The translations under genes were made by a program, and so were the position numbers. Under the pieces are notes generated by a model, which was not told where the DNA came from, made no database searches, and saw nothing but the letters and a program-made list of their open reading frames with translations. DNA of 33,177 bases from an uncultured bacterium (lineage in GTDB: Bacteria > Fidelibacterota > Marinisomatia > Marinisomatales > UBA1611), in assembly GCA_964586565.1 (NCBI GenBank), contig CAZPIF010000001.1, positions 1-33,177 of the forward strand. Reading direction: 5' to 3'. Every line of letters begins with the position of its first letter. Positions within the stretch are counted from its first letter, which is position 1. This document shows, piece after piece, positions 1 through 33,177 of the stretch.

Positions 1-112
1 CTATTCTGTAATCTTATTTATCAGTTAGAACTTTTATCTTTTTTTAAACTAATTTATACATATGAATAATTTGAATTACATAAATAGTAACCAAAATTGA
101 GTGAAGTAAATA

Positions 113-697
113 TTGGAAAAATTACCACTATTCCCGTTAAATCTTGTCTTGCTTCCATTTGAACATCTGCCCTTACATATCTTTGAGCCCAGATACAAGC
201 TAATGATTAAAAATGCGATTGAACATAATAATCCCTTCGGAATAATTCTTAGTGAAGGAGAGGGAGTGTTCTCAAAAGGCGTAAAAGTTTGTGTTAAAGA
301 AGTTTTCAAAAAGTATTCGAACGGGGAATACGATATTCTTGTTGAAGGGGAGGAAGTATTTAAGGTTAAAGGTACTGAAATAGACGGGGACACCGTTATG
401 GGTGATGTTGAATTCCTACCTATACAAACAGGTATGGAGGGTCCTCAATTCCAAAAATTCCAGGAATCATATTTGAAGATACTACTAAAGTTTGGAGTTG
501 ATAAAGATTTTGAACTACACATGAAAAAGAAAATTTCATTTGAGTTTTTACAAGGGTTACAGCTACCACTTGTTCTCAAGAAAGAGATCATAAGCATTAA
601 CGATGAGGTCAATCGATTGGAATTTATCAAAAGTATTTTCAATAATATTTTAGAGGTTAATTCTAAAACTCCTAGTGGTAGTCTGCCGCAAGCCTAA
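113..697 (+). CDS. Stand-alone Lon protease N-terminal (substrate-binding) domain protein
   Basis: The N-terminus LPLFPLNLVLLPFEHLPLHIFEPRYKLM matches the LON N-domain signature (PLFPL..V.FP....L.IFEPRY). At 194 aa it has no AAA+ or protease domain. There is no in-frame ATG; TTG at 113 is the start. Confidence 0.75.
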   Translation: MEKLPLFPLNLVLLPFEHLPLHIFEPRYKLMIKNAIEHNNPFGIILSEGEGVFSKGVKVCVKEVFKKYSNGEYDILVEGEEVFKVKGTEIDGDTVMGDVEFLPIQTGMEGPQFQKFQESYLKILLKFGVDKDFELHMKKKISFEFLQGLQLPLVLKKEIISINDEVNRLEFIKSIFNNILEVNSKTPSGSLPQA

Positions 698-757
698 AGT
701 CTCTTTTTTTAAAAAACTCGTCCCTTCGCACCGTATTATATGTAATATTGATATAAT

Positions 758-901
758 ATGAAGGTTTATTTCATCTGGTTGTTGGGCGTAATTACATGGA
801 ACTTTGGATTTCCTAACGTGCCTCCAATAGCAGATGTTATTGTGGCTATGATTTTAGCATACATGAGCCAGTACCTTAAATATTCTCTTAAAATCAATTA
901 A
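758..901 (+). CDS. Possible small hydrophobic protein (47 aa), below the ORF-track size cut-off
   Basis: Manual translation gives ATG 758 to TAA 899-901: MKVYFIWLLGVITWNFGFPNVPPIADVIVAMILAYMSQYLKYSLKIN. It is hydrophobic, fills the 698-910 gap, and shares the strand of the DUF4212/SSS pair just downstream. No homology recognised. Confidence 0.3.
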   Translation: MKVYFIWLLGVITWNFGFPNVPPIADVIVAMILAYMSQYLKYSLKIN

Positions 902-910
902 CGTTAAGTC

Positions 911-1162
911 ATGAAAAAACAAAGTCAGAATTATTGGAATGAAAATATTTCACTCATCATGAAATGTCTCTCCATTTGGTTTATTTCTTCATATGGTTTT
1001 AGCATTATTTTGGTTGACCATTTGAATGTCATAAAGATTGGTGGATATAAACTCGGCTTTTGGTTTGCACAACAAGGATCCATCTATGTATTTGTAGCTC
1101 TCATCTTTTATTATGCATTTAAAATGGGCGAGATTGATAAGAAATACCAGGCTAATGATTAA
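911..1162 (+). CDS. DUF4212-type small membrane subunit of a sodium:solute symporter
   Basis: 83-aa two-TM protein containing GFWFAQQGSIYVF, placed immediately upstream of an SSS-family permease. This is the classic DUF4212 + VC_2705-type symporter pairing. Confidence 0.8.
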   Translation: MKKQSQNYWNENISLIMKCLSIWFISSYGFSIILVDHLNVIKIGGYKLGFWFAQQGSIYVFVALIFYYAFKMGEIDKKYQAND

Positions 1163-1183
1163 TTTTATTTATTAAGATTTTTT

Positions 1184-2884
1184 ATGGATCTACAAGCACT
1201 TACTTTTTTAATTGTTGGTTTTACCTTTGCAGTCTATGTTGGGATCGCCTTTTGGGCAAGAGCAAATAACACTAACGAGTTTTACGTGGCAGGAGGTGAT
1301 ATACACCCAATTGCTAATGGTATGGCAACTGCTGCTGATTGGATGTCTGCAGCTTCATTCATTTCTATGGCTGGTTTGATTGCATTCTTTGGATATGGCG
1401 GGTCTGTTTTTCTAATGGGTTGGACAGGGGGATATGTGTTATTAGCTTTACTGCTAGCACCATACCTAAGAAAGCATGGGTCATTTACTGTGCCAGGATT
1501 TATTAGTGATCGTTATTATTCAAAGACAGCAAGGGTTGTCGCTGTTGTGTGCCTCATAATTGCATCTTTAACTTATGTTATTGGGCAAATGAAGGGAATT
1601 GGTGTTGCCTTTTCAAGATTTTTAGAAGTGGATTATGACCAGGGACTAATAATTGGAATGGCAATCGTATTTATTTATGCTGTGATGGGAGGTATGAAAG
1701 GAATAACATATACTCAAATAGCTCAATATATAATTATGATCATTGCATATACCATACCTGCAATTTTCATATCATTTATGTTAACGGGAAGTCTAATTCC
1801 TCAGGTTGGGCTTGGAGCGACAATGGAAGATGGAACTTTTCTATTGGACAAGTTAGATCAAATCATAACAGAACTTGGTTTTGAAGAGTATACCACAAAT
1901 AAACGTTTAAGCTTATTAAATATGTTTTTTTATACGTTATCATTAATGATAGGTACGGCAGGCCTGCCACATGTAATAATGAGATTTTTTACTGTTCCTT
2001 CTGTGAAAGCCGCTAGATCATCTGCTGGGTGGGCACTTGTTTTCATAGCAGTTTTATATACCACCGCTCCAGCTGTTGCAGCTATGGCTAGATTGAATCT
2101 TATATCTACTATAGATCAGCCAGAACAACAGCAGAATCTTGCATATGTTGATAGACCTTCCTGGTTTCGTAATTGGGAAAAAACGGGGCTACTAAAATTT
2201 GAAGATAAGAATAATGATGGTCTGATCCAATACACAGCAGGCGATGATAATGAAATGGTCAAAGTCGATAGAGATATAATGGTTTTAGCAAATCCCGAAA
2301 TTGCAAACCTTCCTAATTGGGTAATTGCTTTAGTCGCTGCGGGTGGACTTGCAGCTGCACTTTCCACTGCAGCAGGACTTTTACTCGCGATTTCATCTTC
2401 AATTTCTCGTGACCTATTAAAAGGTGTACTTAAACCTAATATTTCAGAAAAGAAGGAACTCTTAGCAAGCCGTATGGCAATGGCAATATCTATAGCAGTT
2501 GCAGGTTATTTTGGATTTAATCCTCCTGATTTTGCCGCAGGGACAGTAGCGCTAGCTTTTGGATTGGCTGCATCATCTATATTTCCAGCATTGATGATGG
2601 GTATATTCTCAAATAAGATGAATAAAGAAGGGGCAATAGCGGGTATGCTTGCAGGAATAAGTATTACACTATTATATGTTTTTCAGCACAAAGGAATAAT
2701 GTTCATTCAATCAACATCATTCTTAGGTGAAATGGAACAAAACTGGTTTTTTGGTATTGAGCCCAATGCCTTTGGGGCGATTGGGGCATTGGTTAATTTT
2801 TCTGTTGCTTATCTGGTATCAAAAAAATATTCAGATGTCCCATCTGAGGTAAAAGATATGATTCAAAGAATCAGAAGACCGTGA
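1184..2884 (+). CDS. Sodium:solute symporter family permease (cation/acetate ActP-like, VC_2705 subfamily)
   Basis: 566-aa polytopic membrane protein. SSS-family motifs are recognised by eye (FYVAGG, AADWMSAASFISMAGL, GLPHVIMRFFT). It ends in a TGA stop at 2882-2884. Confidence 0.9.
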   Translation: MDLQALTFLIVGFTFAVYVGIAFWARANNTNEFYVAGGDIHPIANGMATAADWMSAASFISMAGLIAFFGYGGSVFLMGWTGGYVLLALLLAPYLRKHGSFTVPGFISDRYYSKTARVVAVVCLIIASLTYVIGQMKGIGVAFSRFLEVDYDQGLIIGMAIVFIYAVMGGMKGITYTQIAQYIIMIIAYTIPAIFISFMLTGSLIPQVGLGATMEDGTFLLDKLDQIITELGFEEYTTNKRLSLLNMFFYTLSLMIGTAGLPHVIMRFFTVPSVKAARSSAGWALVFIAVLYTTAPAVAAMARLNLISTIDQPEQQQNLAYVDRPSWFRNWEKTGLLKFEDKNNDGLIQYTAGDDNEMVKVDRDIMVLANPEIANLPNWVIALVAAGGLAAALSTAAGLLLAISSSISRDLLKGVLKPNISEKKELLASRMAMAISIAVAGYFGFNPPDFAAGTVALAFGLAASSIFPALMMGIFSNKMNKEGAIAGMLAGISITLLYVFQHKGIMFIQSTSFLGEMEQNWFFGIEPNAFGAIGALVNFSVAYLVSKKYSDVPSEVKDMIQRIRRP

Positions 2885-2885
2885 A

Positions 2886-5426
2886 TCAATAATCCATATC
2901 CATTCCACCGCCTCTCATTGCTCCTGAACGGCCAGAAAAACTACCTTTATTCCATTTTTTCTTTTGTTGTTTACCAAAATTATAATTTAATACTATTGAT
3001 GTATTTCGCTTTTGTCTTTGGCGTTCTGCATACATCAATTGGGTATAAGTCTCTTGTGTCACAGCGTTTGTTACTTCATTTGATGTGTTAATTATGAATT
3101 TACCAGTATCAAAAAGATCGTTTACTTTAAAGGTGACAGATAAACGATTTTTTAGAAATGATTTTTGGATTCCAAGGTTAACTCTATAATTACTTGGAAT
3201 AGATCCTGTTGTTATCTTCATTTTCCCTCTACCATTCCCTGATAGTTCAATCCTAGCAATAGTCGGAATATTCAATGTAAGTCGCCCGCCAAAACCCAGA
3301 CCTCTTGAGTTGCCATTGAAATCAGCTTCGCCTTTGTCAGATATTGTAGAGTTCCAACTGTAGCCCCATATCATTACACTTGCAAGAGGCATTGGTCGAT
3401 ACATTATATTGCCACTAAAATTCGTGCTTTTTGAGCTTTCAGCATTCCCAGCAGTAAGTATTTCATATGTGGTGGTATCGAATGTAACATAGTCTCTATC
3501 CCACCACATGATTACATCATTGGTGTTTTTATATGATGATGATAAGTTCAAATTCATTTTTCTTGAGTTACTAGAAAATGATAATTCCATTACATCGCTG
3601 TACTCAGGCCTAAGATAAGGGTTACCATTTCTTAGTCTGCTTATATCTTGAGTGTTGTTAGGGAATGGGCTAAGCGTTCGTCTATTTGGTCTGTTTACTT
3701 TCTTGGAATAACCAAATTGAATGGTCTGTTTTTCAGTTAACTTATAAAGTAAGAATGCACTTGGGTATATTTTAGTATAGGGGTTGTCAAAAGGAGATTG
3801 GGATATTGCTTGGTCAAAGAGTTTTGTGATTATGTTTGTTGAATCATGTGAATTTGGTCCAGTAAGATTTGCCTTTGTTTCAACTTGTTCGAATCTAGCT
3901 CCAAGTTTTAGACCAAATCGATCAGTCATGTCATACTTTGAAACAAGATAAGCAGCGTATATGTCCTCCTTATAAGCATTATCATATTCATCATTTAAGT
4001 AGTTTAATCCTTTACCAAAATCTCTAATCGTCATTTTAACCCCTGTTTCAATACCTAGTTTTTTTCCATATTCATTTTCATAGTCAATAGCCATTGTAAT
4101 GTTGGTATTATCCTCTAATGCTTTAGAATCGGTACTAGATTTATCCACACTATATTGGTCTTCCATCCCACCAGTTTCAAAGACATCATCTATTTCATGC
4201 GCAAAACTTGCATATCCTTTTAATAATTGTTTTTTGGAATCAAATTTATTTTCATATGAGAGGACATGGTCGATATGATAACCATCATCATTTGATTCCA
4301 TTCGCATTTCGCCAATAATATCTGGGTTTAGGGTATTTATTATATAATCGATCTCTGATTGTTCTAATTCCTTGTGCTCCGAGATGTCTAATGTGTATCC
4401 AATTGTTTGGGATGTTGAAGGATAATAATCGCCTCCAATTCTAAAGCCTAAATTATTTGGTGTGCGCGTTCTACTTGTATTCTGGAATAATGAATCAGTC
4501 TTAGTTGAGTAGGTATATTGAAACTGCCTAACTCCATCACCTACTTTATCTCCTGTGCGATAATTCATGCTTGTAAATAGATTTACCTGATCAGTCCTAT
4601 AATTAACATTGCCATTTAGATTTTGTTGGTTGTAGTCTCCCTGCATTGCTGAAATATTTCCATTAAATCCATCTAGGGCTCCGCGTTTCATTACAATGTT
4701 GATAATGCCACCTACACCATCTGGATCGTATTTTGCAGATGGGTTTGTAATTACTTCTATCTTTTCTATCATTGATGCTGCTATGTTTTCAATTTCTCCA
4801 CGTCTCCCACTCCCTGTTCTGCCGCTTCTTTTACCATCAACTAGAATTGTTACATTTGCATCTCCTGCTATTGAAACAACACCATCAATATCTACATCTA
4901 CAGATGGAACCTTCCTAAGGACATCTGCTCCACTTCCGCCAGAGGAAGAAAGGTCTCGACCTACGTTGAATATTTTTTTGTCTATTGTTTGAATGAATGT
5001 ACTCTCATCTCCAACAACATCAATGGCCGCCAAGTTTAAAGTGGAGATACTCATTTTGATTTCACCAATGTTTTGTCTAATAGCTCCTCCTGCTCCAGGG
5101 TAGATATTCAATGGGCCAATTTCTTTTTTTTTATATCCTATGAATTCTATTACAGCTACATATTTCCCCAGTGGAACTTCTGTAATATTAAGCCGCCCAT
5201 TTTTATTGCTTAGACCTCCAGTAACTACTTCATTGTGTTCTAGATCTACTAATGATGCAGATGCATACTCAATTGGCTTCATTGATGTTGAATCTAGTAT
5301 TAATCCCTCAACAATACCTATTGCAGGCATTGCAGGTCTATCTCTATGGTCTTTATGTGCATATAAATATTGGAAATTGATCAATATGATTATAGAAAGT
5401 ATCGACCATTTAAATATATTTTTCAT
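2886..5426 (-). CDS. TonB-dependent-receptor-like outer-membrane beta-barrel protein (CarboxypepD_reg + plug + OMP_b-brl_3-type barrel)
   Basis: Signal peptide, then a CarboxypepD_reg-like segment (GLILDSTSMKPIEYASASL...NGRLNITEVPLGKYVAVIEFIGYKK). Plug-like segment (DVLRKVPSVDVDIDG...ILVDGKR, IEKIEVITNPSAKYD). A long beta-rich barrel follows, with a Gly/Met-rich tail ending in Tyr. Confidence 0.85.
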   Translation of the reverse strand: MKNIFKWSILSIIILINFQYLYAHKDHRDRPAMPAIGIVEGLILDSTSMKPIEYASASLVDLEHNEVVTGGLSNKNGRLNITEVPLGKYVAVIEFIGYKKKEIGPLNIYPGAGGAIRQNIGEIKMSISTLNLAAIDVVGDESTFIQTIDKKIFNVGRDLSSSGGSGADVLRKVPSVDVDIDGVVSIAGDANVTILVDGKRSGRTGSGRRGEIENIAASMIEKIEVITNPSAKYDPDGVGGIINIVMKRGALDGFNGNISAMQGDYNQQNLNGNVNYRTDQVNLFTSMNYRTGDKVGDGVRQFQYTYSTKTDSLFQNTSRTRTPNNLGFRIGGDYYPSTSQTIGYTLDISEHKELEQSEIDYIINTLNPDIIGEMRMESNDDGYHIDHVLSYENKFDSKKQLLKGYASFAHEIDDVFETGGMEDQYSVDKSSTDSKALEDNTNITMAIDYENEYGKKLGIETGVKMTIRDFGKGLNYLNDEYDNAYKEDIYAAYLVSKYDMTDRFGLKLGARFEQVETKANLTGPNSHDSTNIITKLFDQAISQSPFDNPYTKIYPSAFLLYKLTEKQTIQFGYSKKVNRPNRRTLSPFPNNTQDISRLRNGNPYLRPEYSDVMELSFSSNSRKMNLNLSSSYKNTNDVIMWWDRDYVTFDTTTYEILTAGNAESSKSTNFSGNIMYRPMPLASVMIWGYSWNSTISDKGEADFNGNSRGLGFGGRLTLNIPTIARIELSGNGRGKMKITTGSIPSNYRVNLGIQKSFLKNRLSVTFKVNDLFDTGKFIINTSNEVTNAVTQETYTQLMYAERQRQKRNTSIVLNYNFGKQQKKKWNKGSFSGRSGAMRGGGMDMDY

Positions 5427-5449
5427 TTTTACCTCGGTATGAAAATTTT

Positions 5450-5468
5450 TAATAATTGATAATTATTA
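5450..5468. promoter_or_regulatory. 19-nt perfect palindrome TAATAATTGATAATTATTA (Fur-box-like GATAAT content) upstream of the outer-membrane receptor gene
   Basis: Read directly from the sequence. It has 8-bp arms with a 3-nt centre and lies 24 nt upstream of the ATG at 5426. It contains GATAAT/ATTATT hexamers, but the register differs by 1 nt from the classical 19-bp Fur box. Composition is almost all A/T. Confidence 0.25.
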
Positions 5469-5502
5469 GACTGGTTTACTATGGATAAGTTAAAGAAAAA
5501 AA

Positions 5503-6093
5503 CTAGTCAAATATTGATCGAATATTTTCATCTATTTTTTTTCTAGTCATAAAAATATACATTTCTTCAATTTGATTAACATAACCAATCACACATAAAA
5601 CTGGAAAAAGATCAGAAGCTGTTTTTGGGTATAAAATAGCAATAATCATAAAAAAATAAAGAGATGCTGCAAATGTTTTTCCTCCAATCGTATGAAAAGC
5701 AGGAATCTCTCCAAATTTTTTCTTTGCTAGTAATATTTTAATAGAAAACAATGCAAAAAGAATCAATATTAATCCCCACCAACCATCAACTACTTCAGGA
5801 GAAAATCGGTATAGCCAAAGAGCAATAAGAGGATAAAATATAATATCAGCCATAGTATCTAATTTTGCACCTAAATGGCTGGTCTGATTCAAATAGCGTG
5901 CGATCGTTCCATCAAGTTTGTCAGTAACACCTATTATAATAAACATGGTTATAAAAATTGATCTGGCATACTCTTCATTATCTATAAAAAAGCATGGAAT
6001 TATCATTAGTGGTATTAAGATTAACCTACTAATACTTAATATGTTTGGAATAGTTTTTAGTTGTTTTAAGTCTATAATCTTCTTTTCACCCAC
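5503..6093 (-). CDS. CDP-alcohol phosphatidyltransferase family protein
   Basis: Complete family signature DG(x2)AR(x8)G(x3)D(x3)D in DKLDGTIARYLNQTSHLGAKLDTMAD. Multi-TM, 196 aa, GTG start. The substrate (PGP, PS, other) cannot be assigned from sequence. Confidence 0.85.
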   Translation of the reverse strand: MGEKKIIDLKQLKTIPNILSISRLILIPLMIIPCFFIDNEEYARSIFITMFIIIGVTDKLDGTIARYLNQTSHLGAKLDTMADIIFYPLIALWLYRFSPEVVDGWWGLILILFALFSIKILLAKKKFGEIPAFHTIGGKTFAASLYFFMIIAILYPKTASDLFPVLCVIGYVNQIEEMYIFMTRKKIDENIRSIFD

Positions 6094-6136
6094 ATTAGAA
6101 GATAAAAAATATATATATTATAATTGGTAAATTTAT

Positions 6137-7345
6137 TTAAGGCAGTTGGTAAAGAACTTTTGCATGATTTTCAAAAATTAGTTTTATTTCATTTATTTTT
6201 TCAGGATCATCTAAAAAATGTCCAATAAATGCTTTATGGTCATAATGAAATTTACCAATATGATACCATGTCCCAGTCTCCAGTTTATTTGTGTTAGTTA
6301 GTGGCGCTAGTGGTTCTGCTCCATTTTTTCCCGAGTATGGCCTTACCATTGAAATGGTGTTCACAGTACCATCATTTTCATACCATTTACTATCTGTTAT
6401 GTTTCTACCATTCTTTTCAATATTGGTTCTCCCTATTAGCCATGACCATGGATAACTCATGATGCTTATAAATTCAGCAGGATGATGATAACCTGAAGAA
6501 GTATCTAAAAAACTAGCAGAGGTACTTGATGAGAAATAATATACATCAGGATTAATAATTAAAATATTATTTAATTCTTGAGCACCCTGTATACTCGAAT
6601 CCCAGGCTACACTGTTTTTTGTACTCCAAGCGGGGTGTTTTGTTAGTCTTTTAATGTAATCTACTATGGTTTCATTTTCTAGTTTTGAGAGGTTCCAGTG
6701 TTCTAAATCAAAATTATAATATTTGCTACTAATCATATTTGCGATTGGTAATAGATTATCAGTGAATGGTACTGCATCAATAACAATATTAGATAATGTT
6801 GAACCATTATGTGGTGTCGACATCGTTGTGATTGATTTAATCCATCCATTATTAATTGACCCTAAGAGTTGGCTTGATTCTTTTAAACCTGAAGTGTCTT
6901 CAATCATATTATTTAGAAGATGCAATAGCATTCTAGTTGTAATTCCCCCAAAACTATATCCTAATAAGTGCACTGGGTTATTTTCATTCCAATCAGGATA
7001 TAATCCAACATAATTTTTTTCTTTTGGTTTTCTAATGATATCATAATTTTCTGAGTGTCCTTTTCCATAATCTAACTGCCCGCCTTTTAACTGATAAAAT
7101 GTTTCAATTGCACATTCATACGCTGACGAGATAGGACCAAGAGAAACAGAAAATACTTTATATCCTCTATCAATCAGGTGCTGTTCTATATCATTTTTAC
7201 CACCCCAGTAGTTTAATTTCCCAACCTCATCTTTTCCCCATCCTAGAAAACCATGAACTAGTATAATGGGATATTCATTATTAGCAAATAATTGTGTTAG
7301 AAAAAAACAATATAAAATAAAAGATTTTAAGATATTAAAAGACAT
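6137..7345 (-). CDS. Secreted triacylglycerol lipase, family I.5/I.6-like (Geobacillus/Staphylococcus type)
   Basis: Signal peptide. PIILVHGFLGWGKDEVGKLNYWGG...DIEQHL and the nucleophile elbow LLGYSFGG (GxSxG) align by eye with PIVLLHGFTGWGREE..KYWGG..DIEQWL / AHSQGG of thermophilic family I.5 lipases. Confidence 0.85.
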   Translation of the reverse strand: MSFNILKSFILYCFFLTQLFANNEYPIILVHGFLGWGKDEVGKLNYWGGKNDIEQHLIDRGYKVFSVSLGPISSAYECAIETFYQLKGGQLDYGKGHSENYDIIRKPKEKNYVGLYPDWNENNPVHLLGYSFGGITTRMLLHLLNNMIEDTSGLKESSQLLGSINNGWIKSITTMSTPHNGSTLSNIVIDAVPFTDNLLPIANMISSKYYNFDLEHWNLSKLENETIVDYIKRLTKHPAWSTKNSVAWDSSIQGAQELNNILIINPDVYYFSSSTSASFLDTSSGYHHPAEFISIMSYPWSWLIGRTNIEKNGRNITDSKWYENDGTVNTISMVRPYSGKNGAEPLAPLTNTNKLETGTWYHIGKFHYDHKAFIGHFLDDPEKINEIKLIFENHAKVLYQLP

Positions 7346-7361
7346 TTATTAAAAGAAGGAA

Positions 7362-8471
7362 TCAAAGCTTTGGTTTAACAACCAACCTAAAAACAGGATG
7401 AGTGTTTGGTGCTATTAGGCAGTTTAATACTTCAAATTCTAAGTTAATTTTTCTTCTTTTTTTCATAAATATTACATCAATGACAGTATTTCCATGAGGT
7501 GGAATAGATACAAGATTTGTAGAATTATAAAAATCAAAATTACTTTGATTCCTGAGAATATAGTTTGCATCAGAATTATTTGTGATCACTATATTTATAA
7601 TTTTTTCATCAATCTTATATTTTGCTGATTTTACTTTTAAACTACTACTTATTAACGGTAATAAATTTTCATTCTTACCAATTAGGGTTTTGTCATACCA
7701 TATAACAGTCTGTCCATTCTTTAATGCTTTTTTTAATGAAGATTGACTTTTTTCCCTTGCAAAGACCAAAGTGACCGGTCTATGTCTACCAGATTCAATT
7801 TGATACTCCCAATCAATAATTCCATGTATATCAGACGTTCCTAGAAGTGAAAGATCATAGTCAAGCGCAATTTGGAAAGCTTTATTAGAGAAAGTAGTAT
7901 CATTAACGATTTCTATCCCATGGACAAGGTTATTTTTTATCATTTCAATTTTAATTTTATTTAATAATTCACTCTCATTTGAACGATTTTTAATAATAGA
8001 TGGCTGGGCCCAAAATGTAAATGCATCTTGCATTTTTGCCTCAATATAATCTTCAATAGGTTCTTTAGAATTAATTAATTTATTTGCATCTTTTAGAAAT
8101 ATCGCATTTGCTTGACCTGTTATTAGAGAACTATTTAACTCTGAACCATTAATTATCAGGAGGCTTGATTTACCTGCAAAAGTTTTTGCTAATTCATATG
8201 GACGATTTTTATCAAAATCGTCATAATAGTTTGCACGAGATTCGTAGTTTATATTTTCAGTGATTGCAATTGCATCAAGCCCATCGTTAGTAGCTTCCTG
8301 AACGCGAATATCAGGCCAGACACTCCCGTTTGAAAATACAGTATGAGTATGAAAATCACAAATAAGGGTTTTGAATCCAGGAAGGTTGGGAAATTTTATA
8401 TTTCTATTTTTTTTTATATTTTTGGCATTTAGTATAACCAAAAATAGGAAAATAAAAACTTTTTTATTCAC
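7362..8471 (-). CDS. Secreted PHP-domain phosphoesterase/phosphodiesterase
   Basis: N-terminal signal-like segment. PHP H-x-H motif in CDFHTHTVFSNGSVWP, with later GTSDIHG. C-terminal beta-rich extension. GTG start 1 nt after the upstream stop. Confidence 0.7.
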   Translation of the reverse strand: MNKKVFIFLFLVILNAKNIKKNRNIKFPNLPGFKTLICDFHTHTVFSNGSVWPDIRVQEATNDGLDAIAITENINYESRANYYDDFDKNRPYELAKTFAGKSSLLIINGSELNSSLITGQANAIFLKDANKLINSKEPIEDYIEAKMQDAFTFWAQPSIIKNRSNESELLNKIKIEMIKNNLVHGIEIVNDTTFSNKAFQIALDYDLSLLGTSDIHGIIDWEYQIESGRHRPVTLVFAREKSQSSLKKALKNGQTVIWYDKTLIGKNENLLPLISSSLKVKSAKYKIDEKIINIVITNNSDANYILRNQSNFDFYNSTNLVSIPPHGNTVIDVIFMKKRRKINLEFEVLNCLIAPNTHPVFRLVVKPKL

Positions 8472-8472
8472 C

Positions 8473-9528
8473 CTATTGTGTCTGATCCCAGTGGATATCC
8501 ATAGTGTGATATTGTGCTTTTCTACCTTTAGATATTGGTACAGTTAGTACATAGGATGCAGTTTGACCTGGTTTTAGTGCTGTGTCTGCAACAACATTTG
8601 ATTCATATGCAATGCGGGTACCTTTCACAAAAACTGAATCGCTCCCTGTAATGGTTGTTGTTTGATCAAATAGGTTCCCTATTACTCTAACAAAATCTGC
8701 TCTAATTTGCCCAATGTTTTTTACTCTGCCTGAAAAAATTTGTTTGTCAGGATAAAAATCAATAAATGGGTCACCTAAAAAAATTACTTTAGGACCAGGT
8801 TTTTCTAACTCACTCATACGGACAACCATTTCTTTTTTTATTACGAGGGTCCCTATTTGTGTTTTTAATGTTAATGTGGAATCAGATTCTTGCAAAAGTT
8901 CACCAGAAACAACTGTGCCATTTTGTAGTTCTACTCGATGTTGATAGTCTGGAACTTTTATCATCTCTAAAAGCTCTCTACTGACATTTGGCATGGTTTG
9001 TCCCTTTTGGTAACCCTTGACCACGCTTTTAAGAGAATCTATTTCTGTTTCTAGTGCTTTAAGATTTGATTTATATTCAAAAAAAAGATCATCAAACTTT
9101 AATTTTTGATTTTCAGATTTTTGCCGTTGTTCAGGTAAGATGTTTAATGGTGGAGTGGGGGAATTATCTTGATTTAATTCGGATAATTCAAATTCTGCAT
9201 CATCATTAGAATATTGTATCTTTAAATCTAAATCTTTTTTTGAAAGTGAAAACTTTGTTTCGATTAAACCCTCTTCTTTGTGCTTACTAATAAGTAGATA
9301 GGACCCAGCTGGTATTTTTTTGAATTTAAATTCACCATTTTTCTTTGTCTTTCCCGAACTAACTTTTCCTCCACTATCATTAAGTATGGTGAGCTTAACT
9401 TTTTTTAATCCATCTCCATTTTTATTTACAACTATCCCTGTCAGAGTAAACTTTGTTTTTGCTTTACCTTGTTTACCTACAGCAAATACAATACTAAAAA
9501 AAAGAAGATATGATAAAAATCTAATCAT
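8473..9528 (-). CDS. Secreted hypothetical protein: CarboxypepD_reg-like beta-sandwich + coiled coil + C-terminal beta domain
   Basis: I moved the start to the internal ATG at 9528 (MIRFLSYLLFFSIVFA is a signal peptide). The track's 26-codon extension would run deep into the upstream gene. TLTGIVVNKNGDGLKKVKLTIL...NGEFKFKKIPAGSYLL is CarboxypepD_reg-like. Function unknown. Confidence 0.6.
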   Translation of the reverse strand: MIRFLSYLLFFSIVFAVGKQGKAKTKFTLTGIVVNKNGDGLKKVKLTILNDSGGKVSSGKTKKNGEFKFKKIPAGSYLLISKHKEEGLIETKFSLSKKDLDLKIQYSNDDAEFELSELNQDNSPTPPLNILPEQRQKSENQKLKFDDLFFEYKSNLKALETEIDSLKSVVKGYQKGQTMPNVSRELLEMIKVPDYQHRVELQNGTVVSGELLQESDSTLTLKTQIGTLVIKKEMVVRMSELEKPGPKVIFLGDPFIDFYPDKQIFSGRVKNIGQIRADFVRVIGNLFDQTTTITGSDSVFVKGTRIAYESNVVADTALKPGQTASYVLTVPISKGRKAQYHTMDIHWDQTQ

Positions 9529-10654
9529 GTTCTCGTCTAGAAAAATGTGCCTTGTAGGCCATGCGACGTACTGATTCAGCATTTTTCTTTTCTTCTCCAA
9601 GGGCATATACCATATTTATGATGTTATCATAATAAATATAATTATCTTTATTCTCGAGCATAGGTAATAGTCCTTCAACAACTGTAGGGTCGTCAAATGC
9701 TGCAAGATTGTCGATTGCTTTTTTCCTTATATCGATAGGATAATCATTACTATGTGCAATCTCAATAACTGCTTTTTTAACTTCAGGGTCATCGAATTCA
9801 CCAAGCGCAGCCAACATGGTATTTAACAGGCTATAATATTGGGTTTTACCCATATTGTATGTATTGAGTAGAGCTAAAACTAGGTTCTCTTCCTTCACTC
9901 CCTTCATCGTGTTGAGTGCAAATTCTCTTACCTCAAGATTTGTATTTGGATCTCCAAGTAATTCAGCAAAAGCAATAGCAACATCATCAGGGTTTTTTTT
10001 ACCTAATATTTCAACAGCTTTATTTCGTATGCCTATATTTATTTTTGGGTCCCTAGCGACAGAGGTTAGGACTGGTACAACCTGATCACTACCAATTGCC
10101 CCAAGAGTCTCGGTAAGTAATTTTTCTGTTCTGGCCATATTGCTCTTAGCAACTTCATATAAATCTAGCAGTGCAAGGATTTGATCTTTTGTTCGAACTC
10201 GATTAAGACTTTTTACAAGTGAAATATGTACTTCATTTGTTCTTTTTTCCATAGTGTGCATTGATCTTAAAAGAGCAGCGGAAGCTTTTGGATTTTCTTT
10301 AAAGAATCCTAGCATATTAATTGACTCGTTTAACAATGTATAATCTACAGCTGTAGTTGTTGCTACCATTTCTGATATAGAATGTAGTGCTCTAGGATGC
10401 TGAGTTTGTGCCAGTGTTTTTCCTGCCGCAACACGAAGTTTGACGTGTAAGTCTTCGTTTTCATAAACATTTATTAATTCATCAAGTGCTCTGACATTCC
10501 CTCCTCGATAGGCGCTTTTCAATTCTTGAACGGTATTAAGGAAATCAGGATCGTTAGGGTCACCAATCGATTTTTTTCCTAATAATCCTTTTATGGTGGA
10601 ACAGCTTTGAATCACTAGAAGAGAGCAAAATACAATTATTATGTTTTTAATCAT
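9521..10654 (-). CDS. HEAT/PBS-lyase-repeat lipoprotein
   Basis: Start placed at ATG 10654 (MIKNIIIVFCSLLVIQSC gives a signal peptide plus lipobox Cys). It has repeated helical units of the type ...VR..A...LG..(D/N)P....L. It overlaps both neighbouring genes by 8 nt (ATGATTAA / ATGATTAG). Confidence 0.7.
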   Translation of the reverse strand: MIKNIIIVFCSLLVIQSCSTIKGLLGKKSIGDPNDPDFLNTVQELKSAYRGGNVRALDELINVYENEDLHVKLRVAAGKTLAQTQHPRALHSISEMVATTTAVDYTLLNESINMLGFFKENPKASAALLRSMHTMEKRTNEVHISLVKSLNRVRTKDQILALLDLYEVAKSNMARTEKLLTETLGAIGSDQVVPVLTSVARDPKINIGIRNKAVEILGKKNPDDVAIAFAELLGDPNTNLEVREFALNTMKGVKEENLVLALLNTYNMGKTQYYSLLNTMLAALGEFDDPEVKKAVIEIAHSNDYPIDIRKKAIDNLAAFDDPTVVEGLLPMLENKDNYIYYDNIINMVYALGEEKKNAESVRRMAYKAHFSRREHD

Positions 10655-11387
10655 TTTCCTCCCATAGTTCAAAAAAAAGGTCTTTACCATCAAATACCGC
10701 GTAAGAAGGCCGAAAGAACCAGTCTCCTAAAATAGCTAATTTACCGTTATTAATTGTATACATTTCACCCAGATGATAATGACCTGATATCATATAGTCA
10801 AAGCCATTATCAAACTTTTTTTCTGCAAATTTTTGGAGTTCTTTTCGAATATCATTATCAAATTCAGATTCATTAGTTGATCGTTTTCCACTTTTTGAAA
10901 TGTAATTCGCAATTTTGTACGCTATAGTGGGGTGTAGCCATTTGAAAAGTTGGACAAAGAGCTTTGATCGTGTTATAGTTTTCAACAATCGATATCCATG
11001 ATCCCAACTTAGGATCCCATCCCCATGTGTTATGTAAAATTTCTTGCCATTAATCTCAATACTATGATCATTAAGATATACTTCATCCATTACTTCATTT
11101 TTTATATAATCTCCTACCCAATAGTCGTGGTTGCCAGCAAGAAAATATAAGCTTATTCCATCGTCTTTCAGTTCTTTGGCTTTACTATAGAAATCGGAAT
11201 ATGATTTAGGTATTAAGTGGGGGTACTCAAAATAAAAATCAAATAGATCGCCTACAAAAAAACATGTTCCTCTATTATCTTTTATTATATCTAATAGGCG
11301 ATAAAGTTTTTCTCTTCGTTTTTTTTCAGCGCCATCATAGGATAGCCTTAAATGGATATCAGAAATAAAATAGACAGGTGTATTCAT
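10647..11387 (-). CDS. lpxH: UDP-2,3-diacylglucosamine diphosphatase (LpxH-type metallophosphoesterase)
   Basis: The calcineurin-like motifs occur in LpxH order: FISDIHL, VGDLFD, AGNHDYW, ITHGDG, ISGHYH. Length (246 aa) and overall collinearity match E. coli LpxH by eye. A related lipid phosphoesterase role (PlcP-like) cannot be excluded. Confidence 0.75.
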   Translation of the reverse strand: MNTPVYFISDIHLRLSYDGAEKKRREKLYRLLDIIKDNRGTCFFVGDLFDFYFEYPHLIPKSYSDFYSKAKELKDDGISLYFLAGNHDYWVGDYIKNEVMDEVYLNDHSIEINGKKFYITHGDGILSWDHGYRLLKTITRSKLFVQLFKWLHPTIAYKIANYISKSGKRSTNESEFDNDIRKELQKFAEKKFDNGFDYMISGHYHLGEMYTINNGKLAILGDWFFRPSYAVFDGKDLFFELWEEND

Positions 11388-11478
11388 ATAGGTCGAAACT
11401 TAACTGAGTATTTGGGTTGCAATAAAAATTATTTTTGAACAAAGTGATATTTTCATTTTATAGATATACTGTTAATAA

Positions 11479-11493
11479 ATGGTAAATTACCAT
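11479..11493. promoter_or_regulatory. Perfect 15-bp palindrome ATGGTAAATTACCAT in the divergent lpxH / giant-OMP intergenic region
   Basis: Read directly: 7-bp arms containing G/C positions around a single central nucleotide. It sits within the 272-bp divergent promoter region. This makes it a candidate dimeric-regulator operator. Confidence 0.2.
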
Positions 11494-11659
11494 AATATTC
11501 ATGATAACACCTTCAGAATTCTAGTTTGAGTAATAAAAGATTTTAACATAATTATAATGGTGAAATTATCTAAATTTGTTCAAGTATTATTTTTTAACAA
11601 TTACATTTAATAAGAAAAATGGAATTCATAATCACCAAATGTATACATATCAATATTTT

Positions 11660-14600
11660 ATGAAGATAAAATTATTATTAATAATTCTTTTTATTTCGGG
11701 GTTAAATGCTCAGTCCTTTGGACAAAATAAAGTTCAATATATTGATTTTGATTGGAATTATATACAAACGCCTCATTTTGATATTTATTACTATAATGAC
11801 CAAATAAAACTAGCTGAATTTGCTGCAGAGGTTGCTGAGGCATCTTATGAGCAAATATCTATTCATTTAAGATGGGACTTAAAAAGACGTGTTTCAATCA
11901 TGGTTTATAATTCTCATAATGAGTTTCAACAAACAAACATTGTACAAACTTATATGCGTGAAGGTGTAGGAGGTGTTACAGAATTATTTAAAAATAGAGT
12001 TGTTTTTCCATTTGAGGGAAACTACGAACAGTTTCGCCATGTCATTCACCATGAATTAGTTCATGCTATGATCAATGATATGGTTTATGGCGGTAGAATG
12101 CAAAATGTTGTGTCAAGTAGAACAAAAATTCGAGTCCCCATATGGTCTAATGAAGGTCTTGCTGAATATTTGAGCTCGGATTGGGATACAAAAGCTGATA
12201 TGATAATGAGAGATATATCTGTTCATGAACGCATGCCGTCAGTAAAAGAATTGAATTACTTTATGGCCTATAAAGGCGGACAATCTCTTTGGCGTTTCAT
12301 ATCAGGTAAATATGGAAGGGAAAAGATTGGAGATATTTTTAGATCAATGAAGAGGACTCAAAACGATCAAAAAGGTTATGAAAGCGCGCTTGGTATGAAT
12401 TATGATGATTTAACAAAGCAATGGCATAAATACCTAAAAAAAGAGTATTGGCCTGATGTTAAAGACCGCGACCCCATTGAGGACATATCCGAAAGATTAA
12501 CAGATCATAAAAAATCCAATAATTTTTATAATGTAAGTCCATCTATTTCTCCAGATGGTAGTATGGTGGCAGTTTTAACAGATGAAAATGGTTATTTTGA
12601 TATACACATATTGGATGCTATGACTGGTAAGAGAATAAAGAAGTTGGTAAAAGGCAATCGCACCGTTGATTTTGAAGAATTAAAATGGCTTCAGCCCGGT
12701 ATATCTTGGTCGCCTAACAGTAAAAAAATCGTTTTAGCAGCAAAAGCGGGTAAGGGAGATGTATTACATATTATTGATGTAGACACTAGAAAGAGTAAAA
12801 AATATGAGATTGGCATGGATGCAGTTTTTTCAGCATCATGGAATCCTAAAAAAAATGAAATTGCATTCATTGGACAGTCTGGAATCTCTAGCGATGTTTA
12901 TATATTTAATTTAGACGATGAATCCATAGGAAAAATAACAAACGATATATTTTCTGATGCTTATCCATCTTGGAATAATGAAGGAACAGAAATTGTGTTC
13001 GTTTCTGATAGAGGAGATAATGTAAAAGGGGATTATGAAAATTCTATGTTCAACCATGATTATGGCCAAACAGACATATATATAGTTAACAGCAATAGCA
13101 AAGAAATAAGAAGAGTTACAAATACTAAACACAATGAATCTCATCCTGTTTGGGCAAATACTAGTAATTCTTTATTTTATACTGCTGATTATAATGGTGT
13201 GTGGAATCTTTTTGTACACCCACTAGACGATTTTTCTAAATCTGAAGCACACCTATTGCAGCCATATCCAATCACAAATGTCCTAACCGGTCTTCAGCAA
13301 CCAACAATAAGCAAAGATGATAAAACTTTAATTTTTGCTGGTTATTCAGGAATAGGTTGGGATTTATATAGTTTGGCTAATCCTCTAAAATTAAAAAAGA
13401 AATCAGTAGAGCCCACTCAATTCATTCTCAACAAGGAAGAGGAGTCTGTAAATAATATAATTACAGATCTAAGGAAACATAAGTCAATCGTAAAAGATGA
13501 TAGAATTGAAGAGGGAAACTATTCTAACTGGATTTTTGCTGGTGGATATCAGCATTATAATTCAGTAATTGATGATGCTGATACCGCAGAGGAACTTATT
13601 TCTTTAGACTCTGCTAAAGTGGATGGTCAGTACATTCCAAAAACATATAAAACAAGATTCACTCTAGATTTAGTTAGTGGTAATCTCCAGATAAGCAATG
13701 TATTTGGCACAAGCGGAATGACATACTTTGCTTTCAGTGATATATTGGGTGATCACCAGATAGCTTTTGGGACTGAAATGGTGTTAACTCTTGAAAACAG
13801 TGATTACTTCTTCCAATATGGCTATTTAAAAAATAAGATGGATTATTATTTTACTGCATTTCAAAATGCAAACTTTTTTTCGGTTGATTATTGGTCAATT
13901 GGTCGCTTAAGGCACTACGGATTACAAGGTACAGTATCGCAACCATTTAGTCGTTTTCAAAGGCTTGATTATGGTTTTTCATGGCATAATATAAATTATT
14001 CTATATTAGAGCAGGGTCTAAATAATTTTGGTCAAGCTGAATACTCACAAACATATTCGTCAACGTATTCCACCATTCTACCAAGACTAAGTTGGGTATA
14101 TGATAATTCAGTTTTTGGTTTTACTGGTCCAGTAGATGGGTTCAGACAAAATACAACAATTACTGCTAGTCCTGGTTATGGTTCTAATAATTTAGAATTT
14201 CAAACAGTAAAATCTGATATAAGAAAATACTGGAGAATTGGGAAAAATTATACATTTGCTGTTCGTGCATTTTTAGGTAAGAGTCTTGGAAATGATAAAC
14301 AAAATTTCTTCCTTGGGGGGGTACCTTACCTCTTAGGAGGAGGTGGTGAAACAAATGGGGTAAAAGATAATAGTAATTTTAGGGAAGTAATATTAGATAC
14401 TTCAAACGCAACGCTTATTCATGATGTCTATTTTACAGAATATGCTTGGCCTCTAAGAGGTGCGCGTTTTGGAGAAAGGTTTGGTAATAATGCTTCTTTA
14501 TTTAATTTAGAAATCAGGTTTCCATTTATAAATTATCTTGCTCTGGGTTTTCCTTTAAAAATGATTTTTGGCAATATTCGGGGCCATGCCTTTATGGATA

Positions 14601-14824
14601 TTGGTGCTACCTGGAATAGTCCTAAAGAGTTTAATACAAGAACTTGGCCAGATAGGTATGGATCAAATGATCTAGGGAATTATTCTCCATGGGTTACAAC
14701 AGCTGGACTTGGGACAAAGATAAATCTAGGATATTTTTTATTAAAAATAGAAATGGCCTGGGATAAAAATCCAAATGGATACTCCAAACCTCAATGGTAT
14801 TTTTCTTTGGGTCCTGACTGGTAA
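11660..14824 (+). CDS. Giant outer-membrane fusion protein: HExxH (MA-clan-like) domain + TolB-like PD40 beta-propeller + Omp85/surface-antigen-type beta-barrel
   Basis: Start moved to ATG 11660 (MKIKLLLIILFISGLNAQ signal peptide). HHELVH lies at 12047-12064 (the HExxH core is 12050-12064). There are at least 6 PD40-like repeats (SPSISPDGSMVAV, SWSPNSKKIVLAA, SWNPKKNEIAFIG, YPSWNNEGTEIVFVSDR, HPVWANTSNSLFYTAD, QPTISKDDKTLIFAG). The C-terminal half is beta-rich and ends ...WYFSLGPDW (aromatic terminal residue). Confidence 0.8.
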   Translation: MKIKLLLIILFISGLNAQSFGQNKVQYIDFDWNYIQTPHFDIYYYNDQIKLAEFAAEVAEASYEQISIHLRWDLKRRVSIMVYNSHNEFQQTNIVQTYMREGVGGVTELFKNRVVFPFEGNYEQFRHVIHHELVHAMINDMVYGGRMQNVVSSRTKIRVPIWSNEGLAEYLSSDWDTKADMIMRDISVHERMPSVKELNYFMAYKGGQSLWRFISGKYGREKIGDIFRSMKRTQNDQKGYESALGMNYDDLTKQWHKYLKKEYWPDVKDRDPIEDISERLTDHKKSNNFYNVSPSISPDGSMVAVLTDENGYFDIHILDAMTGKRIKKLVKGNRTVDFEELKWLQPGISWSPNSKKIVLAAKAGKGDVLHIIDVDTRKSKKYEIGMDAVFSASWNPKKNEIAFIGQSGISSDVYIFNLDDESIGKITNDIFSDAYPSWNNEGTEIVFVSDRGDNVKGDYENSMFNHDYGQTDIYIVNSNSKEIRRVTNTKHNESHPVWANTSNSLFYTADYNGVWNLFVHPLDDFSKSEAHLLQPYPITNVLTGLQQPTISKDDKTLIFAGYSGIGWDLYSLANPLKLKKKSVEPTQFILNKEEESVNNIITDLRKHKSIVKDDRIEEGNYSNWIFAGGYQHYNSVIDDADTAEELISLDSAKVDGQYIPKTYKTRFTLDLVSGNLQISNVFGTSGMTYFAFSDILGDHQIAFGTEMVLTLENSDYFFQYGYLKNKMDYYFTAFQNANFFSVDYWSIGRLRHYGLQGTVSQPFSRFQRLDYGFSWHNINYSILEQGLNNFGQAEYSQTYSSTYSTILPRLSWVYDNSVFGFTGPVDGFRQNTTITASPGYGSNNLEFQTVKSDIRKYWRIGKNYTFAVRAFLGKSLGNDKQNFFLGGVPYLLGGGGETNGVKDNSNFREVILDTSNATLIHDVYFTEYAWPLRGARFGERFGNNASLFNLEIRFPFINYLALGFPLKMIFGNIRGHAFMDIGATWNSPKEFNTRTWPDRYGSNDLGNYSPWVTTAGLGTKINLGYFLLKIEMAWDKNPNGYSKPQWYFSLGPDW

Positions 14825-14867
14825 GTATCCTTTCTGTAACTTATTTATATAACAATATATCATAATT

Positions 14868-16220
14868 ATGGCAGTAAAAAATAATAAAATAGCATATTTA
14901 TGTAATGCCTGTGGAGATGATTTTGCAAAATGGAATGGTCAGTGTCCTTCATGCAAAGAATGGGGCTCTCTATCAGAGTTTAAAAAGTATAAAAGTAAAA
15001 AAATAAAACTGAATAAAAGAGAATCAAGCTCTTTAAATGAAATTCTAAATGCGGATCCTGGGGTACGATCGAGTACTGGTTTAAATGAGGTCGATAGAGT
15101 GCTTGGAGGGGGACTACTGCCCGGATCATTGATTCTTTTAGGGGGTAACCCCGGTGTTGGAAAGTCAACATTAGCTTTACATATTTGTTCTGGATTACAA
15201 AAGAAATCTCTTTACATATCTGCAGAAGAGAGCGAGCAACAAGTCGCTCTAAGGGCAAAAAGGTTAAACATATCACCAGAAAATTTATTTCTTTCTGGGG
15301 AGAATGATTTAGAGGGAATATTTTTCCATCTAGAACGCGTTGATCCTGAAATTTTGATTATTGATTCTATTCAGACTATTATGAATTCAGAGCTTGATTC
15401 ATTGCCTGGATCACCAAGTCAGATTCGTGATTGTGGACAAAAATTATTAGAACAAGCCAAACTAAAAAATGTATCGATATTAATAGTTGGGCATGTCACT
15501 AAGGAAGGTACAATTGCTGGACCTAAGATGCTCGAACATATGGTAGATACGGTCCTTTATATGGAGGGAGATGATAGATATAATCATCGTATGTTGAGAT
15601 CAGAGAAGAATAGATTTGGTGCAACTCATGAAGTGGGAATATTTCAAATGAGTGAGAAAGGTCTTGAAGAAATCAAAAACCCTTCTGAAATGTTTTTAGC
15701 AGAACGTAGCACAGATATTGCTGGTACAACTATATACCCTTCGCTTGAAGGAACTCGTCCGATTCTTGTAGAGGTGCAGGCTTTAGTTACTAATGCTAAT
15801 TATGGTACACCTCAGCGCAATTCAAATGGTTTTGATTATAAAAGATTGAATATGTTAATTGCTGTATTAGAAAAAAGAATGGGTCTTCCTATGGGCAATA
15901 AAGATGTTTTTATTAATTTGGTAGGCGGACTTAAAATCGATGATCCAGCTCTAGACTTAGCAATTATTTCTTCAATCGCTTCAAGTATAATGGATAAAAC
16001 TGTAGATAAGAGTATTGTATTATGTGGGGAAGTTGGCTTAGCAGGAGAAGTACGTTCAATAAATCGTATTAGACATCGATTAAGTGAAGCAAAGTCCCTA
16101 GGGTTTCAAGTTGCACTAGTTCCATCTTCAAGCATCAATAAAAATATAGATAAATTAAGTTTAGGTATGCAATTGAAACCAGTTGACCATGTCAAGGATG
16201 CATTTAAATTATTATTTTAG
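14868..16220 (+). CDS. radA: DNA repair protein RadA/Sms
   Basis: C4 zinc finger CNACGDDFAKWNGQCPSC, Walker A GNPGVGKST, RadA-specific KNRFG motif, and a Lon-like C-terminal domain. Confidence 0.95.
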   Translation: MAVKNNKIAYLCNACGDDFAKWNGQCPSCKEWGSLSEFKKYKSKKIKLNKRESSSLNEILNADPGVRSSTGLNEVDRVLGGGLLPGSLILLGGNPGVGKSTLALHICSGLQKKSLYISAEESEQQVALRAKRLNISPENLFLSGENDLEGIFFHLERVDPEILIIDSIQTIMNSELDSLPGSPSQIRDCGQKLLEQAKLKNVSILIVGHVTKEGTIAGPKMLEHMVDTVLYMEGDDRYNHRMLRSEKNRFGATHEVGIFQMSEKGLEEIKNPSEMFLAERSTDIAGTTIYPSLEGTRPILVEVQALVTNANYGTPQRNSNGFDYKRLNMLIAVLEKRMGLPMGNKDVFINLVGGLKIDDPALDLAIISSIASSIMDKTVDKSIVLCGEVGLAGEVRSINRIRHRLSEAKSLGFQVALVPSSSINKNIDKLSLGMQLKPVDHVKDAFKLLF

Positions 16221-16226
16221 TCTTTT

Positions 16227-17360
16227 TTGAAATTTACAATAAATAAGATTAACCCAAATTCCAGAGCCCGACTAGGGATTTTAGAAACTAATCATGGCGA
16301 CATAGAAACCCCAGTATTCATGCCTGTAGGTACAGCAGGCTCTGTGAAAACAATGAGCCCTGATGAACTTGAAAAAATTGATTTTAAAATAATTCTTGGG
16401 AATACATATCATTTATATTTGAGGCCTGGTACTAAAATTATTAAAGAAGCTAGAGGTTTACATAAATTTATATCTTGGCAAAGACCAATTTTAACAGACA
16501 GTGGTGGTTTTCAGGTTTTTTCTCTTTCTAAATTAAATAAAATATCAGATGATGGAGTTGAATTCAAATCACATTTAGATGGTAGCAGACATATGTTCAC
16601 TCCAGAAAAATCTATGGAAATTCAGAGAGCGTTAGGATCTGATATAATAATGGCATTTGATGATTGTCCACCAGGAAATTCAGATTATGAGACTCTGAAA
16701 AATTCTGTTAAAAGGACAACAAACTGGATGTTGCGTTGCTCATCATGGCTAAGACAGAATCCAGAGTATTATGACCATGAACAAATAATATTTCCTATAG
16801 TCCAGGGTGGTGTTGATAAAAACCTTAGAAAAATGAGTATTGAACAATTAGTTGGTGAATCATCATGTGGAATGGCTATTGGTGGACTTGCAGTTGGTGA
16901 GGAAAAGAATGCGATGTTAGATACTATAGAATTATGTGATACATTGCTTCCAGAAGACCAGCCTCGCTATTTGATGGGTGTAGGTAGGCCATCTGACCTA
17001 ATTGAATCTATAAAAAGAGGTGTCGATATGTTTGACTGCGTTATGCCAACTCGGAATGGAAGAAATGGTCATATTTTTACATCAAATGGGGTTATCAATA
17101 TTAAAAATGAAAAATTTAAAAATGACCATAATCCAATTGATATTCTTAGTTCTCATCCTTGGGGTCATTCTTTTTCGCGTGCCTATATTAGGCATTTATT
17201 TAGTATAAAAGAGATTCTTGGTTTAAGAATCGCCTCAACACTTAATCTGGTTTTCTATAATGATTTAATTACTGAAATAAGAAAGAATATTGAAAATAAT
17301 ACATTTGAAGATTGGGCGAAATTAACGCTAAATAAAATGTATCAGAATAAAGGGATGTAA
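16227..17360 (+). CDS. tgt: Queuine tRNA-ribosyltransferase (tRNA-guanine transglycosylase)
   Basis: Motifs FMPVGT, TDSGGFQV, GGLAVGE, LMGVGRP and CVMPTRNGRNG. TTG start at 16227. Confidence 0.95.
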   Translation: MKFTINKINPNSRARLGILETNHGDIETPVFMPVGTAGSVKTMSPDELEKIDFKIILGNTYHLYLRPGTKIIKEARGLHKFISWQRPILTDSGGFQVFSLSKLNKISDDGVEFKSHLDGSRHMFTPEKSMEIQRALGSDIIMAFDDCPPGNSDYETLKNSVKRTTNWMLRCSSWLRQNPEYYDHEQIIFPIVQGGVDKNLRKMSIEQLVGESSCGMAIGGLAVGEEKNAMLDTIELCDTLLPEDQPRYLMGVGRPSDLIESIKRGVDMFDCVMPTRNGRNGHIFTSNGVINIKNEKFKNDHNPIDILSSHPWGHSFSRAYIRHLFSIKEILGLRIASTLNLVFYNDLITEIRKNIENNTFEDWAKLTLNKMYQNKGM

Positions 17361-17821
17361 TGTCTCAAATTATTTCTAGAGTAATAGATGCTTACGTATT
17401 TAGAAAAACGAATGATGGTATCAATTTTCTACTATTAAAACGCGCAGAGACTAAAATCTATGAACACCTCTGGCAAGGAGTTGCGGGTAAGATAGAACCA
17501 GGTGAAACTGCTACAGAGGCCGCGGTTCGTGAATTAAAAGAAGAGACAGGCTTAGAACCTTTTAGAATGTTTGTAGCAGATCATGTTAGTAGGTTTTACG
17601 AGACTCATGGAGATAGAATTAATCTAGTTCCTGTTTTTGGGATTGAGGTTCGCGAGGAAAAAGTTATACTTTCAAAAGAGCATTGTGATTTTAAGTGGGT
17701 TGAATATGATAAAGCATTTAAAACTCTTGTTTGGAATGGCCAAAAAGAAGGAATTTCAGCAGTCTACAGTATGCTATTTTCAAAAGATGACCGTATAAAA
17801 TGGTCAAAGGTTTTATTATAA
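17360..17821 (+). CDS. NUDIX hydrolase
   Basis: Nudix box GKIEPGETATEAAVRELKEETGL. TAATG stop/start overlap with tgt. Confidence 0.85.
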   Translation: MSQIISRVIDAYVFRKTNDGINFLLLKRAETKIYEHLWQGVAGKIEPGETATEAAVRELKEETGLEPFRMFVADHVSRFYETHGDRINLVPVFGIEVREEKVILSKEHCDFKWVEYDKAFKTLVWNGQKEGISAVYSMLFSKDDRIKWSKVLL

Positions 17822-17840
17822 TATTGAATTGGAGATATTA

Positions 17841-18296
17841 ATGTTATCAGAAGGCAATAAAGCACCAGATTTTCAGTTGTATGACCAAAATGGTAATCCA
17901 GTAACCTTAGGCGATTTTAAAGGAAAAAAAGTACTAGTTTGGTTTTTTCCTAAAGCTAGTACTCCAGGTTGAACAATTGAAGGTCAAGTACTCCGGGATG
18001 AGTACAAAAATTTTCAAGAGAAAAATACAGAAATAATTGGAATAAGTGGAGACTCAAGCAAAGCTCAAAAAAACTTTTGTGATAAACAGAATTTCCCCTT
18101 TTTATTGCTCTCCGATCCAGAAAAAATAACTATAAAAGCTTACGGCGCATTTGGTCCAAAAAAATTCATGGGTAAAGAGTACGAGGGTATCTATCGTGTC
18201 TCTTATTTGATTGATGAAGATGGCGTAATTGAGAAGGTTTATAAGAAGGTTAAACCAAAAGAACATGCTGCACAAGTTCTATCAAACATAGTTTAA
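17841..18296 (+). CDS. bcp: BCP/PrxQ-type peroxiredoxin with in-frame TGA (17970-17972) at the peroxidatic-Cys position: candidate selenocysteine-containing peroxiredoxin (151 aa)
   Basis: Manual translation from ATG 17841 (GGAG at 17831-17834) gives MLSEGNKAPDFQLYDQNGNPVTLGDFKGKKVLVWFFPKASTPG[TGA]TIEGQVLRDEY...LLLSDPEKITIKAYGAF.... It continues in frame into the track ORF 18105..18296. The stretch is collinear with E. coli Bcp ...[23 protein letters not shown]..., so the TGA replaces exactly the catalytic Cys codon. Confidence 0.8.
17977..18017 (+). promoter_or_regulatory. Candidate bacterial SECIS-like stem-loop downstream of the in-frame UGA
   Basis: Upper stem GUACUC (17988-17993) pairs with GAGUAC (18000-18005), enclosing the 6-nt loop CGGGAU. 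Lower stem UUGAA (17977-17981) pairs with UUCAA (18013-18017) across an internal loop. The apical loop begins 21 nt after the UGA and has G at its second position. All of this was read by hand. Confidence 0.55.
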
Positions 18297-19216
18297 AAAG
18301 ATATATTCAAGCTATTACCGATAAAAGATTTCTCATTAATTGAAGCATCCAGATATCCTAACATTACAGAATGTCCTTTGATTTTTATAGAGTCAGAACC
18401 AAGGCTATATTCCGTTAAGTGTATAGGTTTTTTACCGATTGATAGTGCGGCAGAGTTTTCTATACATATAGCAATATCATTTTCATTGAACATATCTATC
18501 TTTTTTAAATCTAATCTAATGTTATAGTCATTCCCTGATAATCCAATAGTTAAATCTGGTTCTATACTATCATAGACGCATCCGCAGTATATTGGAAGTA
18601 TGGCTTTAAACACCACCCAGTATGTTGTACCGTATAAAACATCACAGTGAATGTGAGTTCGGCTTTTTATTCCAATCGCTTTTTGTATTCCACTAGCATT
18701 TATTAATAGATTGTAGTGAGACAACCTGATACCATGGCTCTTCTCAAAAGACAGTACTGCTTCATCATAAAGTAAAGGTTTGTATTTTGGCTCAAAACTT
18801 TTTGAATATTTTTTTATTTTATTAAATAGATTTGTGGTAGAAGTGATTAGGTCTTTGGCATCAGATTTTTTCTTAATTTCGTCAAAATTTATTTTTGCAG
18901 GTAAAACTACAGAGGCACCTATATTCCATATCCCATATAACAGAATCTCTGATTGAGGATATTTAAGATTTGGCATAATTATTCTATCTTTTGGTTTTAA
19001 ACCTAAGCTTTCTAACCAATTACTTGTTTGTTGGACATAGCAAAAAAATCTTCGATTGGTAATATTTTTTTCCTGTATAATAAGCTGATCGGAAAATTTA
19101 ATAGTTTGTCCTTCAACAAGGGATCTCATTGAAGGATATGGTGTCATATATTCGATAGGTTCAACATTTCCTATACACTGCGCATTATATATCTTTTTTT
19201 CTAGCTTTGTATTCAC
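18293..19216 (-). CDS. Truncated/degenerate adenylate-forming (AMP-binding, acyl-CoA-synthetase-like) family protein
   Basis: GLKPKDRIIMPNLKYPQSEILLYGIWNIGASVVLP resembles the N-terminal ANL-family block. DEAVLSFEKSHGIRLSHYNL sits where D.A.I.YTSGTTG.PKGV.LSH.NL is expected, so the P-loop is lost. IKIKGHSVMLGYLD resembles GE..v.G..vM.GY. At 307 aa it lacks the C-terminal subdomain. The GTG start is uncertain (in-frame ATGs at codons 24 and 30). Confidence 0.55.
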   Translation of the reverse strand: MNTKLEKKIYNAQCIGNVEPIEYMTPYPSMRSLVEGQTIKFSDQLIIQEKNITNRRFFCYVQQTSNWLESLGLKPKDRIIMPNLKYPQSEILLYGIWNIGASVVLPAKINFDEIKKKSDAKDLITSTTNLFNKIKKYSKSFEPKYKPLLYDEAVLSFEKSHGIRLSHYNLLINASGIQKAIGIKSRTHIHCDVLYGTTYWVVFKAILPIYCGCVYDSIEPDLTIGLSGNDYNIRLDLKKIDMFNENDIAICIENSAALSIGKKPIHLTEYSLGSDSIKIKGHSVMLGYLDASINEKSFIGNSLNISF

Positions 19217-19226
19217 GGGTAAAAAT

Positions 19227-19273
19227 ATAGATATTGTTATAGAATAGATAGCAGACGTTATATAACAATCTAT
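19227..19273 (-). terminator. Possible intrinsic terminator/hairpin after the homogentisate operon
   Basis: A 9-bp stem ATTGTTATA/TATAACAAT plus a 4-bp extension ATAG/CTAT (2-nt bulge) with a 19-nt loop. On the minus strand it is followed by ATTTTTA. The stem is almost entirely A/T and the loop is large, so it is weak. It abuts the putative GTG start at 19216. Confidence 0.3.
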
Positions 19274-19288
19274 TCAAAGGGTAATTTA

Positions 19289-19909
19289 TTATTTGGGTTT
19301 TATTTTTCGAATAATTTCAAAATTATCATTTGGTCTTGTATACCAATTACCAGCGAGTCTACCAATTGGTTCAAGTTTATCTAGTCGAATATGACCATTT
19401 TCATAAATAGAATCGTCAATATGAAAGAGTACTACCGTTCCAATTACAATAAAACCACTTCCCGGATTTTTATCACCTATCTCAACGATTTGGTTTAGTT
19501 CGCATTCAAAACTTACTTTGGATTCTTTCAATCTTGGAGGCAAAACCTTTTTGGATGTTTGAGCATTTAGTCCAGATATATCAAATTCATCTACATTTGG
19601 ATCAAAATCAGTAGCGCACATCACCATTTGTTCTACGATACTTTCAGAAACAATATTTACTACAAATTGTTTATTATCTCTTATATTGACTAGTGTGTCT
19701 TTTTCTTTACCATCCCATCCACGTCTAGCTGGAGCAAACATAATAGTTGGAGGCTTTGAGCATACTCCATTAAAGTAAGAAAATGGTGCAATATTATTTT
19801 TCCCATCTTTTGATATAGTTGATACAAACGCGATTGGACGAGGAACTATAGACCCGATCATCAATTTATGTACATCAGTAAAGGACAAATCGCCAGGGTC
19901 AAATTTCAT
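19289..19909 (-). CDS. Flavin reductase-like (FMN-binding split-barrel) domain protein
   Basis: Recognised as the flavin_reduct/DIM6-NTAB family by eye (LMIGSIVPRPIAFVST...GKNNIAPFSYFNGV...PP). ATGA start/stop overlap with hmgA. Confidence 0.8.
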   Translation of the reverse strand: MKFDPGDLSFTDVHKLMIGSIVPRPIAFVSTISKDGKNNIAPFSYFNGVCSKPPTIMFAPARRGWDGKEKDTLVNIRDNKQFVVNIVSESIVEQMVMCATDFDPNVDEFDISGLNAQTSKKVLPPRLKESKVSFECELNQIVEIGDKNPGSGFIVIGTVVLFHIDDSIYENGHIRLDKLEPIGRLAGNWYTRPNDNFEIIRKIKPK

Positions 19910-21054
19910 TTAATAAACCATGAGAATGGATAATTTTCATCAGAGATCTGTATTGCTGACTTTGTAAGATTCAATTTTTCAAATGTATCAATCATAACCG
20001 CAAATTCATTTGTTTCTTTTTTGCCTATGGATTCTTCTATTTTACCAGGCTGTGGCCCATGTGGAAGCCCCATCGGGTGATAGGTTAAAGATTCCTTTTT
20101 AATTCCTTTTCGACTCATAAACTCGCCATCAACATAATAAATTACTTCATCTGAATCAACATTGCTGTGGGCGTATGGAGCAGGTATTGAATCGGGGTGA
20201 TAGTCAAATAATCGAGGAACAAAAGAGCAGATAACGAAGCCTTTGCTTTGAAAGGTTTGATGTACTGGCGGAGGCTGGTGAATTTTTCCTGTTATTGGCA
20301 TAAAATTATTTATATTGAATGAATATGGAAAGTAATAACCGTCCCATCCTAAAACATCAAATGGGTGGTGTTGATATGTATATGTTTGAAAACCGTTAGA
20401 TAGCTTGACTATAACATCGATTGATTTATTTTCGATTGGTGAAACAAGTTTTGGTGTGGTAATGTCACGCTCAGAAAATGGTGCATGCTCTAATAGCTGT
20501 CCAAAATTATTTCTATAACGTTCAGGTGTTTCAATTGGAGCTTTGGATTCAATAAAAAGTATTTTTAATTTATTTTTAACTACCATTTTCCAAATTACAC
20601 CTCTAGGTATTACAATATAATCACCTTCATTTATATCAATATCACCAAAATTTGATTGAAAATATCCACTCCCTTCATGTATAAAAAGAATTTCATCAGC
20701 GTATCCATTGCGATAAAGTAGATCCATTGAATGATTAACATGTGCTTTTGATATAATGAGATCATTATTATAAAAAAGTGGTACTCTTGCAGAAATACAA
20801 TCACCTTTGGATTTTATTTTTGATGAATCAAGATGCAAAGGTTTATGTTTATCATTTACTGGAAGTAATTCATAATTATCTATTTCACCTATAGTTTTGA
20901 TAGAGGTCGGAGGGTTTATATGATAAATATTAGAGTAGATACTACTGAACCCTCCACGGCTAACTAACTCTTCCCAAATTAGTTCACCTTTTTTACTTCT
21001 AAACTGAGTGTGTTTTTTAAAAGGTATTTCACCTTGTTTTTGATAAAATGGCAT
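19906..21054 (-). CDS. hmgA: Homogentisate 1,2-dioxygenase
   Basis: 382 aa. The N-terminus YQKQGEIPFKKHTQF and the cupin core with a conserved His/Glu region (HSNVDSDEVIYYVDGEFMSR...YHPMGLPHGP) are typical of short bacterial HGDs. Its context with hppD and FAH supports the call. TGA stop. Confidence 0.88.
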   Translation of the reverse strand: MPFYQKQGEIPFKKHTQFRSKKGELIWEELVSRGGFSSIYSNIYHINPPTSIKTIGEIDNYELLPVNDKHKPLHLDSSKIKSKGDCISARVPLFYNNDLIISKAHVNHSMDLLYRNGYADEILFIHEGSGYFQSNFGDIDINEGDYIVIPRGVIWKMVVKNKLKILFIESKAPIETPERYRNNFGQLLEHAPFSERDITTPKLVSPIENKSIDVIVKLSNGFQTYTYQHHPFDVLGWDGYYFPYSFNINNFMPITGKIHQPPPVHQTFQSKGFVICSFVPRLFDYHPDSIPAPYAHSNVDSDEVIYYVDGEFMSRKGIKKESLTYHPMGLPHGPQPGKIEESIGKKETNEFAVMIDTFEKLNLTKSAIQISDENYPFSWFIK

Positions 21055-21060
21055 GGTTGA

Positions 21061-22047
21061 TTATACTATTTTATTTTCTAAAACACCGAGATGTTCTACT
21101 TCAAGTCTGATAATATCTCCTTTTTTAATCCACCCATTAGTATTCTCAGGTCTTAGTTCGAGAATACAACCTGTACCAACAGTTCCTGAGCCCAAATAAT
21201 CACCTGATTTTAGTTCTGTATTCATTGAAGCGCGTTCTATCATTTTTTCAAATGGATGATATAAATCATTTGTATTACCATCGGAAATTAATTCACCGTT
21301 TATATGGCATGTCATGCGAAGGTGCAATTTATTATTTTTATCCATTGAGTTTTCAAGTTCATCTGGAGTTACCATATACGGGCCAAAGCTGGTTGCAAAA
21401 TCTTTTCCCTTTGCTGGTCCAAGACTCATTGCCATCTCCTCTCTCTGAAGATCTCTTGCTGACCAATCATTACATATGGTATAACCTGCTATATAATCGC
21501 CTGCATTTGCAGCAGAAATATTAGAACCACCATTTGCAATTATTATTGCAAACTCAAGTTCAAAATCTAATTCTTTTGTTCCAGTTGGATATGAAATATT
21601 TGATTGATGTCCAAAAATAGCAACTGGATTAGAAAAGTAAAATATAGGGATTTTAAACCAATCTGGATGCATTTCAAGACCACGAAGTTTCCTGGCAGAA
21701 CGAACATGCTGTTCAAAAGCATAAAAGTCTCTAAAAGACTGAGGGTTTGGTACTGGAGCCATTAGCTCTATCTCTGATTCTAGTTTAGCAATATGTTTTC
21801 CGTTTTCAGTCTTTTCATAAAGATTATCATTAGATACAGAAGCTTCTAGTCTCTTTATCTTTTCAAAATTTAATTTCCAGTTATGAAGTGCCAATTTTAA
21901 CGATGATGGAATTTCTATTGCAGAAGCATCCCCATGTTTTTCATCTAACCATTTTGCACAGTTCTTGATATCAATAATATGATTAAACTTTTTAAAACCA
22001 AACCTTGGTGTTTGTTCTCCTTTATATTTGTAGGTGGCGAGTTTCAT
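21061..22047 (-). CDS. Fumarylacetoacetate hydrolase (FAH) family protein, short COG0179-type
   Basis: FAH-fold C-terminal block (ELEFAIII...DYIAGYTICNDWSARDLQ...GPAKGKDFATSFGPY...SGDYLGSGTVG). It is positioned between hppD and hmgA. At 328 aa it is shorter than canonical ~420-430-aa fumarylacetoacetases. Confidence 0.85.
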   Translation of the reverse strand: MKLATYKYKGEQTPRFGFKKFNHIIDIKNCAKWLDEKHGDASAIEIPSSLKLALHNWKLNFEKIKRLEASVSNDNLYEKTENGKHIAKLESEIELMAPVPNPQSFRDFYAFEQHVRSARKLRGLEMHPDWFKIPIFYFSNPVAIFGHQSNISYPTGTKELDFELEFAIIIANGGSNISAANAGDYIAGYTICNDWSARDLQREEMAMSLGPAKGKDFATSFGPYMVTPDELENSMDKNNKLHLRMTCHINGELISDGNTNDLYHPFEKMIERASMNTELKSGDYLGSGTVGTGCILELRPENTNGWIKKGDIIRLEVEHLGVLENKIV

Positions 22048-23130
22048 TTAAAGATTCCCTCTTTTTTCTTGTTCTCTTTCTATTGATTGAAATAGTGCTT
22101 TGAAATTACCTTTTCCAAAACTGTTTGACCCCTTTCTTTGTATTATTTCAAAAAAAAGCGTAGGTCTATCTTGCAATGGTTTAGTAAATATTTGCAGCAT
22201 ATAACCATTTTCATCATTATCTACCAGGATACCCAATTCTTTTAATTTATCGATATCTTCGTTTATTTCTCCAACTCTACTAGTGAGGTTATCGTAATAG
22301 GAATCTGGAGTTGGTAGAAATTCAACTCCATTCTTTCTCATTATTTCAACAGAAGTAATGATATCCTTTGTTGACAAAGCTAAGTGCTGAATACCTGCGG
22401 CTGAATAATAATCAATAAACTCTTGTATTTGGGATTTTTTTATACCATCAGCAGGTTCATTTATGGGCATTTTTATTATTTCATTTTCATTTGCCATAAC
22501 TATCGAACGCAGGGAGGAGTATTCTGTAGTAATATCATTATCATCAACTGTCCAAAATCGATGCCATCCGAAAACTTTTTCATAAAAATCACAGACAGGT
22601 TGCATCTCGCCCTCTGCCTGATTTCCAACTACATGGTCTATATGAATTAAGCCAATTAATTCTGAATCAAGATTTGATTTTTTCCCCTTATAGCCAGGTA
22701 AAAAAGTCCCGTTATAATTATTACGTTCGATAAATGTGTGAACTGTATCTCCAAATGTTTGAATTGAAGAAACGATTGCTTCACCATCCTCATCTTTGAT
22801 TTGAGTTGGTTTTTTTGCGCTTTTAGCACCACGTTCCAAAGATAATTTCCAAGCTTCTTCAGCATCATTGACCGTAAAAGCAACATCTTTTATTCCGTCA
22901 CCATGTTTGTCAATATGGCTACCTATTTTTGTATTCATTTCTAGTGGTGATGTAACAACTAAAAAAATCTTACCTTGATTGAGAACATAACTAACCCTAT
23001 CTCTAGAACCGGTTTCAAGACCACGATAGGCAATAGTTTTGAATCCCATTGTTTTATTATAAAAGTATGCGGTCTGTTTGGCATTGCCAACATATAGTTC
23101 ACAATGGTTAAAACCTTTTATTGAATACAT
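22048..23130 (-). CDS. hppD: 4-hydroxyphenylpyruvate dioxygenase
   Basis: Two VOC/glyoxalase-fold halves (FNHCELYVGNAKQTAYFY...; IDHVVGN...GIQHLAL...) and the C-terminal FFEIIQRKG....FGKGNFKALFESIE-type tail, which is diagnostic of HPPD. Confidence 0.95.
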   Translation of the reverse strand: MYSIKGFNHCELYVGNAKQTAYFYNKTMGFKTIAYRGLETGSRDRVSYVLNQGKIFLVVTSPLEMNTKIGSHIDKHGDGIKDVAFTVNDAEEAWKLSLERGAKSAKKPTQIKDEDGEAIVSSIQTFGDTVHTFIERNNYNGTFLPGYKGKKSNLDSELIGLIHIDHVVGNQAEGEMQPVCDFYEKVFGWHRFWTVDDNDITTEYSSLRSIVMANENEIIKMPINEPADGIKKSQIQEFIDYYSAAGIQHLALSTKDIITSVEIMRKNGVEFLPTPDSYYDNLTSRVGEINEDIDKLKELGILVDNDENGYMLQIFTKPLQDRPTLFFEIIQRKGSNSFGKGNFKALFQSIEREQEKRGNL

Positions 23131-23137
23131 CGATTTT

Positions 23138-24241
23138 TCACAATATTTTTTTTAGAGTTTTTATGAAGGTTTTATTTTCATAATCTGTTCCTACAGATAT
23201 TCGAATACAATTTGGCCACCCAAATGAAGAAAGTTCTCTTACTATAATACCATATTTTAGTAGAGTATTTGAGATTCGGGAAGCTATTTCTTCAAATTCC
23301 CAAATAGTTGTAACAAAATTGGTGGCTGAGGATATATGCTTGATACCTAATTTATCAAATTCTTCAATAAAATATTGTATTCCTTTTTTGTTTAAGTTAA
23401 CTGTTTCGATTAAAAATTTGTTATCATCTAGAGCTGCCACTCCTGCAACCTGCGCTAGCAGTGAAGGTTCAAAAGGAACTTTAACTTTTAATAAATTTGT
23501 TATAAGGTCTTCGTGAGCAAAACCATATCCAATTCTCACACCACCTAGACCATATGCTTTAGAAAAGCTCCGCAGAGTAATTACATTATCGTATCTATAG
23601 TGCATTGAATCAGGATAATCAGAAAGACTGTTTGCAAATTCAAAGTATGCTTCATCTAATATAATTAATACTCTTTCTGGAATATATGAATAAAATTCAT
23701 CAAACTCTTTTTTTGTAATATATGTACCCATTGGATTATCAGGATTAGCTATATAGATTATTTTTGTATAATCTGTTATCTTATTGGCCATTTTTTCTAA
23801 GTCATATCGATGTTTTTTCATAGGAACCCAGTGAGTCCTTCGACCTGAAGAATTCGCTAAAACGCGAAAACCAATAAAAGAATTTTTTGCACTAATCAAC
23901 TCATCATCGCTTAGAAGAAAAGTACGCATAATTGTTGACATTATACCCTCTGAACCAGAGCCTAAAACAACATTATCAATTTTTAAATTATATTTTTTAG
24001 CTAGCTTACTTCGAAGATAAAAACCAGATGCATCTGGATAACGATGAACATTTTTCATTGAATCTATAATTGCTTCAATAGCCTTAGGGGAAGCTCCTCT
24101 GGGGTTTTCGTTTGAAGCTAGTTTAATAATATTTTTTATTCCAGATTCTCTCTGGGCTTCATCTATTGGCTTTCCAGGTATGTAATTTTTTAACTTCTTA
24201 ATATATGGAGGTACTAAAGGCATATATATATCTAATTGCAT
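23138..24241 (-). CDS. Class-II PLP aminotransferase (HisC-like; probable aromatic/tyrosine aminotransferase by context)
   Basis: PLP-lysine block RSFSKAYGLGGVRIGYG and NPNNP-like ANPDNPMGT. It is the first gene of the hppD-FAH-hmgA operon. TGA stop. Confidence 0.85.
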   Translation of the reverse strand: MQLDIYMPLVPPYIKKLKNYIPGKPIDEAQRESGIKNIIKLASNENPRGASPKAIEAIIDSMKNVHRYPDASGFYLRSKLAKKYNLKIDNVVLGSGSEGIMSTIMRTFLLSDDELISAKNSFIGFRVLANSSGRRTHWVPMKKHRYDLEKMANKITDYTKIIYIANPDNPMGTYITKKEFDEFYSYIPERVLIILDEAYFEFANSLSDYPDSMHYRYDNVITLRSFSKAYGLGGVRIGYGFAHEDLITNLLKVKVPFEPSLLAQVAGVAALDDNKFLIETVNLNKKGIQYFIEEFDKLGIKHISSATNFVTTIWEFEEIASRISNTLLKYGIIVRELSSFGWPNCIRISVGTDYENKTFIKTLKKIL

Positions 24242-24305
24242 AGAAATTTACAAATAATTTTGTATTAACAGATGACAGATAAATAACTTAAACTTAGGAT
24301 ATATA

Positions 24306-25019
24306 ATGAATATTGATGGACCCTTAATATCTGCAACTTTCATTGAAAGGCCTAATCGTTTTATTACTCTAATAAGGCTTAATGAAGAAGTACATAGTAG
24401 CCACTTACCTGATCCTGGAAGACTTAAAGAATTACTTATCCCTGGTGCAAAATTATTAGTAAGACCTGTAAAATCTGCAAAACGAAAAACATCATATACA
24501 ACAGTAATGGTTAATCATAATGGAAGGTTGATTTCATTGGTTTCAACTCTTCCTAATACATTTGTAAAACATGCATTAGAAAATGATAATATTCCTATAT
24601 TTAAAACATACAAATTAGTAAGGCCAGAAGTAAAAGTAGATCGACATAGATTTGATTTTCTACTTTGTGATCATAATAACAACAATTTTTATTTAGAGGT
24701 TAAATCTGTTACTTTTGTAAAAAATAAAATTGCAAAATTTCCTGATGCAGTCACAAAAAGAGGCATGAGTCATGCAATGGCATTAGGGAAAATAGTAGAG
24801 GAAGGAGGGCACGCTGGTATATTATTTGTTTGTCAAAGACCAGATGCAAATTCATTCCAGCCAATGTGGAAAAGAGACCCGCAATTTTCAAAGGCTTTAT
24901 TACATGCGCATCAAGTAGGCGTTAAAGTGTGGTGTATCACATTAAATATTTCAAAAACAAAAATTACCTATAAAAAAGAGATTCCAATAAATTTTAAAAA
25001 AGATAAATCATATTATTAA
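24306..25019 (+). CDS. sfsA: Sugar fermentation stimulation protein SfsA (nuclease-fold DNA-binding protein)
   Basis: The N-terminus F(I/L)ERPNRFI..., HLPDPGRLKELL and VEVKSVT motifs are typical of SfsA. 237 aa. Confidence 0.9.
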   Translation: MNIDGPLISATFIERPNRFITLIRLNEEVHSSHLPDPGRLKELLIPGAKLLVRPVKSAKRKTSYTTVMVNHNGRLISLVSTLPNTFVKHALENDNIPIFKTYKLVRPEVKVDRHRFDFLLCDHNNNNFYLEVKSVTFVKNKIAKFPDAVTKRGMSHAMALGKIVEEGGHAGILFVCQRPDANSFQPMWKRDPQFSKALLHAHQVGVKVWCITLNISKTKITYKKEIPINFKKDKSYY

Positions 25020-26677
25020 TGCAATTTAGCAAGTATTTTATTTTCAATTTATCGTTTGTCCTTTTTCTTTCTTGTGCTGCGGTTATGGCACCGCCTGGTG
25101 GACCAATAGATGATATCCCACCTGAGCTGGTGGAAGTAAATCCTCCAAATGGTACTGTAAACTTTAATAGTAAAACAGTTGAGTTAAATTTTTCAGAATA
25201 TTTAAATGAGAATACAATTGAACAAAGCTTTGATATCCTGCCAATTCTAGCTAAAAAACCAGTGATTAGCTATAAAGGGAAAAGAGTAATAATTGAATTT
25301 TCTGATTCTTTATTATTTAATCAAACCTACATTATTGTCATCAACAGGAATTTAAGTGATGAACATAACGTAAAAATTGCACAGGGAATTCAAGTAGCAT
25401 TTTCAACAGGCTCCAAAATTGATAAAGGTTTAATCTCAGGCAAAGTGTATTACACAAAGGAGTCATCTTTGCAGTTATGGAAAATTCAAAACCCTGCTGA
25501 TTCTTTATCTTTTTTTAATAGGTTACCAGATTATATCATTGATGCAGATGATGATGGATATTATGAATTCAAATTTCTATCACCGGGTAATTATAGAATA
25601 TTAGGCTTAGATAGAAAGATGTCTAGGTTGCCATTTATCCCAAGTAAAATGGTCCATGGTATGAGTTGGTTTTCAGTAATTGAGATCACAGATGGGAAAA
25701 ATAAAACAGATGTTAATATTAAAATACCTGATCGTGTAGGAGCTGTTAGAATGACAGGTGCGGAGCCTGTTATAGAATCTTGGGGTAGTATTAATTTTTC
25801 TGATGATATAAATGAAATAGAAAATAAATTATTATTTTCTTTTTCTGATGATAGTTCTTTGGTTGTGGATGCTGATGTTTTCCCCGATCCCTTAAGTAGT
25901 AATAAAATAAACTTTAATATTGGTAATTTAAAAAGTGATAACATTATAATTGAGGCTCAAGAATTTCTAGATGGTTCAAAAATTTTACTAGACTCAGGTA
26001 GCGTAAAGATTAGAATGGATACTAAACCTGATACAAATTATCTTTCGATATTGAAACCTCAAGCAAATTATTATCATCCTATAGAATCTGATAATATAAA
26101 ACCATTAAAAATTGTTTTTTCCAGCTTGATAGAATTAAATAGTGCTCTTACTGTATTTTCAATCTCTAAAGATTCACTATCAATCCCAATTGAATATGAA
26201 CAAGAGACGCCGTTATTAGTAAATATTATTCCAAAAAATAACTGGGATCCAAAAAGCACCTACACCTTAAATATTAGGAATAAAGGCATCAATCCATTTT
26301 TTGGAAAGGCATTGAAAGATTCAATAGTATCTATAGAATTTAGAACAAATGACTTTACAGGATTTGGGTCATTAATGCTTAATCTTCCTGATTATTTACC
26401 ACATATTCTTACTGCAGAATTAACAGAAATGAAAAAAGAACATTCGGCTTTAGGAACATATGTAATTTCTGATGGTAAAATAAATATACAACGTATACCA
26501 GAAGGAAATTATTCTTTAATGCTTTTTAAGGATAAAGATAACAATAAAAAATATTCATCAGGCCAAATTCAACCCTATTATTCCTCTGAATGGTTTTATA
26601 ACTATCCTGACACAATAAAAATTAGAGCAAATTGGGAAATTCAAATGGATAATATTATTTTGGATTTAGATAATTAA
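25019..26677 (+). CDS. Ig-like (SbsA/Big_5-type) domain lipoprotein
   Basis: Lipobox FLSC, followed by APPGGPIDDIPPELVEVNPPNGTVNF, the usual N-terminus of FCB-group Ig-like lipoproteins. The remainder is beta-rich. Function unknown. Confidence 0.7.
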   Translation: MQFSKYFIFNLSFVLFLSCAAVMAPPGGPIDDIPPELVEVNPPNGTVNFNSKTVELNFSEYLNENTIEQSFDILPILAKKPVISYKGKRVIIEFSDSLLFNQTYIIVINRNLSDEHNVKIAQGIQVAFSTGSKIDKGLISGKVYYTKESSLQLWKIQNPADSLSFFNRLPDYIIDADDDGYYEFKFLSPGNYRILGLDRKMSRLPFIPSKMVHGMSWFSVIEITDGKNKTDVNIKIPDRVGAVRMTGAEPVIESWGSINFSDDINEIENKLLFSFSDDSSLVVDADVFPDPLSSNKINFNIGNLKSDNIIIEAQEFLDGSKILLDSGSVKIRMDTKPDTNYLSILKPQANYYHPIESDNIKPLKIVFSSLIELNSALTVFSISKDSLSIPIEYEQETPLLVNIIPKNNWDPKSTYTLNIRNKGINPFFGKALKDSIVSIEFRTNDFTGFGSLMLNLPDYLPHILTAELTEMKKEHSALGTYVISDGKINIQRIPEGNYSLMLFKDKDNNKKYSSGQIQPYYSSEWFYNYPDTIKIRANWEIQMDNIILDLDN

Positions 26678-26678
26678 T

Positions 26679-27737
26679 ATGAATTGTGTAATTCTTGCCG
26701 GTGGTATTGGTAGTCGTTTTTGGCCATATAGTAGAGCAAAGAGACCAAAACAATTATTGAACATAATCGGTGAAAAATCTATGCTTCAAATGACTGTTGA
26801 TCGTCTAAAAAAAATTAAAAAAATTAAAAAAATATATATTATTACACGCAAAGAGCTTTATGATCAAATCACTACTGAAATTAAAGGTATTGATGTTGAT
26901 AATGTTATAGTCGAACCCTCAGGAAAGAATACTGCTCCTGCGATTGGTATGATGGCTTCAATGTTTTCATTAAACGAACCTGATAATGTTATGGGTGTCT
27001 TTCCTGCGGATCATTTGATTGTCGGTCATCAAAAATTTGAGAAAGCAATTAATACTGCATATTACCTTGCAAATAAGGGAGATAGCCTTGTTACGATTGG
27101 AATAAAGCCAGATCATGCATCTACAGCATATGGCTATGTTCAATATGATGATAAAAGTGAGAAAGATCATATAGGCGCTTACCATGTAAAAACATTCGCT
27201 GAAAAACCTCATCAAAAACTTGCCGAACGTTTTATATCAAGTGGTGATTTTTTTTGGAATGCAGGCATGTTTTTTTGGAAAGTTTCTACATTTATGGAAA
27301 GTATAAAAACATATATCCCTGATTTATATGAAACATTGATCAAGATAGCTCCAAAAATAAATTCTGGTCAAAACTTTAATAATTTGTGGAAGATTATTGA
27401 ACCTGAATCGATTGATTATGGCCTACTAGAGAAGGCTTCTAATATTTATGTAGTTGAGGGTAAGTTCAGTTGGAATGATATAGGGTCTTGGAATGCGATT
27501 TACGAGATATTTGGTGACAAAAAAAATAAGAATGTTATTAGAGGAAAAGGTCATGTAATGAATGGGGAAAATAATCTTATATTTTCTCAAGAAAAATTTA
27601 CAGCCATTATTGGAGCCAGCGATTTGGTTGTCATCAGTACAGATGATGCTACTCTTGTTGTGCCAGAAAATAAAGTAGAGGATATTAAATCTATGGTTGA
27701 ATACTTAAAAAATAATGGTAGAAATAAATTAGTATAA
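26679..27737 (+). CDS. manC: Mannose-1-phosphate guanylyltransferase (GMP domain only; no cupin isomerase domain)
   Basis: N-terminal ILAGGIGSRFWPYSR nucleotidyltransferase signature, with EPSGKNTAPAI and FAEKP blocks. 352 aa. Confidence 0.9.
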   Translation: MNCVILAGGIGSRFWPYSRAKRPKQLLNIIGEKSMLQMTVDRLKKIKKIKKIYIITRKELYDQITTEIKGIDVDNVIVEPSGKNTAPAIGMMASMFSLNEPDNVMGVFPADHLIVGHQKFEKAINTAYYLANKGDSLVTIGIKPDHASTAYGYVQYDDKSEKDHIGAYHVKTFAEKPHQKLAERFISSGDFFWNAGMFFWKVSTFMESIKTYIPDLYETLIKIAPKINSGQNFNNLWKIIEPESIDYGLLEKASNIYVVEGKFSWNDIGSWNAIYEIFGDKKNKNVIRGKGHVMNGENNLIFSQEKFTAIIGASDLVVISTDDATLVVPENKVEDIKSMVEYLKNNGRNKLV

Positions 27738-27997
27738 TGAAAAATGAAAAACTGTATAGTGAACTTGAAGAAATTGCTAAACGTTTAGGGCTTAGGATAC
27801 TTAAAGGTAAGGGCGATTTTTTAGGTGGAATATGTAAAGTACATAATGAGACAGTCATAGTCGTAAACAAAATGAAACCAATTGAGCAACGTTTAAAGAC
27901 ATTAGCGAATTGCTATTTAGAATTTGATTTAGATAAAATATACATGGTCCCAGCAGCAAGAGCTTTCATTGAAGAGTATAGAACCTTAGATCTTTAA
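27737..27997 (+). CDS. Hypothetical small soluble protein (86 aa)
   Basis: Open frame coupled to manC by a TAATG overlap. No family recognised. Confidence 0.5.
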   Translation: MKNEKLYSELEEIAKRLGLRILKGKGDFLGGICKVHNETVIVVNKMKPIEQRLKTLANCYLEFDLDKIYMVPAARAFIEEYRTLDL

Positions 27998-28079
27998 ATT
28001 TCTTGATTTTAGTTACTTGAGTTGTTACAATCACCACCTTCTGTTTTTTATATATATATTATATTTATGAGGATATAGC

Positions 28080-30155
28080 ATGAAACAATTTTCATCATCA
28101 GATATAAGGAACTTCGCAGTTGTAGGGCATGGTGCCTCAGGAAAAACTTGCCTAACAGAAGCAATGCTTAAGCTTGGCAAAGAGATTAACCGCTTAGGAA
28201 TAATAGAAGATGGGTCCACGACTTCAGATTATCACTCTGGAGAGAAAGCAAGACAAATTTCTATCCACAATACACCTCTTCATATGACATGGAAAGACAA
28301 AAAATTTAATATTATTGATACTCCAGGCTATTCTGATTTTATAGGCGAAGCGTTAGGAGCACTAAATGTAGTTGATATGGCTGTTATTGCCATTCATGCA
28401 GTAAATGGAGTAGAAGTTTGCACAGAGACAATGTGGAGTCATGCCTCTAAGTTGGGCATTCCTAAAATGTTGGTGGTCAACGGATTAGACAGAGAGCATA
28501 CAAAATTTGAAGAAATTCTTGCTCAAGCTCGAAGACGATTTGGAAACAATATTTTCCCAATGCAACTACCTGTAAATGAGGGTCCTGGTTATAATCAGAA
28601 TGTTGATGTATTGAGGACAGAATTGATTTCCTATGAGAATAATGGTTCTGGGAAAATGACTGAGGGTGAATTACCAGATGAATTAAAAGAGAAAGTGAAG
28701 ACTCTCCATGAAGAATTAATTGAATATGTAGCTGAATCAGATGATACCCTGTTAGAAAAATTTTTTGAGAAAGGTAACCTTACTGAGGAGGAGATGAGGA
28801 ATGGAATCCACAGAGCTATTCAAGACCAGATATTTGTGCCTTTATTTTGTACTTCTTCTACCACTAATATAGGAGTTGCACGCGTTTGTGATTTTATTTC
28901 AAAATATGGTTCTTCTCCTGATGATAGAAAAACAGTTACTGCTCATGATGAGCAAGGTAATGATGTAGATGTTTCGCTTGATGGTAATGATACTGTACTA
29001 CAAATTTTTAAAACTATGTCTGAAGCACATATTGGTGAATTTTCTTTTTTCAGAGTTTATTCTGGTAAAGTAAAAACCGGGAAAGATTATTACAACACAA
29101 ATCGGAATATTAATGAGAGGTTTGGGCAGATGTTTTTACTAAATGGTAAAAACAGGACACAAGTTGATCAGTTATTTGCAGGTGATATTGGTGGGGTAGT
29201 AAAGTTAAAAGATACACACACTGGCAATACACTTTCTTCTGGTAAGCATCTTAAACTTCCTGAACTATCACTCCCTAATCCCAATATACATGCAGCAATT
29301 AGACCAACAGCTAAGGGCGATGAAGAAAAACTTGCTATTGGCCTTGCAACCCTTCATGAGGAAGACAGCACTTTTGTTTACAGAGTGGATTCAGAAGTAA
29401 ATCAAACAATTATTTCAGGGCAAGGTGAATTACATTTAACCGTTTCGACAGAACGATTGAAAAGAAGATTTGGAATTGATATTCAGCTTGAGGAACCAAA
29501 GATCCCATTTAGAGAAACAATAACAAAAAAGGCCGCATCCAAATATCGACATAAAAAACAGTCAGGTGGGGCAGGACAATTTGCTGAAGTATGGATGAGA
29601 ATTGAGCCAAGACCAAAAGGAGAGGGTATTGACTTTACACATTCATTGGTGGGGCAGAATGTTGACCGTGTATTTGTTCCATCTGTTGAAAAAGGTGTAA
29701 AAACTGCATGTGCTGAGGGTATTTTAGCTGGATCAAATGTTGTTGATATCAAAGTAGATTTCTATGATGGGAAGATGCACCCAGTTGATTCAAAAGACAT
29801 AGCATTCCAAACAGCAGGAAAACATGCATTTAGAGAAGCTTTTCTTAGTGCGCAACCTTGTTTGTTAGAACCGATTATGGATATTGAGGTAAAGATTCCT
29901 GAGGAATACATGGGAGATATCATGGGAGATATTTCAGGGAAACGGGGAAAGATAATGGGTATGGAGGCAGATGGTACTTTTCAGATAATTAAGGCAAAAG
30001 TGCCACAGGCTGAGTTATATCATTATGCTACAACAGTACGTTCATTAACGGGTGGTAGAGGTATTCATTCTGAATCGCTAAGCCACTATGAAAAAATGCC
30101 AAAAGATTATGAACAAAAAGTAATTCAAAAAAGGCAAAAAGTTGAAGATGAATAA
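28080..30155 (+). CDS. Elongation factor G paralogue (EF-G2-like translational GTPase)
   Basis: Five-domain EF-G length (691 aa). G1 is GHGASGKT, G3 is DTPGYSDF. G4 is NGLD instead of NKxD. Switch-I is RQISI instead of RGITI. EF-G domain IV/V blocks are present (SGGAGQFA, VDSKDIAFQTAG). It is not in an rpsL-rpsG-fusA-tuf context. Confidence 0.88.
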   Translation: MKQFSSSDIRNFAVVGHGASGKTCLTEAMLKLGKEINRLGIIEDGSTTSDYHSGEKARQISIHNTPLHMTWKDKKFNIIDTPGYSDFIGEALGALNVVDMAVIAIHAVNGVEVCTETMWSHASKLGIPKMLVVNGLDREHTKFEEILAQARRRFGNNIFPMQLPVNEGPGYNQNVDVLRTELISYENNGSGKMTEGELPDELKEKVKTLHEELIEYVAESDDTLLEKFFEKGNLTEEEMRNGIHRAIQDQIFVPLFCTSSTTNIGVARVCDFISKYGSSPDDRKTVTAHDEQGNDVDVSLDGNDTVLQIFKTMSEAHIGEFSFFRVYSGKVKTGKDYYNTNRNINERFGQMFLLNGKNRTQVDQLFAGDIGGVVKLKDTHTGNTLSSGKHLKLPELSLPNPNIHAAIRPTAKGDEEKLAIGLATLHEEDSTFVYRVDSEVNQTIISGQGELHLTVSTERLKRRFGIDIQLEEPKIPFRETITKKAASKYRHKKQSGGAGQFAEVWMRIEPRPKGEGIDFTHSLVGQNVDRVFVPSVEKGVKTACAEGILAGSNVVDIKVDFYDGKMHPVDSKDIAFQTAGKHAFREAFLSAQPCLLEPIMDIEVKIPEEYMGDIMGDISGKRGKIMGMEADGTFQIIKAKVPQAELYHYATTVRSLTGGRGIHSESLSHYEKMPKDYEQKVIQKRQKVEDE

Positions 30156-30648
30156 ACTTTGGGCACCCTGGCGAATTGATTACATTAGAACACCCAAGGA
30201 AAAAAAATGTATTTTTTGCCAAAAATCAAAATCATCTGACGATGATGAAAATCTCATACTATACAGAGGTAAAGAATCTTTTATTATAATGAATTTTTAC
30301 CCCTATTCAAATGGACATTTAATGATATCTCCTTTTATGCATACTGCAGACACTAATGATATTTCCGTTTCAGGAAATGCTGAAATCATGGCTCTCGCTA
30401 ATTGTTCTATGGGTATAATAAAGGAAACGATGAACGCTGAGGGTTTTAATTTTGGAGCTAATTTGGGGAAAGCTGGTGGAGCTGGAATTGAAGAGCATTT
30501 ACATTATCATATAGTACCCCGCTGGATCGGAGATACTAGTTTTATGCCGGTAGTTGGTAATACGAAAGTAATGGTTGAAGGTTTACAAGAAACATGGGCT
30601 AATTTAAAACCCTATTTTGATAAAATAGAAGGAAGCATAAAATGTTAG
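30148..30648 (+). CDS. HIT-family protein (Ap4A phosphorylase/nucleotidyl-transferase-like branch)
   Basis: Histidine triad HLHYHIVPR. The N-terminal LWAPWRIDYI...C.FC block is typical of the Ap4A-phosphorylase-like HIT branch. I prefer ATG 30148 over the track's TTG 30142. It overlaps the EF-G stop by 8 nt (ATGAATAA). Confidence 0.82.
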   Translation: MNKLWAPWRIDYIRTPKEKKCIFCQKSKSSDDDENLILYRGKESFIIMNFYPYSNGHLMISPFMHTADTNDISVSGNAEIMALANCSMGIIKETMNAEGFNFGANLGKAGGAGIEEHLHYHIVPRWIGDTSFMPVVGNTKVMVEGLQETWANLKPYFDKIEGSIKC

Positions 30649-30941
30649 ATTTTAATCGTATTTGGTTACCATATTTATATCTATATATAGTAGGTGGTGG
30701 TATTTTTTGTATAGGTATGTTTATTATTTTGAAATCTAAATCTTTAAATATAGATAGGCTTAGGCATAAAAAATGGTTCTATATATTAATTTTTGGTCTT
30801 CTTTATTACATGGGAATACATGGTCTCTTTACTTTTGCTGCTATTGGGAAAGCTATAATTTCATTAGTTATTGCTCTATTTTTAGTTGGAATGATTATGC
30901 AATTAGCAGTTACTGTATTTACTAAATCGAATAAAATTTAA
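30642..30941 (+). CDS. Small integral membrane protein (99 aa, about 3 TM), possible accessory subunit of the downstream symporter
   Basis: Three hydrophobic segments. It has a 7-nt overlap with the HIT gene and ends 2 nt before the symporter start. No family recognised. Confidence 0.6.
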   Translation: MLDFNRIWLPYLYLYIVGGGIFCIGMFIILKSKSLNIDRLRHKKWFYILIFGLLYYMGIHGLFTFAAIGKAIISLVIALFLVGMIMQLAVTVFTKSNKI

Positions 30942-30943
30942 TT

Positions 30944-32791
30944 TTGGAAACTTCAATTCAAACTTCATCATTTTTTTGGGTAATAATCTTTGGATATTTT
31001 ACTCTAGTTTTAGGCTTTGGTTCTTTCTTTGCTAGATATAATAAAACCACGCAAGACTTTTTTTTCAGTGGAAGACGATTTTCGTGGTGGTTAGTAACTA
31101 TGAGTATAGTTGCAACTGGTGTTGGGAGTCATAGTTTTTTAAAATATTCAGCAAAAGCCTATGAGCATGGTTTTTCATCTACTATGACTTACATGAATGA
31201 TTGGTTTTTTATGCCACTATTTCTTTTTGGATGGTTACCGATTGTCTACTACACAAAAATACGATCAATACCTGATTATTTTGAAAGGCGTTTTAATCCA
31301 GGTGTAAGAGTATTAGCTACTATCGCAATTCTTGGTTATATGATTGGATATATTGCAATTGGTTTTCTCACTATGGGGAAAACTTTAGAGCCTCTTTTAG
31401 GATTAGATTTATATACAATTATTTTTATTGTTGCCATTATTTCAGGAGTTTATATCACCTTTGGTGGTCAGACTGCAGTCATTTTTACGGATCTTGCTCA
31501 GGGTTTTATTTTAATTTTTGCAGGAATAATAGTTTTTCTGATGGGCATTAACTATGTAGGTGGTTTTTCAATATTTTGGAATGCTCTTTCTCCAGAGTTT
31601 AAGTTGCCACTTGCTCATTTTAATCACCCCGCAAATTTCAATTTTGTAGGTATCTTTTGGCAAGATGGTGTAGCTGGATCTGTTGGGTTTTTATTTATGA
31701 ATCAAGGTCTGATAATGAGATTTATGGCTTGCAAATCGGTACACGAAGGTCGTAAGGCTGCAGCATTTAATGTCATTGTTCTCCTGCCTATTTCAACAAT
31801 AGTTGTTTCTAATGCAGGCTGGGTGGGGAAAGCTATAAGTGTCGTTACTCCTGAAGCTTGGAACACGGCAACAAAACTTGATCATGTTTTTACACAGGTT
31901 GCCTATTTAATAACAGGTAGCGAAGTCGTTTTTGCTTTTGTAATTGCAGCTGTTGCAGCTGCACTAATGAGTACAGTTGATACTCTTATCAATGCTGTTG
32001 CTGCAGTGGTTATAAATGATGTATACAGGCCTCTTGTTAAGGATAAAGATGATAAACATTATTTAAAAGTTGCTATGATTGTTTCTGCAGGAGCAACAGC
32101 TATTGGTGCAGTTACTACTATATTTTTTGATAATTTTCCTACTCTTTATGAGGCTCATGGTTTTTTCCATAGCACAATGACACCTCCATTAGTTGTGGCT
32201 ATTTTTCTTGGAATCTTTTGGAAGCGATATAATACTCCTGCCGCTATTGCGACTTTTTTAGGAGGTGCAGTATTGATGGCAATAGGTGGAAAGTATCCTG
32301 AAATTTTCATATCACCATTTGACCATGGTATTGAATTCAATCCCGAAAGACCTTACTCTTATATAAGAGCTTTATATAATACATTAGTCTGCTCTGCTTC
32401 TGGAGTAATTGTTGGATTTTTAACCTCGCCACCAAATGAAGAAAAAACAGATGGCCTTACTGTGTGGTCTTTAAATAAAGCCAGAGAAATATTTAAAGGA
32501 GGTGCACCAAATGATCGTCCAGGAGAATCAATAAAATTACAATGGGTTGTTAAAGAGAGCTTAGATGATACTGTAGAAATTTCTATCAATGATATGGAAG
32601 TAATGTCTGCAGATGTAGGAGATATGGTTTATCTTTCTGATGAGAGAAAGTGGTTAGGTGGTTTAAAATCGTTTCACTCAGTTTTTGGCGAACCACATAA
32701 TGAAGATGGGAAAGTATATATTAGTCAGAACCATGTCGATTCTGCAATGCTTGATAATAAAAATAAACTACGGGCTGAGAAGGAATTGTAA
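30944..32791 (+). CDS. Sodium:solute symporter family permease with about 119-aa C-terminal soluble extension
   Basis: SSS-like polytopic protein (FFSGRRFSWW, TDLAQG, long TM series). TTG start. The hydrophilic tail from about 32434 has no TM segments. Confidence 0.88.
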   Translation: METSIQTSSFFWVIIFGYFTLVLGFGSFFARYNKTTQDFFFSGRRFSWWLVTMSIVATGVGSHSFLKYSAKAYEHGFSSTMTYMNDWFFMPLFLFGWLPIVYYTKIRSIPDYFERRFNPGVRVLATIAILGYMIGYIAIGFLTMGKTLEPLLGLDLYTIIFIVAIISGVYITFGGQTAVIFTDLAQGFILIFAGIIVFLMGINYVGGFSIFWNALSPEFKLPLAHFNHPANFNFVGIFWQDGVAGSVGFLFMNQGLIMRFMACKSVHEGRKAAAFNVIVLLPISTIVVSNAGWVGKAISVVTPEAWNTATKLDHVFTQVAYLITGSEVVFAFVIAAVAAALMSTVDTLINAVAAVVINDVYRPLVKDKDDKHYLKVAMIVSAGATAIGAVTTIFFDNFPTLYEAHGFFHSTMTPPLVVAIFLGIFWKRYNTPAAIATFLGGAVLMAIGGKYPEIFISPFDHGIEFNPERPYSYIRALYNTLVCSASGVIVGFLTSPPNEEKTDGLTVWSLNKAREIFKGGAPNDRPGESIKLQWVVKESLDDTVEISINDMEVMSADVGDMVYLSDERKWLGGLKSFHSVFGEPHNEDGKVYISQNHVDSAMLDNKNKLRAEKEL

Positions 32792-32850
32792 CTTTGAGTG
32801 GGTGCATAAACACAGTAAATTCGCCATCTTTTTTATTTTAATTTAGTTAT

Positions 32851-32923
32851 TCCGGAGTAGCTCAGTTGGTAGAGCAGGTGGCTGTTAACCACTTTGTCGG
32901 GGGTTCGAGTCCCTCCTCCGGAG
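32851..32923 (+). tRNA. tRNA-Asn (anticodon GTT)
   Basis: Hand-folded cloverleaf: acceptor TCCGGAG/CTCCGGA, D-arm GCTC-AGTTGGTA-GAGC, anticodon arm GGTGG-CTGTTAA-CCACT, variable TTGTC, T-arm GGGGG-TTCGAGT-CCCTC, discriminator G. The 3' CCA is not encoded (the gene is followed by CAT). Confidence 0.93.
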
Positions 32924-32929
32924 CATTTT

Positions 32930-32961
32930 AGCCTCTATGACTTTAGGGGCTTTTTATTTTT
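32930..32961 (+). terminator. Rho-independent terminator after tRNA-Asn
   Basis: Stem AGCCTCTA / TAGGGGCT (8 bp including one G-U) with loop TGACTT, followed by TTTTATTTTT. Confidence 0.6.
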
Positions 32962-33177
32962 CCATATTAGATATATCTCATTTATTCCAACAAAAAGAAA
33001 GAATAAAAATAGTGCAGCAAAACACATTTCATTTACTTGCATTAGTGTACCCACCCATTTATGTCCCATTATAAAAAGGATGCCAAGGAAAGGCGGCCCA
33101 ATACATAAAAAGAGATGGTAACTAAAAAGTCCAAAACAAAAATTTAAATTTCTAGTTACAATAAATAATGAAAGTGG
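32935..33177 (-). CDS. 3' end of a membrane protein gene running off the window (partial, 80 codons)
   Basis: Manual reverse-complement translation is open from the window edge to TAG at 32935-32937: PLSLFIVTRNLNFCFGLFSYHLFLCIGPPFLGILFIMGHKWVGTLMQVNEMCFAALFLFFLFVGINEIYLIWKNKKPLKS. An 80-codon open hydrophobic frame is unlikely by chance in DNA this AT-rich. No family recognised. Confidence 0.35.
   Translation of the reverse strand, partial: PLSLFIVTRNLNFCFGLFSYHLFLCIGPPFLGILFIMGHKWVGTLMQVNEMCFAALFLFFLFVGINEIYLIWKNKKPLKS

Follow-up and report, generated by a model that had tools for sequence, protein, structure and literature searches.

A probable selenocysteine-containing peroxiredoxin of the Bcp/PrxQ type in a Marinimicrobia (SAR406)-type genome

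Introduction

Peroxiredoxins (Prx) of the Bcp/PrxQ type carry a peroxidatic cysteine in a conserved active-site motif. In the locus described here the codon at exactly this position is TGA, and the question arises whether the gene is dead, whether the DNA or its genetic code has been misread, or whether the TGA is decoded as selenocysteine (Sec). The locus is located in a stretch of 33,177 nucleotides from an uncultured bacterium, which was analysed as a whole and is called the window in the following.

A Sec-containing Prx would not be without precedent. Sec-Prx with a TxxU motif have been known since 2005 and are among the most abundant marine selenoprotein families (PMC1088965), in agreement with an earlier remark, made on the letters of this DNA, that Prx/AhpC-family proteins with Sec had appeared in selenoproteome surveys. 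Their genes were counted 43 times in the Sargasso Sea (PMC1088965), 253 times in the GOS data (PMC2398784) and 91 times in 78 sequenced bacteria (Peng et al. 2016). They appear to descend from Cys forms through five or more separate events, and a 2026 review treats Sec-Prx as an established family with the motif PxxxTxxU.

The evidence presented here argues that the locus encodes a genuine Sec-Bcp, a thioredoxin-dependent Bcp/PrxQ peroxiredoxin with Sec as its peroxidatic residue, and we give this reading a probability of about 0.9.

Gene structure and reading frame

The sequence-only reading had described a complete gene of 151 codons behind a GGAG motif, interrupted by a single TGA; direct reading and translation lead to the same gene (Table 1). 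Its ATG at 17841 follows the stop codon of an upstream Nudix-hydrolase gene (17821) after 20 nt, and the sole internal stop is the TGA inside FFPKASTPG-TGA-TIEGQ. The motif (A)GGAG is found at the same distance from the ATG in all orthologues. As had been stated before, the frame stays open for 107 codons past the TGA, for which the base composition gives a chance probability of about 2.3e-4, and the mechanical ORF list contains at this locus just a 63-aa C-terminal tail (18105-18296).

Long open frames on both sides of a TGA occur at one further place in the window, at 443-445 on the minus strand. This case was rejected as low-complexity sequence antisense to a LON-domain gene. A scan of the window and the related loci for other TGA-interrupted ORFs found none besides the Prx gene.

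Table 1 Coordinates of the peroxiredoxin gene and its signals in the window
Feature	Position	Strand	Remarks
Complete Bcp/PrxQ-type peroxiredoxin gene	17841..18296	+	151 codons, codon 44 = UGA (proposed Sec); from translation
Shine-Dalgarno GGAG	17831..17834	+	6 nt before ATG; read directly
In-frame UGA, proposed Sec44 (peroxidatic residue)	17970..17972	+	
Active-site motif P37-K-A-S-T41-P-G-U44 (PxxxTxxU)	17949..17972	+	
Proposed SECIS core	17988..18005	+	6-bp stem, 17988-17993 with 18000-18005; 6-nt loop CGGGAU, 17994-17999; starts 15 nt after UGA
Optional lower stem	17977..18017	+	17977-17984 with 18010-18017; extends the hairpin in the window sequence and nearest relatives
Codon of Cys80 (TGT), the putative resolving Cys of helix alpha3	18078..18080	+	
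Arg119 codon CGT, conserved peroxiredoxin active-site arginine	18195..18197	+	invariant in orthologue alignment
True stop codon TAA	18294..18296	+	4-nt overlap with the 3' end of a convergent 307-aa gene (18293-19216, minus strand)

Conservation of the UGA codon and selection on the gene

Scans of genome and metagenome collections for the peroxiredoxin locus yielded 160 loci. The aligned codon is TGT or TGC in 141 of them, which belong mostly to Flavobacteriaceae and show 52-58% identity. Among the 19 loci nearest to that of the window (55-76% identity), 18 carry TGA and one carries TGC; a first motif search had counted 16 TGA codons, and inspection of the three loci missed by it led to the final numbers. 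The TGA is therefore located at the peroxidatic Cys column, as had been proposed: Cys is present in the distant homologues and TGA in nearly all close ones.

Most of these 19 loci, where enough flanking sequence is available, match the gene order of the window. The synteny reaches over about 20 kb in one locus (L082), and in 16 of the 19 the Nudix gene upstream, at minimum, is shared. The single-cell genome 'Candidatus Marinimicrobia bacterium AG-359-L04' is one of the syntenic TGA loci, which puts the source of the window among Marinimicrobia (SAR406)-type bacteria. The orthologues are collinear without gaps, have 150-152 codons and a Shine-Dalgarno sequence, and contain no other stops or frameshifts.

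At the protein level, position 44 of the 120 closest database proteins is Trp in 40, Cys in 78 and Ser in one. The DNA of four contigs with a 'Trp' protein (L161-163, L165; 92-99% protein identity) was checked and has TGA in each case; a related contig (L164) has TCA at codon 44. Sixteen contigs encode a Tgt protein identical to that of the window. Of these, the six longest originate from various samples, Tara Oceans and others, and each of them carries the TGA, with 0-2 nt differences across the gene. They are independent assemblies of the same population, and the TGA is not an error.

Between the TGA-bearing orthologues the synonymous sites are saturated (pS 0.48-0.85), and pN downstream of the TGA is 0.07-0.22. 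Where it was computable, dN/dS amounts to 0.10-0.16 downstream and 0.06-0.10 upstream of the TGA. The low downstream pN and a dN/dS of about 0.1 indicate that the 107 codons past the TGA are translated. A strain-specific nonsense mutation followed by decay of the downstream part, which the sequence-only reading had named as an outcome that would speak against Sec, is not what the orthologues display: the TGA is kept in 18 of 19 and dN/dS is about 0.1 on both sides.

Genetic code and annotation of the locus

The window has 33% G+C, and its 29 ORFs end with TAA (19), TGA (5) or TAG (5). The three TGA stops listed earlier (2882-2884, 19906-19908, 23138-23140) are all real and belong to these five. 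Since TGA ends five other genes, the standard code applies and the TGA of the peroxiredoxin gene is a local event. TGG serves as Trp codon in nearly all ORFs of the window, and on related contigs the genes were called with matching lengths.

It had also been predicted that such a locus would be mis-annotated, and public entries do contain either a fragment or a Trp at the site. On each of the six long Tgt contigs the output of the gene caller is a 43-aa 'Redoxin' fragment. Full-length database proteins of 151 aa with 75-99% identity carry Trp at position 44, and on the four contigs checked, reading the gene with table 11 does not yield the catalogued protein. These 'Trp' proteins arise when short AT-rich contigs are translated with table 4, which reads TGA as Trp. 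With 40 of the 120 closest entries of a very large protein catalogue affected, the mis-annotation is systematic and can mislead functional as well as genetic-code inference.

Protein family, fold and redox residues

The Pfam and NCBIfam profile searches were run with Cys in place of residue 44. In Pfam, AhpC-TSA (PF00578) is matched with E = 2e-35, and Redoxin as well. The NCBIfam Bcp equivalog NF006960 is matched over the full length of the model with 177 bits (cut-off 140), and the best PDB matches are BCP/PrxQ proteins (E 2e-30 to 8e-24). The locus is, judged by these profiles, a peroxiredoxin of the Bcp/PrxQ subfamily, in agreement with the identity first assigned to it.

The AlphaFold model of a 76%-identical Cys orthologue (P0018; pLDDT 93) superimposes on BCP/PrxQ structures with TM values of 0.90-0.95 (Foldseek). 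In this model position 44 is located in the first turn of a helix comprising residues 42-53, and Cys80 in the helix 73-83. The peroxidatic residue thus has the place typical of the thioredoxin-type Prx fold, the first turn of alpha2.

Residue +5 after the TGA is Gln49, and the sole Cys of the protein is Cys80 (KNFCDKQ), 36 residues past the TGA; both features, already noted in the first reading, are seen in the translation. That reading had compared the spacing with the alpha3 resolving Cys of the Xanthomonas BCP. The alignment supports the comparison, for in X. campestris BCP the counterpart of Cys80 is the Cys in DNFCAKQ (Cys84), and that of position 44 is the peroxidatic Cys; PKDSTPGC aligns with the PKASTPG-U motif. 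The region of Arg119 aligns with GIERSTF of the BCP structures, and the role of this arginine belongs to established Prx enzymology. Among the 120 closest database proteins, all 119 with a located active-site motif have a Cys at +36. In one Sec orthologue (L116) residue 80 is Ser, and members of this kind may work without a resolving Cys.

The hairpin downstream of the UGA

The region 17977-18017 folds with a minimum free energy of −11.3 to −11.8 kcal/mol, which for the single sequence is not unusual (z = −1.37 against shuffles). A far stronger case for the core comes from the comparison of orthologues. In an alignment of 16 distinct TGA genes, taken from the TGA onward, 99% of the cells of the core stem (columns 19-24 with 31-36) are paired and compensatory double changes occur at four of the six pairs; RNAalifold predicts exactly this 6-bp helix. 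The loop is CGGGAU or CGUGAU (CGKGAU) in all sequences except one (CGUGAC). The residues encoded by the stem vary together (VL-RD-EY, GF-RD-EL/EF, KL-RD-EF).

A constraint at the RNA level is also visible in the choice of synonymous codons. Codon 51 ends in C in all 16 genes (TTC 11/11, CTC 5/5), while in the window TTC makes up 14.5% of the Phe codons and CTC 3.8% of the Leu codons; the other conserved Phe codons of the peroxiredoxin gene are mostly TTT. Arg52, encoded by the loop, is CGG or CGT in 16/16 against a background of 18%, whereas the invariant R119 uses all six codons. The sequence-only reading had raised the question whether orthologues keep the TGA together with a hairpin. They keep both: the TGA in 18 of 19, and a hairpin that is conserved and covarying.

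All six pairs are formed by 18 of 19 TGA genes and by none of 142 Cys genes, a first control that is dominated by the distant Flavobacteriaceae. Five close Cys orthologues (L176, L177, L178, L175, L083) form six weak pairs in three cases and five pairs in two. Their hairpin energies lie between −2.9 and +0.2 kcal/mol, those of the TGA genes between −3.6 and −7.1 kcal/mol (mean −5.1). In the closest of the Cys orthologues the weakened hairpin still has −2.2 to −2.9 kcal/mol. Because these close Cys orthologues weaken the 0/142 control, the case for a SECIS element rests on the covariation and on the synonymous-codon constraint. Part of the pairing potential follows clade and peptide sequence and not strictly the TGA. 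The weak hairpins of the Cys orthologues are read as relics of a recent switch between Sec and Cys, in either direction.

The lower stem was rejected as a conserved feature, with 75% of its cells paired and covariation confined to one sequence and to one of its eight pairs. Rfam searches found no SECIS family, neither at the gathering threshold on the window nor at E <= 10 on 17900-18100, where chance snoRNA/snRNA matches were the only result. In the published description a bacterial SECIS has a small apical loop with a G and is located immediately downstream of the UGA. The core hairpin fits this description and is proposed as a candidate SECIS.

Search for the Sec-decoding machinery

A search of the window and the 19 related loci for tRNA-Sec found none, and tblastn with E. 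coli SelA, SelB and SelD as queries gave no match, either in the window or in the fetched loci of about 2 Mb. Pfam and NCBIfam scans of the window ORFs revealed no sel genes. A 691-aa GTPase (28080-30155) was considered as SelB and rejected, as it is EF-G-like. A SelW-like neighbour, reported for some of the GOS Prx genes, is absent at this locus.

A literature search on selenoproteins of Marinimicrobia/Marinisomatota/SAR406 retrieved no dedicated study, only table entries of Peng et al. (2016). There, two SAR406 single-cell genomes (SAGs) are listed among 'all Sec-utilizing organisms', with one and five selenoproteins, and three others have SelD without other selenium-trait genes (Peng et al. 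2016). Incomplete assemblies are the simplest explanation for the orphan SelD of these SAGs.

Proposed decoding and catalytic cycle

According to the favoured reading, the UGA at codon 44 would be recoded by the hairpin 15 nt downstream, which would recruit SelB-GTP-Sec-tRNA(Sec) and thereby out-compete release factor 2. Sec44, at the start of helix alpha2 and beside Arg119, would then reduce H2O2 or organic hydroperoxides and be converted to a selenenic acid. After local unfolding, Cys80 on alpha3 could attack the selenenic acid to form an intramolecular selenenyl-sulfide, and the Se-S bond would be reduced by thioredoxin. This cycle is modelled on the established mechanism of the family.

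Evaluation of alternative explanations

A single-base difference would be sufficient to turn a TGT, TGC or TGG into the observed TGA, and with TCA in the related contig L164 the codon is not the same everywhere; but a sequencing or assembly error is next to impossible and is refuted by six independently assembled contigs from different samples with 0-2 differences and by four further contigs with 92-99% protein identity, all of which carry TGA. Scarcely more credible is an organism-wide variant code with TGA as Trp (table 4) or Gly (table 25). The DNA is AT-rich, and public gene callers did choose table 4 on short contigs, from which the 'Trp' proteins originate. This idea is refuted, too, as five of the 29 ORFs end at a TGA abutting the next gene and have lengths that match the calls on related contigs, TGG is the Trp codon in nearly every ORF, and no other gene needs TGA read-through. 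Moreover, Prx chemistry could not run with Trp or Gly as the peroxidatic residue. The same one-step change from a Cys codon (TGT/TGC to TGA) could also be a true nonsense mutation that left the gene dead or cut to 43 residues. The 43-aa product given by gene callers on long contigs, the 63-aa C-terminal ORF and the lack of visible Sec machinery in the window or fetched loci would fit such a pseudogene. However, the TGA has been retained in 18 of 19 orthologues despite saturated synonymous sites, further stops or frameshifts are missing, dN/dS downstream resembles that upstream, and Shine-Dalgarno sequence, start, stop and length are all conserved. Conservation among the orthologues together with dN/dS effectively refutes a pseudogene, which we regard as very improbable.

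A different matter is whether a translated UGA might be read as something other than Sec, by near-cognate tRNA-Trp or tRNA-Cys or by a non-canonical recoding in which the hairpin merely stimulates read-through. The three SAR406 SAGs with SelD as their only selenium-trait gene (Peng et al. 2016), the Sec machinery not seen in the window or fetched loci, and a minimal hairpin to which no curated SECIS model matched are in line with this. Still, the codon falls on the very column of the catalytic Cys, as is characteristic of a Sec/Cys pair, and insertion of Trp would kill the enzyme. Leaky read-through of a simple kind has a low yield and is not expected to hold a housekeeping antioxidant gene at a dN/dS of about 0.1. 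In addition, TxxU Prx are an accepted selenoprotein family and other SAR406 SAGs are listed as Sec-utilising, so that read-through with another amino acid is judged improbable. An equally doubtful, more specific version would be that SAR406 genomes with the conserved UGA have an orphan SelD only, and that the 6-bp hairpin drives a non-canonical recoding at the peroxidatic site. It is more likely than this orphan-SelD version that Marinimicrobia are the source of a large share of the abundant 'Prx' selenoproteins of the ocean, and that repeated switches between Sec and Cys in this clade, with relic hairpins left behind, follow the selenium or oxygen regime.

Significance

A decoding of UGA as Sec would assign a member of an abundant marine selenoprotein family to Marinimicrobia (SAR406), which bears on the question which organisms create the selenium demand of the ocean. 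Within the clade, Sec forms occur next to Cys forms whose hairpins are weakened, and a Ser/TCA variant occurs once; Sec/Cys exchange and the decay of SECIS elements can thus be studied in a small natural set of sequences. The current understanding of selenoproteins is not changed by a Marinimicrobia Sec-Bcp.

Comparison with known systems

The SECIS of E. coli fdhF resembles the candidate element in being a hairpin inside the coding sequence soon after the UGA, with a G in a small apical loop. The distance from the UGA to the loop, about 21 nt in the window gene, is of the same order in fdhF. The hairpin of the window differs from it by its six conserved base pairs, the lack of a conserved bulged U, an unrelated sequence and no match in Rfam.

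PrxU of Eubacterium acidaminophilum, which is experimentally characterised, also has Sec at the peroxidatic site but belongs to a different Prx subfamily. The window protein reaches 46.8 bits with the PrxU equivalog NF040737 (peroxi_PrxU), far below the cut-off of 270, and this model has 233 positions compared to the 151 residues here. The equivalog of E. coli Bcp, the thioredoxin-dependent thiol peroxidase (NF006960), is passed by the window protein over its full length. E. coli Bcp has its peroxidatic Cys45 together with the resolving Cys50 at +5, whereas in the window protein +5 is Gln and the putative resolving Cys is located on alpha3.

A counterpart in this respect is the BCP/PrxQ of X. 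campestris (PDB 3GKK/3GKM/3GKN and the 5IIZ series), which has the same subfamily and fold (phmmer E = 8e-24, about 35% identity; Foldseek TM 0.85-0.90 against the P0018 model). It is an atypical 2-Cys enzyme with Cys48 as peroxidatic and Cys84 on alpha3 as resolving residue, and PDB entries are titled as C48S and C84S mutants. U44 corresponds to C48 and C80 to C84, the spacing is 36 residues, and neither protein has a Cys at +5. With Sec in place of the peroxidatic Cys, a selenenyl-sulfide instead of a disulfide would be expected.

The nearest relatives as a system are the Sec-Prx of marine metagenomes (COG1225/pfam00578; Zhang, Fomenko and Gladyshev 2005, PMC1088965; Zhang and Gladyshev 2008, PMC2398784), which share the Pfam/COG family, the TxxU motif, the planktonic source, a bacterial-type SECIS directly after the UGA and many Cys homologues, without any essential difference. 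By these features the window gene is an unannotated member of this already documented Sec-Prx (TxxU) family. The surveys gave no taxon assignment, whereas for the window gene a Marinimicrobia (SAR406)-type source can be given, together with the conserved gene order Tgt-Nudix-Prx. This taxonomic and syntenic placement, the apparent alpha3-type resolving Cys, the minimal covarying candidate SECIS and the extent of mis-annotation are the modest additions made here.

Variants of the peroxiredoxin among orthologues

The nearest orthologues that carry Cys instead of the proposed selenocysteine (Sec) at codon 44 of the peroxiredoxin (Prx) come from five loci (L176, L177, L178, L175 and L083) with the same synteny as the window, two of them being long-read contigs of 369-383 kb. 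In all five the hairpin proposed as SECIS core is weakened, with 5-6 pairs rich in AU/GU and energies from −2.9 to +0.2 kcal/mol, and the rare Arg codon CGT is kept in two. These weak hairpins look like SECIS relics left by recent switching between Sec and Cys.

A further syntenic orthologue (L164) has TCA (Ser) where the Prx of the window has TGA, together with a fully intact hairpin of −7.1 kcal/mol, the same value as in the window. Ser44 would occupy the peroxidatic site and should render the enzyme inactive. The codon is seen on one contig and may be either an assembly error or a true variant. At the resolving position one Sec-form orthologue (L116:147-596) possesses Ser instead of Cys (KKFSDKH), so its function would have to proceed without an intramolecular Se-S bond.

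Public catalogues contain two erroneous forms of the Prx gene, a 151-aa protein with Trp and a 43-aa fragment. Trp stands at the Sec site in 40 of the 120 best database matches and results from TGA being read by translation table 4 on short AT-rich contigs; the fragment is the form called on long contigs.

Genomic context

Among the TGAs of the window, besides that of the Prx, just the one at 443-445 (−) has long open frames on both sides. This frame (76-642, −) was rejected as an artefact: it is antisense to a LON substrate-binding-domain gene (113-697, +), and its translation is of low complexity.

Features of the window and of related Prx loci
Feature	Position	Strand	Remarks
DUF4212 small protein and sodium:solute symporter (SSF)	window 911-2884	+	symporter directly downstream
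1082-aa protein	window 11576-14824	+	Peptidase_MA_2, Tricorn-like and TolB/PD40 beta-propeller regions
307-aa gene	window 18293-19216	−	convergent with Prx
Conserved catabolic-looking gene cluster	window 19289-24241	−
Second SSF symporter	window 30944-32791	+	close to window end
Hairpin region, closest Cys-form orthologues	L176:10130-10185, L177:10130-10185, L178:554-609, L175:143-198, L083:4521-4576
Syntenic Prx orthologue with Ser44	L164:6378-6833		protein P0017; ena ERZ27252101 k141_3091143
Mis-annotated Prx entries	loci L161-L163, L165, L169-L174		proteins P0001-P0016, P0019-P0038 and others

The gene of the 1082-aa protein lies upstream of RadA-Tgt-Nudix-Prx, an arrangement kept across the clade. 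The 307-aa gene overlaps the Prx stop codon by 4 nt and adjoins the Prx in most related loci; searches of Pfam and NCBIfam gave no match for it. The second symporter is followed closely by a tRNA-Asn (32851-32924).

The catabolic-looking cluster, whose synteny is shared among Marinimicrobia loci, comprises a flavin reductase, an HgmA_N-like dioxygenase that weakly matches homogentisate 1,2-dioxygenase, a member of the fumarylacetoacetate-hydrolase family, a 4-hydroxyphenylpyruvate dioxygenase and a HisC-type aminotransferase. Together these genes resemble a homogentisate-type pathway of aromatic amino-acid catabolism.

Follow-up and report, generated by a model that had tools for sequence, protein, structure and literature searches.

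A covarying stem-loop past an in-frame UGA is very probably the SECIS element of a selenocysteine-containing BCP/PrxQ peroxiredoxin in an uncultured marine bacterium

The SECIS elements of Escherichia coli fdhF and fdnG are 40-nt hairpins located directly past the UGA codon. Their minimal upper stem-loop lies 11 nt from the UGA, and the G-U of the loop together with a bulged U binds SelB. For bacterial SECIS (bSECIS) elements in general, the consensus of bSECISearch by Zhang and Gladyshev (PMC13188914 Fig. 2) comprises an apical loop of 3–9 nt, an upper stem of 4–16 bp, a G in loop positions 1–2 that is mostly followed by G or U, a spacing of 16–37 nt from the UGA, and a minimum free energy (MFE) of −7.5 kcal/mol or lower. 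Ocean metagenomes have yielded peroxiredoxins (Prx) carrying selenocysteine (Sec) in a TxxU motif (COG1225/PF00578) since 2005; the GOS set held 253 Sec-Prx genes, and a Prx/SelW gene neighbourhood was reported from GOS reads (PMC2398784). These proteins and PrxU of Eubacterium acidaminophilum have the AhpC-TSA fold, and their Sec is the peroxidatic residue of a PxxxTxxU motif. We found no paper treating the selenoproteins of Marinimicrobia in any detail.

The window analyzed here is a stretch of 33,177 nt from an uncultured bacterium of the order Marinisomatales (contig CAZPIF010000001.1 of assembly GCA_964586565.1), whose metagenome-assembled genome (MAG) has a size of 1.69 Mb, a GC content of 33.6%, and a completeness of 69%. 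On its forward strand, a complete bcp/PrxQ-type peroxiredoxin gene occupies 17841–18296 and consists of 151 codons and a stop, read through one UGA: translation with TGA as U yielded a single open frame from the ATG at 17841 to the TAA at 18294–18296. A Shine-Dalgarno-like GGAG was read from the sequence at 17831–17834 on the same strand, 6 nt ahead of the ATG. The UGA at 17970–17972 (forward strand) is codon 44, stands at the peroxidatic position in PKASTPGU, and would be the Sec codon. The product matched AhpC-TSA of Pfam (PF00578, 2e-35, residues 5–132) and the NCBIfam equivalog of thioredoxin-dependent thiol peroxidase (BCP; 177 bits, cut-off 140), and both models span the UGA. Codon 44 was aligned with TGT or TGC in 88 Cys homologues, namely nine orthologues of the same order and 79 BCPs of Flavobacteriia, and PKASTPGU was aligned with YPKDSTPGC, which holds the peroxidatic Cys, of the solved BCPs 5enu, 5iox, and 3gkk. 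The fold and the motif are thus shared with the marine Sec-Prx and PrxU. In contrast, the product scored only 46.8 bits against the PrxU model, the cut-off of which is 270, and matched the BCP equivalog instead. It also differs from them in that it lacks the classical +5 resolving Cys, as do the Sec forms, and has Cys80 (codon 18078–18080). This residue lies in an NFC motif, is present in 35 of 48 orthologues, and was aligned with the NFC Cys of 5iox and 3gkk; Cys80 is therefore a candidate for the resolving residue, and would likely form the selenenylsulfide.

The preliminary description had placed a two-tier stem-loop at SECIS distance from this UGA. Its upper tier proved exact base for base: the strands GUACUC (17988–17993) and GAGUAC (18000–18005) form a 6-bp stem around the 6-nt apical loop CGGGAU (17994–17999), which begins 21 nt past the UGA and has its G at position 2. 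This core (17988–18005, forward strand) starts 15 nt past the UGA and spans 15–35 nt downstream. The bases described as a lower stem, UUGAA (17977–17981) and UUCAA (18013–18017), were also present, but of the two tiers only the upper one stood up to the analyses below. In folds of 51–61 nt, RNAfold returned the two-tier structure with an MFE of −11.3 to −11.4 kcal/mol, in which the lower stem grew to 8 bp (17977–17984 with 18010–18017, forward strand). Dinucleotide shuffles gave z-scores of −2.0 (61 nt) and −2.4 (51 nt), with 5–6 of 200 shuffles as stable as the natural sequence. In a codon-resampled control, in which the peptide was unchanged and the codons were drawn from the genome's own usage (5000 draws; mean −4.0, sd 2.0), the z-score was −3.6 and a fraction of 0.003 was equally stable. 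Within 201 nt of sequence, the pair probability was 0.98–1.0 for the upper stem and 0.7–0.8 for the lower stem. When the whole CDS was folded, the upper stem stayed at 0.98–1.0 and the lower stem fell to 0. The pair probabilities and the two controls together indicated that the upper hairpin is real and beats chance, while the lower tier is confined to short local folds.

Compared with the bSECIS model (PMC13188914), the element is likewise an intra-coding stem-loop directly past the Sec-UGA. The 6-nt loop, the 6-bp stem, and the 21-nt spacing lie inside the respective ranges, and the G at loop position 2 is followed by G, or by U in some orthologues. On the other hand, the base pair between N1 and N2 of the loop that is usual in the model is not formed in the bcp hairpin (C and A). 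The MFE of −11.3 kcal/mol (51 nt) lies below −7.5 kcal/mol only with the non-conserved lower stem; the 18-nt hairpin alone gave −5.6 kcal/mol, and several UGA orthologues folded at −4.8 to −6.5 kcal/mol over 57 nt, above that threshold. With the fdhF and fdnG elements of E. coli, the hairpin shares its location class, the apical-loop G, and a SelB with C-terminal winged helices, whereas it has neither sequence similarity to them nor a bulged U, its stem starts 15 nt past the UGA, and its loop differs. A search of Rfam over 17800–18300 gave no relevant match at the gathering score or at E ≤ 10, a result that we did not count against a SECIS, given how widely bacterial SECIS elements vary in sequence.

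The conservation of the hairpin was investigated in orthologues, which were searched with the read-through protein in relatives ranging from congeners to other members of the class. Nearly every genome of the family and the order had an orthologue of bcp, mostly with one internal TGA, and the Sec form extended to other families of the class. TGA occupied the same codon in 45 orthologues, which had no other disruptions, and all 45 kept the stem: 42 had all six pairs and three had five. The aligned set of 39 accounted for 36 of the former and all three of the latter, and each of the six further UGA orthologues had all six pairs. Other families of the class supplied four of these six, another family of the same order supplied one, and the sixth belongs to the nearest named relative, an uncultured Candidatus Marinimicrobia single-cell genome. 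The region aligned without gaps, and the 21-nt spacing from UGA to loop was identical in 45 of 45, without indels. In the 39 aligned sequences the loop was CGGGAU in 31, CGUGAU in seven, and CGGGAC in one, and a seventh upper-stem pair was seen in 16. The only helix that RNAalifold predicted on this alignment (A1) was precisely the 6-bp upper stem.

The hairpin had a different fate in distant Cys-bearing BCPs, none of which exceeded four of the six pairs (n = 85). The five older Cys orthologues of the order had 2–4 pairs, the single Cys orthologue from another class had three, and the 79 BCPs of Flavobacteriia (52–62% identity) had 1–4. The last group made up almost the entire outcome of a related-locus search with the protein as query, and served as the negative control.

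Within the aligned 39, the stem varied in a compensatory manner. Pair 22-39 was GC in 23, AU in seven, and GU in six sequences; pair 23-38 was GU in 18, AU in 15, UA in five, and GC in one; pair 24-37 was AU in 24, GU in 13, and GC in two; and pair 25-36 was CG in 29 and UA in 10, never broken. Pairs 26-35 and 27-34 were invariant. Compensatory changes on both sides thus occurred at four of the six pairs. Overall, 98.7% of the cells were paired compared with 89.3 ± 1.0% in column shuffles, and 24 cells were changed on both sides compared with 6.8 ± 2.1; in neither case did any of 500 shuffles reach the observed value, a significance that these controls overstate because the orthologue sequences are related. 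When the partner was slid by 1–3 columns, pairing dropped to 8–50%. Even within the genus, the stem was rebuilt with Val, Met, or Leu at residue 50 and Tyr or His at residue 55, and pairing was kept. The lower stem showed no real covariation: 71.1% of its cells were paired compared with 70.9% after shuffling (248 of 500 shuffles as high), a level that can be ascribed to the conserved E-G and N-F codons and to AT richness. Pairing at shuffle level and the zero probability in the whole-CDS fold ruled out the lower stem as a conserved second tier; it is probably incidental.

The genome was then viewed for the Sec machinery. It encodes SelD (387 bits, TIGR00476), the gene of which has its own in-frame TGA at GSGUACK, with the model spanning U, and a full-length SelB of 623 aa (338 bits) with EF-Tu domains, the SelB beta-barrel, and a C-terminal SelB-wing_3 winged helix of the RNA-binding type. 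Next to selB, a fragment of selA runs into the contig end, and full-length selA was present in two members of the genus. TGA is an ordinary stop here, terminating 202 of 817 long open frames genome-wide and 5 of 25 in the window, which ruled out its genome-wide reassignment.

We consider the stem-loop at 17988–18005 to be very probably the bacterial SECIS of a Sec-containing BCP/PrxQ peroxiredoxin, judging from the sequence comparisons. This reading is based on a UGA at the catalytic Cys, the presence of selD, selB, and selA, a hairpin that was kept with compensatory changes, its absence from the distant Cys controls, and the fit to the model. A SECIS at the 16–37 nt spacing was also what the preliminary description had proposed, and the orthologues, the controls, the machinery, and the consensus (PMC13188914) all supported it. 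On the other side we counted the failure to find tRNA-Sec in the genus, the −5.6 kcal/mol of the bare hairpin, a loop unlike the GUU of three other candidates in the genome, four Cys orthologues with an intact hairpin, and the missing Rfam match, the last discounted as above. In the proposed mechanism, a ribosome at the UGA (17970–17972) would meet the hairpin 15 nt downstream, with the loop from 21 nt, and the SelB encoded in this genome would bind it through its C-terminal winged-helix domain. With SelB-GTP then delivering Sec-tRNA(Sec) to the A site, the peroxidatic position of PKASTPGU would receive Sec and the chain would not terminate. This scheme presupposes that the organism has tRNA-Sec, as we infer along with SelB binding and Sec insertion. 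Existing knowledge of Sec decoding would remain unchanged by the bcp SECIS.

Other selenoprotein genes were sought by a genome scan for read-through frames with bSECIS-like hairpins. The scan gave 47 candidates, and ten were tested against Pfam: five were confirmed, three had no Pfam match, one was L175 (see below), and one was rejected as a selenoprotein, its UGA being the normal stop of mutL. Pfam domains spanned U in four genes besides bcp, and selD adds a fifth. A secreted BCP paralogue, prx2 (L181, G000:C32:9168-9650), has the hairpin GCGG-GUU-CCGU with its loop 17 nt from the UGA. A SelW-like/Rdx gene directly behind it (L174, G000:C32:9671-9895) has GCCUCCA-GUU-UGGAGGC at 22 nt. In an ArsC-like gene (L173, G000:C31:8439-8795; UxxS, PRUGKS), AGAGGC-CGUGUU-GCUUCU was found at 17 nt, and in the gene of a Prx-like thiol:disulfide oxidoreductase (L179, G000:C252:1618-2220; UxxC, WUPFC), AGGC-AGUUG-GCCU at 16 nt. 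The hairpin of selD (L172, G000:C12:4262-5296) is GCCCAG-GUU-CUGGGU at 33 nt. All five loops, 16–33 nt past the UGA, have a G at position 1–2 that is followed by U or G, an agreement with the model that is not independent evidence, as these hairpins were chosen by the bSECIS criteria. The bcp loop CGGGAU is unlike the GUU triloops of three other candidate SECIS in the genome and is nearest in form to the loop of the ArsC-like gene. Including bcp, at least six selenoprotein genes were thus present in the 69%-complete MAG.

The product of prx2 has a signal peptide and the motif TPGU...C, and the SelW-like/Rdx gene (CAVU) lies about 20 nt behind it, each gene with its own GUU-triloop hairpin; the Prx/SelW neighbourhood reported from GOS reads (PMC2398784) is the same as that on contig C32. 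In relatives, the prx2 orthologues (L141-L160) had one of two overlapping, mutually exclusive hairpins. The first type is GYGG-GUU-CCRY with its loop 17 nt past the UGA. The second is of the bcp type, GGAUUC-CG[G/U]GAU-GAAUYY, at exactly the bcp offsets, and where its stem was perfect, the other loop was often without its G. A further scan candidate, L175 (G000:C53:7379-8527), is a read-through frame of 383 codons with UPYC at residue 52, an Omp28 domain at 102–268, and the hairpin AGCGA-GUU-UCGCU 19 nt past the UGA. As its Pfam domain does not lie across U, we regard it as a candidate selenoprotein.

Four Cys orthologues differed from the distant ones described above. L019, L021, L022, and L023 carry TGC or TGT at codon 44, are nested among Sec forms, and have a perfect hairpin of six pairs with the same loop. 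At least one of their genomes, G008, still has selA and tRNA-Sec. They look like recent Sec-to-Cys replacements that left a fossil SECIS behind. Nevertheless, the hairpin is not strictly tied to the UGA, and its intactness in these Cys-converted orthologues, together with the same offsets in part of the secreted paralogue family, points to a possible role beyond that of the bcp SECIS. The element could be an ancient Prx SECIS, present before the paralogues diverged, for which one of two overlapping structures can be converted into the other. Alternatively, it could have a Sec-independent role in the translation of these mRNAs. We regard such an extended role as unlikely. The more specific proposal that the hairpin acts independently of Sec in ribosome pausing, mRNA stability, or regulation, besides or instead of serving as a SECIS, would draw on the same two observations, the four Cys orthologues and the subset of paralogues. 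However, these Cys forms sit on short branches inside Sec clades, so that a recent change from Sec to Cys explains the retention. The stem was lost in all older Cys lineages, and the paralogues with the same hairpin carry a UGA of their own. This proposal therefore seems highly improbable, and a SECIS remains the preferred reading.

It might also be argued that constraint on the protein and on codon choice in G-x-L/F-R-D-E-F/Y yields the hairpin as a by-product, with no selected RNA structure. The preliminary description held that the codons for QVLRDEY are not especially conserved in BCPs and that the constraint lies in the RNA. The first half did not hold for L-R-D: nearly all BCPs examined, Cys forms included, conserve this motif at the protein level, and it was kept even in the 79 BCPs of Flavobacteriia. 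The second half was borne out by the synonymous sites and the covariation. In this genome, CUC makes up 5.0% of Leu codons, CGG 3.4% of Arg codons, and GAG 28% of Glu codons. Leu51 was nevertheless encoded by CUC in 29 of 29 UGA orthologues, whereas five different codons were used for Leu66. Arg52 was encoded by CGG in 32 and CGU in seven of the 39, and never by AGA, CGA, or CGC; loop position 3, a fourfold-degenerate site, is accordingly only G or U, in agreement with the published consensus G[G|U]. The switch between CG and UA at pair 25-36, which required at least three changes on a tree built without the hairpin columns, links codon 51, whose first base makes it Leu CUC or Phe UUC, to the Glu 54 codon, which changes synonymously at its third base (GAG or GAA). 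The Glu third base thus covaries perfectly with a codon first base 11 nt upstream, over at least three independent switches. By contrast, Cys-BCPs with L-R-D use codons of the UUA and AGA type and form one to four of the six pairs. Against these observations, 3.2% of the synonymous resamples still made all six pairs, and the relatedness of the sequences inflates the shuffle significance. The by-product explanation appears strongly disfavoured by the comparative data, and we give it hardly any credence.

The 45 orthologues provide unusually clean comparative support for one bacterial SECIS, with amino-acid-altering compensatory changes and a loop position at which only G or U occurs. The set could be used to benchmark SECIS predictors and to study how SelB recognizes RNA.

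tRNA-Sec was searched for in the genus using the Rfam model, Aragorn, and BLAST with the tRNA-Sec of a relative. It was not found in this 69%-complete MAG, for which the Aragorn total was just 12 tRNAs, and the search of five further genus MAGs was equally negative. Among relatives it was present in 15 of 21, and Aragorn called tRNA-SeC (tca) in three. In two relatives of the family, tRNA-Sec sits in a syntenic block with a flanking gene for 260 aa. Of the five genus MAGs in which this flanking gene was sought (G000–G003 and G005), four were without it, and in G005 it is cut by the contig end after 66 residues (L184, end of C108). With the flanking gene absent or cut by a contig end, a systematic assembly or binning gap is most likely the source of the missing tRNA-Sec. 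The idea that a near-cognate Trp or Cys tRNA reads the UGA without Sec, the hairpin being a generic stimulator, or that the gene is in two pieces or a pseudogene, would accommodate the lack of tRNA-Sec in six genus MAGs and the splitting of bcp by gene callers, but is barely tenable. The genus has intact selA, selB, and selD, which would serve no purpose if tRNA-Sec were lacking, and the region that adjoins tRNA-Sec in relatives is itself unassembled in these MAGs. The UGA falls exactly on the redox-active Cys in 45 orthologues free of other disruptions, Trp at the peroxidatic site would destroy catalysis, and TGA otherwise acts as a normal stop in this genome.

At the sequence level, these results confirm bcp, which is split in public annotation, as one intact selenoprotein gene, and the marine lineage as rich in selenoproteins. 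Public gene calls divide bcp at the UGA into pieces of 43 aa and 63 aa, a typical mis-annotation of a selenoprotein gene. DNA identical to 17841–18296 was also present in marine metagenome assemblies (L168-L171), one of them a Tara Oceans run, in which bcp was called as a 43-aa Redoxin fragment, at times accompanied by a separate 63-aa ORF.
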